Part shown: piece after piece, positions 1-64,000 of the stretch
Numbering within the stretch: the first letter of the stretch is position 1
Layout of the letters: each line of letters opens with the position of its first letter
Source of the DNA: Pelagomonas calceolata
Lineage: Eukaryota
Assembly: GCA_918797485.1 (NCBI GenBank)
Contig: CAKKNE010000003.1
Location: 186,001-250,000 of the forward strand
Length of the DNA: 64,000 nucleotides
Direction of reading: 5' to 3'
Made by a program: the position numbers and the translations under genes
Notes under the pieces: model-generated
The model's input: the letters and a program-made list of their open reading frames with translations, nothing else
The model's database searches: none
What the model was told of the DNA's origin: nothing

Positions 1-1864
1 TGGAGGAGGCCGTGCGCCAGGCGGAGTTGCACGCGGCGCGGCAGACCGCGCGCGCGACGGAGGCCGAGGCCAAGGCCGCGCGGCTCATCGAGGCACCGCC
101 GGCCTACGACACGGCCGAGGGCGAGCGGATATTGAAGGAGCGCCTCGACGAGCTGCGCCGCGGCACGCTGGACGCGCTGCGCGCGGCCGAGGCGAAGAAC
201 GAGCGCCTCGCGGCCGAAAAACGCCGCGGCGACGCAGGAACTCGCAGAGTGCCGCCGGAAGCTCGCCATGGACCACGTCGAGGCGGAGTCGAAGCTCGCG
301 GCGGAGCTCGACCGGCTCACGGCCGAGACCGTCGAGGCGAAGCGCCAGCTCAACGACCGCCGCCGGAAATTGGCCATCGAGAAGCGCCGCGCTGAGAACG
401 CTCCTCGGCGCGAGCGGGCGGCTGCAGCCGTCGCGTTGCGGGCCCAAAAGGCCGTCGTGGCGCTCAACGCCAAGTGCGACGACTTCTGCCGGAAGGTTCT
501 GTTAAAAGCGCACGACGACGTCGCGGGAGGCGCCGGGCGGCGGCTCCGCGACAACCGGCAGCCCCTCCTCGAGACGGCCGCGATCTACGCGGCGCGTCGG
601 CGGCCGTTCTCCGGGAAAAGCGTCGAGGAGCCCGCCGTCGATATAAATGAGCCCGTCCGGCGCATCCTCGACGTCGCCACGCGGCGCCAGCAGCTCCTCC
701 CGACGATCGCGCCCCTTGTCGAGGAGCGCGACGCCCGGGCGACGACGGGCTGCGACGCCGCATTGGGTGCTGTCATGGCCGTCGCCGCGCAGCGCAACGA
801 GGCGCGGTTAATACAGGCGCAGCAGCGGCTTGAGGCGCTGGCGACGGCCGCGGAGCGGGCCGCGGCCGGCGCGTCCGGCGCCGTCGGCGCCATCGCACAC
901 CCCGACATTCAACAAACCATCGCGGACGAAGGAGTCGAGACGGACCGCGGCCGTGAGCGAAGTTCGCGCGCAGCGCCGCGCCGTCGACGCGGAACTCGCC
1001 GACCTGCGGACGACGCGCGCGCGCGCGGTCGACTCGCTGCGGAAGGAGCGCGCCGATCGCGCGAAGACGGACACGCGCGGGAGGCGCGCTGGCGCGGCGG
1101 CGCCGGCATCGAGCCGCCTGACCGCGCGGCGCGTGGCCAAGGCCGTGCGCGAGACCGAGGACCGGGCCTTCTCGGCGCACGCGCTGGCCCTCGAGGACGC
1201 GGCGACGGCACAGCAACAGCGTCACCGCCAGGCTCTGGCCGGCGCCATCGCCGCCTGCGAGGCGCGCCACGCCGAGGCGCTGGACCAGCGCCGCCGCCGC
1301 GACGTCGCGCTCGCGGCCTCGCTGCGCGGCGCGAAGCAGCGCGCCAAGGGGCCGCAGCACGTCGCGGCCTGTGTGGAAATCAACCAGTGCGTCGGGTGCG
1401 ACAATTCTTCACTAAGTCATGTCTCGGCGATGGCGTGGCCGCGCTGGTTCCGTCGAGCGGCGAGGAATCGGCATCGCCAAGCCATCGAGCAGGCGTCGCG
1501 TCGATGGCGTGGAGGACGACGCGATGATTCAGCACGAACGCGCCGTAAAATTTTGATTTCCACACAGGTCGCGGCGGAGCGCGCCCGCGACTCGCTCGCC
1601 GAGGCCGCGGCGGCGGTCGACGTCCTCTACCAGCAAGAGGCCGCGCGCATCGACCGGCGGCCGCGGCGGCGCGAGGGCGCCGCGCGGCGGCGCCGGCGGC
1701 GCCGGCGCCATCGGACGCCGCCCTCCCGCCACCGCCGCCGCGCCGGGCGCCTCCGCCGCCGCCGACGCGCGCCTCGACGCGCGCTCGCGGCCGCCACGGG
1801 ACGCCTCGGCCGCCGCCGCCGCCGGCGTCGCGGCCCCGAAATCATCGCGTCGCGGCCCCGTTGA
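1..1864 (+). CDS. Coiled-coil hypothetical protein, 5'-partial; broken across frames; introner intron 1361-1567
   Basis: Ala/Glu/Arg-rich helical sequence runs successively in ORFs 12-395, 268-1527 and 830-1864. Removing 1361-1567 joins GPQH|VAAERARDSLAE in frame. The exact 3' end is uncertain. Confidence 0.5.
1369..1567 (+). mobile_element. Introner element (non-autonomous DNA transposon spliced as an intron)
   Basis: Perfect 15-bp TIRs CTGTGTGGAAATCAA (1369-1383) and TTGATTTCCACACAG (1553-1567). Flanked by an 8-bp direct repeat GTCGCGGC (1361-1368, 1568-1575). GT donor lies in the left TSD and AG acceptor at the end of the right TIR. Confidence 0.92.
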
Positions 1865-2106
1865 AGCTCGGCGCGTGGAACAAGACGACGCGCACGGAGC
1901 CGATGCCGTTCAAGCACAATTACACGGTTCCTGGGTCTGATGTGGCGTCGTAAGCTTCATGAACTTGACTACTGTGTAACACACTAGATTTTCCAGCCCA
2001 GCGCCGCCGCGCAGCGTTTGTCAAAGCGGGCCGAGGGCCGGGAAAGAGGCTGCCGTACACAGACCCGGTCACGCCGGTCGCCGCGGACTGGGCAAGGCAA
2101 GACAAA

Positions 2107-2254
2107 TAGAACCGGGGCCCCCGGTATAAGGCTGCCCGCACCTGAGCCCCGGGCGCGCCGGCCGCCGCAAGCGAAGAGGCAGCCCCACCCTAGAACCGGG
2201 GCCGCGCCGCAAGACTGCCCTCCTCGTGTTGGCTGAAGAGGCAGCCCCACCCTA
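2107..2254. repeat. Interleaved short direct repeats upstream of the MORN gene
   Basis: GAAGAGGCAGCCCCACCCTA at 2173-2192 and 2235-2254; TAGAACCGGGGCC at 2107-2119 and 2191-2203. Confidence 0.8.
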
Positions 2255-2258
2255 AACG

Positions 2259-4878
2259 ATGCGCGTCGCCGTGGGCCGCACGCGGGAAGATCGCCTCGCC
2301 CGGCTCCGCGCCACCGAGACGCAGAAATGGATCGCCGAGCAGGCCGCCGGCGCCGAAAAGGCCAAGAACGAAAAGGCGGCGAACTCGAAGGAGCAGCGGC
2401 GCCAGGCGACGACGACGATCCAAGCGGGGCTTCGCGGCTTTCGCGGGCGCTACGAGACGAGATTTCTTAGGAAGCAGATCTGGGCGGGATTATTGGCACA
2501 ACGATTGTACAGAGGCTACCTCGGGCGACAAGCGGCCAAGTACAAAAGATGGCAGAAGGCTTCAGTGGTCAAGTCCATGCCCGCTTTGGAACGACTACAA
2601 GAGCGGTCGGAGGTCACCCATTCGCAAGGCGGGTGGGTCGAGTACTACGACCCGGAGACGCGGGCTCTGTGGTACCTCGAGACCGATACGTATAGGAGTA
2701 CCTGGGGCCGGCCCGAAGACCTAGATTTTGGTCTTAGGAGGAGGGCGCATCTACGACGCGCAACGGAAACGAGAACGGGATGAATTATTAGTCGGACCGC
2801 CCGAGGCGACGTGGCACAAGGGCTTTTATCTGTCAAGGAAGAAAGAAGAGGAGGAAGAAGATAAAGGCATCGTGATCACGGAGAGCGGGTTGGTGCTGGA
2901 GATTTCCGATGACGACGACATCAGCGAGTTTTCCTCGGACGAAGATCTGGACGATGAAACGACAGTAAAGAGGAGGACGGCGAAGATGGCGGCCAAGGCG
3001 AAGAGTTCCGGAGGCGACGGCCCCGACGGTCCCACGGACATTCCGGAGGACCAGATGGGCAAGGATGTGGGAGGCAAACAAAAAAAAGCGAAGGAGTTCG
3101 CGTCGCCCGAAGCTCGTCGATTAGCCAAGGCCCTCGAGAAGGAGGAAAAGCGCGTCAAGAAGCTGCGGGGCGACATGGGGATTAGTAGAGAACCGGTGGG
3201 AGACAACTTGGATGATTTTATTAAAAGAATATATCCAAAGAGGAAGGGTTTATCTTTGAAGCTCTTCCAGGGCGGGACGCGCGCCGAGGGGTACATGAAA
3301 GATGGTTTGTTTGAGGGCTTCGGGACCTGTGTCTGGCCGGCGGATCGAGGGAGGTACACGGGCGACTGGAAGAATGGTAAGAGGCATGGAGAAGGGATCT
3401 ACACGAAGCCCGATGGGACGGAGTATGTGGGAGAGTGGAAGGAAGGGCGGAGGGACGGCTGGGGCTGCCTCTTCCATCCCTGCGGCGAGATGTACGAGGG
3501 CGAGTGGCGCGCGGGGCGCATGCACGGTGTCGGAAGATTGACGTCGCTCAACGGCGACGCCTACGAGGGGACTTTTGTGGAGAACAAGCCGGAAGGCGTG
3601 GGTCGGTTCTCGAAGATGAATGGCGACGCCTACTTGGGGGAGATTAGGAGGGGCATGGCGAATGGCCGAGGTATACTTTCTTTCGCGACGGGCGAGGTGT
3701 ACCGAGGCGAGTTCTACGATGATCTGAGGCACGGTAGGGGCGCATGTAGATATGCGGACGGTGCGAGGTACGCAGGGAAATGGGTCAAGGGCCACCACGA
3801 GGGGTACGGCGTCTTCGTGTCCCCGGACGGTGAGAAGTACTGCGGGGAATGGGAGGATTCCCAGAAAAACGGAAGAGGTAGATATTTCTTCAAGAACGGG
3901 GACTTTTTTGATGGGACCTTCGTGAAAGGACTAGCGCAAGGCCACGGCGTCTACTGGTACAGAAACTGGGGCAACGCCTATAGTGGAAACTGGGTCGACG
4001 ACAAGAAATCAGGCAAGGGCACTTATGTCTTCGGTACTGGTTCGAGATATGACGGCTGGTGGCGGGAAAATGATATCGACGGGAAGGGCATTTTTCAGTA
4101 CAGGCAGGGCGACTCGTATCGGGGCGAGTTCCGGCGCAATCGCAAACATGGCCAGGGCATCTACAAGTGGTCGACCGGCAATGTCTACAAGGGCGGGTTC
4201 CGGGAAGATCGCATGCAGGGCGAGGGCGAGATGGTCTATGCGACCACAAATCATTATTATAAAGGGTGGTGGCGGGACAATAAGAAGCATGGTCATGGGT
4301 TCTTCCGGTTTGTCGATGGCAACACGTACGAGGGCGAGTATTGCGACGACATCCAGCACGGCAAGGGCAAATTGACCTATTCACCGGGCAATATTTTGGA
4401 GGAGAGCTACGACGGCGACTGGGTCGAAGGAAGGCGGCACGGTATTGGGTTGTACACATATAAATTCCAGGACCCCATCGAATCCTACGAGGGCGAATGG
4501 TGCGATAACCTAAGGCACGGCACGGGCAAATTAATATACAAGGACGGCGGCTACTACAAGGGCGACTTCTTGCGGGAGCGGATGACGGGCCGCGGTTTAT
4601 ATGTCTGGCCCGACGGCTCGCAGTACGAGGGCCAGTGGAAGGACAACCAGCGCCACGGCGAAGGTACCGAGTTGAGCGCATCCGGCACGGTTTTTAGGGG
4701 CCAGTACTGGCGGAACATGCGGCACGGGCCCGGCGAGCTGACGTACCTGAACGGGAACCGCTACGAGGGCGTCTGGGACCGGGACAAGATCGTGGGACGG
4801 GGCAAGTACAAGCTCCTCGTCGGCACGGGCAAGGGGGGCAAGGAGGACACGGTCGGGCTGCGCGTGTTCGGGTACTAA
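2259..4878 (+). CDS. IQ-motif + WW-like + MORN-repeat protein (one frameshift near 2725-2730)
   Basis: ORF 2259-2783 has IQ motifs (IQAGLRGFRGR, AQRLYRGYLGR) and a WW-like segment (WVEYYDPETRALWY..STWGRP). ORF 2728-4878 carries a long run of MORN repeats (YxGxWxxGxxHGxG). The two ORFs overlap at a TTTT run. Confidence 0.8.
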
Positions 4879-4920
4879 CTGTTTTGTTTTTGTAGAGTTC
4901 CGTAATTCTGTGATCTAGGC

Positions 4921-5932
4921 TTAGGCCTCCGGGAGCGGGCGGCGGCGCGGCGGCCGCCGCGAGGCCTCCGGCGCGCCGCTCAGGGCCTCCTTCTTCTTGC
5001 CGAAGCCCTTGAACGGCGAGAAGCCCCTTCTTCTTGGGCGCGGCCTCCGCGACGGGCTTGACTTCCTCGGCGGCCGTCTCGACGGCTTGGGCGAGCTTGT
5101 CGGCCTCCTTGCGCACGGAAGACTCGGCCGCTGTCGCCTTCGGCGTCGAGTCGGCGCGCACGAGCTCCTTCATGGCCCCGAGCTTCGACTGGCGGTTCTC
5201 GAGGTAGCTGTCGAGCGCGTCCAGCAATAACGGAAGGAGCACGAGCATGAGGACGAGGGAGACGATCGTCGGGAACTGGGGCTCGAGTAAGGTAAACAGG
5301 AGGCTGCCGCAGGGGCGCGCCGCCGACGGGCGGCCGAACTTGGCGAGCGCCATATTCACCAGAATGCCGCCGAGCATCGGGCAGCCGACCATGATGCCGC
5401 ACGTCACCGTCACGCGGCCGGCGACGTCCTTGGACAGGATCTTCATGACGTCCTCGAACTGGTCCTGGTTGAGCTCCTTGCCCGACTTGTTGTCTTTCGC
5501 GTACTGCGCGAGGACCTCATCCACCGAATGGCGCTTCGGGGGCTTGACCGCGCCGATGACGCGGATGGCCTTATTCACCTGCGCCGGCGCACGAGTTAGT
5601 CTAGCGTTCGTGACCGCTTAAGTACTCTCCCTCACCTGGAGGTAGACGAGCAAGACGGCCGTGTAGAGCTCGTCGCTGTCGACGGTGCCGCCGTGGTCGT
5701 GGTCGACCTCCTCGAAGACGCTCTTGATCATGGCCTTGAACTTGGCCCGCGCGGAGCGCCGCGCCCAGGAGACGATGCAGTAGACGGTGATCGAGGCCAG
5801 TACCGCGGCGACGGCGCCCATGACCATGATCGTCTTCGTCGAGGGCTCGCCGTAGGCGCACTTGTTCATGATCTCCATCGGCACGCTCTCCTGGCGCTCC
5901 AGCGGCGCCGGGCCCATGGCGGTGTCGGCCAT
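4921..5932 (-). CDS. EF-hand-containing membrane protein; intron 5579-5635
   Basis: EF-hand loop DHDHGGTVDSDE and hydrophobic segments. A GTGAGG...CTAAC...CAG intron joins VYLQ|VNKAIR. A probable 1-nt frameshift near 5025 gives KKKGFSPFKGFGKKKEA...stop at 4921. Confidence 0.7.
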
Positions 5933-6470
5933 CGCGTCCCGAGTCCCGAGACCTGCGCGGCGGTTTCGCTCGTCATGAATCAGCGGCCGGTTGTCGTGTC
6001 CCTCCACTCCTTTCTCGTCGGTCGCGCGACGCGTGCGCCGCGATGGGAAAACAGGCTTCCTCCAGGATGTGGCTGTTTTTTGTCCTGCCGCGCGACGAGC
6101 GCCGAAATTCGTGCCCGTAGTATTCCGACGATGATACAGTACTGTTAAATCGCCTCAGAGCTCCCGCACAGGGCGTGAAGCTCGAGCTGTAGCCGAGTGG
6201 CTGTGGCCTAAAACCTGTTTTTCCACACGGTTGTTGCCCGTCTTTGGAGTGGGCCACGGAAACAGGACCCCTCCTCCTGTACTCTATACCACTCCACACG
6301 CCATCGACGCGACGCGGCATTCGACTCGCGGGCGCGACGTCGACGCGCGATCGACCGACGACGCTACCATGCTAATTACGCGATTGACCGAACGGCGGCG
6401 CGAACGATAAGTATCCAATATTAGTCACAGGGGGAGCAAGGTCGTCGCCGCTCGGGACCCATCCGCGAGC

Positions 6471-6881
6471 TTAGAAGAGGCCGAAGGCCTTCTTCTTCGG
6501 CGCCGCCGCGGAGCCGGCCTTGCCGCCGTAGCCCTTGTCGCGGCGGCCGTTCGCGACGTCGAAGGCGGCCTTGGAGGTGAACTTCTCCTTGGCGAACGTG
6601 TGGCCGGAGCCCGCGACCTGGTCGCCCTTGAAGGTCTGCTTGGCCTCCATCTCGACGAGCCAGTCGGCGACGTCCTTGACAAGGTTCTTGCCCTTGGGGA
6701 AGCGGGACTTGTTGGCCTGCTTCTTGCTCGCGTCGGCGGCCTTCTTCGCCGCGTACTCCGACGCCGAGAGGCCCTGGGGCACGTACGCCGAGAGCGCCGA
6801 GGCGCTGCGGGTCTGCGTCGCCGCCGGGGCGAACGCACCGGCGGAAGCGACGAGGGCGAGGGCGGTCAGGAGGCGGGCCAT
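6471..6881 (-). CDS. Small plastid-targeted Lys-rich protein of unknown function (paralog A)
   Basis: MARLLTALALVASAGA-FAP bipartite signal; mature part YVPQGLS...KSRFPKGK...ADWLVEME; strongly biased codons. Confidence 0.8.
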   Translation of the reverse strand: MARLLTALALVASAGAFAPAATQTRSASALSAYVPQGLSASEYAAKKAADASKKQANKSRFPKGKNLVKDVADWLVEMEAKQTFKGDQVAGSGHTFAKEKFTSKAAFDVANGRRDKGYGGKAGSAAAPKKKAFGLF

Positions 6882-8015
6882 CGTTGACCTGCGCGCGAGC
6901 TCGTGAGATACGCGGCACGACATGACTTTTGTGCGAGCCTCGTGAGACGCGCGACATGCACATGACTTTTGTGTTGCGCTCCCCAAGCCCGGGCGCGCGG
7001 CACGACACGCGTCGCGAGTGCTTTCGTCTCGCAGCGGCGGCGCGACGCAGGGCTGGCGGCCCTCTGGGGCAGCGCCGGTGCGCGGCAGGGCGGAAACGGG
7101 TATTGAGCTTGCAAAATGCAAAGATGCAGCCGCGCAGCGCGGCATGGTGGCCGCGGTCACCGCGATCAGCCCATCCATGCTATATGTGCTGCTCTCGCGG
7201 GCTCTGTGCAGTTTTGCGTTGCCAGCTCAGGTTGCGCGTTCATCGCCATGTGCTCAATGCCACACCGCAGCATTCTGGATTCCGGCAGTTTGCGGCAAAC
7301 GCGCACTGCTGACCAATTGAGACACTGTGATTTGACGTGAGAGGTGAGTAAGACCGGTTTAATCGCGAGTAAGGCTGGGTGTGGCGCATGCCGTCTCAAC
7401 AAGCCACCGTGGCCAGCTGGGGCGCTGAGCCCTCCATCCAGCCCATACACGACTCGTGCAGCCATCCGTCCGGACCGCAGGCTCCAACCCAGCCATCCCT
7501 GGAGGTGCCAGTACGCGTCGGACGGACACGGAAGGAAAACCCTACTACGTACTCCAGACATCGCTAAACGCGTGGAACCGTCGGAAGCGTCCACGCAAAA
7601 TGTGAGCAAGGACTTCGTGTGATCGAGGGTGCGAGCTTTGCGTCCGCAAGCTAGCTTTTATTGTCTTATCTTCCTCCGGAACAGCATGAAGCTGACGGCT
7701 GCGGGTTGCCGGCGTCCAGCAGCGGTCAGAGACGGACGGACACCGCGGCGCGGTGCTGCGGCTCGCCGTATCCAGCCCAAAACCGGCAGCAAAAAAATGG
7801 GCTCTCAGAGCGCCGTCGCGTGCCCAGAGGTGACAGCGACGGCCGCACGGCCGAGCGCTGCTTCCAATGGGCGACGCTAGCCGGTCTGAGCTCTATAATC
7901 CAGGCTTAAGAGGCCCAAACGCAAAGCGCGCGCCCGGCCGCCCCGTTTGCCCATAGGAAGCAAGGTGTGCAAGCCTTCGCGGCCGGCCGCCGCTCACGAC
8001 GAGCGGCGCCGGCCG

Positions 8016-8456
8016 ATGGAGCGCTCACATCCAAGCTTCGGAGCCCAAGTGCGCCCACTTGGTGATCCGCGCGACGCCGCCGCCTCACGTGCCCTCTCCT
8101 GACCGCAACACACAACGCAGGTCCTCGCCCTCGCGCCGCTGGCGCTCGGCTTCGCGCCCGCCGCGCAGCAGCGCGCGCCGACGGCGCTCAACGGCTACGT
8201 GCCCAAGGGCCTGACCGAGGCGCAGTACAAGGCGGCGATGGCGGCCGACAAGAGCAAGGCGCAGGCCAACAAGTCCAAGTTCCCCAAGGGCAAGAAGACC
8301 CTCGACATCGCGGACTGGCTCGTGCAGATGGAGAAGAAGCAGACGCTCAAGGGCGACAAGGTCGTCGGCTCGGGCCACTCGTACGCGAAGCAGAAGTTCT
8401 CGACGAAGTCGGCGTTCGACAAGGTCTTCGGCACGAACAAGGAGATGTGGGAGTAG
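8016..8456 (+). CDS. Small plastid-targeted protein (paralog B); probable intron 8049-8120
   Basis: Exon 2 reads VLALAPLALG-FAPAA...GYVPKGLT...KSKFPKGK...ADWLVQME and is clearly homologous to 6471-6881. Branch site CTGAC and CAG acceptor at 8120. The first exon is uncertain. Confidence 0.75.
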
Positions 8457-8633
8457 GCGCACGACTGCCCCCCCACCCTCTACCTGTAGCTAGGGCGCCG
8501 CCCCGGAACGTAAATATGAACTGAGTACTGCTCCCCCCTTGCCGTCGGTTCCGAGCTAACACTCGAGGCGGCGGGCGGGCACGTGCACGCGTGCGGTCAC
8601 GCTTTCCCCAAAGTCGGTCGAAAGCACACATTT

Positions 8634-9476
8634 TTAGCCGTTGGACGAAGACGACGACGAGTCGTCCGAGCTCGAGGCAGCGGCGGCCGCCGGCGCGGCG
8701 GCGTCGTCGTCGCTGCTCGACGAGTCGCCATCGCTGCTCGACGAGTCGTCGTCGCTCGATGAGTCGTCGTCGCCGCCGTCGCCGGTCGTCGCGTCCTTCG
8801 CCGGCGGCTTCTCGGCGACGCGCTTGATTTCCAGCCAGCGGGCGCCGTCGTCGAGCTTTGTCCCCGACAGCGCGACCGCCGCGTCGGCCGCTTCGGTAGT
8901 TTCAAACGTCGCGTAGGCCTGGCCCGTCTTCCGGCCGCCCTTTTCGAGCGCTGCGACGCGCGCCGGCGGCGCGACGTTGTGCGACTGGAAGAACTCAACC
9001 AAAAACTCGGCGGCCTTGGCCTTGAAGGGCATGCCAGACACAAAAACCTTGCGCTTCAGCTTCCGCCGCCGGTCGCGCTGGAGGTACCGCGTGTTCACGC
9101 GCTTCTTCGCCGGTGGTGCTGAAGAGGGCACGGCCGTCGCGACGGCGACGTTGAACTTGCACGGCTTCAAATTCTGGTCGCCTCTTTTAATTTTGTGCTT
9201 CTTGAGGCGGGCGCAGACCCAGCGCTGCTCGGGGGCCGCGGCGTCGGCCTTCCAGGACCGCCGCTTCATGGCCCGCAGGCCGCAGTGGCACTTGATGCGC
9301 GCCTCTTCCGTGGAGACGCAGGGGTTCGGCTTCGGCGGCGCCTTGGCGACCTTCGGCTTCTTGACGCACTGCGAGCACTCGTAGACCCAGTGGCCGGGCT
9401 CCTTGCAGAGCTTGCAGACGTAGCCGGCGGGCGGCGGGGCCTTGGCTTTGCGCTTCTTCGGGGGTGCGGTGGCCAT
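8634..9476 (-). CDS. Zinc knuckle + GRF-like zinc finger + RRM protein with acidic/Ser tail
   Basis: CKLCKEPGHWVYEC (CCHC knuckle), CHCG..WVC..CKF, RRM RNP2 VFVSGM and RNP1-like GQAYATF. Confidence 0.8.
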   Translation of the reverse strand: MATAPPKKRKAKAPPPAGYVCKLCKEPGHWVYECSQCVKKPKVAKAPPKPNPCVSTEEARIKCHCGLRAMKRRSWKADAAAPEQRWVCARLKKHKIKRGDQNLKPCKFNVAVATAVPSSAPPAKKRVNTRYLQRDRRRKLKRKVFVSGMPFKAKAAEFLVEFFQSHNVAPPARVAALEKGGRKTGQAYATFETTEAADAAVALSGTKLDDGARWLEIKRVAEKPPAKDATTGDGGDDDSSSDDDSSSSDGDSSSSDDDAAAPAAAAASSSDDSSSSSSNG

Positions 9477-9892
9477 CGCGGATCGCTGCGGCGTCGTGTG
9501 CGCCTTGTGCAACGCAGTGCTGGCTGTCGCTCCTTCGCTGCGGCGGCGTGTGCAGCTGTGCAGTGCAGTGCTCTTTGTCGCTCCTTCCCGTGCGCGATGC
9601 GAGCGTTCTCGCTGCCTCGGCAGTGTTTTTATACGTCAAGACGTCTCTCTTTTTCGGTATGTCTCTACTTGATGTCCAGCACAGGTGGCGCTTCAGGCGA
9701 TGCAAGTCCAAGCTAGCTCTCCGGCAGCACAGGTTTTTGCCAGCCGCAAATCGCGACTCAAAGTCCTCATACGTGCGACTACGAGGCGGCACAGCAGCGC
9801 TCTGGCCGCCCCTGGGAGCTGCGCAACCGCAGCGCTCGTCTCCGCAGCGTGCGCCCACGCATAAAGCCAAAAATAGCATCACAAGCAGGAGG

Positions 9893-10414
9893 ATGTTAAA
9901 TTGGCTGCGGCGGCCGGACGCCAAGGAGTTGGGCAACTCAGCGTTCAAAGAGAAGAACTTGGATGAAGCCGTACTCCAATACACGCGGGGTTTGGAACTC
10001 TGCCAGGGCACGGCGCAGACCGAGGAGCGCTCGAAACTGCTCGCGAACCGGTCGGCGGCACATGCGAAGCTCGGCGACTATGAAGCCGCCTTGGCCGACG
10101 CCGAGGAGGCGGCGAGACTGCAGCCGGACTGGCCCAAGGCCTGGGCGCGCAAGGGCAAGGCGCTGACCTGTTTGCAAAGGCATAAGGCCGCGGCATCGGC
10201 ATACGCGCGAGGATTGGAAATGGCCTTGACATTGATGCAAAAGAATGACGAGCGCCACGAGCGCGAGCTCGAAGCCCTACAAAAGCAGGCCAAGACCGCG
10301 TCGGACTCGTACATGGCGCTGCTCGGCGAGACCGAGACGCTCAAACGCCAGCTCGAGGACTACACGCTCATGTTCGGCGAGCGCGAGACCGGCGGCAAGG
10401 CCAAGGCGGGCTGA
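9893..10414 (+). CDS. TPR-domain co-chaperone-like protein
   Basis: AKELGNSAFKEKNLDEAVLQYTRGL...LANRSAAHAKLGDYEAALADAEEAARLQPDWPKAWARKG is an STI1/TTC-type TPR. Confidence 0.85.
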   Translation: MLNWLRRPDAKELGNSAFKEKNLDEAVLQYTRGLELCQGTAQTEERSKLLANRSAAHAKLGDYEAALADAEEAARLQPDWPKAWARKGKALTCLQRHKAAASAYARGLEMALTLMQKNDERHERELEALQKQAKTASDSYMALLGETETLKRQLEDYTLMFGERETGGKAKAG

Positions 10415-10507
10415 TCCCCCCGGACGGTGCGTCGATGGCGTTCGGGGGCGCCACCCCAACGCCATCGACGACGCGATGTGTGTAAAAATGTGTCTGTTAA
10501 GAGAAAC

Positions 10508-11830
10508 TTAGCTGATGCTCTGCACGGGCGGCCCGCCGTCCGTCACTCCTCTAGGCCCGCAGAACTTGGCGATGGGCGCCGGGTGATGATACGAAACGGT
10601 GGCGCGCAACCCCAAGACCTCGGCCGGTGTCAAAAAGGTGTTCACCTGCAGCGTGCGGAAGATCGCGTCGCCCATGCCGCCGCCGCCGCACCTCCCAGGT
10701 TTCGTCCGCCCCGGGAAGGCCTCGCAGAGGAAGGCGTGCGACCGCTCCGCGAGCAGGAAGAAGGCCCACTGCTCCGCCGTGCGGAACGCTTGGAGGTCCA
10801 CAACTTCAAAGTTGTTGTAGAACGACGGGCACCGCGGCGGGCCCGCGCCGCTGCTCTTGCAGAGGGGCACGGGCAGTTTGACGCCGTCGGGCTCTGCTGG
10901 AACGTCAAAGACACACCGCAGCGCGCAGGGCGCCGTCGCCTTGTGAGCTCTAGGCTGCGTCGCGGGGCAGGCCACGGCGTTCGCCGAGCAGCCCGCCGAC
11001 GTCCACAGGTCCGTCTTAACGTCGGGGTTCGTCTGAGCATAGAACCGCGGCAGCGCGACGGCGCTCCCCGCCGTCTCGCGGTAGCCTCCTCCTAAAGTAG
11101 CGTACTTGGCACCTTTCCGCTTCATGAGCTCGAAGGGGTCCTGCTTCACCGATTGTAGCCGCGAGTCGCCGTCAATTCTCAAATAGTAGTCCAGCTTCCG
11201 CGTGAGCGGCGCGTGGTGAATCAAACCAGCGTAAAAGCGGCACATGAGCATGTACCCGAACCCATGAATGTTGTTCCTCGTTTCTCTCCTTAAATCACCA
11301 TCCACATGCAACTGCTGCCAGCCGCTCACTGTCGCGTTGACGTTGTAGAGGTAAGGAGGCAGCGCCTCGGGCCCGAAGACGACGGGGTGCCACCAGCTTT
11401 TATATTTGCCATCATTCATATTCAAGCCGACGGCCGTCTCTAATTTAGTTTTGTCCTCGTCGCGCCAGTCCGCATGATAAAAAAGTAGGGGGTATTTCGG
11501 GAACTTCCCGAGCAGAGAATTCTTGTTCAGGACACTTCTAGCGGACCGGATGGCCTGGTCCAGATACGTGCACTTGCCCCACTTCTTGTTCTGGCGGTAG
11601 GGCTGTCCACTTATATCCCTCAGGTCCTTGAGGAGGAAGACGACGCCCGCCCTTAGTCCATCCCCAAAATATGCGTCCATCTCCCGTTCCGACCGTTGTG
11701 TCTCCTCGGTCTCGGGGAAGACGCGCCGGATCATGTCCCGTAGATGGGGGTGCGTCGCCTCCGTCGTCGCGGCGGCCGTGGCTAGAAGGGCCACTATGGC
11801 TGCCATCGTCGCGGGCGGGGCAGCCCGCAT
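10508..11830 (-). CDS. Glycosyltransferase family 15 (KRE2/MNT1-like alpha-mannosyltransferase)
   Basis: Motifs GYMLMCRFY, DYYLRIDGDS, DPFELM and FYNNFEV; N-terminal signal/anchor. Confidence 0.8.
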   Translation of the reverse strand: MRAAPPATMAAIVALLATAAATTEATHPHLRDMIRRVFPETEETQRSEREMDAYFGDGLRAGVVFLLKDLRDISGQPYRQNKKWGKCTYLDQAIRSARSVLNKNSLLGKFPKYPLLFYHADWRDEDKTKLETAVGLNMNDGKYKSWWHPVVFGPEALPPYLYNVNATVSGWQQLHVDGDLRRETRNNIHGFGYMLMCRFYAGLIHHAPLTRKLDYYLRIDGDSRLQSVKQDPFELMKRKGAKYATLGGGYRETAGSAVALPRFYAQTNPDVKTDLWTSAGCSANAVACPATQPRAHKATAPCALRCVFDVPAEPDGVKLPVPLCKSSGAGPPRCPSFYNNFEVVDLQAFRTAEQWAFFLLAERSHAFLCEAFPGRTKPGRCGGGGMGDAIFRTLQVNTFLTPAEVLGLRATVSYHHPAPIAKFCGPRGVTDGGPPVQSIS

Positions 11831-12408
11831 CGATGCGTGCCGACCGTCGGCTGCTCGCGGAGAGTGAGCTGTGCGTGTCGCTGCGACGGCGTGCAGCGAT
11901 TGCGCTGCGTGCGCTGTGCGGCTTTCCTGCTTTGCCCTGCCTTGGCCAATGGCTGAGCTCTAGGGTCGCCTGGTACTTAATCCATCCGTGGTGTGACTGG
12001 TTCTGAGCGGTAGGTGGGATTTGAGAGACTTTCATTTTGTTCGGGTTGCGTCTAGTGTCTTACATTTTGCAATTTACGCTAGCTAATCTGCGGATTTGGC
12101 ACAACTAGGACCTAAACGCAATAACCGGCGTACGTCAGGAGCTCAGAACTCGCGAGCGGTAGTTCAGTAACCTACTCGTGAAGGCCAGCTAGCCAGCTTC
12201 CTTCAAAATGACGCAGGCTTGCCGGAGAGATACGAGATGTGCTCGCGACCAGACTGGCCCAAAATGCGGCCCAGTATGCTCTGCCTTTCCGAAGAGATGG
12301 TGACACACGCTGCAGACGTGCCGCATATATTCGCCGTTCGGCATACGCCGCCTAAAAAACCGAAAAACCGCCGTTGCTGACCGCGCGCCGTTCCCGCAGG
12401 TGAAAAAC

Positions 12409-13208
12409 ATGGCGCGCCTCCTCGCGGCCGTCGCGTTATTGGCGCCGGCGACGGGCTTCGTCGCGCCCGTCGCGCCGGCGTCGAGCAGCGCGCTGCGCGC
12501 CGACGCGTCCGGCATGGACGGCATCCAGGCGCCGACGGGCTTCTTCGACCCGCTCGGCCTCTCGAAGAGCGCGTCGGACGAGACGCTCGCGTGGTACCGC
12601 GCGGCCGAGATCAAGCACGGCCGCGTCGCCATGGCGGCCTTCCTCGGCTGCGTCGTCAACGGCCTCGGCCTCGAGTTCCCGGGCGCCATCGACGTCAACG
12701 GCGACTCCTTCGCGTCGCTCGGCACGACGAAGCTGCCGCTCGAGACGTGGGACTCCATCCCGGCGTCCGGCCGCATCCAGATCATCACGGCCATCGGCGG
12801 CATGGAGTGGGTCTTCGAGGCGCAGCAGCCCCACTACCTGCGCGGCGGCACGCCGGGCGCGATCCGGCTGACGCCGGGCACGGCGCCGTGGCACGCGTCC
12901 GGGTATGACCCCATGGGCAAGTACGACGCCGAGACGCGGCAGAAGAAGCGCAACATGGAGCTCGCGAACGGCCGCTTGGCGATGCTCGGCATGGCCGGCT
13001 TCGTCGCCGCCGAGAAAATCCCGGGCTCGGTGCCGATTTTGGCCAAGCTCGGCTTCGCGGGCGACTACGTTCGCACGCGGCGTCCGTTTCATATCGATCT
13101 CGATGCTATCGACGCGACGTCCGCGCCCTCACTGGTTACCACACGCAGGCCGGCACGATGCCGGGCAACCCGCTGCCCTCGACGATGGACCTGTCCATGG
13201 TATTTTAG
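12409..13208 (+). CDS. Light-harvesting (fucoxanthin-chlorophyll a/c) protein; intron 13069-13148
   Basis: FFDPLGL, YRAAEIKHGRVAM and ELANGRLAM motifs; bipartite signal. The intron joins GDY|AGTMPGNPLPSTMDLSMVF-stop. Confidence 0.92.
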
Positions 13209-13316
13209 ACGGCGGGCGAAAAGAGCCTCGGCCAGGGTGACGTAGACGGCGGGCGAAAAATAGTAGACGACGTGCGTAAAGAATACTATATATATATAAC
13301 CCCCCAGCGTGTGGAC

Positions 13317-16270
13317 CTACTTGAGCGACCGCGTCGCGATCTCGAACGTGTCCTTCGACAGGCCCTCGGTCTTGACGATCTCCTCGAGGCACGCCTTCAT
13401 GAGCCCGCCGCGCTTCGCGTCGTACTTCTTCCACGTGCCGAACGACCCGCAGAGGCGCGCCGCCACTTGATTATTGGTCTTGTCCGTCTGGATGACCTCG
13501 TCGCGGATGAAGGCGTAGCCCGAGCCGTCCGCCGCGTGGAACGCTCTAGGATTGGCGCCCGCGAACGTATTGACCACGGCTCTATAACGGTTCGGGTTCG
13601 TGCGGCTGAAGGCCTCGTGCGCCACGAGCTTCTTGACCGTCTCAAGGGCGTCGTCGGCGTCGGCGGAAGCTTGCAGCGCGAACCACTTGTTGACGACTAA
13701 TTCATTTCCAGCGCTCTCGTAGAACTTGCCCAGCACTTCTTCCCGCTCTTTTGTAGCTTCGCCCGCCAACGCCACGGCGGCCGCGAGCTGGTCCGTCATG
13801 CACTGGGCGTCTTCATAATGTTTTACGGACTGCTGCTCGAAGCCGCCGGCCCGCGCGAGATTCGCGAGACACGCGTTTCTCAGTCTCCTGCGGCCGACGG
13901 ACGCCGCTTCGACGTCATAGGGCGCGTCCGAATATAAGGAAGCGTAGACCTCCTTCAATTCCGTGGAACAGGCCCTGGCAAGCGCCTTCTTGACACTAGA
14001 CAAAGCTTCACATAACTTGACGGGGTCGAAGCCGTCGTCGAGCTTCAGGCCGAGCTCCGAGAAGCCGGGCACGGCCAGATTCAAAGCTCTTAATGAGGGA
14101 TCGCCGCTCTTGTCGTTGAGAGCAGCTCGGAACGTCGCGACGGCCGCGTCAAGGGAATCGCCCTTCCCAGCATCACCGGTGAACTCGTCTAGAATAGCCC
14201 TCGTATAAATCTGTTGGGCGGCGTCCCAGCGGTTCAAGGAATCGTCGTCGTTCGACGCTAAAAATAACAGTTCATCCTGCGTCAATTCTTGTTTAGCCGT
14301 CACAGGAGCTGAAAATCCTCGCAATAACGACACGACGTAGTCGTCGGGCGATCCCGTCACTGTACCAGAGAAGCTGAATGTCTGGGAAGCTTCTCTTAGT
14401 TCAAACAACTGCTCGTCGACCTTCTTGCCCGTTTTTTTATCAAACAAAGCACAGCTCACGGGGATGTGGAACGGTTGCTTCTCCGAGGCAGGTTGATTCG
14501 GCGTGTCGGCGCACGACTGCGATAGTGTCAGTGAGAACGTTTCACCATCAATCTTCTTGTCTGATAAGGTAACAGTAGGCGTGCCGGCCTGCGTGTACCA
14601 CCGCTCGAATTGAGTTAAATCTACACTATTAGCGTCGGCCATGGCACTTCGAAAATCATCACACGTGACTGCGGTCCCATCATGTCTCTGAAAGTACAAA
14701 TCCATACCCTTGCGGAAGCCAGGCCACCCCAGCAGCGTAGCGTACATCCTAATAACTTCGGCACCCTTGTTGTAGACAGTCACGGTATAAAAGTTGTCCA
14801 TGGCCACGTACGACTCCGGTCGGATGGGGTGGGCCATGGGCCCCGCGTCCTGCGCGAACTGGGCACTTCTCATAACTCTTACATCATCAATGCGCTTCAC
14901 CGCTCGGCTGGTCTGATCTTCCGTGAAGGTCTGGTCCCGGTAGACCGTCAACCCTTCCTTCAACGTTAATTGGAACCAGTCCCGGCAGGTCACGCGGTTC
15001 CCACTCCAGTTGTGAAAGTACTCGTGGGCGACGACGCCCAACACGCGATCATAATCTCCATCCGTCGCCGTCTGCGGCGCCGCCAAGACGCAGGCCGTGT
15101 TGAAGACGTTCAGGCCCTTGTTCTCCATGGCACCCATGTTGAAATCTTCCACGGCCACGACGTGGTAGACGTCCAAATCGTACTCCAGCCCGTACGTCTC
15201 CTCGTCCCACTTCATCGCGCGCTTCAGCGACTCGAGGGACCAATCTAATTGATCACAATTCCGGTGCTCGCTCCAGATCCTCAAGTCGACATCTCTCCCG
15301 GACTTGGTGGTGAACTTGCCCTGGATGCCGCCTAGATCGCCCGCGACCAGCGCGAAGAGGTAAGAAGGCTTCTTGAACGGGTCCTCGAACGAGGCCCAGT
15401 GCCGATCTCCAGACTCGCCCCGTCCCACTTCATTACCATTCGACAACAAAATGGGAAACTTCTTCTTGTCGGCCTCCACTCTACAAGTAAAGGCCGACAT
15501 GCAGTCGGGCCGGTCGTAGAAGTACGTGATTCTCCTAAACCCCTCGGCCTCGCACTGCGTGCAGAGGTTTCCCGAACTTTCGTAGAGGCCCGACAGCTGC
15601 GTGTTTTTGGCCGGCTCGATGCCGACCACGGTCTTCAGCGTGAAAGGTGAGGAAGGCGGTTTGTGCAACGTGAACGTCTCCTCACCCAATTCATACGCGT
15701 CCTTGGGCAGCTCTTTGCCGTCGACCTCCGCGCTCACTAAGCGGAGGTCCTCGCCATCTAATACCAAAGGCCCGCCTCCTGTCGGCGTCAATTTGAGAGT
15801 GGACGTGACGAGGGTCTCGTCGGTCTGGACGTTAAAGTCCAGATCGACGGAATCGATGGAGTAAGGTAGAGCAGCATAATCCTTGCGGAACTTCTCGACG
15901 GGCGGCGCGGCCGCTGCAGAACCACCTTGGGCGCCGCCGTGGCCCATGGTGGCGAGGGCGTGGTAGAGGCGCGACGACGGGCCTGCGTGTGTGTCACCGC
16001 GTGAGTCGGAACAGAGGGGTGGGTGGCGTCAACGAGTGAGTCGGGCGCGCCGACGCGGCCGCGCCGGCTAAATATCGTGGCGCACGGCGGTAGAGCCCGT
16101 CGCGTCGACGCACAGCGCAGCGCTTCACGATTTTTAACCGTGCACAGCTTCGAAGGCGCCGCGGAATTTGTACTGCGCTGCTGCTCGCGAGGCTTTGGAG
16201 ATCGGCGGGGCGCAGCTCTAAGAGCAACGACCGACCCGACACACACCAGCGAACGGACGCGAGCGAGCAT
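13317..16270 (-). CDS. pepN: Aminopeptidase N (M1 family) with spliced N-terminal targeting extension; intron 15983-16113
   Basis: GAMENKGLN and HEYFHNWSGNRVTCRDWFQLTLKEG motifs. A GTGCGT...CAG intron of 131 nt puts ATG 16270 in frame with the 13317-15947 ORF. Confidence 0.9.
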
Positions 16271-16455
16271 CCAGTGCAGTGGCTAGTCCGGCAGTGCAGC
16301 AATGCAAGTGCTACGCCAGCCCGAGCTTAATCAGACGCCGGAGCTCTTTGGCTTGCTAGTGTCTTATTTCGCTAGCTGAACGCGGGAATTCTTGGAGGCC
16401 CTCGCAGCCGCGAGGACTCGTAGAAACCCGAAAAACAGAAGAAGACTAAACGAAC

Positions 16456-17685
16456 CTAGTTCTTCGCCCCGCGCAGCGCTCTGGCAGGAAAGAGCGGCGC
16501 GACGGAGCGCCTTCTCGGCGGCGGCGCCGGCGGCGGAGACAAACGACGACGGAGGGGCTCCATCCAGCGGCGCCGCGGCGGCGCCGGAGGTTTTGGAGAG
16601 AAGTCGAACCAGGACCGCCGCCGCGGCGGCGCCTCGGGCTTGACGAACAGCTTCCGGTAGAGGCCCGCGGCACCGAGGCCGCACCGTTTTAGGACAGCAA
16701 CGACGCCGGCGCGCGACGGGATCGGAACGGGCAATCCTAAAGCCCGCCCCACGAGCGCCAGCACCGCGAGACTCTTAGCGGCGTCCGTCGCGTAGCCCAA
16801 CCGGACGCGCCTAGCGCGGTACCGCGCGTACCTGGCCGACGCGTGCTCGACGAGCGGCTCCGTGTGTTCTGATAACAATAAATCCTTGAGCAAGGCGAAG
16901 TCACTATGAGCTGCAAACTGGAACTGCGACGTGCCCCAGGGGTAGTGGCCGTCTCTGGCAATAATACCCAGAGGTTCACCTCTCTCGCGCCCTCGGGCAA
17001 AGGCTCGTTTCTCAAGCAACTCGCTGCTCTTCTCCCCAAAGTCGTAGACCTGAATATTATTTTTCGTGAACTCGTCGCGCAGCATCGCTCTATATTCCGC
17101 AAGCTCTTCGTCAGTGAGCGTGTCGGTCTTCGCGATGACCGGTACTATCGCCAATTCCCGTTGCACATGTCGCAAGAAATGTCTATCTATTTCAAGGAAG
17201 CGATGCGGCGAGATGAAGTAGACACAAGCGTGCACCAGCCGATCGCCGTCGGCCTCGGTCTCCTTACGCGCACCCGTTTCTGCTCTAAATTGCTCATCTC
17301 TACATTTCCGGATGTACTTCGTGATGGGCCTTACGGCGTGCTTGTGGTCGATATTATTACCAAAACCCGGCGTGTCCACGACTCGCACTCGGAGAATCGT
17401 ATTCGTGCGCTTGTCGTACCGCTCGATCTTCCTGCTCACATCCACGTGCGGCGTCGCCCTCCTGATCTTCCTCTTTTCTTGTGACGGGGAGTTCCCCTGC
17501 CAGGCGTCGAAGAGCATGTTGCACGTGGTCGTCTTGCCCAATCCAGACAGGCCGGCGACCATGACGTTGAAACTCACAACTCTCGGTTTGAGTTTCAATG
17601 AGGCGTAGTCCTGCTCCTTGTTCGAGGAGTTGTCGTCGGCGGCGGCGTGCGCGGCGAGCCATAGCACTAGGAGGCGCGGCGTCAT
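16456..17685 (-). CDS. Septin-family GTPase
   Basis: G1 FNVMVAGLSGLGKTT, G3 VVDTPGFG, G4 PVIAKTD, plus VHACVYFISP and YPWG..HSDFALLKDLLL. Confidence 0.9.
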   Translation of the reverse strand: MTPRLLVLWLAAHAAADDNSSNKEQDYASLKLKPRVVSFNVMVAGLSGLGKTTTCNMLFDAWQGNSPSQEKRKIRRATPHVDVSRKIERYDKRTNTILRVRVVDTPGFGNNIDHKHAVRPITKYIRKCRDEQFRAETGARKETEADGDRLVHACVYFISPHRFLEIDRHFLRHVQRELAIVPVIAKTDTLTDEELAEYRAMLRDEFTKNNIQVYDFGEKSSELLEKRAFARGRERGEPLGIIARDGHYPWGTSQFQFAAHSDFALLKDLLLSEHTEPLVEHASARYARYRARRVRLGYATDAAKSLAVLALVGRALGLPVPIPSRAGVVAVLKRCGLGAAGLYRKLFVKPEAPPRRRSWFDFSPKPPAPPRRRWMEPLRRRLSPPPAPPPRRRSVAPLFPARALRGAKN

Positions 17686-18087
17686 GCTAATTGCTTTTTT
17701 TGCTCTGAGCTTGCAGGTCGCACAGCTGTGCAAGTCGGGGCTCGCACAGCAATTCGCGGCGTCTCCAGCCTTTCTGTTGTGTGATATCCGTCTCCTGCTG
17801 CGCTCCACAGCGCCCCAGAGGCCTCAAAAGTTGCAGCGGCAGCGCAAAAATCGGATTAGCTAGCGGTGAAAGACACTAGAAAGCAAGCGGGACGCGACGC
17901 GGCTGCTAAACAGGCTGCTGGCAGAAGCTACTCATCAGAAATAGAGCGCGTAAGCAACTCCTGGCTATCGCAAACACGCTGCGCGAGCCCTGCTGTCAGG
18001 CGAGCCGCAGCAGCAGACCCCTCACCCCCTCACGCCGTCGAGGCAGGCCGCGGCGCGCATTCGTGGCGCGAAGCCGTCTTAGCTAGC

Positions 18088-19218
18088 ATGGCCACCTTCC
18101 GAGCCGCCTCCTTGGTGAGCGTGACGGAACTGGAAAAGCTCGTGAACCGCCTCACGGAGCAGTCGCAGATCGCCGAGAGCCAAAGAGCACAGTTAGCCAT
18201 GCGCCTCTCGGCGAACAACCGGGACGAGGAGACGCAACGATTGTTAGCGCGGACCGAGCTTGGGTTAAGGGACGTCAAGACCGCATTACGAGAACTTGAG
18301 GGAGAAAAAGAGAAATTAGTCGCAGCTAGGGAAGCGGCGAAACAAGCGAAAGAGGCAGATAGAAAGAGGAGAGCTCCCGCGCCGCCGACGCCCGCCGGGA
18401 CGAAGCTGGGGAAGTTTGTGGTCCCGGAGTGGATTAGTGGAAGGGCGCCGATGCTCCTCGAGGCGTCCAAGGACGGCAAAGCCTTGCAGACCATTGATTT
18501 GGCGAAGCGCGACTGTTTTATCTTGGGGAGGCAGCCGGAGTTGTGTCATGTCACGCTGGAGCACGCGTCCGTATCGCGGCAGCACGTGGCCATCCTGCAC
18601 GGCCAGCCTCCAGGACAAGCCCAGGGCTGGTTCTTAATTGATCTGGGCTCGGCCCACGGTACCGGTGCTTCTCCAGGCAAGGGACAGGCTTATGGGAGGG
18701 TGAAGAGCGACGCGCCGCCATTTGCTCTGGTGCCCGGGGCTTCGTTTCGCATCGGCAAGTCTAGTAGAGTCTACACGGTCAAGGAGGACGCGCGGCGCAG
18801 TCGCGGTTCTTCGTCGCGACCCGCTCCCACAGTACCGGAGCGGCCCCGCGACGACGACGACGACTCGGACGACGACGATGATGACGACATGATGCATCCC
18901 GACGACCGGGCGGCTGCTGCCGCACCGAAGCGCAAGCGCGAGGACGACGCTCCCGAAGCGCCGCCGCCCCCGAAGCGGCGCGAGGCCGCGCCGGCGCCGC
19001 CGCCCGCTTCGGAGCGGCCGCGGCCGCCGGCGCCTCCGCCTCCGCCCGCCCCAGAACCGGAGCCGGAGCCGGCGGCCGCGGCCGCTCCGAAGTGGACGAC
19101 GGCCGAGGTGAACAAGATGACTGTGCCCAAGCTGAAAGCTGCGCTGACGGAGCTCGGGCTGGCGACGGACGGTTTGAAGGCCGTGCTGAAGGCCAGATTG
19201 TTAGAGGCGCTCGAGTAA
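18088..19218 (+). CDS. FHA-domain + SAP-domain protein
   Basis: FHA motifs LGR, HASVSRQH, DLGSAHGT; C-terminal SAP motif MTVPKLKAALTELGLATDGLKAVLKARL. Confidence 0.85.
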   Translation: MATFRAASLVSVTELEKLVNRLTEQSQIAESQRAQLAMRLSANNRDEETQRLLARTELGLRDVKTALRELEGEKEKLVAAREAAKQAKEADRKRRAPAPPTPAGTKLGKFVVPEWISGRAPMLLEASKDGKALQTIDLAKRDCFILGRQPELCHVTLEHASVSRQHVAILHGQPPGQAQGWFLIDLGSAHGTGASPGKGQAYGRVKSDAPPFALVPGASFRIGKSSRVYTVKEDARRSRGSSSRPAPTVPERPRDDDDDSDDDDDDDMMHPDDRAAAAAPKRKREDDAPEAPPPPKRREAAPAPPPASERPRPPAPPPPPAPEPEPEPAAAAAPKWTTAEVNKMTVPKLKAALTELGLATDGLKAVLKARLLEALE

Positions 19219-19233
19219 GTAACAACAAAATTA

Positions 19234-20412
19234 TCAAAGCCGCTTGTCGCGCCAGACCTTCGTCCATCCATCTGCCGCAATAGGCGTCTCGCCGTCGAGA
19301 TCATCGTCCGCGTCGTCGTCGTCGGGCCGCGCGAGGAGCGCGTCGCGGATCGTGGAAAGCGTGGCCCGCGACCGGTCCGTCTCGGGCCCGGACACGTCCA
19401 GCGAGTCGATCAAATCGCGGAGGTCCCTGACCGCCGCCGGCGCCGTCAGCGCGAGCTTGCCGCACAAATGGGAGTGGGCCTGGCGCGGCGCGGCCCGCGT
19501 CGCCAGTGCGTGCGTGCAATACCGCGCCGCGACCTGGTTCCGCCCGCCGCGCGCGCCCGCGAAGACGAGGCGCGGCCGCCGCAACGCCCCCACCCCAGAC
19601 ATGATGCCGTCGCAGCCCGTCGCGGCAAAGCAATCGCGAACGTCCTCAGAATGCCGGATGTTCCCGTTCGAGATGCAGGGGATGCCGACGCTCTCCTTGA
19701 CGGCCCGGATCCAGGCCCAGTTCGCGAGCTGCGCCGCCGTCCGCCGGCCGCCGCCCGCGTGGCGCGTGCGGCCGTGGACCGTGATCATCTCGGCGCCGGC
19801 AGCCTCGAGCGCCTGGGCCAGCGCGACCGTCCGTGGCACGTCGTCAAAACAGCGGATCTTGACGACCGTAGCAACACGTGTCTGTGCAGACGCGTTGTGC
19901 GCGTCGACGGCGCTTCGCATGGCCGCGATGCAGCGCGTGGCCCGCGCCAGGTCCTCCATGAGAAAGGCACCGGAGCCGTTCTTCTTAGCGCATCGTTGCG
20001 GACAGCCCATATTTAGTTCCACCGCGTCGCAGAATGGCGCCACGAGCGCCGCCGCCGCCGCGAGCGACTCAGGTTCTGAGCCCCCCAACTGCGTCGTGAG
20101 TGGTCTATCTTCGCTCCCGCCCGTGAACGCGAATTCGTTTCGATACCTCTCGGACGCCACGTAGCCCGCCGCATCAATCATCGGCGTCGATGCTATGTCA
20201 GCGCCGTAGCTCCGACACAACAGCCGGAACGCCGGCTCGCTGTAGCCGACCAACGGTGCGACGAAGAGTTTTGGCGCCCCGATCGATTCGTACCATCTCC
20301 ATGCGACTTCATTGCGTTTTATTACAGGCGTGCGGCACAGCGGTGCATCATCCTTGCTTCTTTTGGTGCCCTCGAGATCGATGCGGCTTAGGTCCTGCAC
20401 CAATGCAGCCAT
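19234..20412 (-). CDS. tRNA-dihydrouridine synthase (DUS1-like)
   Basis: VAPLVGYSE, ELNMGCPQ, VKIR, TVHGRT and NGNI motifs. Confidence 0.9.
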   Translation of the reverse strand: MAALVQDLSRIDLEGTKRSKDDAPLCRTPVIKRNEVAWRWYESIGAPKLFVAPLVGYSEPAFRLLCRSYGADIASTPMIDAAGYVASERYRNEFAFTGGSEDRPLTTQLGGSEPESLAAAAALVAPFCDAVELNMGCPQRCAKKNGSGAFLMEDLARATRCIAAMRSAVDAHNASAQTRVATVVKIRCFDDVPRTVALAQALEAAGAEMITVHGRTRHAGGGRRTAAQLANWAWIRAVKESVGIPCISNGNIRHSEDVRDCFAATGCDGIMSGVGALRRPRLVFAGARGGRNQVAARYCTHALATRAAPRQAHSHLCGKLALTAPAAVRDLRDLIDSLDVSGPETDRSRATLSTIRDALLARPDDDDADDDLDGETPIAADGWTKVWRDKRL

Positions 20413-20651
20413 GCTGCAGTGTGCAGCCAGCGGCAAATGGCCACAGTGCAGCGATGGCTTCGCAGCGGTGGTGACGATCGTCGGGACTGGAACAGCACTC
20501 GCCAGCAGCAGTGCAGCCACCAATTGCTAGGCTAGCGATGCCACCTCGCAAAAACAAGGCTTGCTAGTGTCTTACTACGCTAGTTAGTTGCTGCCCTAAA
20601 GCAAAGAGAGAGAGTGGCACTGGGCTTCAACTGTTCAGGTCGGTGCGGAAA

Positions 20652-22040
20652 ATGCGCTCATTCATCCTCTTCCACTGCTGGGCCAGCGCTGCCGCCCTCA
20701 GCACCTCGACCAATGCGCTAAAGCAAGCCATAGACCTCGTGCACCGCAAGCATGATGCCGCGACGGCGCGCGCGGGGCAAGCGTTCCAGACCTGGTCCGC
20801 GGATGGTGCCGCGCCGGCCACCATAGACGTGCCAGTAGACGCGACGCCCTACGCCTACCCACCCAACTGCGCCGACGTGCCCGAGCTCTTCGCCGCGGCG
20901 CCGTGCTGCGCGGTCACGGCGGCGCCGCTCTTCAGCGCGGACGAGTGCGCCTTCATTATTGACGAGGCCGAGCGCAAGGATGGGTGGGTGCCCCAGGAGT
21001 TTCGGTACGCACGGGACGTCGTCCAGCAGTGCGAGGACCTCCCGGAGGTGAGAAGCTGGCTCGAGGCGGCCTGCCGCGACTCGCTGTTTCCGCTCCTGCA
21101 GCGGACGTTTCCTGAGGTCGTGGGCGACGGCGCCGCGGCGCGCGACGCGCTGCGCGTCTTCGATAGCAAGATACTGCGGTACGACTCGTCCAAGGGCGAG
21201 TCGCACCTGGGCGCGCACCGCGACGGCACGCTGCTGACGTGCGTCATCGCGCTGAATTCATTGGATGAGTACGAAGGCGGCGGCACGACGATGGAGCCAC
21301 TCGAACGGACTATAAGATACGACGTCGGGCGGGTATGTGTACATGCGGGAGAAGTGCGGCACGGCGGCGCGGCCGTATTGAAAGGTTGTCGCTACGCATT
21401 AGTGGTCTTCATTGACTCGGCGCTGGCCTTCGAGCCGGCGCGGGCGCTCGCCAACGAGGGCGACGCCCAGCGGTTGCGAGGCGACCTCGACGCGGCGGCC
21501 AAGCTCTACGACCACGCCATCGAGGCGGGGTCGAGGAATGAATTGCCGTGGTGCGGCAAGGGCCAGGTCGCCCTCGAGAAGGGGCAATTTTCCGAAGCCG
21601 CGGCCTGCTACGCAACTGCTGTCGATATTACTCCGACGCACGCTGTCGCCTGGACCAATCTAGGCGTCGCGCTGGCCAAGGTCGGCGCGCCCGCGGACGT
21701 GCCGGTCCTCAAAGAAGCGGCCACAGCGTTCCAGACGGCCGCGGCCCTCGACGAGCGCGAGCCGGCACCGCTCAACAACCTCGGCTTGCTCCTCGGCGAC
21801 CTGAACATCCACGACGCGGCCCGCGACGCGTTCCGCGAGGCGATCGCGCGCGCCGACGGCGTGCCGGCGCGCGAGCGCGCGGACCTCTACACGAACTTGG
21901 GATGTGCCCTCGTCGAGCTCGACGCCTTTGCGGAGGCGCTCGACGCGTTCCGGTCCGCGGTCGAGGCCGACCCGACCCACCAAAACGCGGCGAAGAACGT
22001 CCTCGCGATGCGGTCGTTCCTCGCTAGCAGTGCGGCTTAA
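20652..22040 (+). CDS. 2OG-Fe(II) oxygenase (prolyl/lysyl hydroxylase-like) fused to TPR repeats
   Basis: HRD...YEGGGT...HGG...G.RY.LV.F catalytic motifs followed by TPRs; signal peptide. Confidence 0.8.
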   Translation: MRSFILFHCWASAAALSTSTNALKQAIDLVHRKHDAATARAGQAFQTWSADGAAPATIDVPVDATPYAYPPNCADVPELFAAAPCCAVTAAPLFSADECAFIIDEAERKDGWVPQEFRYARDVVQQCEDLPEVRSWLEAACRDSLFPLLQRTFPEVVGDGAAARDALRVFDSKILRYDSSKGESHLGAHRDGTLLTCVIALNSLDEYEGGGTTMEPLERTIRYDVGRVCVHAGEVRHGGAAVLKGCRYALVVFIDSALAFEPARALANEGDAQRLRGDLDAAAKLYDHAIEAGSRNELPWCGKGQVALEKGQFSEAAACYATAVDITPTHAVAWTNLGVALAKVGAPADVPVLKEAATAFQTAAALDEREPAPLNNLGLLLGDLNIHDAARDAFREAIARADGVPARERADLYTNLGCALVELDAFAEALDAFRSAVEADPTHQNAAKNVLAMRSFLASSAA

Positions 22041-22050
22041 ATATTGTGTG

Positions 22051-24966
22051 TTACTTAGCACTCTTGCGCTTCTTCTTCGTCTTTTTCACGGGGGCAGTAG
22101 TCGGTAGTGACGCCGCGAACTGCGCCGCCAGGCCCCGGACGGCCTGGGACGGGTGGCCGTCGGCAAGCGCCGTGGCCGCCGCCGCGAAATCCGAAGCGTC
22201 CGCGCCGGGCCGCGCCTTGGCGAGCGCTTTTGCCGTCTCGAGCAGCGCGCGCGCGCGGTCGGCTTTCCGGAAGCGCTCGTCGCGCGCGAGACTCGCGAGC
22301 GCGGTGAACGCCGCCGCCGCGTGTTTTTCACTTGCACGCCCCGCCAGGGCATCCAGGAGCGCCAGCGCTTCGCCGGCGAGGAAGGGCGACGGCGCTTCTG
22401 CGGCCCAGCCGGGCAGTTTATCGAGGAAGGCCGCCGCGGCGATGTTGGGCGCCTTGGACGCGCAGTCTTTGAGGATTTTCGTCGGCACTTTAGCCTTCTT
22501 CGAGCCAAAGGCCTCGGTCGCGGCGCCCTCGTACGCGTTGGCCGCGGTCGCGTGCGCCTGCACGTCGGTACCGCGCCGCAGCACCGCCGCGCACGCATTG
22601 AGGGCGGCCTGCGCCGCATCGGCGAACGGGCCGCGCTTTCTGGATCGCAGCTCCGTCAACAAAACCGTGGTCGTCGCCGCGGCCGCGGCCGCGTCGTCGG
22701 CTTTTGACGCGGCCTTTCCGATCCGCCCCCGCAATAATGCCCCTAAGCGATTTGCGAGGTCGGCGGCTTCCGGTGCCGAGTCCGTCTCGAGCTCCGCGGC
22801 GAGCGATGATAATGGAGCGAGCGCCCGCAGCGCTTCATCTTCACCAGAACACCGCTCGAGTAGATCCAAGGCTCTCAACCGAAGCTGCAATTCCGCGCGC
22901 CGCGCGTCCGTGCGGCCTGCTTTTCTATGAGCGTCCCGTTCCTTGCGCGCGTCCTCGCCGTCGACCTCCTCCAACAAAGCCATGACGTCGTCGCCCTTGA
23001 CCTCGATGTCGTCGCCGTCCTCCAGCGGCACGTCGTCGCCCAACTCCGAGAACCCCACGGAGTCGCGGCCCGCCATCATTTCCGAATCGGACACGTCGCT
23101 CTCGTCCATCATCGACTCCTCCTCGTCGTCCTCCTCCTCGCTCTCGTCCTCCTCGTCGTCGTCGTCCTCCTCCTCACCCGTCACCGCACATAAAATAACA
23201 CGGTAGGCCGCAGCGGAGGGCGGCGCCTGGGCGCAGCTCAAGCCCCAGGCTCGTTTCACGAGCTCGCGCGCGAGGCGCGACGCGCCGTGCGCGTGCGCGC
23301 AGCCTAATAATGCTACGGCCGCGCGCGCGATGAGTAAAGATTCGCTGTCCGTGGCGTCGCCCGCGCGCCGCAACTCAAGCGCCTGCTCGAGGTCATCCAA
23401 CACAGCCTTGGCCGTCGCCGGGCGCTCGACGCCCTGTGGCGCGGTGTCGTCCAGCAGGCACACCGCTAATAGAGCTAGGGACCGCAGCACGACCGTCATG
23501 GCGTCGTCTTCATCAGAACCCGCGGGCGCGCTCCCCTCCAATCGCGGCGCGCGGCGTTCTAACCCCGTGCCGTCCAACTCTTGAACAATATCACAAAACG
23601 CCTCGAGCGGCGCGAGCGCCGCACCGCCGGCCTCGAGCGGCGCCGCCTTCAGGCGGTCGGCGAGCGCAGCATAGATTATGGACGCCGCGTTCCGTCGCGC
23701 ATCGTCGTCTGCCTCGCACTTCACTGTTGAGACCTCGTGGCCCTGGATAGGTGCCTCGCCGAAGAACGCGACGCGCGCCGCGCACGCGAGTAAAGCTTCA
23801 AAAGCCGCCGCGCCGCGCGGGCCCCGGGCCAGCGCCGCGAGCGCTGTCAGAGCGCTCGCGTCGCCCGCGGCCGCCGTCGCCGCGCGCTCCTTGACGTGCT
23901 TTGCGAAGTCCGCGTCGTCGCAGGCCTCGACGAGCGCCACGACGGCCTTGCCGCCGGCGCCCGATGAGGCGTGCGCGCCGCCGCGCGCCAATAGTAGAGT
24001 AGCGACCTCGAGCGGTTTGTCAGAAGCCGCACCTACGACGCGCTTGAGCGCCCGGCCGGCGACGGGCCCGAGCGCCGCGTCGCCGCGGGCCGCGGCACTC
24101 AATAATGAGGGAGCGACGGCGTCCGTCAGCACGATGGACGGGGAGACGCCCCTTTCCAGCGCCTGGGCCGCAACCAATAAAGCGGCGCCCCGCCGTTCCA
24201 CGGACGACGACTTCGCCAATTCGTCGACCACCGAAGCGACGCGCGCGTAGTCGTCCTCAATCAACAACTCCCAGGCCACGTGTAGGCGGGGAAAGAGCTG
24301 CGCCGCCGCGGCGCCCAGACACGTTAAATCTGTGTCCTCGACGGGCCGCTTCGCTGATAAAGCTAAGGCTAACAAATCGGCGTCCAGGCCGCTCGCGAGT
24401 AGTGCGTCCAGCCTTTGGTTTATATCTTTGTCGTCGTCGACGCGACGAATCAGCCCCGCGAAGACGCGCGCCGCGAGCTCCCGCAGCCACTTTCTTTTGA
24501 GGAGATCCAGAGCACGACCGCAGAAATACAAGGCCGTCGCCGCATCACAAGACCCGCTCCGACTGAGGCACTCCGCCGCTAGTAATTCCCCAAGATCCTG
24601 GGCGTTGGCGTCGCGCTTGTCCTGGCGCGACGAGCCGCCGCGCACGTACAAGGTTTGGCAGCCCTCCTTTACAGCATCGGCGGTGACGGCCTCGGACCGC
24701 AGCAATTGCGCGAGCGCGCACGCGCATCCCGCGCGCGCGCCGTCGCGCGGCGACGCGAGGCCGCCGAGGAGCCGCTTCAGCGCGTAGGGCGCCTTGGACG
24801 CGTCCTGTTGCAAGGCGTCGTCTAATGCTGCCGCGGCGGCGGTCCTCGCCTTCTTCGAGGCCGACGCGAGCTGCCAGAAGAGGTCTAGGAAAGCGCTGTC
24901 TAGTTTTTGCCGCTTTGGTTTTGTGGCGTCGGTGCTGGCTTTGCGCTTTTTTTTGTCTTGTGCCAT
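22051..24966 (-). CDS. MYBBP1A / Pol5 (DNA polymerase phi)-like nucleolar protein
   Basis: FLDLFWQLAS...YALKRLLGGLASPRDGARAG N-terminal motif, central acidic tract, basic termini. Confidence 0.75.
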   Translation of the reverse strand: MAQDKKKRKASTDATKPKRQKLDSAFLDLFWQLASASKKARTAAAAALDDALQQDASKAPYALKRLLGGLASPRDGARAGCACALAQLLRSEAVTADAVKEGCQTLYVRGGSSRQDKRDANAQDLGELLAAECLSRSGSCDAATALYFCGRALDLLKRKWLRELAARVFAGLIRRVDDDKDINQRLDALLASGLDADLLALALSAKRPVEDTDLTCLGAAAAQLFPRLHVAWELLIEDDYARVASVVDELAKSSSVERRGAALLVAAQALERGVSPSIVLTDAVAPSLLSAAARGDAALGPVAGRALKRVVGAASDKPLEVATLLLARGGAHASSGAGGKAVVALVEACDDADFAKHVKERAATAAAGDASALTALAALARGPRGAAAFEALLACAARVAFFGEAPIQGHEVSTVKCEADDDARRNAASIIYAALADRLKAAPLEAGGAALAPLEAFCDIVQELDGTGLERRAPRLEGSAPAGSDEDDAMTVVLRSLALLAVCLLDDTAPQGVERPATAKAVLDDLEQALELRRAGDATDSESLLIARAAVALLGCAHAHGASRLARELVKRAWGLSCAQAPPSAAAYRVILCAVTGEEEDDDDEEDESEEEDDEEESMMDESDVSDSEMMAGRDSVGFSELGDDVPLEDGDDIEVKGDDVMALLEEVDGEDARKERDAHRKAGRTDARRAELQLRLRALDLLERCSGEDEALRALAPLSSLAAELETDSAPEAADLANRLGALLRGRIGKAASKADDAAAAAATTTVLLTELRSRKRGPFADAAQAALNACAAVLRRGTDVQAHATAANAYEGAATEAFGSKKAKVPTKILKDCASKAPNIAAAAFLDKLPGWAAEAPSPFLAGEALALLDALAGRASEKHAAAAFTALASLARDERFRKADRARALLETAKALAKARPGADASDFAAAATALADGHPSQAVRGLAAQFAASLPTTAPVKKTKKKRKSAK

Positions 24967-25239
24967 TTTGTTGTCAGCTAGCAGCAGCACTGCGTAGCTA
25001 TCGTTTGCAGCTCACGGGCAACCTTTTCTTGCTTCCTATTGATACCGCTATCTGCCCTTAACGTGCTCGCAGCGCCGCGAGCTCGACGCCTCATCGCCAA
25101 GACTAGCGTAAACACACTAGGAAAACAAAAAAACGATCAGATTCTGCCAGTTTTGGGCGCTGGCTGGGCTGCCTGAGCGCAGATAGATTGAAAGATCACA
25201 GAATTGAATGATTGGGCAGCCTCGACGGGCAGCACATCG

Positions 25240-26016
25240 ATGGCCGACTTTTACAACTTCCCCCGGGGCCCTGGTACCCAGAGGCCCGTCCTCGCGCGCG
25301 GCATGCTAATTAGGCTGCGGAGAGAAAATAACCACTTGAATGGCTGCCACTGTTGCGTGCTTGGAGACCCGCGGACCACTGACAGGGGCGAAGGCTTCGT
25401 GCCTGTGGCCGTCGCGCCCACGCAACCGACCGTGCCTTTGATGCAGTTTTACGTCGGGCCCGGGGATTACACCATGTGCGATGGACCGCCGGAGGCGCTG
25501 GCTAGTCTCTGGATGAATCTCGCGCTCGTCTACAAATCATCCACGATCAAGAACCGTTATGCCGAGGCGGCGGGCGCGTACGAGGAAGCACTCAAGTTTG
25601 TGCCTGGCATGCCGGCCGTACTGGACAACTATATCAAGCTATGCATGGTATGGGCAGCCGAGGGAGGCGACGGTCAGAAGCTGATGGATATCGCGAGGGC
25701 TTTGATGCAAGATCTTTTCCAGCCGATTTCGTCGCGGCCCGAGTTTCGCGGCCTCGACGCCTCGGCGGGCTACGACGTCGTACCCGGGTATGACCAGCGG
25801 ATGGTGCACTTCGGCGTTGTGGCGTCCGTCGACGGCGCGCCGGCGCGCACGAGGTTCTCGCGCCTGTGGGTCTTCGACCCGGACCGCGACGACCTGGTCG
25901 AGATCGACGCCGCGGCTATGGGCGCCGAAGCTCAGGAGGCGGTCCGACGAGGACCGGGCACGCTAGTCGCGACGGACTCCGCAGGGGCGCGCGTGAACTT
26001 GCCAGCCCAGACCTGA
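25240..26016 (+). CDS. Hypothetical protein with a single TPR-like segment
   Basis: Open ORF; LWMNLALVYK..YAEAAGAYEEALK. Confidence 0.55.
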   Translation: MADFYNFPRGPGTQRPVLARGMLIRLRRENNHLNGCHCCVLGDPRTTDRGEGFVPVAVAPTQPTVPLMQFYVGPGDYTMCDGPPEALASLWMNLALVYKSSTIKNRYAEAAGAYEEALKFVPGMPAVLDNYIKLCMVWAAEGGDGQKLMDIARALMQDLFQPISSRPEFRGLDASAGYDVVPGYDQRMVHFGVVASVDGAPARTRFSRLWVFDPDRDDLVEIDAAAMGAEAQEAVRRGPGTLVATDSAGARVNLPAQT

Positions 26017-26138
26017 CGAGGAGGCGCCCAGTGACCGGGCGCCGCGGTCGCGGCCGTCGCGGATCGTGCGCCGCGCAGTAATGTGAACTACGAACTTATA
26101 TACCTACTAGGCTAGGTACTATATACTCGCGCGCGCCG

Positions 26139-27158
26139 TCACTGCCCCAGCTCCTGGAGCAATCCCTTCGCTTCCTCCCAGTCCGTCTTCTCCAACCAGA
26201 AGCGCGCGCGAACGGGGTCCTTCGACAAGCCGTACAGGCCCTTGGCGAACGCTTTACCGAGCAAGAGCTGACCGACATCGGAGCCGAGGTGCGCCGCCTC
26301 GGTCACATTTACGAGACCTAGCGCGTGGTCCTTGTGACAATCAATGCCATACAGGAGAAAGCAACCAAAATAAGCCAGACCTTTGGGGTGTCGGGCCGCC
26401 GCACTTTTCTCGTACCACACGCGGGCTTTCTCCGTATCCCTCTCGAGGCCGTGTTCTGCTTTATCGTACGCATACCCGAGGTCGAACATAGCTTCCACGT
26501 CGCCCGCCTCCGCCTTCGCGTGCAGTTCCTTCACAATCTTCTCGTCCTCGAGCTTCTGCCGCCACGCAGTGGCCAGCTCGCCATCGATGGCGCCGGACTT
26601 CACGAGCGCCTCGATCGCGTTCCGCGCCTGGGTGGCCGGGAGCAAATTCGTGCCCATGGCAGTGTTGGTGCTTGGGCTAATCGGGTCGCCATCTTCACCG
26701 TTTTTCTCGAACCACGCGAGGATGGCCTTTCGGTCGTAGATCCTGCCGTCTTCGGCGGTCACGGGCTCCGTCGGCAATTCGTGCGTGATCGGACATACGA
26801 ACTCCTTCGCGACCGAGTTGATAGTTTCTTCGAGACCGCTCTCCTTCGAGGGGCTCGCGTCAACTGTCTGACAGTAACGGTCAAAAACTATCTCGGGAGG
26901 CGAGCCGGGCGCCGCACAATCGGACTTGTGCCGGGGCCAGTGCGCGCGTTGGCAGTCCCTGCTGCAGTACAACACCTGGCGACACTGACCGCACTTCTGG
27001 AGCGTCACCCGATTTTCGACCGGGCCGACCGCGACCTCAACTTTGTGGCAGATCGCGCACGCGGGCTCCGCGGCCTGCTCCTCCATCACTAATTCCGGCT
27101 CGCTTCCGCCGGTCGTGCCGTTCGCATTCGCCGCCAAATTTAATTGTTGTGGAGGCAT
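26139..27158 (-). CDS. MYND zinc finger + U-box + Sel1-repeat protein
   Basis: CAIC..CGQCRQVLYCSRDCQRAHWPRHKSDC; FVCPITHELPTEPVTAEDGRIYDRKAI; AMFDLGYAY..WYEKSA Sel1 repeats. Confidence 0.9.
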   Translation of the reverse strand: MPPQQLNLAANANGTTGGSEPELVMEEQAAEPACAICHKVEVAVGPVENRVTLQKCGQCRQVLYCSRDCQRAHWPRHKSDCAAPGSPPEIVFDRYCQTVDASPSKESGLEETINSVAKEFVCPITHELPTEPVTAEDGRIYDRKAILAWFEKNGEDGDPISPSTNTAMGTNLLPATQARNAIEALVKSGAIDGELATAWRQKLEDEKIVKELHAKAEAGDVEAMFDLGYAYDKAEHGLERDTEKARVWYEKSAAARHPKGLAYFGCFLLYGIDCHKDHALGLVNVTEAAHLGSDVGQLLLGKAFAKGLYGLSKDPVRARFWLEKTDWEEAKGLLQELGQ

Positions 27159-27449
27159 TTATTTTTGTCCTGTCTCAATTTGTCCAGAGCTCTTGAGCTT
27201 GAGTCCTTAGTCTCGGCGCCCGCGACTGTGTGTGATTTTTGTGATTTTTGAGCGTCGCGTCGGCTTGCGAGGCTCGGTAGGCGCGGCCTATATATTTCTC
27301 ATAGCGTAGAGGTAAAAACGCGTGATAACTTATCTCATGAGAATATACGTACATACTTGAGCGAGCCTCCACGCCATCGACGCGGCCTTCTTGGACACGA
27401 TTCTGAACTACGAACTTATAATATATACTACTTGCGAGACCGGGCCCAA

Positions 27450-28586
27450 CTACTTCTTGAAATTCGCCATCGACCAGATCACGAGCGCCGCGCCCGCGCA
27501 GAAGGACGCAGGCGGAACGGTAGAAGAGTACACGGCCGACGCGAGGGCCGTCATGACGATGGACGTCGGCTTGGCGTAGAGGTAGACGAGGTTGCCCGCG
27601 TACTTCAGCGTCGCGGGGATGAGGATGCCGTTGAGCGACTTGAGCGCGACGACGAGCCAGACCGCCGGCGTCAGCCCTTCGAAAGAGCCAAACAACGCCC
27701 GCCCGAAGTTCGGCAGCGACGCGAACGGGTCGACGGCACCACTCAAACCCGCGCGCACGGCAGAGGCCGCAGTCCAGAGCTGCGACAGCGCGATCCACGA
27801 GAAGATCCAGACGGTGACCTGCACGTTGCGCGCCCACTCGTCCTCGCCCGGCGTCTTCAGCAGCTTCTCGTACCAGACGTTCGGGACCGCTGAGAGCAAG
27901 GCCCCGAGCACGGCGAAGCCGCCCCCCAGCAGTGCCTCGGCGCCGCCCTTGCCCGCGCCGGCGCCGGCCATCTCCGAGAGCTGCACGAGCGTCGAGCCGC
28001 CCAGCAGACAGACCAACGCGGCGATGTCGCGCTTCCTCAATTTTTCCTTGAGCATCGTCACGGCCAGGATCGCCGTGAAGATCATCTTGGACTGGCTCAG
28101 GACCTGGTACGACGCCGCCGATATGCGTCCCAAAGCCGCAAAGTACAGCACGTTCTGCGCCGCGTAGGCGCCGGCGATCCAGGCGATCTTGAAGGGCGTG
28201 TCGCTGTAGGCCCGCTTCACCGTCGGCCAGAGCCGCGACGGCCCGCCCGCAAACGCGCAGATCGCGGCCACCAACACCGGGAACTTGGCGACCTCGCTCA
28301 GCATGGAGACCGTGGCTCCGCTGTAGGCGCCCTGCCGCCGCGTGTAGTCCGTGACGACGTCTGCTAAAACTTTCTGCGACACGAGCGCGCCGAAGAGCAG
28401 GGGCGTTCTATTGGAAATGAACCAGGACTTGAAGCCGCCCCTTGGGACTTCTTCGACCGCGGCGGCCTCGTCGGCAGCTTTCAGGGCGCGCGCGGCGGCG
28501 CGGCCCTGGACGAGCTTCGTCGGCGACGCGAGCCGCGTCGCCGACCACGCCTGCGTCGTGGCGAGGAAGAGGAGGAGGGCGCGCAT
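27450..28586 (-). CDS. Nucleotide-sugar transporter (SLC35A-like) with N-terminal signal
   Basis: SEVAK, YAAQNVL, YQVLSQSKMIFTA, YEKLLK and LKYAGN motifs; multiple TM helices. Confidence 0.85.
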   Translation of the reverse strand: MRALLLFLATTQAWSATRLASPTKLVQGRAAARALKAADEAAAVEEVPRGGFKSWFISNRTPLLFGALVSQKVLADVVTDYTRRQGAYSGATVSMLSEVAKFPVLVAAICAFAGGPSRLWPTVKRAYSDTPFKIAWIAGAYAAQNVLYFAALGRISAASYQVLSQSKMIFTAILAVTMLKEKLRKRDIAALVCLLGGSTLVQLSEMAGAGAGKGGAEALLGGGFAVLGALLSAVPNVWYEKLLKTPGEDEWARNVQVTVWIFSWIALSQLWTAASAVRAGLSGAVDPFASLPNFGRALFGSFEGLTPAVWLVVALKSLNGILIPATLKYAGNLVYLYAKPTSIVMTALASAVYSSTVPPASFCAGAALVIWSMANFKK

Positions 28587-29314
28587 TGTTTTTTTCACTT
28601 GTTTGCTTGCAACGGTGCTCTTTTGCTGCAGAAATGCAGTGCTTGTTGCGCGTGCGGTGTTTTGAAGGTAGGTGCGTTTTTGGTGAAAGCAAGCCAAACA
28701 CGTGCGTTTCACTGTCTTTTTGCGTGCGAGCTCGCAGTGCTGACTCGTTCGCTTGCAGGACGTCTTGCAAATGCAATATGCTGCTATTTAGCCTGCTCTA
28801 TGCCCGGGTTCAGGCACGACCGCGACCGTGCGACAAAACTAGAGCCCCTGTGACTCTAGCTCACCGTGCGAAAGACGCGTCGCGTTAGCTACCGTCCACT
28901 CATCGCACTGACTACGACCCTTGGTGTAGTAGTACCGGGACCTCCCTGGCTGGCAAGGCACACTTGGCTGCACACTGGCTGTCATTGAATGCCACTGCGC
29001 CACGAGGCCGCTGATTGCGCAGGACTCGGCATTTTACAAAGCACCACTGCGACTTGCAAAATCCAGGTGTTTTGTCGGCGCAACGCATCTCTAAGCCCCA
29101 CTGGAGAGTACTGCTAAACACTGAGCACAGCAGCAGCACGCCGCCGACGCGTCCCGGCGAGCGCACGAATCTCCGTTAAGCAGTAGCAACGGAGAAGCGC
29201 CGGAGGACGCGCCGCGGGAAGCGGCGGCTGCGCCAGCTCGTCGCGTGCCTCGCCGTCGTCGCCTGCGCCGTGCCCTACTACCTGCTTGATAGTACGCACG
29301 TCCGACTCCCAGCC

Positions 29315-30315
29315 ATGGCCGAGGCACCAGCAACGACCTGCGCCTGCACGCGGATACATATCGGAGAGGCCTCGCGGCCGCCGGACGTCAATGCTTTACG
29401 AGCGTTCGTCGACCGCGTCGCGCCGCATGTGGATAGAGTGGCTATTGCTGTTGGTGCGCCGGGCATTGGGGACGCGGCCGAGCGCCTGCGGCAACTTTCG
29501 GACCTCGTCGCGCGCTGTCAAGCGGCGACGCGGGACGCTGAGACGATCGTGGACGTCATCCCCGTGGACCCCTGGGGCGCCTTCACGCCGGCGCTCAACG
29601 CCCTGGCGGCCCACGCGTCGAAACAAGGTTGTGGTCTTGCGCTCTTCGCGTCCGTCGAGACCACGTTTTCTTCGGAGACCGTCGCGGCGCTCCGGGAGCA
29701 ACTTGTGACGCACGACGCGCTCGTGGTCGGCGCGGCGCTGCCGGGCCACGACTTTCAGGCGGGGCGGCGGCCGCTGGGCGGGCGCACGGTGCCGTGGAAC
29801 ACGCTCGCTTTGTCTTTGTCTGTGTGGAAATCAAATTTCGGGCGCCCCCACGCCATCGTCGCCATGTTGTCTCCGTAGCTGTGTCTGCTCGATGGCGTGT
29901 AGTTCCACGCCATCGACGTGACGTTGTCGTAACAGCCTTGGCTCGATGGCGTGGAGGTTCAACAAGGTCCACGCAATATTTCTATAACCTAACTCACTGC
30001 TCGATGGCATACAGGTGGAGGCTGGACCGGCTCTGCCTCGTGGGCTTTCCGCTCGTCGCGGACGGCGTGCACGCCGGCGTCGCCGCGGGCGTCGAGGAGG
30101 TCGCCACGATACGAGCGGCGCACGCCCTCGATCCGAGTAGAGCGACGGCCGTATTACTGGCGGCGCCGGGCGTGGAGTGGGCGACGAGTTTTGATGATCC
30201 GGCGCGCGCCGACTGGCACGCGAGGAAGATGTCAAGCAAAGAAGCGCGGCCCGCGGTTCATTTAGAACTGATGGGCGGTACGAAGGGCGCGACGGTGCTC
30301 CACGTCTCTGCTTAA
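29315..30315 (+). CDS. Conserved hypothetical protein (possibly GT-A-like); introner-derived intron 29812-30014
   Basis: Splicing GT(29812)..CAG(30014) joins PWNTLAL|WRLDRLCLVGFP, linking ORFs 29270-29878 and 29629-30315. Confidence 0.75.
29820..30014 (+). mobile_element. Decayed introner of the same TIR family
   Basis: Left TIR CTGTGTGGAAATCAA (29820-29834) is identical to 1369-1383 and also starts 8 nt after the GT. The right end is degenerate (...CATACAG). Confidence 0.8.
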
Positions 30316-30403
30316 TACGAATGTGTTTTTAGTACAGGGGCGGGGTACAAGGTGTGGTCGGCGGCTTGTGGCCAAGCGGCTGAGGACCTAGAGTTTCTTT
30401 CGC

Positions 30404-30854
30404 ATCTACCGCGCCGTCGACGTGAGGCGCCGCTGGAGCTGCGCGTGCTTGCTCGTCCGCTTCTGGAGGTGCGTCGCGCCGGACCACGCGCTCTGCTTGG
30501 TGTCGGTCTTGAGCGCGTACTCCTTGCAGGCGTCCTGTGTGGTCGTGGCGTCTGTTGGGCCGCTCTGGCGGCGTTTGGGCGTGTCTCGGAGCGAAAACTC
30601 TCGGAGAGCCTCGGGCGCTCTCGCGGCGTCACGTTTGGTTTCTTCTTCGTCGGGCGTCTACGGCCGGCGCCGCAGCGCGAGCGGCCTTTTGGCAGCCCTG
30701 GTGTGTGTTCAGAACCCCCGCGGCGACTAGCGGCCGCGTCACGACGCCGTGTTCTTGGTGGCTGGGGACTCCGAGATCTCGCAGGCAGCGCCTTAGGCTC
30801 CAGGACCTGAGCCAATCGTTTGCATTCCGCTTCAGAGATGGATTGGTTCGGCAT
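30404..30854 (-). CDS. Possible small spliced hypothetical gene
   Basis: ATG 30854 (MPNQSISEAECKRLAQVLEPK) and a biased-codon last exon (DATTTQDACKEYALKTDTK...STAR-stop) after a CAACAG acceptor. The exon structure is unresolved. Confidence 0.3.
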
Positions 30855-31239
30855 CTTAGCCAGGCGCGTCCCGAACAGCGGCTCGCGGATCTACTGGCGT
30901 CAAATCACGCTCTGAGGTCTGTTTTTGGGGCCGAGCGAAATGATAACCGAGACAGCTCGAGAGGTCTCTGTGGGGTCCCGGAGTCAATCCAAGCAACAGC
31001 TCCGCGCCGCGCACCTCAAAAAATCGAATGGACCTAGCGTCGTATAGGTGCTAGCAAGCAGCCAATTTGGCCGCGGCAGCGCGTGCGGCTCAAAACGCTG
31101 GTTATTTTAGGCGTGTGACATAGCCAACCAGTTATTCTTTTGACCGCAACAACGGAGAGCAGCTGGTCACACGTTGCTTCCGCGGCTGCAGCCTTTGCAT
31201 AAGCACACCCAACCGCATAACAAATAAAGCACTAATAAA

Positions 31240-33312
31240 ATGGCCAGCGCTTTTGATCTCGGGACGCCTGAGGCATTAGCGCCCGGCGCGAAGACCGCGG
31301 GCATCACAGGCAGCACGCAGGACAAGCTCGCAGCCTTCCGGTCGCACGCCTCGGACGACGTCGTGAAGAAGATAAGAGAGGCCACGAAGCTGCTCGAGCA
31401 GCGCCAGGCGGCGCAGGCCGCCGCCCCGGAGCCGCCGGCCGAGGAGGACCACCCGAGCTACATGGAGGGCGCCGCGAAGGAAGTGAAGGCCCTGCCGGAG
31501 GCGCACGCGCCACCCGCCGAGGCCGCCGCGCCGGAGCCCGCCGCGCCCGCGCCGCCGGAGCCGCGGGCGCCGCCAGCGCCGCCCGCGCCAGAGCCCGCGC
31601 CGGCCGCCGACGCCGCCGAGGCCAAGCGCATCGCGGACGCCGAGGCGAAGGAAGGCGCAGCGGAGGAGATGATGGCGAAAGCCAAAGCCATGCTCGCCGC
31701 GGCCGAGAAGGCCGAGGCCGAGGCGAAGGCGCGCGCCGAGGCCGAGGAGACCGCGAGGCGCGAGGCCGAAGCCAAAGCGGCGCGTGACAAGGAGGCAGAA
31801 CTCGAGCGCGCTCGGGCCGAGGCCAAAGAGAAGGCCGAGGCGGACGAGCGCGCGCGCGAGGCGAAGAAGCTCGCGGAGGCCGAGGCCGCCGAGGCAGCGG
31901 CGGCGGCGCGGGAGAAGGAGGCGGAGGAGCGCAGGGCGGCCGAGGAGGAAGCCGCGAAGCGCAAAGCCGCCGCCGAGGAGGCCGAGGCCGCGAAGAAGGC
32001 CGAGGAGGAACGGGCGCGCGCCGAAAAACGCAAAGCCATCGAGGAAGCCGAGCGGAAGCGAGCCGAGGAGGAACGCGTCAGGGCCGCTGAAGAGGCGAAG
32101 GCGCGACGGGAGCAAGAGGAGGCCGAGCGGGAACGGGCCAACGAGGAGCGCCTCGCCGCCGCCGCGCGGGAGGCCGAGGAGCACGAGGAGGCCGCGCGGG
32201 AGCAAGAGGAGGCCGAGCGACGGGAGCACGAGGCGGCGGAGCAAGTCGAGCACGTCGACGAGAAGTTCCTCGAGCCGCCGCCGCCCCGGGACCCGGAGCC
32301 CGAGCCGGCGCCCGAGCCGGAGCCGGCGCCGCCGGTCCACCACGAACCCGAGCACCTGCCGCCCGTGCTGCCGCGGTCGACGACGGCGCCGGCGAAGCTG
32401 ACGGTCGCGACGCGCCTGCCGCAGCCGCCCAACGTCTTGATCATGGAGTACGCGAAGCTGGGCGTCGGCGGCCTGCTGGCGTGTATATTATTATGCGGCT
32501 GGCGCGCGTGCCGCCGCTGCCGGAGTAAACGAAGGCAGTCCGGCGAGATCACGATTACGAAGCGCGCGCCGTCGCCCGTTGTGAAGGAGGCGCGAGGATC
32601 GTCGCGCGCGAGGAAGCTGTCCAAGGCCGACGACGACGACTGGGACGACCTCGAGGGCGGCTGGGGCCCCGCGCCGGCGCCCGCGCCGCGCGCCGCGACG
32701 CCGCCGGCGCGCAAAGCTGTGAGACCTGCGCGCCAGCCCGCGCGGCAGCCGGCGCGGTCCGCGCGGCCGCAGTTGGGGGGAGGCGCGACGCCCGCGCGGT
32801 CCGCCGCGGCCGCGCCGCCCTCGCGGCCCGCGACGACGGCGACGCCGCCGCCGCGGCCCTCGGTGACGCGTGCGTTTCTTCCGCGTCCTTGTTACGCCAT
32901 CGATGCGACGTCGTTCCTGCGACGGCGTCGATGGCGTACCGTCGTGAATCCGCCAGAGAGAGACACACACATGACCTCATTGCTGCTCGGTCTCGCAGGC
33001 ACCGGCTCGCGCGGGGCCTCGGCCGCGCGGCCCGCGGCGCGGCGGCCGGCGGCGAAACCCAAGCCCGCGGCGACGCCCGCGCCGGCGCCGCGGGCGTCCT
33101 CCTTCGACGCGGGCGACGCCTGGGACGCGAACGACGACCTCGACGACATTTTGGGCGACGGCTGGGACGACGACTCGCCGACGTCAAAGAGCGTCTCGCC
33201 GCCGCCGCGGTCGCTGTCGTCTTTGAGTGGCGCCGTGTCGCCGGGCGAGGACTCCGACGACGACTTCTTCGCGAGCCTCGGGATGGAGTCGAAGCCCAAG
33301 TTTCGTAAGTAG
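31240..33312 (+). CDS. Low-complexity coiled-coil protein with one TM helix; probable intron 32870-32998
   Basis: Long E/A/K/R coiled coil and TM LGVGGLLACILLCGW. An in-frame 129-nt GTGCGT...CAG segment contains the repeat hairpin. Confidence 0.7.
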   Translation: MASAFDLGTPEALAPGAKTAGITGSTQDKLAAFRSHASDDVVKKIREATKLLEQRQAAQAAAPEPPAEEDHPSYMEGAAKEVKALPEAHAPPAEAAAPEPAAPAPPEPRAPPAPPAPEPAPAADAAEAKRIADAEAKEGAAEEMMAKAKAMLAAAEKAEAEAKARAEAEETARREAEAKAARDKEAELERARAEAKEKAEADERAREAKKLAEAEAAEAAAAAREKEAEERRAAEEEAAKRKAAAEEAEAAKKAEEERARAEKRKAIEEAERKRAEEERVRAAEEAKARREQEEAERERANEERLAAAAREAEEHEEAAREQEEAERREHEAAEQVEHVDEKFLEPPPPRDPEPEPAPEPEPAPPVHHEPEHLPPVLPRSTTAPAKLTVATRLPQPPNVLIMEYAKLGVGGLLACILLCGWRACRRCRSKRRQSGEITITKRAPSPVVKEARGSSRARKLSKADDDDWDDLEGGWGPAPAPAPRAATPPARKAVRPARQPARQPARSARPQLGGGATPARSAAAAPPSRPATTATPPPRPSVTRAFLPRPCYAIDATSFLRRRRWRTVVNPPERDTHMTSLLLGLAGTGSRGASAARPAARRPAAKPKPAATPAPAPRASSFDAGDAWDANDDLDDILGDGWDDDSPTSKSVSPPPRSLSSLSGAVSPGEDSDDDFFASLGMESKPKFRK

Positions 33313-33323
33313 GTTTAGTTGAT

Positions 33324-34010
33324 TTATTTCTCCCGCTCGAGGACGAGTAGCACCGTCCCCTCGTTCGACGTGATCTGCTCCATCACGGTCTCGAAGGGCT
33401 GCATGTCGCACGGAGCTAATGTCCGCCGCCACTTCGTGTTCGCGCCGTCGAGCGGGAACATGGCGTTGCCGTAGACGATCGTCGACGAAATCGCGGAGCA
33501 CGCGCGCAGGACGTCGCCCGGCCTTATATCCCTTTGTTCCCCCGAGCCTCCCGGCCTCACCTCCGCTACGACAATACTGCCGCCACCCCCTTCCTCGAGG
33601 ATGACGCCGAGCGGCAAAGTCAGTTCTCTTTGGAAGACGACCGACTTCCCGGCACCGTACCATGGCGACCACTCAGCTGGGGTCCTCCGCTTGGATCCGT
33701 CTTCCTGCACGAGTTCGATAGCCCCCGCGAACGCGGAGCCCGTCCACTCGAGGGCTTCCGAGGGAGAGACTCCCGCGACCGTTTTCGGTTTTGATTGCGC
33801 CGGCGGCTCCGGCGCGGGCGGCGGTGCGAGCTCCGCCTCCATGGCCGCCTCCATCGCGTTCGCCTCGCGGCGTAGTGCTGCCGCCTCCGCCAGGAGATCC
33901 TCTGATGTCGCTGCGGCTGCGCTTGATGCCCCCCGCAAACGCGGTCGTCGCAGGCTGGGGCGCAGCGAGGCTGCGTTCATGAAGAGCATCGCAATGCATG
34001 GCGACCGCAT
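33324..34010 (-). CDS. PDZ-like domain protein, probably plastid-targeted
   Basis: LPLGVILEE..IVVAEVRPGGSG..IRPGDVLRA..VLLVLER; signal-like N-terminus. Confidence 0.65.
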   Translation of the reverse strand: MRSPCIAMLFMNAASLRPSLRRPRLRGASSAAAATSEDLLAEAAALRREANAMEAAMEAELAPPPAPEPPAQSKPKTVAGVSPSEALEWTGSAFAGAIELVQEDGSKRRTPAEWSPWYGAGKSVVFQRELTLPLGVILEEGGGGSIVVAEVRPGGSGEQRDIRPGDVLRACSAISSTIVYGNAMFPLDGANTKWRRTLAPCDMQPFETVMEQITSNEGTVLLVLEREK

Positions 34011-34687
34011 GGTCTTCCAGGATTTATTGGGCTGCCCCAGTTTGGAAGAGGGAGATGATCGATGACAAGGCTAGAGCCGCGACGCGCGCCCCGCGAATGA
34101 ATCACCGTCATTGACGGCTCCGGCGTATCGGGAAGTGATGGCTCGCTTTGGGGCAGGCTCCGAGCTTGTTGCTTGCTCGCGACCGCGGCCGACGCGGCTC
34201 CCATCAGGAACCTTGGTACTCCTACTCGACGCGGTCTTTTCGAAAGGGCGCGTTTTTTGTGTGTTCTTGGGATCAAAGGCGGGCGTGTGGCGCCCGTGCC
34301 GCCGGGGAATATTCCAACGGGCCTAAAATTTGACCAAGGGCGCGAAGAGCTCGGCACGACGTTGGGCTGCTGCAGCCTCACATACATAACCACAGTACGT
34401 CTTCGTGTCCTCAAAGCTGCCTTTGACTGCCAGCTACCCGCTCGACACGAAAACGCGGCTCACGCGGGCGACGCGATCGGCTAAACAGCCATTTGTCTGC
34501 TGGCCGCTTCTTCTCTGATTTCGCGCACGACCGCGCTGCGGTAATACGTGAAAAGCAGCCAAGGATGCGCCGCGACCGTGCTGAGTAGCCTGGCAGCGGA
34601 AACCGGCCCGTCCGGCGCTCAGCCGATGAAAGCTGGTCGCGCCGAATTATCTCGACGACAGACTCGCCACGCAGGTCAACGAAAAGA

Positions 34688-35584
34688 ATGAAGCTCCACC
34701 TCAGCCTCCTCGCCCTGCCCGCCGCGACGCGGGCCCTCATCCCGACGGGCTCCAAGCCCGTGCCGCCGCCGATGCGCGTCGCGACGGCGGAGCTCTTCGA
34801 GTCCCAGGAGCCGCTCCTCGACACGCTGTCGAAGAAGCGCCGCCGCCGCCGCCGCGCGCCCGCCGCCGTCGACCTCGCGGGCGGCCTCGACGCGCTGCCC
34901 GCACGAAGCAGCGGCGAAGCATCATCGCGCCGCGGGCGCGCGCAGATGCAGCGCCGCGACGACGCGCCGCTCACGACGATGGGCCGCCGCGCGCGGCGCC
35001 TGCGTTTTGCTGGAGCCGCCCCGCTCCACGGCTGGGTGCCCGACGTGGCCCAGTTCTGCTACGGCTTACCTGGGGCCTTGGCGCCGATGGGCGACTTCGA
35101 TCCTCTGAAGTTATCGAAGCAGACGATAAGCACGGTGCGGCGCTACCGCGAGGCCGAGGTCATGCACGGCCGCGTGGCCATGGTGGCCTTCGTCGGCTTT
35201 TTAGTTGGGGAGCACGGCGCGCACCAGGTCCTGGACGTGGAACCCTCCCTGACGCACGACGCTCTGCTCCTGAAGACGCCCGGCCTCCTGCTCGGTGCGC
35301 TCGCAACAGTAGTAGGCGTCTGCGAGGCCTACCGCGCGGCGCGCGGCTGGGTGACGCCCGAGTCGCCGGAGCAGGTCTGGGAGATGCGCGACTCGTACTA
35401 CCCCGGCGACATCGGCTTCGATCCTCTCCGATTGGCGCCGGCCGACGCGTCGGGCTTCGCGACGATGGCGACGAGGGAATTGCAGCACGGGCGGCTCGCG
35501 ATGATCGCGTTCATGGGCCTCGTCGCGCAGGAGTACCAGACGCACGAGACCGTCTCGGACTCGCTCGCGAAGCTGCTCGCGTGA
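34688..35584 (+). CDS. Light-harvesting protein, LHCX/LI818-like
   Basis: YREAEVMHGRVAM, EAYRAARGWVTP, YYPGDIGFDPL and ELQHGRLAM motifs; long N-terminal extension. Confidence 0.88.
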   Translation: MKLHLSLLALPAATRALIPTGSKPVPPPMRVATAELFESQEPLLDTLSKKRRRRRRAPAAVDLAGGLDALPARSSGEASSRRGRAQMQRRDDAPLTTMGRRARRLRFAGAAPLHGWVPDVAQFCYGLPGALAPMGDFDPLKLSKQTISTVRRYREAEVMHGRVAMVAFVGFLVGEHGAHQVLDVEPSLTHDALLLKTPGLLLGALATVVGVCEAYRAARGWVTPESPEQVWEMRDSYYPGDIGFDPLRLAPADASGFATMATRELQHGRLAMIAFMGLVAQEYQTHETVSDSLAKLLA

Positions 35585-36057
35585 GGGTCGTTTTCCTCCC
35601 GGTGCGTAAGAGTGCTTCCATAGTCTTTGTCGCGGCGGTGGGCGTCTCCAGGCTCGCGTCGGCTCGCGTCCATCGAACCCCGGATTCATCATCCTACGGG
35701 CACGTGGCCTGTTTTTTTCGACATGTACCGAGGCCTGCGGGTACGGGGACGCATCTGTGCTCAGGCTTGCTAGTGTGTTACGGCCGCTAGCTGCTTGTGA
35801 AGGACCGCCGCGACTGTTTGCGAGCCTCCGCGGCTGGCGTGACAAACCGCACGCAGCATCGGTCATCAGTTGCATCTGTGAAGCGCTCCCAGAAAGCTGT
35901 CGCCGCGTGGGGCGTCCACAGAGGTGCAGCAGCACACACTGCAAAGAGAGCATTTGCATCGCTGAGTGCCGTACGCGTTGAGCGCGGCCCTAAGACGTCG
36001 TCGGCGCGCGTAGAACAGGGCTGCAAAGCAGCACACTAGCCTACAAAGAAAGCAACG

Positions 36058-37616
36058 ATGATGCGCCGCCAGCGAAGGAGAGAACAGCACGTGCGCCAGA
36101 CCTACAACGACACCGCGGCGCGCTACGAGCAGACGGATGAAGGTTTGTTGGAGCCCGAGACGCCGACGGAGCGCACGCACAAGACGCAGCAGAAGGCTAT
36201 TGTCGAAGCGACGTCCGCGAACGCCGCGGCCAACGCCTGGCGCAAGGCCTTGCCGAAGGGGCCCTACGGTATTAACGTCGCGAGGACGGGGCGCCATGCC
36301 GTTTGTTATGGAGCGGGCGGCCGCGTGGAGGTCCTAGATTTACACAGAAACGTGCGCACGGCCGAGGTGCGCTGCGGCGAAGTTTGTCGAGCGGCGACGT
36401 TTTTGCATGATGAGACCATGGTCGCAGTAGCACAGAGGAAGTACGTCTACGTCTACGACCAGGACGGCGCCGAGGTCCATAGGATGGCGAAGCATCTCGA
36501 GCCGGAGCACTTGTCCTACCTCCCGTTCCACTTCTTATTGGCATCAGCGGGCCACGCGGGCTGGCTGAAATATAACGACGTCTCGACGGGCCAGTTCGTC
36601 GCCGAGCACAACACGAAAGCGGGCGCGCCGCGATCATTAGCGCAGAACCCCCAGACCGCCGTGTTATGTCTGGGCCACGGCAACGGCGTCTGCTCGCTCT
36701 GGTCGCCGGCGCAGTCCAAGCCGCTCGCGCGGTTGTTATGTCATCGCGGGGCGGTTTTGATCCAGTGTCCGTCCGTCCGAACGCCATCGACGCGGCGCCG
36801 CCTCGGCCGCGTCTGACGCCATCGATGCGACACTTCCACGCATAGGTCGACGCCGTCGCGTGCGCGTTCGACGGGACCTATCTAGCGACGGGCGGCATGG
36901 ATGGCTTTGTTAAAGTGTGGGACTGTCGAACATGGAGGGCCGTCAAGGAGCTGCGGTTGAGTGGACGCGCCCCGGTCTCCCTGGCGTTTTCGCAGACGGG
37001 CCGCATCGCCGTCACTTGTGCGAAATCGGTAGAAATCTACGAGTCCGCAAAGAAGCTCAAGGCCTTTCAACCTTATCTCTCACATAAACTAGATGGTTCC
37101 CACGCCACGAACTCAGTGTTTAGGCCGTTTGAGGACGTTCTGTTGGTTGGCCACGCCTTGGGCGTGGATTCCATCTTGGTGCCCGGTGCGGGCGAGGCGT
37201 CCTACGACGCTATAGATGGGGATGATCCATATAGATCAAAGAAAGGGCGGAAGACGGCCGTGGTAAGGGGTTTGCTCGACAAACTACCCATAGAGACTAT
37301 AACATTACAAGGAGCGGGCTTCGTCGGTACGGTGGAGCGCGACGCCGCCGCCGCCGACAAGGAGCGACGCGCCTTGGAGGAGGACGCGAATGCCGCCTTA
37401 TCAAAACGTATCAAGGAAAAGAAAAAGACGCGCGGCCGGTCGAAGCTCAAGGCCAAGCTCAAGAAGCGCATGAAGAACGTCGTCTCGAAGGAGACGCAAT
37501 TACTAAAGGAGAAGCTCGCCGCTCGTAAAAAGAAGCAGGCTGATTCTGTTGCGGTTCAGGAGGCGGCGCCGACGACGGCGCTCGATCGGTTGTTCGCGCG
37601 GAGTAGTCGACGGTAA
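36058..37616 (+). CDS. WDR46: WDR46/UTP7 (SSU processome WD40 protein); intron 36754-36845
   Basis: FLHDETMVAVAQRKYVYVYD, YLPFHFLL and ILVPGAGE (BING4CT-like) motifs. The intron joins LCHRGA|VDAVACAFDG. Confidence 0.9.
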
Positions 37617-37832
37617 GTGGTTTGTGCGTTAGTCCTCGGCCTTTTCATAGCGGGTCGCGGCGATGGCGTTGTGGGGGGTGTGGCCTTGGCTCACCTCTGT
37701 TACGGCGCTACTCCAGTAGGACTACTGGGCGGAGAACCGGGGGGCGACAGTGCGCGTCGCCGATTCATTGGCGGCGGGCGCGGGCTGCGTCGTTCATAAT
37801 AGCACACTTCTGTCCAAGGAGCACTGGGCCAG

Positions 37833-38375
37833 CACGGCTACTCGTTCACGACGACGGCCGAGCGCGAGATCGTCCGCGACATCAAGGAGAAGCTCACGTA
37901 CATCGCCCTCGACTTCGACCAGGAGATGAAGACGGCCGCCGAGTCCAGCGCCCTCGAGAAGTCCTACGAGCTCCCCGACGGCAACGTGATTGTGATCGGC
38001 AACGAGCGCTTCCGCTGCCCGGAAGTGCTCTTCCAGCCGTCCTTCATCGGCAAGGAGGCCTCCGGCGTCCACGACTGCACGTTCCAGACGATCATGAAGT
38101 GCGACGTCGACATCCGCAAGGACCTCTACGCGAACATCGTGCTCTCGGGCGGCACGACCATGTTCCCCGGCATCGGCGAGCGCATGACCAAGGAGCTCAC
38201 GGCGCTCGCGCCCTCGACGATGAAGATTAAAGTGGTGGCGCCTCCCGAGCGCAAGTACTCCGTCTGGATCGGCGGCTCCATCCTCTCGTCGCTCTCCACG
38301 TTCCAGTCGATGTGGATCTCCAAGGCCGAGTACGACGAGTCCGGCCCGGCCATCGTGCACCGCAAGTGCTTCTAA
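37833..38375 (+). pseudogene. 5'-truncated actin (C-terminal half only)
   Basis: [20 protein letters not shown]...[16 protein letters not shown]...IVHRKCF-stop. There is an in-frame stop at 37800 and no N-terminal actin sequence upstream in the window. Confidence 0.75.
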
Positions 38376-38873
38376 GCACGCCGCGTCGTGGAGATAGGTT
38401 TGCATTAGGGTGAGCCCTCGCGGGCATCCCCGGCGGCCACACCCGCGACACCAACAAGCCTCTCGACGACGCGACCGCACGCAATAACGCGGGCGCTCTC
38501 GGGTTGTAAAAAAACATCTACTACTGATTCTTTTCTCATGTCGCGTCGATGGCGTAATCGCGTCGATGGCGTAAGTGCGGCCTCAGACACTAGCAGCCAG
38601 CAGCTCGGGCTGTGGCGCAGTTGAGCGCTTTTTAGGCCGCTCTGTCGCGCATCCAAGTGCGTCGAACCCTGGAGCAAAGCCCAAAGTGGTCACCCACTGC
38701 GCGGCCCGCAAAATAGAATACCTCGCACGGTGGTAGCACTGTTTGGAGTTTTTTGTCGTTGGTGCTGTCGGACAAATTTACCACCCGCGCGCGGCCTACC
38801 AGAGCCTAGCAAGCACCGTCAGAGTCGCACGCAGCTATAAACAGCGCACGGCGCACGTCGTCAACGCGGAACG

Positions 38874-40760
38874 ATGGCCACGGCCGCCAGCGCCGACCCC
38901 GCGCCACCAAGCAGAAGCTACTACGAGGCCTACACGAAAAAGCAGAAGGCCGGCAACCGCTTCCAGGACGCCGTCTTCGTGGAAAGAGGCGCCCTGCGCG
39001 TCGCGCGCGACCAGAACAAGCCGCCGCTGCCGCACCTCCCGACCGAACGAAAAGCCATTGATAGAGACGAGTACGCGCGCTTCCTCGAGGCGCAGCTCGC
39101 GGCCGCCGGCGCCTTACTGGCGCGCTTCGAGCAGCGCGAGGAGCAAGTTCAGCAGTCTATAGACAATGCCGCGAGGACATGCGCCGAGGCGGCGGCCGGC
39201 GCGCGCGCCGAGGAGGCCGCGCGCATGGAGCGGCGCATCGTTGATTTGGAGGCGCGCCTGGCGGCCTCGGAGACGAATTTGCGCAAGGCCGAGGAGCGGA
39301 GCGCGAGTGCCGAAAGTAGAGTGGACGACGCGTGCGCTCTAGTCAGGGAGCTCTCGTCGGGGCCGCGCCTGCGCGCCGCCGAGGACCGCGCGTCGGCGGC
39401 CTGCGCTAGAGTTGCGGATGTAGAAAAAGCTTTACACGCGGCATTACGATCACTCGGCGAGAAGGGCTTGACGAACCTCCTGGAAGAAGAGGACGAGGAG
39501 GAAACGACGCCGCTGTCCGAGCGGCTAGCCGCGGCGGAGGTCGCCGTCGAGGCGGCCCAGGCCACGGCCCTCGGCGCGACGGCATTAGCTGAACGGTTGG
39601 CAAAGCGTCTAGAGGACGCCGAGCGGACCGCCAGAGAATTGGCGGAAAATGCGACGTCGCACGAGGACGCCACGGCGGATGCTGTTATCGAGGCCGTGGC
39701 CAACCTCGAAACCAAAACGAATGCGAGGTTGGAGGCGCTCGAGGCGTTCCAGAGGAGACCGCCGCCGTCGCCCGTCGCGCGGCCCGACTCTCCTGTCCTA
39801 CAGTCGACGCCCGCCGCCGCCCGGGCCGGCGAGCTCCTGAAGGAGCAGCTCGGGCTGTCTGAGGAAAACGCGGTCGACGAGGCCCCCTCGATTCATTCAT
39901 CAAATGCCTCAGACGGGACGACGAATGAAGATGACGACGACGCGATGGCGCGGGCGGGCCGCGACCTCGATGATGCGAGAGCTGTCGCCGAGGCCGTGGC
40001 GGACGAGGCCGTGTTGCGGGCCGAGTTCGCGGAGCAGGAAGCGGCGTTGCTGCGGGAGCGCGCGGGCGTTTTGGTGCAGAAATTGAGGGATGAACCGCCT
40101 CCAACGTATGACGAGCACACGACGCACCACGGCGGCGAGTTCGTGCTGGCGCCGCCGCAGTCGCCAGCGCGTCTGGACCACGCGTCGCCCGTCCGGAGGT
40201 CGGCGCCCTCCTCACCCTCGTCGTCGCGGCGGTCTGTTGATGAGCCTCCCAAGCCGAAGACGAAGAAGTCGCCCGCGCGGAAGAAGGTCGTCGTCAAGGC
40301 CGCGACGCCGCCGCGGAGCAAGGCGCGATCGTACGCGGAGTCGCCGCCGCCGCAGCTCGACGGCGACGACCCGCCACCTCTACCGCCGCACCTGCGCCAG
40401 TACGAAGCGTCGGACATCCTCCGAGCCGCGGGCGCCGACGTGCCCGAGGCACCTGCGCGCAAGACGGTCAAGAAGAAAAAGAAGGTTGTTAAAAAGAAGG
40501 TAGCGAGGCGGCCGCCCCAGATCGAGACGGGCGCCGAGACGGCGGCCGAGCGCGCGCGCCGGCGCGTCCTGGCTTCTAGAAGGACGGGCGTGACGCACCG
40601 CGGGCCCATCGGCGCGACGTGGCCGGACTCGGTCACGCACCCCCGCGTCGTCGCGCGCGTGCCGTCGGGCGCGGCCTGGGTCCCGGCCATGAAGGTCGGG
40701 ACTCCTAGATTACGGAGCGCGTCGCCGGCGCCGACGTCGGCGCCGAGTTCCGGCGTTTGA
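38874..40760 (+). CDS. Hypothetical coiled-coil protein
   Basis: 628-aa ORF; helical N-half, Pro/Ser/Lys-rich C-half. Confidence 0.6.
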   Translation: MATAASADPAPPSRSYYEAYTKKQKAGNRFQDAVFVERGALRVARDQNKPPLPHLPTERKAIDRDEYARFLEAQLAAAGALLARFEQREEQVQQSIDNAARTCAEAAAGARAEEAARMERRIVDLEARLAASETNLRKAEERSASAESRVDDACALVRELSSGPRLRAAEDRASAACARVADVEKALHAALRSLGEKGLTNLLEEEDEEETTPLSERLAAAEVAVEAAQATALGATALAERLAKRLEDAERTARELAENATSHEDATADAVIEAVANLETKTNARLEALEAFQRRPPPSPVARPDSPVLQSTPAAARAGELLKEQLGLSEENAVDEAPSIHSSNASDGTTNEDDDDAMARAGRDLDDARAVAEAVADEAVLRAEFAEQEAALLRERAGVLVQKLRDEPPPTYDEHTTHHGGEFVLAPPQSPARLDHASPVRRSAPSSPSSSRRSVDEPPKPKTKKSPARKKVVVKAATPPRSKARSYAESPPPQLDGDDPPPLPPHLRQYEASDILRAAGADVPEAPARKTVKKKKKVVKKKVARRPPQIETGAETAAERARRRVLASRRTGVTHRGPIGATWPDSVTHPRVVARVPSGAAWVPAMKVGTPRLRSASPAPTSAPSSGV

Positions 40761-40794
40761 TAAATTTACAACAGTATATATGACGGGGGGACTA

Positions 40795-40851
40795 GGCCTC
40801 GGGGGTCTCGGACCCTCTGCTAGCTTGGGCAGTGGGTCGTCACGGGCGGCC
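40795..40851 (-). promoter_or_regulatory. Candidate SECIS element in the GST 3' UTR
   Basis: Minus strand reads GUGAC-GACCCACUGC-CCAAGCUA-GCAGAGGGUC-CGAG: a GA-quartet core, 9 of 10 bp upper helix and an AA-containing apical loop. Confidence 0.75.
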
Positions 40852-40864
40852 ATCTATCCCTCTA

Positions 40865-41608
40865 TCACTTCGACGCGAACATTTTCATCATGCGCGTCAT
40901 CCCGGCCACGATGTCTTCGTCCGACGGGCGTGTGGAGGCGACGGACGGCCGCTCGAGAATGGCGGTGATTAGTTTATTCACCCTTGGGTGCCTTTTGCAG
41001 ATCTCCTTGACGTCGACGTCGCAGAAGTGCTTCAGGTTCGGTATACTACGCGCCACGAACGGAGCCATCATAGCTTCGCTGAAGCACATCTCCGTACCGC
41101 AGAGGAAGGGGCCCTCCGAGTCTTGGTGGATCTCGAGAAACGTCTCGAAGTTCTCCACGTCCTCCTCGAACTCGGCGACCTTCTTGGCGAGGGCGTCCTT
41201 GTCGTCCCGGACCTTGATGAATGCGAAGTAGTTCTGGAAGGGCTGGATCTCCGCCATCAATCTAGCGCTCGCCCTCTTTGCTGCGTCCGCAGGATAGAAA
41301 GGCGCACCGGCGCGTTCGGCCAAGTATTCGACCGTCACGCTACTTTCGACGAGCGTGTCGCCGTCGATCTCGAGCACCGGCACTTTGGCGCGACCGCCCG
41401 GATTTGCTTTTTTGTATACATTGATGAACTCCTCGCTCTTGTTCTGCAGGTCGCACTCCACTGTGTCGTGTTCGACACCGGTCTCCGCGAGAGAGATGCG
41501 GGTGCGTTGCGCGTAGGGTCAGGCGGCAGCACTCCATAGAGTGCAGCTCTTGGCCGACAGAGCTCGCGTGCTATGAAGCGCCACAGCTATCACGAGTGCA
41601 CGCTGCAT
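40865..41608 (-). CDS. Glutathione S-transferase (omega/lambda/DHAR-like) with selenocysteine at codon 30
   Basis: ATG 41608 reads MQRALVIAVALHSTRALSAKSCTLWSAAA-TGA(41519-41521)-PYAQRTRISL..., then KVPVLE..LVESSVTVEYL and GPFLCG. 247 aa with readthrough. Confidence 0.88.
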
Positions 41609-41942
41609 TTTGCTGAGCAGGCAAGTCGCAGTGCTGCTATGCCTTTGTAGAGCGCAGCACTGCTATGCAGTGAGACGGAGACGCGGCAATAGACGCAGCA
41701 CAGCAAGCGCAGCACTGTGCAGCTAGAAACTAGGACAGCAGGAAGCCTGCCGGGGCGTGGCAAAGCTTTTTTTGCGCGATGCGTCGGAGCTAGCGTCGTG
41801 TAAGACACTAGCCTGGACAGCCGCACACATGCTTTTGGCTTAAGCTCGGCCGCGTTAGCCGCCGCGGCTCTGCAGGACCCGGAAAAAAGGCACCCTGCCT
41901 CCAGAGCTCGCAACCCGCAGCGCTCCTGCTGTCAAAAAAACC

Positions 41943-42653
41943 ATGCCGAATGCCCTGTACCTCCTCCTGGCAGCGACGGCCGCCGCGGCGCCATACAAGT
42001 GCGACGTAGAGCACGCCTTCGGCGCGACCGCGACCTACGCGCGGCGCGCGACGCTGACCGTCGACCCGGACCGCGCGAACCACAACAAGCTGAAATTCGC
42101 GCCGGACAGCCTGCCGCTCGTCGGCGCCAACGCGACCGCCTTCGCCGACCTCGCCAAGGCGGACGGCGTCTACCGAATTAGAGTAAGACGCGAGGGCGCG
42201 CGGGCCTGGGCGAGCGCCTCGATCCGGGCGTGCGACCTCGCGGCGTCAAATTATGAGGAGGATTTGAGCGTGGCACTCGACGCGCGCGGCGACGTGGTGG
42301 CGCTCGCCTACCGGAACGCGCGTTTGGAGGGATGCGACGCGGGCGCGCCAGGGGAGGACGCCGCGCTCACGTCTTCGGCCTCACCAGCGCTCGACGCCGT
42401 CGCCCAGGTGATCCCCGTCCAGGCCAAGGTCGCGCGGCCGCCCTCGGGCTTCGGGAGCGTGCTGCCGCGCGACGGCGGCGCGCGGCCGGGCGGCGCCACC
42501 CCGGGCGCCCCGGGTGCGGACGAGGAGCGGCCGCCCCCCACCTCTTTCTTCCGCAAATACTGGCACATCATCCTGCCGCTCGCTTTGCTCCTGCTGACGA
42601 CGGGCGAGCCCGAGCCCACGAAGGTGACGAAGGTCGCCGAGAAGTCCGACTAG
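41943..42653 (+). CDS. EMC10: ER membrane protein complex subunit 10-like
   Basis: Signal peptide, YRIRV...ASASIRAC.L motif, and SFFRKYWHIILP before the C-terminal TM. Confidence 0.8.
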   Translation: MPNALYLLLAATAAAAPYKCDVEHAFGATATYARRATLTVDPDRANHNKLKFAPDSLPLVGANATAFADLAKADGVYRIRVRREGARAWASASIRACDLAASNYEEDLSVALDARGDVVALAYRNARLEGCDAGAPGEDAALTSSASPALDAVAQVIPVQAKVARPPSGFGSVLPRDGGARPGGATPGAPGADEERPPPTSFFRKYWHIILPLALLLLTTGEPEPTKVTKVAEKSD

Positions 42654-42716
42654 TCTGTTCATAACTAACATTAACGGGATAGCTCGCCGGCGTTGGTGGA
42701 AGGGAGAGAGAGGAAG

Positions 42717-43522
42717 TCAGTCGAAGACGGAGCCGAGCACGGCGTCGACGGTGTCGCCGTCGCAGAGCAGGGAGTCGCGCTTCTCGCGCTCCTTCGGCGG
42801 CGTCGGCGGCGCCGGCTCCTTCCGCGAGGAGACCGCCGTGAAGGCCGAGGGCGAGCGGCGGCCGTCGAACGTCGCCAGCGACTCCAGGGTCTCGGTCGAC
42901 GGCAACGACGGGAACGCCGGCGCCGGCGCCGGGGCGGCACCGGCACCCGTCGCGTAGAAGGGCCCGTTCGGTTCGTATTGTTGCACGACGTGCGGTACGA
43001 GGACGTTGTTCACGAGGCCGACCGGAGCCGCTCGCAGGCCGCGTCGAAGTCGGCGCCGGGCGCGTCGCAGACGAGCACGATGGTGGCGGGCGGCGCGTGC
43101 TCGACCTGCGCGTTGGCATGTCTATTGGGGGCGGCTTGACTCTGACTTTTTGTCGACCCCGTTGAAGGTCCCGATTCCTGCGCGGAGCACGTACCGCCCA
43201 CAAAGCCGCCTCGAGCGCCGGCGACGCGTCGGCGGACAGGACTTGCACGTCTGGCGCCGTCAGTTGTACATCGGGCGCGAGGAGCGCCGAAAGTGCGGCC
43301 ACTGCATCACGATTGCCGTCCGGGTACACCACGCGCTCCCTGCGGGGAAAAGCGGTCAGCGCGCGTAGGCGAGGCGCCGGCGAGTCGTTTTCGCGGGGGA
43401 ACGCACCACAGGACAGTCGCGGATGGCGCCATGCCGACATTTAGCGCCGCAAGCCCGGAGATCACGCCGCATGAACCCGTTTTATCAACCGAAAAAACGA
43501 GATCCTCATACACACCAAACAC
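42717..43522 (-). CDS. Fragmented hypothetical gene (introns and/or frameshifts)
   Basis: Protein-like segments occur in successive frames (VFGVYEDLVFSVDK; TIVLVCDAPGADFDAACERL; VNNVLVPHVV...VLGSVFD). The structure is unresolved. Confidence 0.35.
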
Positions 43523-43792
43523 GTGATATTTCCCTACCGAGGGATAGGTGGACTCAAAAACTTAGCGCACGGGTTCAGTGGCCCCATGTCACACTGATCA
43601 CAAGCCCATCATCACATCGCTGCCCAGGCAAGCGCAGCGCTCGCACACGGTAGCCCAGGAAGACTATCAGTCGAGCTGTGCAGCTTTTGCACGCACGGCT
43701 GCCGAGCGAGGCAGCCCACACAGTGCATACAAGGGCAGCATACGAGACGCAGCAAGCGAAGTCAGCCCCTCACACGAGCAGCCAAAAAACCG

Positions 43793-46069
43793 ATGGCGGA
43801 CGACGCCGACGCCGCCCGCAAGGAGCGCATGGCCGACTACAGGGTCGGCGGCCGCCACCTCGTGCACCTCGGCCCGGACGTCCTTTCAAGAGATACGATG
43901 ACGAAGGAGCGCGCGCTCACGCCCCTCGGCGAGGAGCCAGCGCCGCGGGAGAGCGTCGCGTCGCCTGTGTCGCAGAAGAGCCCGCGGTCGTCGCTCACGA
44001 GCACGCCGCGCGCTTTAGTGAAGCGTGTCTCGAAGCGGCTGCAGCGCATGGGCAGCCGCGCATCTTCATTATTAGAAGTGGGCAAGCAGGAGCAGGATTT
44101 CTTTGATCTGGACGATAGCTATCTTGATAGTAGGAAGATGGACCATCGAACAGTTATCAGAGGCCACTATCCGCGCCGCGAAAAGTGGTATGCGGCACTC
44201 GACCCGGACGGTCCGAGAAGGCAGGGCTGGGACGGTCTCATGTTGGCGTTGGTTGTTTATGTGTTGTTCGTGACCCCTTACGAGCTCGCTTTCGTTGCTC
44301 ATGTAAAAAAAACATCAGCTTTATACATATGCAATACGATCGTCGATGTATGCTTCTGGTGCGACGTCCTCTTTCAATTCAACACGGGCTATTACCATGC
44401 TGATCAAGGAAGATGGATAACAGATAGAAAAGGTATCGCGTCTAGATACTTAAAGCTCTGGTTCTGGCTGGACATGGCTAGTCTATTACCTTTCGGTTTG
44501 ATGGTGCAACGGGAAGACGTGTCCATTCTGAGATTAATAAGATTGATTCGACTCTTTAAATTACTGCGGGTGGCGAAGGCGCCTCGACTCCTCGCGAACA
44601 TCCAAGTGATAGCCACCATGTCCTACAAGCAAAAGTGCGTCTGGAAATATCTACTAGTCTTATGTAGTATGTTGCATTTGATGGCCTGTGCCATCCGCAT
44701 GGCCCACGACTTTCAACGGGGGACGAAGACGCACTACGAGACCAATAGTTACTTAAGGTGGCGCGTTCTTGAGAGTAGAAGAAGTAGTTTCAGGGGCAAC
44801 GGCGCGTTGTACGTCGATTCCCTGGACTGGGCCGTGTCGGTCATGCTCGGGAACAGTGCTTATAGAACGACGGCCGAGGGCATCATCAGTATCCTAGGTA
44901 ATCTGTTCGGGGTCATGTTCGTGGCGTTTCTCTTTGGTGATTTGACGAATATCCTATGTAATTTAGATCCTGCTGCGAACGAATTTAAACAAACGGTAGA
45001 CAATTTGAACCGCTTCGCCTACGAGCAGCAGTTCCCGAAGGAGGTTCGGTCGGCCTTGCACGAATATTTACAACAGTCGGAGGGGTTATTTCGGTCGAAG
45101 TTCCACCACTCGCTACTCAATCAGTTGTCGCCCAATTTGCAGGAGTTGATTGCGCACTTTCAACTCGGCCACCGCGTCGTGCGGGCGCCCTTTGTGACGT
45201 ACGCGCGGCAGTGCACGCTTGGTTTAGTGGTCGGTCGCAGATTGGTCATCCGACCGCCGCGGGGCCACCAGCACACTTATCTCGACGACGAAACGATCGA
45301 CGAGGACGACCCCGACGACGACGAGTTGTACTCGAGAGCCTTTGCCAAGAAAGGTAGACGAGAAGCTGTGATTGTCAGGATCCACCCGGACATGCAGTAC
45401 GACGTGCGCTATTTGGACGACGCGACGATGGAGGAACGCGTGACCCACGACCGCATTAGTGTCAGAGACGAGTCGCAGCGGATCCAGAAGGCCGTGTCGC
45501 GGATGGAGTACGTCACGAAGCTACTGGTGACGCAGGTGGCCAAGGCGCTGGAGATGCATTTATTTATGGGCGGCGACTTCGTGATCCGGAAGGACATCAC
45601 TTTAAATAGAGCGATGTACATCGTTGATTCCGGAAAGGTTATGCTCCTTGGTTCCGATGTATTGAAGCCCTGGGGCATGTCCTTCTCCCCAGAAGGCGAG
45701 TGCTTCGGCGACCGGTCCATCGCGATGATCGTCGCCGGGCATGCACCAAGACCTTCCTGGTACAACGCGCGCGCGACGCAGATCTCACGATTACTAGTAC
45801 TGGACGCCGCGCAACTCGTCGAGATCATCACGGCGCCCGGCTTCGAGCAGTTCCACAAATTCATCCACCGTTTTGGGGTGTGGGCGTCGTTCAAGGTCGC
45901 GTTCGCGCGGGCCATGCGCGAGGGCGGCATCGCGCGCATCGCGGACGAGTGGCTCGCGCGCGAGCAGGCGGCCGCCGCTGCATCAGAAGAGGAGGTGCCC
46001 CTCGACCTGCGGCTCGACGCGCTAGAACAAAAACTCGACGCGCTCCTCGCGCGGACCTCGTCTGGTTAA
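43793..46069 (+). CDS. Voltage-sensor/CNBD-family cation channel with atypical pore
   Basis: S1 WDGLMLALVVYVLFVTPYELAF, S4 LRLIRLIRLFKLLR, C-linker LLNQLSPNLQ and CNBD MYIVDSGKV..GECFGD. Confidence 0.85.
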   Translation: MADDADAARKERMADYRVGGRHLVHLGPDVLSRDTMTKERALTPLGEEPAPRESVASPVSQKSPRSSLTSTPRALVKRVSKRLQRMGSRASSLLEVGKQEQDFFDLDDSYLDSRKMDHRTVIRGHYPRREKWYAALDPDGPRRQGWDGLMLALVVYVLFVTPYELAFVAHVKKTSALYICNTIVDVCFWCDVLFQFNTGYYHADQGRWITDRKGIASRYLKLWFWLDMASLLPFGLMVQREDVSILRLIRLIRLFKLLRVAKAPRLLANIQVIATMSYKQKCVWKYLLVLCSMLHLMACAIRMAHDFQRGTKTHYETNSYLRWRVLESRRSSFRGNGALYVDSLDWAVSVMLGNSAYRTTAEGIISILGNLFGVMFVAFLFGDLTNILCNLDPAANEFKQTVDNLNRFAYEQQFPKEVRSALHEYLQQSEGLFRSKFHHSLLNQLSPNLQELIAHFQLGHRVVRAPFVTYARQCTLGLVVGRRLVIRPPRGHQHTYLDDETIDEDDPDDDELYSRAFAKKGRREAVIVRIHPDMQYDVRYLDDATMEERVTHDRISVRDESQRIQKAVSRMEYVTKLLVTQVAKALEMHLFMGGDFVIRKDITLNRAMYIVDSGKVMLLGSDVLKPWGMSFSPEGECFGDRSIAMIVAGHAPRPSWYNARATQISRLLVLDAAQLVEIITAPGFEQFHKFIHRFGVWASFKVAFARAMREGGIARIADEWLAREQAAAAASEEEVPLDLRLDALEQKLDALLARTSSG

Positions 46070-46114
46070 TTCTTAGTCTTTCTTGGCGCGACGTGAGACC
46101 TAGTCTGGTAATTT

Positions 46115-46700
46115 TTAGTCTTTCTTCGCGCGGAGCACACGGATCCCGCCCGCCAATTTGGCGACGGCGCGGACGTGGCGCACGAGCTCGGCGCGCTTGC
46201 ACGGCTCGCCCTGGATGCAGATGTCGCTCGACACGCGCGTCGAGAATTTGTACCAGCGCGTCGGCGCGTGCAACCCCAGAAAGTCCTCGAACCGGTCGAG
46301 GGCCATGACGACGACGTCCGTCGGCGTCTTGTAGCGCTCCGCGGTCCGCACCCAGACCTGCGACCTGTGCGTAATCAACCGCGTTGACCAGCCCCTGGCA
46401 CGCGCCATCGACGAATCGACGACGATCGACGCGACATTGTGCGACTCTCTCGTCCTCGGCGCGGAGTCACTACGGTTATTTCCACACGACCCGTGACTCC
46501 GTCACCATTAGATCGTATTCGGGCACGTCCACACGGCTGTTACGGGGGTCCTTGTAGACGATTATTCCGATGCCGCGATTCGCGGGCTGAGTCAAGAAGA
46601 CCGGCTTGGCAAAATCCAAAACCACACGCGCGAGCTGCTTGCAGATCTCGGACTGCGATTCGTCGGGCGCGTCGCTCCGGCGTACCGGGGAGCCAGACAT
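46115..46700 (-). CDS. Hypothetical protein; 133-nt introner-derived intron 46365-46497
   Basis: Splicing joins YDLMVTE|SQVWVRTAERY, linking ORFs 46476-46700 and 46115-46408. Confidence 0.65.
46365..46489 (-). mobile_element. Degenerate, shortened introner
   Basis: Minus-strand ends TCGTGTGGAAATAA and TTGATTACGCACAG resemble the family TIR. Imperfect 8-bp TSD GTCACGGG / GTCGCAGG. Confidence 0.75.
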
Positions 46701-46927
46701 TATAAATCAATTATAAGGAACTCAAAAATTTTTGATCGATCAATCGGCTCCAGAGACGCTCACGAGTAACGCTCCAGGACGGCGCGACCGGCGCCGGACG
46801 CGACGTGCGCGAGTCACCCGTCGCCTCGAATCAATTGCGCTTCGCTGTCGGGCTGTGACGGCATTCAAAACCCGTTCAAAACCCGAAAAACGCTGTCGGA
46901 GGCGCTGCACGCAGCCGCCGCGACGCG

Positions 46928-47839
46928 ATGGCAGCCTGGCCGCCACCAGCGGCACCAGAACCATCTCCAGACGATGGCTTCCAATCGCTGCGCGCCAGAC
47001 TCACCGGTGCACAGACAAGGGCAGCGGGCGATTTGGCAGGCCAGCTCGTCTTCCGAATCCTGCCCGGCGGCACCTGCGAGCTCTGGCGCGGCAGCGGCGA
47101 GCACGTGAAGGACGTCGCCGAACTGTCCGTCGCGTCCGTGCTCGCGGCCGCGGCCGAGGACGCCGAGCGTACTGGGTATGCGCCGTCCGTGCTGCTCGTC
47201 GACCAGGCGCTCGTGCCAGCGCTGCGACGAGCGCTGTGCAACACGCCGACGACGGCGAGCGCGCTGCCCGCGGGGCGCGCCCACAACGACGCGGTGCTCT
47301 TCTCCCCGTCCCAGCCGGCGCGGCGCGTCGAGGTCCCGCGCGGCGCCGCCGTGAAGATCATAGGATTGCAGAACGCTGCGGATCTGAACGGTCGCGGTGC
47401 CAAAATCCAGCGCTTCGATCCAAAAGCGGGCCGCTACCGCGTGCAGCTCGACGGCGACGGCGACCGCTGCGCGCGCGTCAGGCCCGCGAATCTGCTACAA
47501 TTGATCGAGGTCATCCACGTCACGAGCGGGGCGTTCGGGAGGATCCGCGACAAGGCCGTGAACGGCGAGGGAAAAGCGCCGGGCGAGCGCGACGGCTACC
47601 TCGTCAACGGCGGGCCTCCCATCTTCGGGGCCACGGACATCAAGTCGTTCTGGGCCTGCGAGGACACGTGCGTGCCCGTGGGCACGTGCGTGCGGGTCGA
47701 GTACTCCGACCCCGCCTGGGACGCGCAGAACCAGGCGCTCGTCGAGCGCGTGGACCTCGGGAAGCGGTTATATATCGTGCGCGGCGGCGCCGACGCGGAG
47801 CGGAAGGTCGAGGTGGCGTTCGGGGCGGTGCGGGTCTAA
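46928..47839 (+). CDS. Hypothetical protein with SH3/KOW-like segments
   Basis: VKIIGLQNAADLNGRGAKI..GRYRVQLD..VRPANL. Confidence 0.55.
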   Translation: MAAWPPPAAPEPSPDDGFQSLRARLTGAQTRAAGDLAGQLVFRILPGGTCELWRGSGEHVKDVAELSVASVLAAAAEDAERTGYAPSVLLVDQALVPALRRALCNTPTTASALPAGRAHNDAVLFSPSQPARRVEVPRGAAVKIIGLQNAADLNGRGAKIQRFDPKAGRYRVQLDGDGDRCARVRPANLLQLIEVIHVTSGAFGRIRDKAVNGEGKAPGERDGYLVNGGPPIFGATDIKSFWACEDTCVPVGTCVRVEYSDPAWDAQNQALVERVDLGKRLYIVRGGADAERKVEVAFGAVRV

Positions 47840-47858
47840 TCTGTGATGTCTTACTGGT

Positions 47859-48661
47859 CTATTCATCCGCGCGGCACTGGCGGCGGCGGGCGCGCGTCGA
47901 TGGCGTGGCGGCGGGCTTCTCGCAGCGGCGCTTGCGCGATTTCCGTGGCGGCCCATGGCCGTCCGCCTTCTTGGTGCGCACGCGCGGAACGAGACGACCG
48001 TCGACGACCGGGTTCGTCTTGCGCCGGCCTTCTAACCCCGCTCGCCGGATCGCGGCGTTAACGGCGTGCGCGGCCTCCTCCTGCGTGTCGAAGTGGCCGA
48101 TGTGGCGCTCCTTGCCGTTCGCGTCTTTGTATCGCGCCTGCCACCGTCGTTGGCCCTTGTTCCAGGTCACGCCCCAGAACTTCGACGTCGTCGCCGACGG
48201 CGCGCGCGAGGGGTCCGGCGCGACGACGGCGGAGCGGTCGCGCACGTATTCGCGCGGCACCAGCGCGCCCGTCGCGTCGAACGCGTTCGTGCGCCGCTTG
48301 CCTGTGAGGCCCACGTCGCGAATCGCTTTATTGTAAGCGCGCGCCGCCTCCTCTTCGTCGTCGAACAGGCCGATGTGGCGCTGCTTGCCGTCCGCGTCTA
48401 TGTAGTACGCCTTCCACTTCTTGCTGCGCCGAACCAAGTCACGCCCCAGAACCGCGACGCCGTCCGCGCGCCGCCAGCATCGTCGGGCACGACGTCCTCG
48501 GAAAAGCTCGTGGCCGAGCTAGTGATGCCGAGGGCCTCCGACGATACCGACCGGTCGTCGTCGTCCACGGTCTCCAGGTCTCCGTTTATCGCGACGATCG
48601 ATTCTTGGCCAACGATGATGGCATCGAGCCGAGCGAGCACGTGCGGGGGCGGCAACTCCAT
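47859..48661 (-). CDS. Two-AP2-domain DNA-binding protein, frameshifted near 48435
   Basis: SRFWGVTW..KKWKAYY..GKQRHIGLFDDEEEAARAYN and SKFWGVTW..RRWQARY..HIGHFDTQEEAAHAVN. Confidence 0.75.
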
Positions 48662-48934
48662 CTTGTTCAGTTTCAGCCTTCAAGAGAGCAAGAGGCTTAG
48701 AGAGCACTTGACTTGTCTCAGGGCTTTTCTAGGTTGGTCGGAAGTTAGCGGAAACGACGACCCCTTCGGCGGGTTGTATCAGCGCTTGATAACCCCGCTC
48801 CGCCTCTCTTGGCGCCCACTTCACAAGCTGATCATCAGCCTCGAAAACCTGTTTTACGGCGTCGACGCGAACGCGTCGAGAGGAAAGCCAAGCTATACAG
48901 ATAAATTTTAAAAAACCACACCGCCCCCCCCCCC

Positions 48935-49546
48935 TCACCACTGGTCCGCCAGGAACATTTGTAGTTCGCGCGCGAGGCGGTTGACCGGCAGGCCGACGAC
49001 GTTGTGGTAGCACCCGTCGATGCCCTCGACGAAACACCCCGCCCGCCCCTGAATCCCATAACCGCCGGCCTTGTCCAGGGGGTCGCCCGTCGCGACGTAG
49101 TCGTCGATGGCCGCGGCAGGTAACTTCGAGAACGTGACTTTTGTACAAGCGTGGAAGCCACAACTACGACCCTTGTGGAAGAGCGCGACGCCCGTGATCA
49201 CTTTGTGCGTCTTGCCCGAGAGTTTCGAGAGCATGTCGCGCGCGTGGTCGTCGTCGCGCGGCTTTTCTAGTATCTTATCTTTTCGCACGACGACGGTGTC
49301 CGCGCTGATCACCAACTCGTCCGGCGCGTTCCGTGCTTTCACTACACTTTCACCCTTCGCCGTCGCGGTCCGTAGCGCGTAGTCCGCGGCGTCCGTGTCC
49401 TTCGGGAGGTCCTCGGCGAAGTCGCTCGTCTGCACTTCGAAGCCGTACTCTTCCGGTAAGACCAGTCCTAACAGTTCCTTCCGCCGCGGCGAGCCGCTCG
49501 CGAGGACCACGGCTGAGACCGACGCAAGGGCTTCCTTTAGGAGCAT
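48935..49546 (-). CDS. Maf-family nucleotide pyrophosphatase
   Basis: VVLASGSPRRKELL, VISADTVV, LEKP, DKAGGYGIQG and NVVGLP motifs. Confidence 0.92.
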   Translation of the reverse strand: MLLKEALASVSAVVLASGSPRRKELLGLVLPEEYGFEVQTSDFAEDLPKDTDAADYALRTATAKGESVVKARNAPDELVISADTVVVRKDKILEKPRDDDHARDMLSKLSGKTHKVITGVALFHKGRSCGFHACTKVTFSKLPAAAIDDYVATGDPLDKAGGYGIQGRAGCFVEGIDGCYHNVVGLPVNRLARELQMFLADQW

Positions 49547-50071
49547 GGTGCTGTTTCTTTCAGTTCTTGCAGCTGCACAGTTGCTGGGCAACGCAGACAG
49601 CTGGCCAGAGACGACAGCAACTTGCGCAGGTGCAAGCACAACTACGAGAGGCACCGATGCACAATTTTGCGCGTCGCCAGGCAGCTGTAAGTCGACGTTT
49701 AGCGCGTTTTGGCTGAAAAAGCTCGAGGGCCTAAACCCGCACACAATGGCCAACCGCGAAACGCAGGCGTTGCCCGCAAAGAGGACTCGTCGCAGGCCCG
49801 AACAAGCTCGGTACGAGTCCCGCAGCGGGCGGGCCTCGGCTCAGCTTGCTTTGCCCAAGCTATCCCAAAGCCACTGCGCGTACGACGCGTACGACTCGAC
49901 GCCGCTGATAAGGACTCGTCGTAAGCCCTACCGCAGCGATCTGAATCCATTGCTGCGAAAAGAGGCGCCGCGCGCCGCGCATAGAGGGAGTACACAGAGC
50001 TCACCTCTCCCCAGAGGCACTGCAAGCAAAGCGCAGACGTCGTCGCCGACGCGTTGTAGCGTAGAGCAACG

Positions 50072-50677
50072 ATGATGCGCGCCGCCCTCGTCCTCGTATA
50101 CCTACAAACGACGACGCCGCTCCAATGCCCGCATGGCCGACGGATCATGACGCGACGACCAATGAGCCCGAACGACATCATGACCGCGACCGAGTGGGGC
50201 CGCCTCATGACCGACGCCTCCGCGGGTCTGGTGGGAGGGTCCATGGGCGTCATGGGCACTTTAGCTGTGTATGAAAATAACCGCTTCCACGCGAAGCAAC
50301 GAAGTATCTGCGCGTACTGCGAGGGCACGGGCTTCATCAAGGGCGCGTCCTACCAATCTTCATCAGGAGACTGGCTCCGCAAGGCCGACGGCGTCTGCAT
50401 CAACTGCGAGGGCACCGGGCTCAGCATCCCCGCGACGTTGGACCGGAAAGGAATTAAGCAACAAGACGACGAACTGGAAACGAAGCTCGACGAAATCGGC
50501 ATCGCCGCGCTCGCCGACGACATCGTCCGCGCGGAGAACAGTCCGGGCGACATGTTGGAAGTGACGCGCATGTTGCAACGAAGAGCATTGGCACGGGCGG
50601 GCCAGAAGAAGCCGATGACCGAGGCGGAGAAGTATGCTGCCAGCGTCCGTACGTATCTGTCGAGGGCGCGACGATGA
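50072..50677 (+). CDS. DnaJ-type zinc-finger protein, probably plastid-targeted
   Basis: CAYCEGTG and CINCEGTG repeats after a hydrophobic segment; signal-like N-terminus. Confidence 0.7.
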   Translation: MMRAALVLVYLQTTTPLQCPHGRRIMTRRPMSPNDIMTATEWGRLMTDASAGLVGGSMGVMGTLAVYENNRFHAKQRSICAYCEGTGFIKGASYQSSSGDWLRKADGVCINCEGTGLSIPATLDRKGIKQQDDELETKLDEIGIAALADDIVRAENSPGDMLEVTRMLQRRALARAGQKKPMTEAEKYAASVRTYLSRARR

Positions 50678-51193
50678 AAGCCTTTTTCCCATAAACATTC
50701 GCAGTAAAAGCCGAGCGAGAGCACTGTCTCCGAATGGGGCAAAAGATGTTACTTCCTTGGATGTCTGAGCGCCGCTGTCGTGTCGCGAGAGTGCTGCGCC
50801 GCCGTCGCCGCCTTCTCACGCTTTTTGTCGCGCAGGCTCGCGCGGTCGCGAGCATCGAACCCGAAGACCGAAAAGGCGAAGGCGGAGCGCGTGGCGAACC
50901 CCCGGAAGTAATAAGACCAAAGAATACCTAGGCTATCCCTCGCGTCGTTGCGCTCGGGTTTAATCGTGCGTTTCGCGGAGATTGACCCAATATCTCAGAG
51001 TTGGAGTCAGGGCGCACGCCGAGCAACGACCCGCGTTAGCTAACGTGCACTGTCCGACTGCTCCTGTTCCCGAGGCGTTGTTCGCGCGGCGAGTCGCATC
51101 TCCTGCTGCAAAAACAACTTGAGGAGCAACCTCACACTTTTTGTGCTTGCAGACCTAAGGCCGGGTGTGACGAAAGAGAAACTTTGTTTGCAG

Positions 51194-51549
51194 GAACATG
51201 CCGATCTAATGAATGGCTTGCGCACATTATTCGTTCCTCCAGAGACAGCGTTCAGAACGGGTGCAACGCAGTTGGTGACGCCCTCTTAAACTTTGACGAA
51301 TCTGATGGTTGCTACGCTAAATTGCCCGATGGCAGCCTTCGTTTCAACACTGGTTGTTCTGGAACTACGAGCGACAATTGCGTAACTCTCCTTCCAGACG
51401 AAGGCCAGCATAGTAATGCGAAATGCGTTTGGAGTCAGGCGAAGGAAGTAGTTTGTGCCGACGCTGCCTTCCACGACTCCGGTGATTCGTGCTTTGACAA
51501 CGAATTTGACTCTGACTCAGGGTATCTCTGGAATCAGTGTCGCGACTGA
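51194..51549 (+). CDS. Last exon of a Cys-rich hypothetical protein
   Basis: Open frame with 9 Cys after a TTTGCAG acceptor; lower GC than neighbours. Upstream exons were not resolved. Confidence 0.4.
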
Positions 51550-51894
51550 CGACGCAAGACGACCACCGTCGTGCATGACTGACCCCCACCGTTTTAACGG
51601 TACACGGGGTCACGACCAGACGACGCTCGTATCTAGCACCCGTCCCCGATCCTACCCCGCGTAATCTCATGACTTCGAACAACTACACTAAGAAAAGTAG
51701 CCCCATCGTCGCTACCGCTCTGCGGCCGCGGCCCGGGGCCACGTCCATACCAGCGTCGATGGCGTCTCAAAGCCGCCCCCCCCCCACTGGGCCCCAGGCT
51801 GTTGCGCCGACGGCGGAAGGGTCCCGGGCGCGTGCGAGGGGCCACTAAAAGCCCACAAGGAGCGCCTCGACGCAGACAAGTACAAAAGAGCCAC

Positions 51895-54800
51895 TTACCC
51901 CCCCTTCTTCGCCTCGCCCGACGCGGCGTCCTGAGCCGTGGACTTCTCGAGGTACGCCAGCGTCTCTTCCCTACCTTTCCGCGCCTCGCCGGCGACGCGG
52001 CCCTGGAGCATGGCGGCGGCGCCGAAGCCGATGTCGGACCGAACCATGCGCTTCGCGGCCGTGCCGTGGGTCTCGGCGGTGGGCGGCATCATCTTGACGG
52101 CGTTCGAAGCTAAAGTACCGACCGTGAGCGCCGCCTTGTACTGCAGCTCCTCGTCCGTCGTGCGCTCTCTTCCGAGACGTAATAACGCCTGGATGCCGCC
52201 CTCCTGGGCGATGGCCACGTGGTTCTCGAAGTTGTCCGCGAGTTTGAGCAGGGCGAGGCCGGCGTAGTGCCGCGGCTCGGCCTGGATGGACATCATGGCG
52301 ACCAACGGTTTGAGCGCACCCAACGTCACGAGAGGTACCTGCAGGTCGCGGTCCGACGCCAGGTGCGCCAGAGCGAAGGCCGAAACCTCCTGGCACTCGA
52401 CGTCTTCCAGGGATGCGATCTGGATGATCTTGGCCAGCGCGCCGTCCTTGGCCAGCTTCGCGTGGCATTCGACGCTTTCTGCCAAGCGCGCGAAGTAGTA
52501 GGCCGCCGCGCGCTTGATCTCGAGGTTCGCGTCGCCCACCACAGCGACCAAAGCGGGAATCGACCCGAGGTCGACCAACTGGGCCTGGACCTCGGCATCT
52601 TCCGCCAAAGACCCAAGAATGTACGTCCCGGCAAACACGCACTCCTCGTCGTGGGACTTGAGCAGGTTCAGCAAGGGTTCTAGACCCTGTTCCCGCGAAA
52701 TGGCCATCTTCGTGATTTTTTGCGGTCCTAATGCGATCGCATTCAACGCTAAAGCGGCACATAATTGCATGCGCGCTTCCGGGAAGCGGCACATGTCCAC
52801 AAGAGGTCTGACAGCACCTTCTTCCACGATCCTTTCTTTGTTCGTGGCGTGGTCGCCGAGCGCCAATGCAGCCAAGGCGAGAGAAGCATACCTTTGAATT
52901 TCCATATCTGGAAACCGCGCGAGGAACATGAGCGGTCGAATGGCGCCAAATTCCACAACTTTCGCCTTGTGTTCGCCACACGAGACGTTGCATAGAGATA
53001 GAGTCGCATATCTCTGACAGGCGACGTCCAAGGACCGGGCGAGCTTGAACAATGCCGGTAGAGAGCCTCCCAATACCGCCCTTGCTCGGACCTCCTCGCT
53101 CTGGGTCAAGCACGCGAAGGCCCGCGCCGTGTCCCGCTGAACCCGCGCGTCGTCCATTTCGCCGACCTTGGCCAGCGTTTCTATCGCACCTTCCCGCACC
53201 AAATCGGACTGCAGATCTAAAGCGTCGGCCAAGTTGGCCAAAGCGAAGACGGCGTCGCGTACGACTTGTAGATCCTCGTACAAGCACAGCAATAATATAG
53301 TAGTAAGGCCACCCTGCCGTATCAGCGACGCCTTGTTCTCGACAGACAACGAGAAAGACGCCAAAGCAGCCGCAGCGGTCCGCTGGAACTCGAGCAACGG
53401 ACTCTGGGCCAATTGCAGGAAAGGAGCCACCATCTGCTCTTTCACGATGTAGACCCGGACTTCCGGGTGCGACGACAGGAACCGCAGGCCCATGGCCGCG
53501 TAGCGCTGGCAGACGTCCTCCTCGGAGTCGCACAAATGCACGAGAGCGTGGAGCGCACCCTGCCGGTAGGCCGTGACGTGGTTTTCTTCGTTGGAAGTGA
53601 CGTTCGCCATGGCCCGCCCCGAGTCCTGCTGGATCTCGTCGTTTTCTACTCTGGCCAGAGTTGCCAGTACCGGCACACAGCCGCCGTTCAGCAGTGAGAT
53701 CTGGTTCTCCGTCTCTTCGGACAGGTTAGCTAACAATCCAGCGATCTGGCACTGGAGATCTTCATTGGCTCTTGGAGCGTTTCTTACTAATGGTACGAGA
53801 CACCCGCCTTCCACCAAAGGTCGCTTCAGCTCGTCGTGCAAGGACAGATGGCGCATCGCCGCCGTCGCGAGGCACTGCAAGGACAACTCGCGACATTTAG
53901 ATAATTGAACCATGGCCTTGATGCCGCCCCGCGCCGCGTACACTAACTTCAGGTGCTCGTTCGCGGCCAAGTCCCTTAGTGCCGTCGCGGCCTGCCGGCG
54001 CGTCGGCACCTCTTTCGAATCCTTGATCTCGAGCAATTGGAAGAGGGCCTCCAACCCACCGTGCTCCATGATGCCTTCGTGCGCGTCGCGGTTCGGCGTG
54101 AGTTTTCGGAAACTGAGAGCAGCGTTGTACTGGCACTCCGCGTCGGGTCCCAGCGCTAGATGGACCAGCCCGGGCAATCCATCCGATATTATGGTAGCTT
54201 GGTGGTGGAAACTCGTCAATAGATTAGCTATGGCCCTTGAAGCTTCTCTGTGAATGTCGACCGCATCATGATCAACAAGAGCGACCATGCACCTTGCGCC
54301 TCCGTAGGCGGCCACATGGGTGTGGGTATGCATGTCTTCCGCTAGGTTGGCCAGCGACCCCATGGCCTGCCGAGCCGCTTCCCGGTCCCCACATTGCGCC
54401 AGATGGACCATGGCCGGCAGGCAGACTTTGGCCACATCCATCCTCACGGAAGGTTCGAGCGTAACGTTGCATAAACAGGCCGCGACCTCGCGCTGGATTT
54501 CTAGCTCTGCTGAGAGACCCGAGGAGGCCAACGAAGGCAACCCACCAGCTTGCACGAAGCGCCGTCTGTTTTCAGGCTCGTTGGTCAATCTCCGTAAAGC
54601 CGCAAAGGCCAGGCACTGCGAGTGGATGTTGTTCGACTGCGACAGGTAGACCAAAGGAGGCACACCACCGGCGCGGCCGATCTGCGCGAGCAAATCAGGA
54701 TCCGAGGCCAAGTTAGCGACGTTGAACGTGGCATATTCGCGCACCGCGGCATCTTGGGAGTCCGCCGCGAGGCGCATCAAGACCTTCAGGGTACCTTTCG

Positions 54801-57800
54801 ACATGACTGCTGGATGATTCGCTTCGTTCGACGTGACGTTCACGAGGCACATCAAAGCTTGTCGTTGGGAATCCACATCGTCATCATTGCACAAATCGAG
54901 CAAAGGTTGCAAGCCACCGTGGACGATGATCTGCACTTGCGTGACCGGGAAGTTCGCCATGTTGCCGAGGCAGATACAGGCGTACCGCCGAATGTCGACT
55001 TCAAAGTCCTTCAACAACCCAAGCGCCGCCTGCAGGCCGCCGCCCTTCGTCGCGACACTTCGGGTCTGGATGTTCGCCGCTAAATTGGATAGGGACATGA
55101 TCGCGAAGCGCTTGCAGTCCACGTCCACCGACCCGCATAACCGTATGAGCGCGGACGTCGCGTTGGCCTGGACCAGGGCCAATTGGTTCGCCGCGGCGCA
55201 GGAGATGTTGTACAAAGCTAATGCTGCTGAACGTTGGACCTCCAACTTGCCGTCTTCCCTAGATGCCATGGCGACCAGCGGTGGCAAAGCACCGGCCCTT
55301 ACCAAAGGTACCCTATTCATCCTATTGGACGCTAAATTACATAGGACGAAGCCCGCAAACCGCGCACATTCCGGGAAGGCCTCGGCGTCCATGGCCATTC
55401 GTATTAATGGGAGGACCGCACCATGTCGGACCACATGCTCCTGGTTCGATTTTTCATTGGTCAAGTTGGACAGGGCCATGGCCGCGTACCTGCGACACAG
55501 TTCCGAGTCCTTGTCGTCCAACATGTCTATCAAAGGTCGGATGCCGTCCAGCTTGACGACCTTGAGCTTATTAGCTTCGTGCACGCAGACGTTACACAGC
55601 GCCATCGACGCGAAGCGCCGCACTTCCGGCGCGCCCGATCGACACGCCTTGATCAACAACTGCAAACCGCCGGCGTCGACGACCTTGGGCTGGTTCGCCG
55701 TATGTGCGGACAGCCGACACAACGCTCGGGCACTGAACTGCTGGCACGAGTCGAACTGCGACTCGAGGAGCGCGATGAGCGGCCCTAATGCGCCTAATCG
55801 GACAATCGTGACCTGGTTCTTCGTGACGGTCGCTAGATTGCCCACAGCGATAGCGGCATCTCGTGCACAGTTCTCTTCCGGATTGGCCATCAAATCAAAT
55901 AAGGCTTGGAGCTCCTCCGGCCCAAACACTCCCACTTGGTTGTCGGGGTGGGCCGAAATACTACAAAGGGCTCGAGCGACGTCCATCTGGATGCCCGCGT
56001 GGGGGACCCTTGACAACCTTACGAGAGGCGCGAACGCGCCGTCTCGCACGAGCGCGAGCTGGTTGTGCGGGTCCTCTGCCAAGTTACCAAGTAAACCAGC
56101 ACACTGCGCCAGCAAGTCCAAGTCCAAACCCTCGTAGGTCCCGATGGTCATGTCCGCTACACTTGCATCAACATTAGCGGCGTCGGACCGGTCGCCCATC
56201 AGACACTCGTAGACCGGCCCCAGGCCGCCTTCCCGCACGATCGGTCGCTTGATTCTCGAAGATAGTGAGAGATGCCGCAACGCCGAGACACCGAGCACTC
56301 TCAACTGCAGATCTCGTTCGCGCGCGACCGCGATCATGCATCTTAACCCACCTTCCTCCGCAAAAGTGACCTTGTGGTCTCGGTTCGTAGCCAACTCCCG
56401 TAGAGCCGCCGCCGCCTGCCTTTGCGTGTCCACATCGGTCAGACCGACTAATCCAATGAGGGGTTGTAAGCCACCCTTCGCTATGATCGTATCGTGGTTG
56501 GCAAAGTTCGGGGTGAGTTTCCGGAAGCACAGCGCAGCATTATAGAGGCACTCCTGGTCCCGCGAGGCTGCTACACTGAATAGAGATCGTAAGCCGTCCT
56601 CCGCCAAGAATAAACTGTGAGACGCTTCCGACGTCAATAGATTGGAAACAGCTCGGGCCGCTTCCCTATGAACAGAGACGTGCCTCGACCGCATCAAATA
56701 GATCAGAATGTGCATGCCGTTCAGGTGGTGTCCTATCGCTCTATGGGTCATGGGGTCCTCGGCCACATTCGCGACCGCGCCGTTCGCGAAGCGGGCGACC
56801 TCCACGTCCGGCGACTGGGCCATTTCCAGTAAAGGTTGGGCTGCCCCCGACAGGATGATGTCGCTGCGATTATCGTCAGCTAGAGCTAAGTGACATAAGC
56901 AGGCCGCGACTTCCCGCTGCGTTTCGAGGTCCTTCACTAACGCAGCCGTTGCCAAGGGTACCAGAGCACCCTCGAGCACGATCTGCCTCCGAGACTCCGC
57001 ATGCGTCGACAGATGTCTGAGACAAGCACAGGCCTGGCACCGCGCGTGTTGATCTTCCTCGCCGCACAGCGCAACGAGAGGCTTGAGGATACCCCCCGAG
57101 ACCATGATTTCATGGTTGGAATTCCTGGTAGCCATCTTGTTGCACGCGTAGACGGCGTTGAACCTCGTTTCTAAGTCAAGATCGGCGTCCATGCTATCAA
57201 CTAATCGCGCCAACGCTCCCGCCGCGAGCACCTGGTCGTGGTTTTCATGCTGCGCCAGCAAATTACCTAGGGCCAAACACGCGTACCGCCGCGCTTCCAA
57301 ATCATAACCCATCTCGTCGACCAACTTCATCTCGTCCAGTGCCTCGTCATTCTCCGCGTGCTCGTCGTCACCGAGTAACGCGGCCGTCGTCTTCATCTGC
57401 GGGCCCGTGCCCGGCGCCGGCGCGGGCGCCGGTTCAATTTCCTTGGAGACGGAGGGCGCGCCATCTTCATCTACTCGAGTCCAAATTCTCTCACCACCGC
57501 CCGCCAGGTCCACCAACACGTCGACGCAGGCCTTGTCCTCCATGAGGCGAGCGTGGCACTTCGCGTTCGTCGCTAAGTTCAATAACCCAATGGTAGCGAA
57601 CCGAGCAACCACCGCATCATCCCGTTCGGCCGCTCTCACTAAAGCGACGCTACTATCAGAATCTAAAACAACATCATGCGTCGCGTGGTTCGCTGCTAGA
57701 TTCGACAAGCAGCGCGACACCTCGCGGACCATGCCCACGTCGCCGTTGTACAGCACGAGATCATTCAGGAACGCGACAGAAGCGTCGGCGATCCAGGGCT

Positions 57801-60800
57801 CGTCGTCGGTCTTCACCGTTTCGGTCAGGGACATGTCTCCCGCCGCGTTCGCCTGCTCCGCCAGGGCCTGGGGGTTCGTGCCGCCCGCGGCCAGGATGGG
57901 CATGTGCGTCTTCGTGCACTCTGACAAATTAGCTAGAGCGCCGCAGACTTGCCTCAATGTCGGAACGTCGTCGTCGCGCGCTAGGGCTACGAGCTGTGTG
58001 AGTGCATCAGACGTCGCCATGTCCACCTTGTTCAGGTCGTTCAAGGATAGTGAGTTGAGAGCGGCAGCCGCCTCGCGCCGCACCCAGACGTCCTCGTTCC
58101 TGGCGGCCAAGCCAAGAGCTTCGAGGGCGCCCGCGACGATGATCTGTCGTCTAGCTTTCGGCGACGAGGACAGCCCTCTCAATGTCGAAACGGCCGCTTT
58201 GACATCGGCGGCCTCCTCGGAGCAGGCCAAGGAAATGATGGGAGGCAGTCCGCCTTCGTCCACGATGGTCGGTCTCCGAGCTTCATCAACAGATAAGTTA
58301 CATAAAGCATAAGCGATGCACCGTTGGGTCTCCAAATCCGCAGCGTTGCCGACGGTCACCAAAGGTGCGAGCGCACCACCTTCCACAATTTCATCTTGTA
58401 GAGTCTCATCCGCAGCAACATTACCCAACGTAACGGCAGCAAACAATCTGTAAGTCGTATCCGCGGAACATAAGAAAGAAATCAACGTTTCCACATCCAG
58501 CGCGTCCATGAATTTCTTCGGCTGGTCGCCAATACACCCACAAAGCGACAGGTTACATAAGCACGCCAGGACTTCCATCTGAACTTCGACGTCCGTAGAC
58601 TTCGTGAGAGCGAGTAGCGGCTCCAAGGCGCCGCGCTGCACGATCTGCACGCGTAGCTCCGCATCGGTAGACAACCCTCGTAACGCCTGGACGCCCCTCA
58701 ATTGCGCTTGGGGATCAGGCGACGCCGCGAACCCGATCAATGGACCGAGGCAGTGCGCGTCCAAAATCTCTTCGTGGTTCGCCGGGTTCGCGCAGAGATT
58801 CGCAATCGCGAAGCACGCCGCGTTTCTTATTTGAGAATCCTCGTCATCGAGTAGAGCCGCCAATAACTCTATCAACGAAGCCTGGACCAATTGGGCATGG
58901 TTCGCCCTTGTAGCAGCCACATTGCACAAAGCGAACACCGCATACCTCTGCGAATCCAAATCACCGTTATCCCGCCGCGCCAACGATATAATAGGTTGTA
59001 AAGCCCCAGCTTGCATGATCTTTGGCTGATTGCCCATGTTCGTGGCCAAATTGGCGATGCCCATGGCCGCATATCGTTGGCAGAGGAAGTCCGGCGAGCT
59101 TAATGTGGGTACGAGCGGTAGCAACGCTCCTGCAGCCACAATGGCCGCGGTGTGCGAGTACTCCGCACTTAGGTTCCCGATAGCTCGTACGGCTTCCCTT
59201 TGCACATCGACGGACTTCGAACGAAGCACATATTTCAAATGTTGCAGCAACCCCGTCTCGATCATCGGGCCCTGGTTCTCCAACGCTTCGGCCAAGTTCG
59301 CGAGGACGCCGCACGACTGGTGAGCTATTTCGACGTCCAACGAATGGGCAAATTTGATCAATACGTCCATGCCGCCCTCGCGTACAATCGAAATCTTGTT
59401 CTGCTCCGATAAGGATAGGTTCCTTAAAGCTGCGGCCAATTCTCTTTGCACTTCTATGGAGTCGGAGTCTGCTAAAGCTAACAATGGCTGCAGGCCCTTC
59501 ATCTCGACGAACTGGAAGCGGCACTTCGGGGTTAGCGAGAGCTGCCGCACGGCCAAGCACGCTTGCAAGTGCGTGTCCTGGTCCTTGTCCTTGATGAGCG
59601 CGACTAACGGTCGGAGGACGCCCATCCGCTCCAGCACTCTATGATTCTTCTCGTTCGACGCCACATTATTCAGACCGAAGGCCGTGCACCGCCTCGTCTC
59701 CAAATCGTCGCAGACCGCCAGCGGCAGTAACGAGGCAATCGCGCCGCTGTCGAACAGCTCCTGGTGGTTCGCCGTGACAATCGCCAAATTGCCGATGCCC
59801 AGGCAGCCGAACCTCCTCGATACGGTGTCCTCGCCCCTTGCGAATTGCACTAAACATGGCACAGAACCAGCTCGCTGTAGAGCAGCATGCGAGTCGCGCT
59901 TCGCCGCGAATAAAGCCATGGCCCTCGCTACCTCCCTTCTTACCTCGGGATCTTCCGACGACGCGAGATTCAGTAAATACCGCAAGGACCCTTCGTCGAC
60001 CAGGCGCCGTTGCGTCCTGCCTTCGACCATCTCCGCGAGATTGGCCAAGCAGGCGCACGCGTGCGTCTCTCGCACCACATCTCTGGACTGCATCAGCGCT
60101 ATCAACGCACCGACGACGCCACTCCGGGCCATCGTCACCTTGTTTTCTTCGGCGAGTGCTAGATTACACAAAGCGGCAGCTACTTCGCGCTGCACTTCTA
60201 CACTTTCGGACTGCACCGCCAGAATCAGCGGTTCGAGGGCGCCCTCCCGCACCAGTTGCAATCTAATGGTCTGGTGCGTCCCCAATCCCCTAATGGCGGC
60301 AATGGCCTGGAACTGGACGTCGACGGCCGACGCGTCGGTCGACGGGAACGCGTACCTGATCAATGTTTTCAAACAACCTTCTCTCACGATGCCTTCCAGG
60401 TTTTCGGAGTTCGCACATAAATTACCGATCGCGAAGATCGAGTACTGCCGACACTTCACATCTCGGTGGGCGCCGAACTGCGCCAGTACCGGTAACGCCT
60501 CGGCCATCAACTGGGGGTGGTTCGTCTGGCACACCGCCAGATTCGCCAGAATCAGTAAACAGTAGCGCACACACTCGAAGTCCGACTTGGACTTGGCATC
60601 GAGCGCTAACGTCGCTTCACCCACGACCGGCTCGAGAATCCCGGCCGCGATCATCTTCGGCTGATTTTGTAAATTCGAGGCGAGGTTACATAAGGCCATG
60701 GCGGCCATGCGCTGGCACCGTTCCTCTTCGGACCGCAACATGATCATGAGGTAGCGCTGCGCTCCTGCCCTTAAGATTTCATCGCCGTACTCGATGTTCG

Positions 60801-63378
60801 CCGCGAGGTTGCCCATGGCCCGCGCCGCCTCGCACTGGACTAAGGGAGCATGGCCCACGAGCACCTCCATCAACGCCGGGACCGGGTTGTGGTCCATGAT
60901 CAAAGACGTGTTCTCCACGACCTCACAGAGATTGGCCAAAGCACAACAGGCCATCCTTGCGGTCTCGACATTCGCGTCGCGAATTGCAGCAATCACAGGA
61001 GGCAGTCCGCCATTCTTCGCGATGTCGACTTTATTTTCTTCCGCGAACGATAGCGTACAAATCGCGGGGATGACCTCGACCTGGATCTCGGGCTCATCTG
61101 TTCTAGCTAAGTAGAGTACAGGTTCCAAACCACCTTCATCAGTAACTTGTTTTCTCACGTCGGCATTTTGCGCGACCTTCACCAGGGCGTAGGCCGCATA
61201 TTGCCTCACTTCGGCGTCCGGCGCGTTCGACAATGAAATCAACAGAGGCAGCATGCCTTCCGACACGAAGGCGGCGTGGTTGTCTACGGTACTAGCCTGG
61301 TTCGCAATCGCTAACACGGCATACCTCTGGATTTCTAATTCTATATCTTCGGAGCGAGCTAACGTACAGAGCGGTTCGAGCACGCCAGAGTCCATGAGTG
61401 GTACCCGATGTCGTTCCTGCGTACATAAATTACCAATGCCCAACGCGCCGACGCGCTGACAAGCCGTATCTTGCGACAACAAGTAAGATATGAGTAGCTG
61501 GTGCCCGCCGCCCCTAACGATCATGTCAGAAGTTTCGCTATCCGAAGCACACAAGTTAGCTAACAACCGCCCGGCTTCCCGCTGCACCTCCACATACCGC
61601 GACCGCATGACCTGGATCGTCGGCCGCACGCCGCCCTCCCTGGCAATGATCTCCTGGTTTTCTGCCATTTCCGCTAAATTAGCTAAACACGCACACGCTT
61701 GCGCGGCGATGATCATGTCGTCGGATTGACTGTGGGTGATCAGGGGCGGCACGGCGCCACATTTCGCGATCTCGAACTTGTTCTCATCTCCTAGTGACAA
61801 GTTATTTAATCCCGCACACACTTCTCGGAGGATCTCCACGTCTTCCGACGCTAACAACCTAGTAAGCGGCTCCAAACCGCCCTCCTGCACGACCTTCATC
61901 TTGTTCTCCGTACTTACGGAGAGACCTCGCAAGGCCGCGGCCGCCTGCTGGTGGACGTCGGGGTCCGACGCGTACGCCAATGTGATCAGCGGCTGCAGGC
62001 CGCCCTGCTCGACCATGATGGCGTGGTTTCCTACCGCGCACGACAGATTCGCCAGAGCGCAGCCCACATAATACTGGGACATGACGTCGGCCGAGTTCGA
62101 CAAAGAAAATAAAGCGTGCAGCACGCCCTCCTCGATCATGACGGCGTGGTTTGCGACGGTCGCTGACAGATTGGCCAGTGCCAAGACGGCGTAGCGCCGC
62201 CCCTCGAGCTGGCCCGTCGGGTTGTGGGCTAGAGCGACTAACGGCCTAATAGCACCGGCCTGCACCACCTTAATCTGCGAGGCGATCGTCGTGGCCAGAT
62301 TCGCCAAACATAAAGCGGAGAAGCGTTGACAATTAATATCGTCGATCTCGAGGGCTTTGACCATCGGTAATAAGACACCTTCCTTGAGCAGAGTCTGCTG
62401 GACGTCGGCGTTGGCGGCTAAATTAGCGATGGCTCGACTCGCTTCGCCTTTGGTGTTCGTGTCCTCTGAGAGAGCTAAGGCGACGAGCGGGGCCAAGCCT
62501 CGCTCTTCTAGGAGTCTCCCGTGCAGTTCCGCGAGCTCCACCAAGTTCGCCACCGAGCAACACGCGTGCCGCTCCGTCTCGACGTCTCCCGACAAGAGCA
62601 TGGCGATGATCGTGGAGATGCTTCGATCGCAGATCTCCATCTTGTTCTCTTCTACGGAAGACAAACAGTTCAATGCCGCCGACACCTCTCGCAGCACCTC
62701 AATCTCGTCGGTTCGAGCCATCAACACAATAGGATCCAACACGCCCTCTTGCACGACGAGAGGTCTATAGTGGGGCGTGATACATAGACCTCGCAAGGCG
62801 CTCATGGCCTGGCGCTGCGCGTTCAGGTCCTCACAACAAGCTAAAGCCACGAGTGCGGCAGCGCCGCCCTCGTCGACGATCTGCTGTCTATGATTGGCGT
62901 TCGCCGCGAGATTTGATAATGCAAAGGCCGCGTACCTCCCTGATTCTATATCCTCCGTTTTCAAGAGGCACATGAGCGCGTTAATGCCTTCGCTCTTGAC
63001 GATTTCTTCGTGGTTCATCGGTTCCGCGGCTAAATTCCCAAGGGCCATGGCGCAATACTGCCGTCCTATCAGATCATTGCCTTCGGCCGCCGTATAGTCG
63101 ACTAGCGTCGTGAGACATCCCTCGGCGACGATCGCTAGGCGGTTGTACGACGCCGACGCGCAGTTCCCGATCGCCAGCGCCGCGAAGCGCTGGGCCTCGT
63201 TGTCCTGGGAACCGGCTAACAGGTTTACTAAAGATTTGATGCCGCCCTTTTTCACGATGCGCTCGTGTAACTCCGTATGCGTCGAGAGGTCGCACAACCC
63301 GAAGGCGACCTCCTTCTGCTCGCGCGGCCGTCGGACGCGGCGGCCCTTGGCGATGAGGGCCTCGAGGACCTTCGCCAT
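51895..63378 (-). CDS. Giant armadillo-repeat protein (Vac8-like repeats), 3827 aa
   Basis: One uninterrupted ORF made almost entirely of ARM repeats (GGLxPLxxL..D.E.QR.AA.ALxNL). Confidence 0.92.
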   Translation of the reverse strand: MAKVLEALIAKGRRVRRPREQKEVAFGLCDLSTHTELHERIVKKGGIKSLVNLLAGSQDNEAQRFAALAIGNCASASYNRLAIVAEGCLTTLVDYTAAEGNDLIGRQYCAMALGNLAAEPMNHEEIVKSEGINALMCLLKTEDIESGRYAAFALSNLAANANHRQQIVDEGGAAALVALACCEDLNAQRQAMSALRGLCITPHYRPLVVQEGVLDPIVLMARTDEIEVLREVSAALNCLSSVEENKMEICDRSISTIIAMLLSGDVETERHACCSVANLVELAELHGRLLEERGLAPLVALALSEDTNTKGEASRAIANLAANADVQQTLLKEGVLLPMVKALEIDDINCQRFSALCLANLATTIASQIKVVQAGAIRPLVALAHNPTGQLEGRRYAVLALANLSATVANHAVMIEEGVLHALFSLSNSADVMSQYYVGCALANLSCAVGNHAIMVEQGGLQPLITLAYASDPDVHQQAAAALRGLSVSTENKMKVVQEGGLEPLTRLLASEDVEILREVCAGLNNLSLGDENKFEIAKCGAVPPLITHSQSDDMIIAAQACACLANLAEMAENQEIIAREGGVRPTIQVMRSRYVEVQREAGRLLANLCASDSETSDMIVRGGGHQLLISYLLSQDTACQRVGALGIGNLCTQERHRVPLMDSGVLEPLCTLARSEDIELEIQRYAVLAIANQASTVDNHAAFVSEGMLPLLISLSNAPDAEVRQYAAYALVKVAQNADVRKQVTDEGGLEPVLYLARTDEPEIQVEVIPAICTLSFAEENKVDIAKNGGLPPVIAAIRDANVETARMACCALANLCEVVENTSLIMDHNPVPALMEVLVGHAPLVQCEAARAMGNLAANIEYGDEILRAGAQRYLMIMLRSEEERCQRMAAMALCNLASNLQNQPKMIAAGILEPVVGEATLALDAKSKSDFECVRYCLLILANLAVCQTNHPQLMAEALPVLAQFGAHRDVKCRQYSIFAIGNLCANSENLEGIVREGCLKTLIRYAFPSTDASAVDVQFQAIAAIRGLGTHQTIRLQLVREGALEPLILAVQSESVEVQREVAAALCNLALAEENKVTMARSGVVGALIALMQSRDVVRETHACACLANLAEMVEGRTQRRLVDEGSLRYLLNLASSEDPEVRREVARAMALFAAKRDSHAALQRAGSVPCLVQFARGEDTVSRRFGCLGIGNLAIVTANHQELFDSGAIASLLPLAVCDDLETRRCTAFGLNNVASNEKNHRVLERMGVLRPLVALIKDKDQDTHLQACLAVRQLSLTPKCRFQFVEMKGLQPLLALADSDSIEVQRELAAALRNLSLSEQNKISIVREGGMDVLIKFAHSLDVEIAHQSCGVLANLAEALENQGPMIETGLLQHLKYVLRSKSVDVQREAVRAIGNLSAEYSHTAAIVAAGALLPLVPTLSSPDFLCQRYAAMGIANLATNMGNQPKIMQAGALQPIISLARRDNGDLDSQRYAVFALCNVAATRANHAQLVQASLIELLAALLDDEDSQIRNAACFAIANLCANPANHEEILDAHCLGPLIGFAASPDPQAQLRGVQALRGLSTDAELRVQIVQRGALEPLLALTKSTDVEVQMEVLACLCNLSLCGCIGDQPKKFMDALDVETLISFLCSADTTYRLFAAVTLGNVAADETLQDEIVEGGALAPLVTVGNAADLETQRCIAYALCNLSVDEARRPTIVDEGGLPPIISLACSEEAADVKAAVSTLRGLSSSPKARRQIIVAGALEALGLAARNEDVWVRREAAAALNSLSLNDLNKVDMATSDALTQLVALARDDDVPTLRQVCGALANLSECTKTHMPILAAGGTNPQALAEQANAAGDMSLTETVKTDDEPWIADASVAFLNDLVLYNGDVGMVREVSRCLSNLAANHATHDVVLDSDSSVALVRAAERDDAVVARFATIGLLNLATNAKCHARLMEDKACVDVLVDLAGGGERIWTRVDEDGAPSVSKEIEPAPAPAPGTGPQMKTTAALLGDDEHAENDEALDEMKLVDEMGYDLEARRYACLALGNLLAQHENHDQVLAAGALARLVDSMDADLDLETRFNAVYACNKMATRNSNHEIMVSGGILKPLVALCGEEDQHARCQACACLRHLSTHAESRRQIVLEGALVPLATAALVKDLETQREVAACLCHLALADDNRSDIILSGAAQPLLEMAQSPDVEVARFANGAVANVAEDPMTHRAIGHHLNGMHILIYLMRSRHVSVHREAARAVSNLLTSEASHSLFLAEDGLRSLFSVAASRDQECLYNAALCFRKLTPNFANHDTIIAKGGLQPLIGLVGLTDVDTQRQAAAALRELATNRDHKVTFAEEGGLRCMIAVARERDLQLRVLGVSALRHLSLSSRIKRPIVREGGLGPVYECLMGDRSDAANVDASVADMTIGTYEGLDLDLLAQCAGLLGNLAEDPHNQLALVRDGAFAPLVRLSRVPHAGIQMDVARALCSISAHPDNQVGVFGPEELQALFDLMANPEENCARDAAIAVGNLATVTKNQVTIVRLGALGPLIALLESQFDSCQQFSARALCRLSAHTANQPKVVDAGGLQLLIKACRSGAPEVRRFASMALCNVCVHEANKLKVVKLDGIRPLIDMLDDKDSELCRRYAAMALSNLTNEKSNQEHVVRHGAVLPLIRMAMDAEAFPECARFAGFVLCNLASNRMNRVPLVRAGALPPLVAMASREDGKLEVQRSAALALYNISCAAANQLALVQANATSALIRLCGSVDVDCKRFAIMSLSNLAANIQTRSVATKGGGLQAALGLLKDFEVDIRRYACICLGNMANFPVTQVQIIVHGGLQPLLDLCNDDDVDSQRQALMCLVNVTSNEANHPAVMSKGTLKVLMRLAADSQDAAVREYATFNVANLASDPDLLAQIGRAGGVPPLVYLSQSNNIHSQCLAFAALRRLTNEPENRRRFVQAGGLPSLASSGLSAELEIQREVAACLCNVTLEPSVRMDVAKVCLPAMVHLAQCGDREAARQAMGSLANLAEDMHTHTHVAAYGGARCMVALVDHDAVDIHREASRAIANLLTSFHHQATIISDGLPGLVHLALGPDAECQYNAALSFRKLTPNRDAHEGIMEHGGLEALFQLLEIKDSKEVPTRRQAATALRDLAANEHLKLVYAARGGIKAMVQLSKCRELSLQCLATAAMRHLSLHDELKRPLVEGGCLVPLVRNAPRANEDLQCQIAGLLANLSEETENQISLLNGGCVPVLATLARVENDEIQQDSGRAMANVTSNEENHVTAYRQGALHALVHLCDSEEDVCQRYAAMGLRFLSSHPEVRVYIVKEQMVAPFLQLAQSPLLEFQRTAAAALASFSLSVENKASLIRQGGLTTILLLCLYEDLQVVRDAVFALANLADALDLQSDLVREGAIETLAKVGEMDDARVQRDTARAFACLTQSEEVRARAVLGGSLPALFKLARSLDVACQRYATLSLCNVSCGEHKAKVVEFGAIRPLMFLARFPDMEIQRYASLALAALALGDHATNKERIVEEGAVRPLVDMCRFPEARMQLCAALALNAIALGPQKITKMAISREQGLEPLLNLLKSHDEECVFAGTYILGSLAEDAEVQAQLVDLGSIPALVAVVGDANLEIKRAAAYYFARLAESVECHAKLAKDGALAKIIQIASLEDVECQEVSAFALAHLASDRDLQVPLVTLGALKPLVAMMSIQAEPRHYAGLALLKLADNFENHVAIAQEGGIQALLRLGRERTTDEELQYKAALTVGTLASNAVKMMPPTAETHGTAAKRMVRSDIGFGAAAMLQGRVAGEARKGREETLAYLEKSTAQDAASGEAKKGG

Positions 63379-64000
63379 GGCGGCGCCTGCGCTTTGGTCC
63401 TACTACCGGCGCTGCCTAGTTTATGAAGTCTGGCGGCGCCGCACGGCTGCCCGTTCGTTTTTGTTGTATTGTAGCGCTCCTCAGGCGTCGCGGCTGCTCC
63501 CCTTAGCTGCCGTCGACGGCTGTGAGGCCCGGGCCGCGGCCAACGCCTGGTCTTGGCCTGCCGAGTTTGGGGCAGCCACTAGCGGCTACTAGCGCTCACC
63601 CCGCCCTGTCAACTTGCTCGGGGGGCGGTCCTCGAGGCGGTGCGCGCTTGTGGGCAGCCATTGTTGCGGCAAATCGCGTGTAAACCCGTTTTGATGCCTG
63701 TTTTGTGCCGGCGCCCCGCCGCAATTAAAATTTTAAGGCGCTAGCACCGCAGAGAGACGCCAAATATAGTGCGCGAGGCAGCAAATATATAGCATCACTG
63801 CGAGGTGTGCAAAGGGGTGCAAAAAAGGCCGCTCGCGCGGACAGCAGACAGCCATTTTTGCATTGCTTTGCTTAGAGCCAGGCCGCCTAGCCACCAAGCC
63901 GCCGCGGGGCCTGCTTGACCGCACTGCTTGATCGCGCAAAACATATTTTTGCTTTATCATTGCACAAGCACGAGTGCGCGGTCTCATCTAGTCATGAAAC

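Follow-up and report, generated by a model that had tools for sequence, protein, structure and literature searches.

A predicted selenocysteine-containing glutathione transferase concealed by an unsupported intron in the gene model of Pelagomonas calceolata

Introduction

When the reading frame of an algal glutathione transferase (GST) gene is interrupted by a single TGA, the codon can be taken as a stop, as an assembly error, as part of an intron, or as a codon for selenocysteine (Sec). This question is raised by a locus of Pelagomonas calceolata, a widespread open-ocean picoalga, which lies within the stretch of 64,000 nucleotides analysed here (the window, to whose forward strand all coordinates refer). 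A first-pass annotation, made from the letters alone, had proposed that the locus encodes a hidden selenoprotein. The reading that we favour, with a probability of roughly 0.85, is that of an expressed, intronless GST gene of the Cys class, in which the UGA of codon 30 is decoded as Sec by means of a hairpin in the 3' UTR and whose product is a predicted glutathione-dependent reductase.

GST is listed among the selenoprotein families of algae, where E. huxleyi has it fused to MsrA (GST-MsrA) and Mamiellales carry a GST-DsbA cluster (Jiang et al., 2020, PMC7539508). Furthermore, one GST is counted among the 59 selenoproteins predicted in Aureococcus (Moniruzzaman et al., 2018, PMC5917014), the supplements of which gave no GST match, and Sec-GSTs have been reported from marine metagenomes, comprising 4 sequences from the Sargasso Sea (Zhang et al., 2005, PMC1088965) and 12 in the GOS survey of 2008 (PMC2398784). 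The gene described here is thus a member of an already predicted kind of Sec-GST and not a new kind of system. What is added is the correction of a false intron, a Sec/Cys pair within the pelagophytes and a predicted signal peptide.

A Single TGA Interrupts an Otherwise Open Frame

On the minus strand, a frame of 247 codons without introns runs from the ATG at 41608 to a TGA at 40865-40867 (coding sequence 40865-41608, stop included), and its sole interruption is the TGA of codon 30 (41519-41521), which lies in the context WSAAA-U-PYAQR when translated as Sec. A list of open reading frames restricted to ATG starts retains just the C-terminal 130 amino acids (40865-41257); translation bears out the initial proposal that the GST frame extends upstream through this one TGA to the ATG at 41608. 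The 5' UTR (41609-41787, minus strand) is free of upstream ATGs, with a read depth of about 1 in the bin 41769-41815 and contig X6 ending at 41787.

The Messenger RNA Retains the TGA and the Public Model Removes It

Transcript evidence comes from four stranded polyA runs of one sample, of which 6-12% each was read. On the minus strand, the reads define a transcript that extends from about 41770 to about 40780-40785, with mean depths of 24.7, 28.1, 12.4 and 23.3 in the bin that contains the TGA; at the TGA itself no alternative letter is listed, and joints are absent anywhere along the transcript. Two further studies supply two contigs that cross the TGA and show 0 differences (40764-41787, with the hairpin included, and 40856-41694), the assignment of contigs X6 and X11 to RNA being a tool's guess; X17 has no coverage at the TGA. 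The 3' end of the mRNA is placed approximately at 40764-40785 on the minus strand, since in two of the four runs the read starts cluster at 40785, 10 nt beyond helix I of the hairpin, and contig X6 reaches 40764.

Three objections foreseen in the first-pass annotation fail on these data. TGC or TGT, as expected of an assembly error, was sought in the reads and not encountered, so that the TGA is confirmed; no joint in polyA reads or contigs excises it; and the mRNA, instead of being polyadenylated before the hairpin, continues past it and ends near 40785, with both TGA and hairpin present in the reads and contig that represent the mature message.

Two other positions vary among the transcripts. 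At 41407, an extra T in a homopolymer run occurs in 6 of 26 reads of run X21, in 2 of 12 of X22 and in one X13 contig, and in none of X23 and X24; it would shift the frame and probably reflects polymerase slippage. At 41508, a T>C difference (A>G in the transcript, in the codon of Gln34) is confined to run X22 (4 of 28 reads), with no DNA control.

The public NCBI protein of Pelagomonas calceolata, CAH0370265.1 (223 amino acids), shares a protein cluster with the short frame of the window and corresponds exactly to the coding sequence of the window minus 72 nt, which bears out the pelagophyte origin surmised in the first-pass annotation. These 72 nt (41461-41532, minus strand) are annotated as a GT-AG intron, and they hold the TGA together with helix alpha1. 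If the public model were right, splicing would remove the TGA and leave a Sec-free protein of 223 amino acids, and the GT and AG ends, the preserved frame, the exact match to CAH0370265.1 and the retention of both dinucleotides in one ortholog (L006) speak for this possibility. We nevertheless regard it as exceedingly unlikely. No joint occurs in the four raw-read runs or in the contigs of four further runs, with position 41508 inside the stretch covered by 24, 28, 10 and 23 reads; the acceptor AG is absent from five of six orthologs and the donor GT from one of six; and removal would delete the active-site helix. Since subtracting the 72 nt yields CAH0370265.1 and the reads contain no splice, the public model hides the TGA inside an unsupported intron. 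The expectation that automated annotation would overlook the putative Sec codon was therefore borne out, the codon having been cut out as a false intron.

Both Sides of the TGA Are Conserved in Orthologs

A metagenome scan returned 69 loci, 10 of which were inspected. The six close ones (L001-L006, 79-92% identity) were taken as orthologs, and four others (L007, L008, L012 and L018) lack a TGA at the site and were classed as distant GST-like genes. All six orthologs carry TGA at codon 30 and the same ATG 29 codons upstream. In the six pairwise comparisons with the window, which share ancestry among close kin and whose counts are accordingly not independent, codons 1-29 show 55 synonymous against 8 non-synonymous changes, and codons 31-60 show 38 against 15. 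Ungapped identity is 0.84-0.93 after the ATG and 0.17-0.43 in the 60 nt upstream of it. Judged by these substitution patterns, the coding sequence before and after the TGA is under purifying selection.

These comparisons bear on the simplest alternative, in which the TGA is a true stop and the locus is either a pseudogene or the source of only a shorter downstream product. The SECIS-like element is atypical (see below) and a 130-residue, ATG-started piece exists in the protein collection, both of which would fit a stop; selection on both sides of the TGA, a codon 30 that is never TAA or TAG in six of six orthologs, a full-length polyA mRNA and a 3' UTR hairpin that is conserved and covaries make it very unlikely. 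Among protein records, the close homologs begin after codon 30 and measure 198-204 amino acids in 120 of the 120 matches listed (of 174), as would follow if gene callers took codon 30 for a stop. Distant representatives mostly have Cys in this column (104 of 150), with a gap where the sequence does not reach it in 37 and another residue in 9. The alignment of homologs thus gives the TGA-or-Cys pattern that the first-pass annotation had suggested looking for.

A full-length protein would likewise result if a variant code or leaky suppression inserted Cys or Trp at the UGA and no selenium were involved. TGA, however, ends 14 of the 43 long ATG-started frames in the window (not all of which are genes), and it also ends the GST gene itself, in the window and in five of five complete orthologs; moreover, neither a variant code nor leaky suppression accounts for the SECIS-like element. 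This alternative, too, is extremely improbable. No tRNA genes were found in the 64-kb window. Insertion of Sec at codon 30, as predicted from the sequence, is in our estimate highly probable.

A Compact and Atypical SECIS-like Hairpin in the 3' UTR

The gap between the GST stop and the end of a convergent plus-strand open reading frame (40760) measures 104 bp and contains a SECIS-like hairpin of 57 nt (40795-40851, minus strand), comprising helix I (GGCC/GGCC), a core, helix II and an apical loop. The core consists of GUGAC (40843-40839), which begins 21 nt past the stop codon, opposite CGAG (40810-40807). Helix II (40838-40811) has 10 positions, namely 9 pairs and one A.A mismatch, and the 8-nt apical loop, CCAAGCUA, presents CC followed by AA (40826-40825, loop positions 3-4). 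The GUGAC/CGAG quartet about 20 nt past the stop in a 104-bp gap, as first described, therefore stands, and the AA of its loop is found in the window but is missing from one ortholog.

The folding energy of a 78-nt region around the hairpin lies below that of shuffled sequences (z = -2.79, with 0 of 200 shuffles equally stable), and three other cuts give z = -1.78, -2.44 and -2.57. A SECIS-like search pattern, composed after the element had been seen, matches in full once when both strands of the 64-kb window are scanned (at 40843), and once in 10 shuffled windows. Elsewhere in the window, an AUGA/GA hairpin at 57677 (minus strand) passes part of the pattern; it has neither helix I nor the AA and is probably due to chance. 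An Rfam search returned no SECIS match at E <= 10 and four weak, unrelated matches under their gathering scores.

The RUGAC/NGA core and helix I are kept in five of five orthologs for which a 3' UTR is available, L002 having the canonical AUGA, and pairs 8, 9 and 10 of helix II change on both sides (U-A to G-C, G-C to A-U and C-G to G-C). Helix II is identical in sequence in the window, L003 and L004, and shows one mismatch each in L002 and L005; pairs were counted by script, without shuffle controls. The apical AA is present in five of six sequences (the window and five orthologs) and missing from L001, the 3' UTR of which (2032-2110) forms a perfect 12-bp helix II with the loop CUACUA.

The 3' core strand CGAG misses the K and the W of the UGAN/KGAW consensus, and lineage-specific SECIS forms are noted in some algae and protists (PMC3753652). 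With no Rfam match, CGAG as 3' core strand and no AA in one ortholog, the hairpin would be an atypical SECIS. Its distance from the UGA of codon 30, 676 nt, exceeds the minimum spacing of 51-111 nt (PMC3753652), and it lies within the mRNA. From this position the hairpin would act as a SECIS and recruit SBP2 and eEFSec.

The possibility that the terminal UGA encodes another Sec, at the C-terminus, was also considered and rejected. The terminal TGA, followed by TAG (40862-40867, minus strand), is read as a true stop because it lies 21 nt from the SECIS core, and by any count the core is only 16-21 nt away, below the 51-nt minimum; the codon after the terminal TGA is also variable (TAG, TGA, TAA, TGT, CGC or GGG), which likewise disfavours such a residue.

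Family, Fold and a Predicted Signal Peptide

With the TGA read as Sec, the protein matches the Pfam families GST_N_3, GST_N_2, GST_N and GST_C_5 above their cut-offs; matches to NCBIfam are sub-cutoff only, with faint ones to Uxx-star selenoprotein models among them. The best sequence matches are TDR1 of Leishmania (E 1e-19) and human GSTO1 (E 5e-13), in both of which the catalytic Cys lies opposite the TGA, in agreement with the placement proposed at first. U30, the first residue of UPYA, stands at the start of helix alpha1. Residues 17-247 were modelled with AlphaFold from 92 aligned sequences, Cys taking the place of Sec; the model has a GST fold and a mean pLDDT of 96.8, with residue 30 directly before helix alpha1. 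The features of cytosolic-type GSTs are present, including a thioredoxin-like N-domain, a helical C-domain and the Pro and Glu-Ser residues. The latter correspond to Pro77 and Glu88-Ser89 (codons 77-89, 41342-41380, minus strand), which we take to be typical residues of the GST glutathione site; Pro77 and Ser89 are invariant in the 92 aligned sequences, in an alignment that begins at codon 17 and numbers the three residues P61, E72 and S73.

Assignment to a class within the family is less clear. Tau, DHAR, TDR1 and omega structures score alike as fold matches (TM about 0.7-0.8, 20-27% identity), with tau among the top ones. The CPxA-type motif at the N-terminus of helix alpha1 takes the form UPYA, and the nearest Cys relatives have CPYA or CPFA; the DHAR motif CPFC/S, as given by Lallement et al. 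(2014, PMC4138524), is not matched. The site of an omega-, lambda- or DHAR-type catalytic Cys, as claimed initially, is thus supported by alignment, whereas the class itself is not clearly any of the three, the trees having been built without reference members of these classes. No longer, fused homologs were found in the search, which is weak evidence, and neither the window protein nor that of Aureococcus type had a relative in the viral contigs searched.

Codons 1-16 (41561-41608, minus strand) encode a predicted signal peptide, MQRALVIAVALHSTRA, with the cleavage site placed by eye and Leu at +1, a residue that the +1 rule of ASAFind admits for plastid targeting (PMC4329603). The hydropathy of the N-terminus over 8 residues is 3.24, and differences among orthologs comprise 37 synonymous and 7 non-synonymous changes. 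Import via this 16-residue peptide is probable as judged from the N-terminal sequence, and the protein may be destined for the ER, the periplastid space or the plastid, with only about 5 residues between the predicted signal peptide and the first strand.

Reductase or Peroxidase

The putative chemistry is drawn by analogy from Cys-GSTs at 20-27% identity, which are described as deglutathionylating rather than conjugating and among which orphan algal CPYA enzymes have been noted (Lallement et al., 2014, PMC4138524). By this analogy, the selenolate of Sec30 at the start of helix alpha1 would attack a glutathionylated metabolite or protein at its sulfur, or would reduce an oxidised small molecule. 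The product would be released, leaving an Se-SG adduct that a second GSH would resolve to GSSG. The UPYA motif has no resolving Cys, and the cycle would involve one selenol only. Reduction or deglutathionylation is, by comparison with these relatives, the reasonably probable main activity.

The same selenoprotein could instead act mainly as a glutathione peroxidase, its selenolate reducing hydroperoxides. When the active-site Ser of a tau GST was exchanged for Sec in an engineered enzyme, the hydroperoxidase kcat rose 177-fold, H2O2 was reduced and CDNB conjugation was lost (Axarli et al., 2023, PMC10812501), and the top fold matches of the Pelagomonas protein include tau GSTs. However, its nearest natural relatives have Cys in CPYA, the signature of deglutathionylating GSTs, and the engineered case replaces a Ser and not a Cys. 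A peroxidase as main activity, also argued from analogy, is therefore possible but doubtful.

Relatives in Other Pelagophytes

Chrysophaeum taylorii and Aureoumbra lagunensis possess full-length relatives whose N-termini are hydrophobic and whose motif reads CPYA, with Cys. In Aureococcus anophagefferens, two models (KAH8067157.1 and KAK7247799.1) are 49-50% identical to the Pelagomonas protein and both lack the active-site segment; an Aureococcus transcript frame is typed as complete yet starts at about residue 41, from which we infer an in-frame stop upstream. Both models are named 'chloride channel' although they are GST homologs, and one has an unrelated N-terminal part.

A tree of 23 rows from the nearest matches, drawn with midpoint rooting and in agreement with a tree of 46 rows, joins the window with L001, L005, the Aureococcus row and four further N-truncated rows in a clade of 8 (support 98/99), which contains TGA-proven or N-truncated rows only. 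This clade sits among the Cys rows of Chrysophaeum and Aureoumbra, in an enclosing group of 15, the other members of which are 6 rows with Cys and a truncated long branch. The trees are midpoint-drawn, Sec forms are under-represented in databases and truncated rows outside the clade may be Sec forms as well, so that Sec may have been either gained or lost. One scenario, which we consider unlikely, is that the lineage of Pelagomonas and Aureococcus gained Sec in a CPYA GST targeted to plastid or ER, turning a deglutathionylase into a natural glutathione peroxidase of GST fold. In this scenario, to which the position of the clade of 8 lends support, the sister pelagophytes would have kept Cys.

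Relation to Known Systems

The Pelagomonas gene shares with the algal Sec-GST family, as outlined in the surveys of algae and Aureococcus (PMC7539508, PMC5917014), the marine algal origin and the replacement of Cys by Sec. The Aureococcus homolog KAK7247799.1 (50% identity) falls into the same supported clade, and orthology to the published Aureococcus GST is likely. In contrast to the GST-MsrA protein of E. huxleyi (PMC7539508), the Pelagomonas gene carries no MsrA fusion. Compared by description, the metagenome Sec-GSTs (PMC1088965, PMC2398784) have in common with it the GST fold and the predicted Sec; these surveys treat theirs as microbial and mainly prokaryotic, whereas the Pelagomonas gene is nuclear, with a eukaryote-type SECIS-like element in the 3' UTR and a predicted signal peptide.

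With the Cys-GSTs (GSTO1, 3lfl; TDR1, 4ags; DHAR, lambda and the orphan algal CPYA forms) it shares the thioredoxin-like N-domain and the all-helical C-domain, as well as a catalytic chalcogen at the start of helix alpha1 in an xPYA motif. Here, however, the chalcogen is a predicted Sec, identity is only 20-27%, and the protein is single-domain, unlike TDR1. The engineered seleno-GST has Sec at the GST active-site position as well, made chemically from Ser in a tau GST, whereas the Pelagomonas enzyme, if it contains Sec, is natural and of the Cys-class lineage (Axarli et al., 2023, PMC10812501). Artificial enzymes were also the only selenium-containing GSTs with peroxidase activity found in the literature, in a search outside which most subscription journals lie.

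Genomic Neighbourhood

A divergent plus-strand transcript begins near 41850, about 80 nt from the start of the GST transcript, and the interval 41770-41850 suggests a compact bidirectional promoter. This plus-strand transcript belongs to the gene at 41943-42653, which encodes 236 amino acids with a signal-like N-terminus and a C-terminal hydrophobic segment, SFFRKYWHIILP; no Pfam match was found at E 0.001, and the product presumably resembles the ER membrane complex subunit EMC10. Downstream of the GST, 36058-38375 (plus strand) holds a WD40 gene in two frames (36058-36816 and 36897-37616) and the C-terminal frame of an actin (37926-38375), which is an ordinary housekeeping context.

Implications

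The analysis corrects a gene model of Pelagomonas calceolata, the public protein of which lacks the catalytic helix. The main text of Jiang et al. (2020, PMC7539508) contains 0 mentions of Pelagomonas, and a search for Pelagomonas together with selenoprotein or selenium, with most subscription journals outside its reach, gave nothing on topic by title. Since Pelagomonas selenoproteins thus seem unsurveyed in the literature searched, other Sec genes of this alga may be hidden by false introns as well. The compact SECIS adds to the lineage-specific elements that curated models miss, and that of L001 offers a natural test of whether the apical adenines are needed in pelagophytes. Likewise, the Sec/Cys ortholog pair of Pelagomonas and Chrysophaeum allows a clean test between a faster deglutathionylase and a switch to peroxidase. 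Should the latter prove true, the enzyme would be a natural glutathione peroxidase of GST fold, otherwise met only as an engineered enzyme in the literature consulted.
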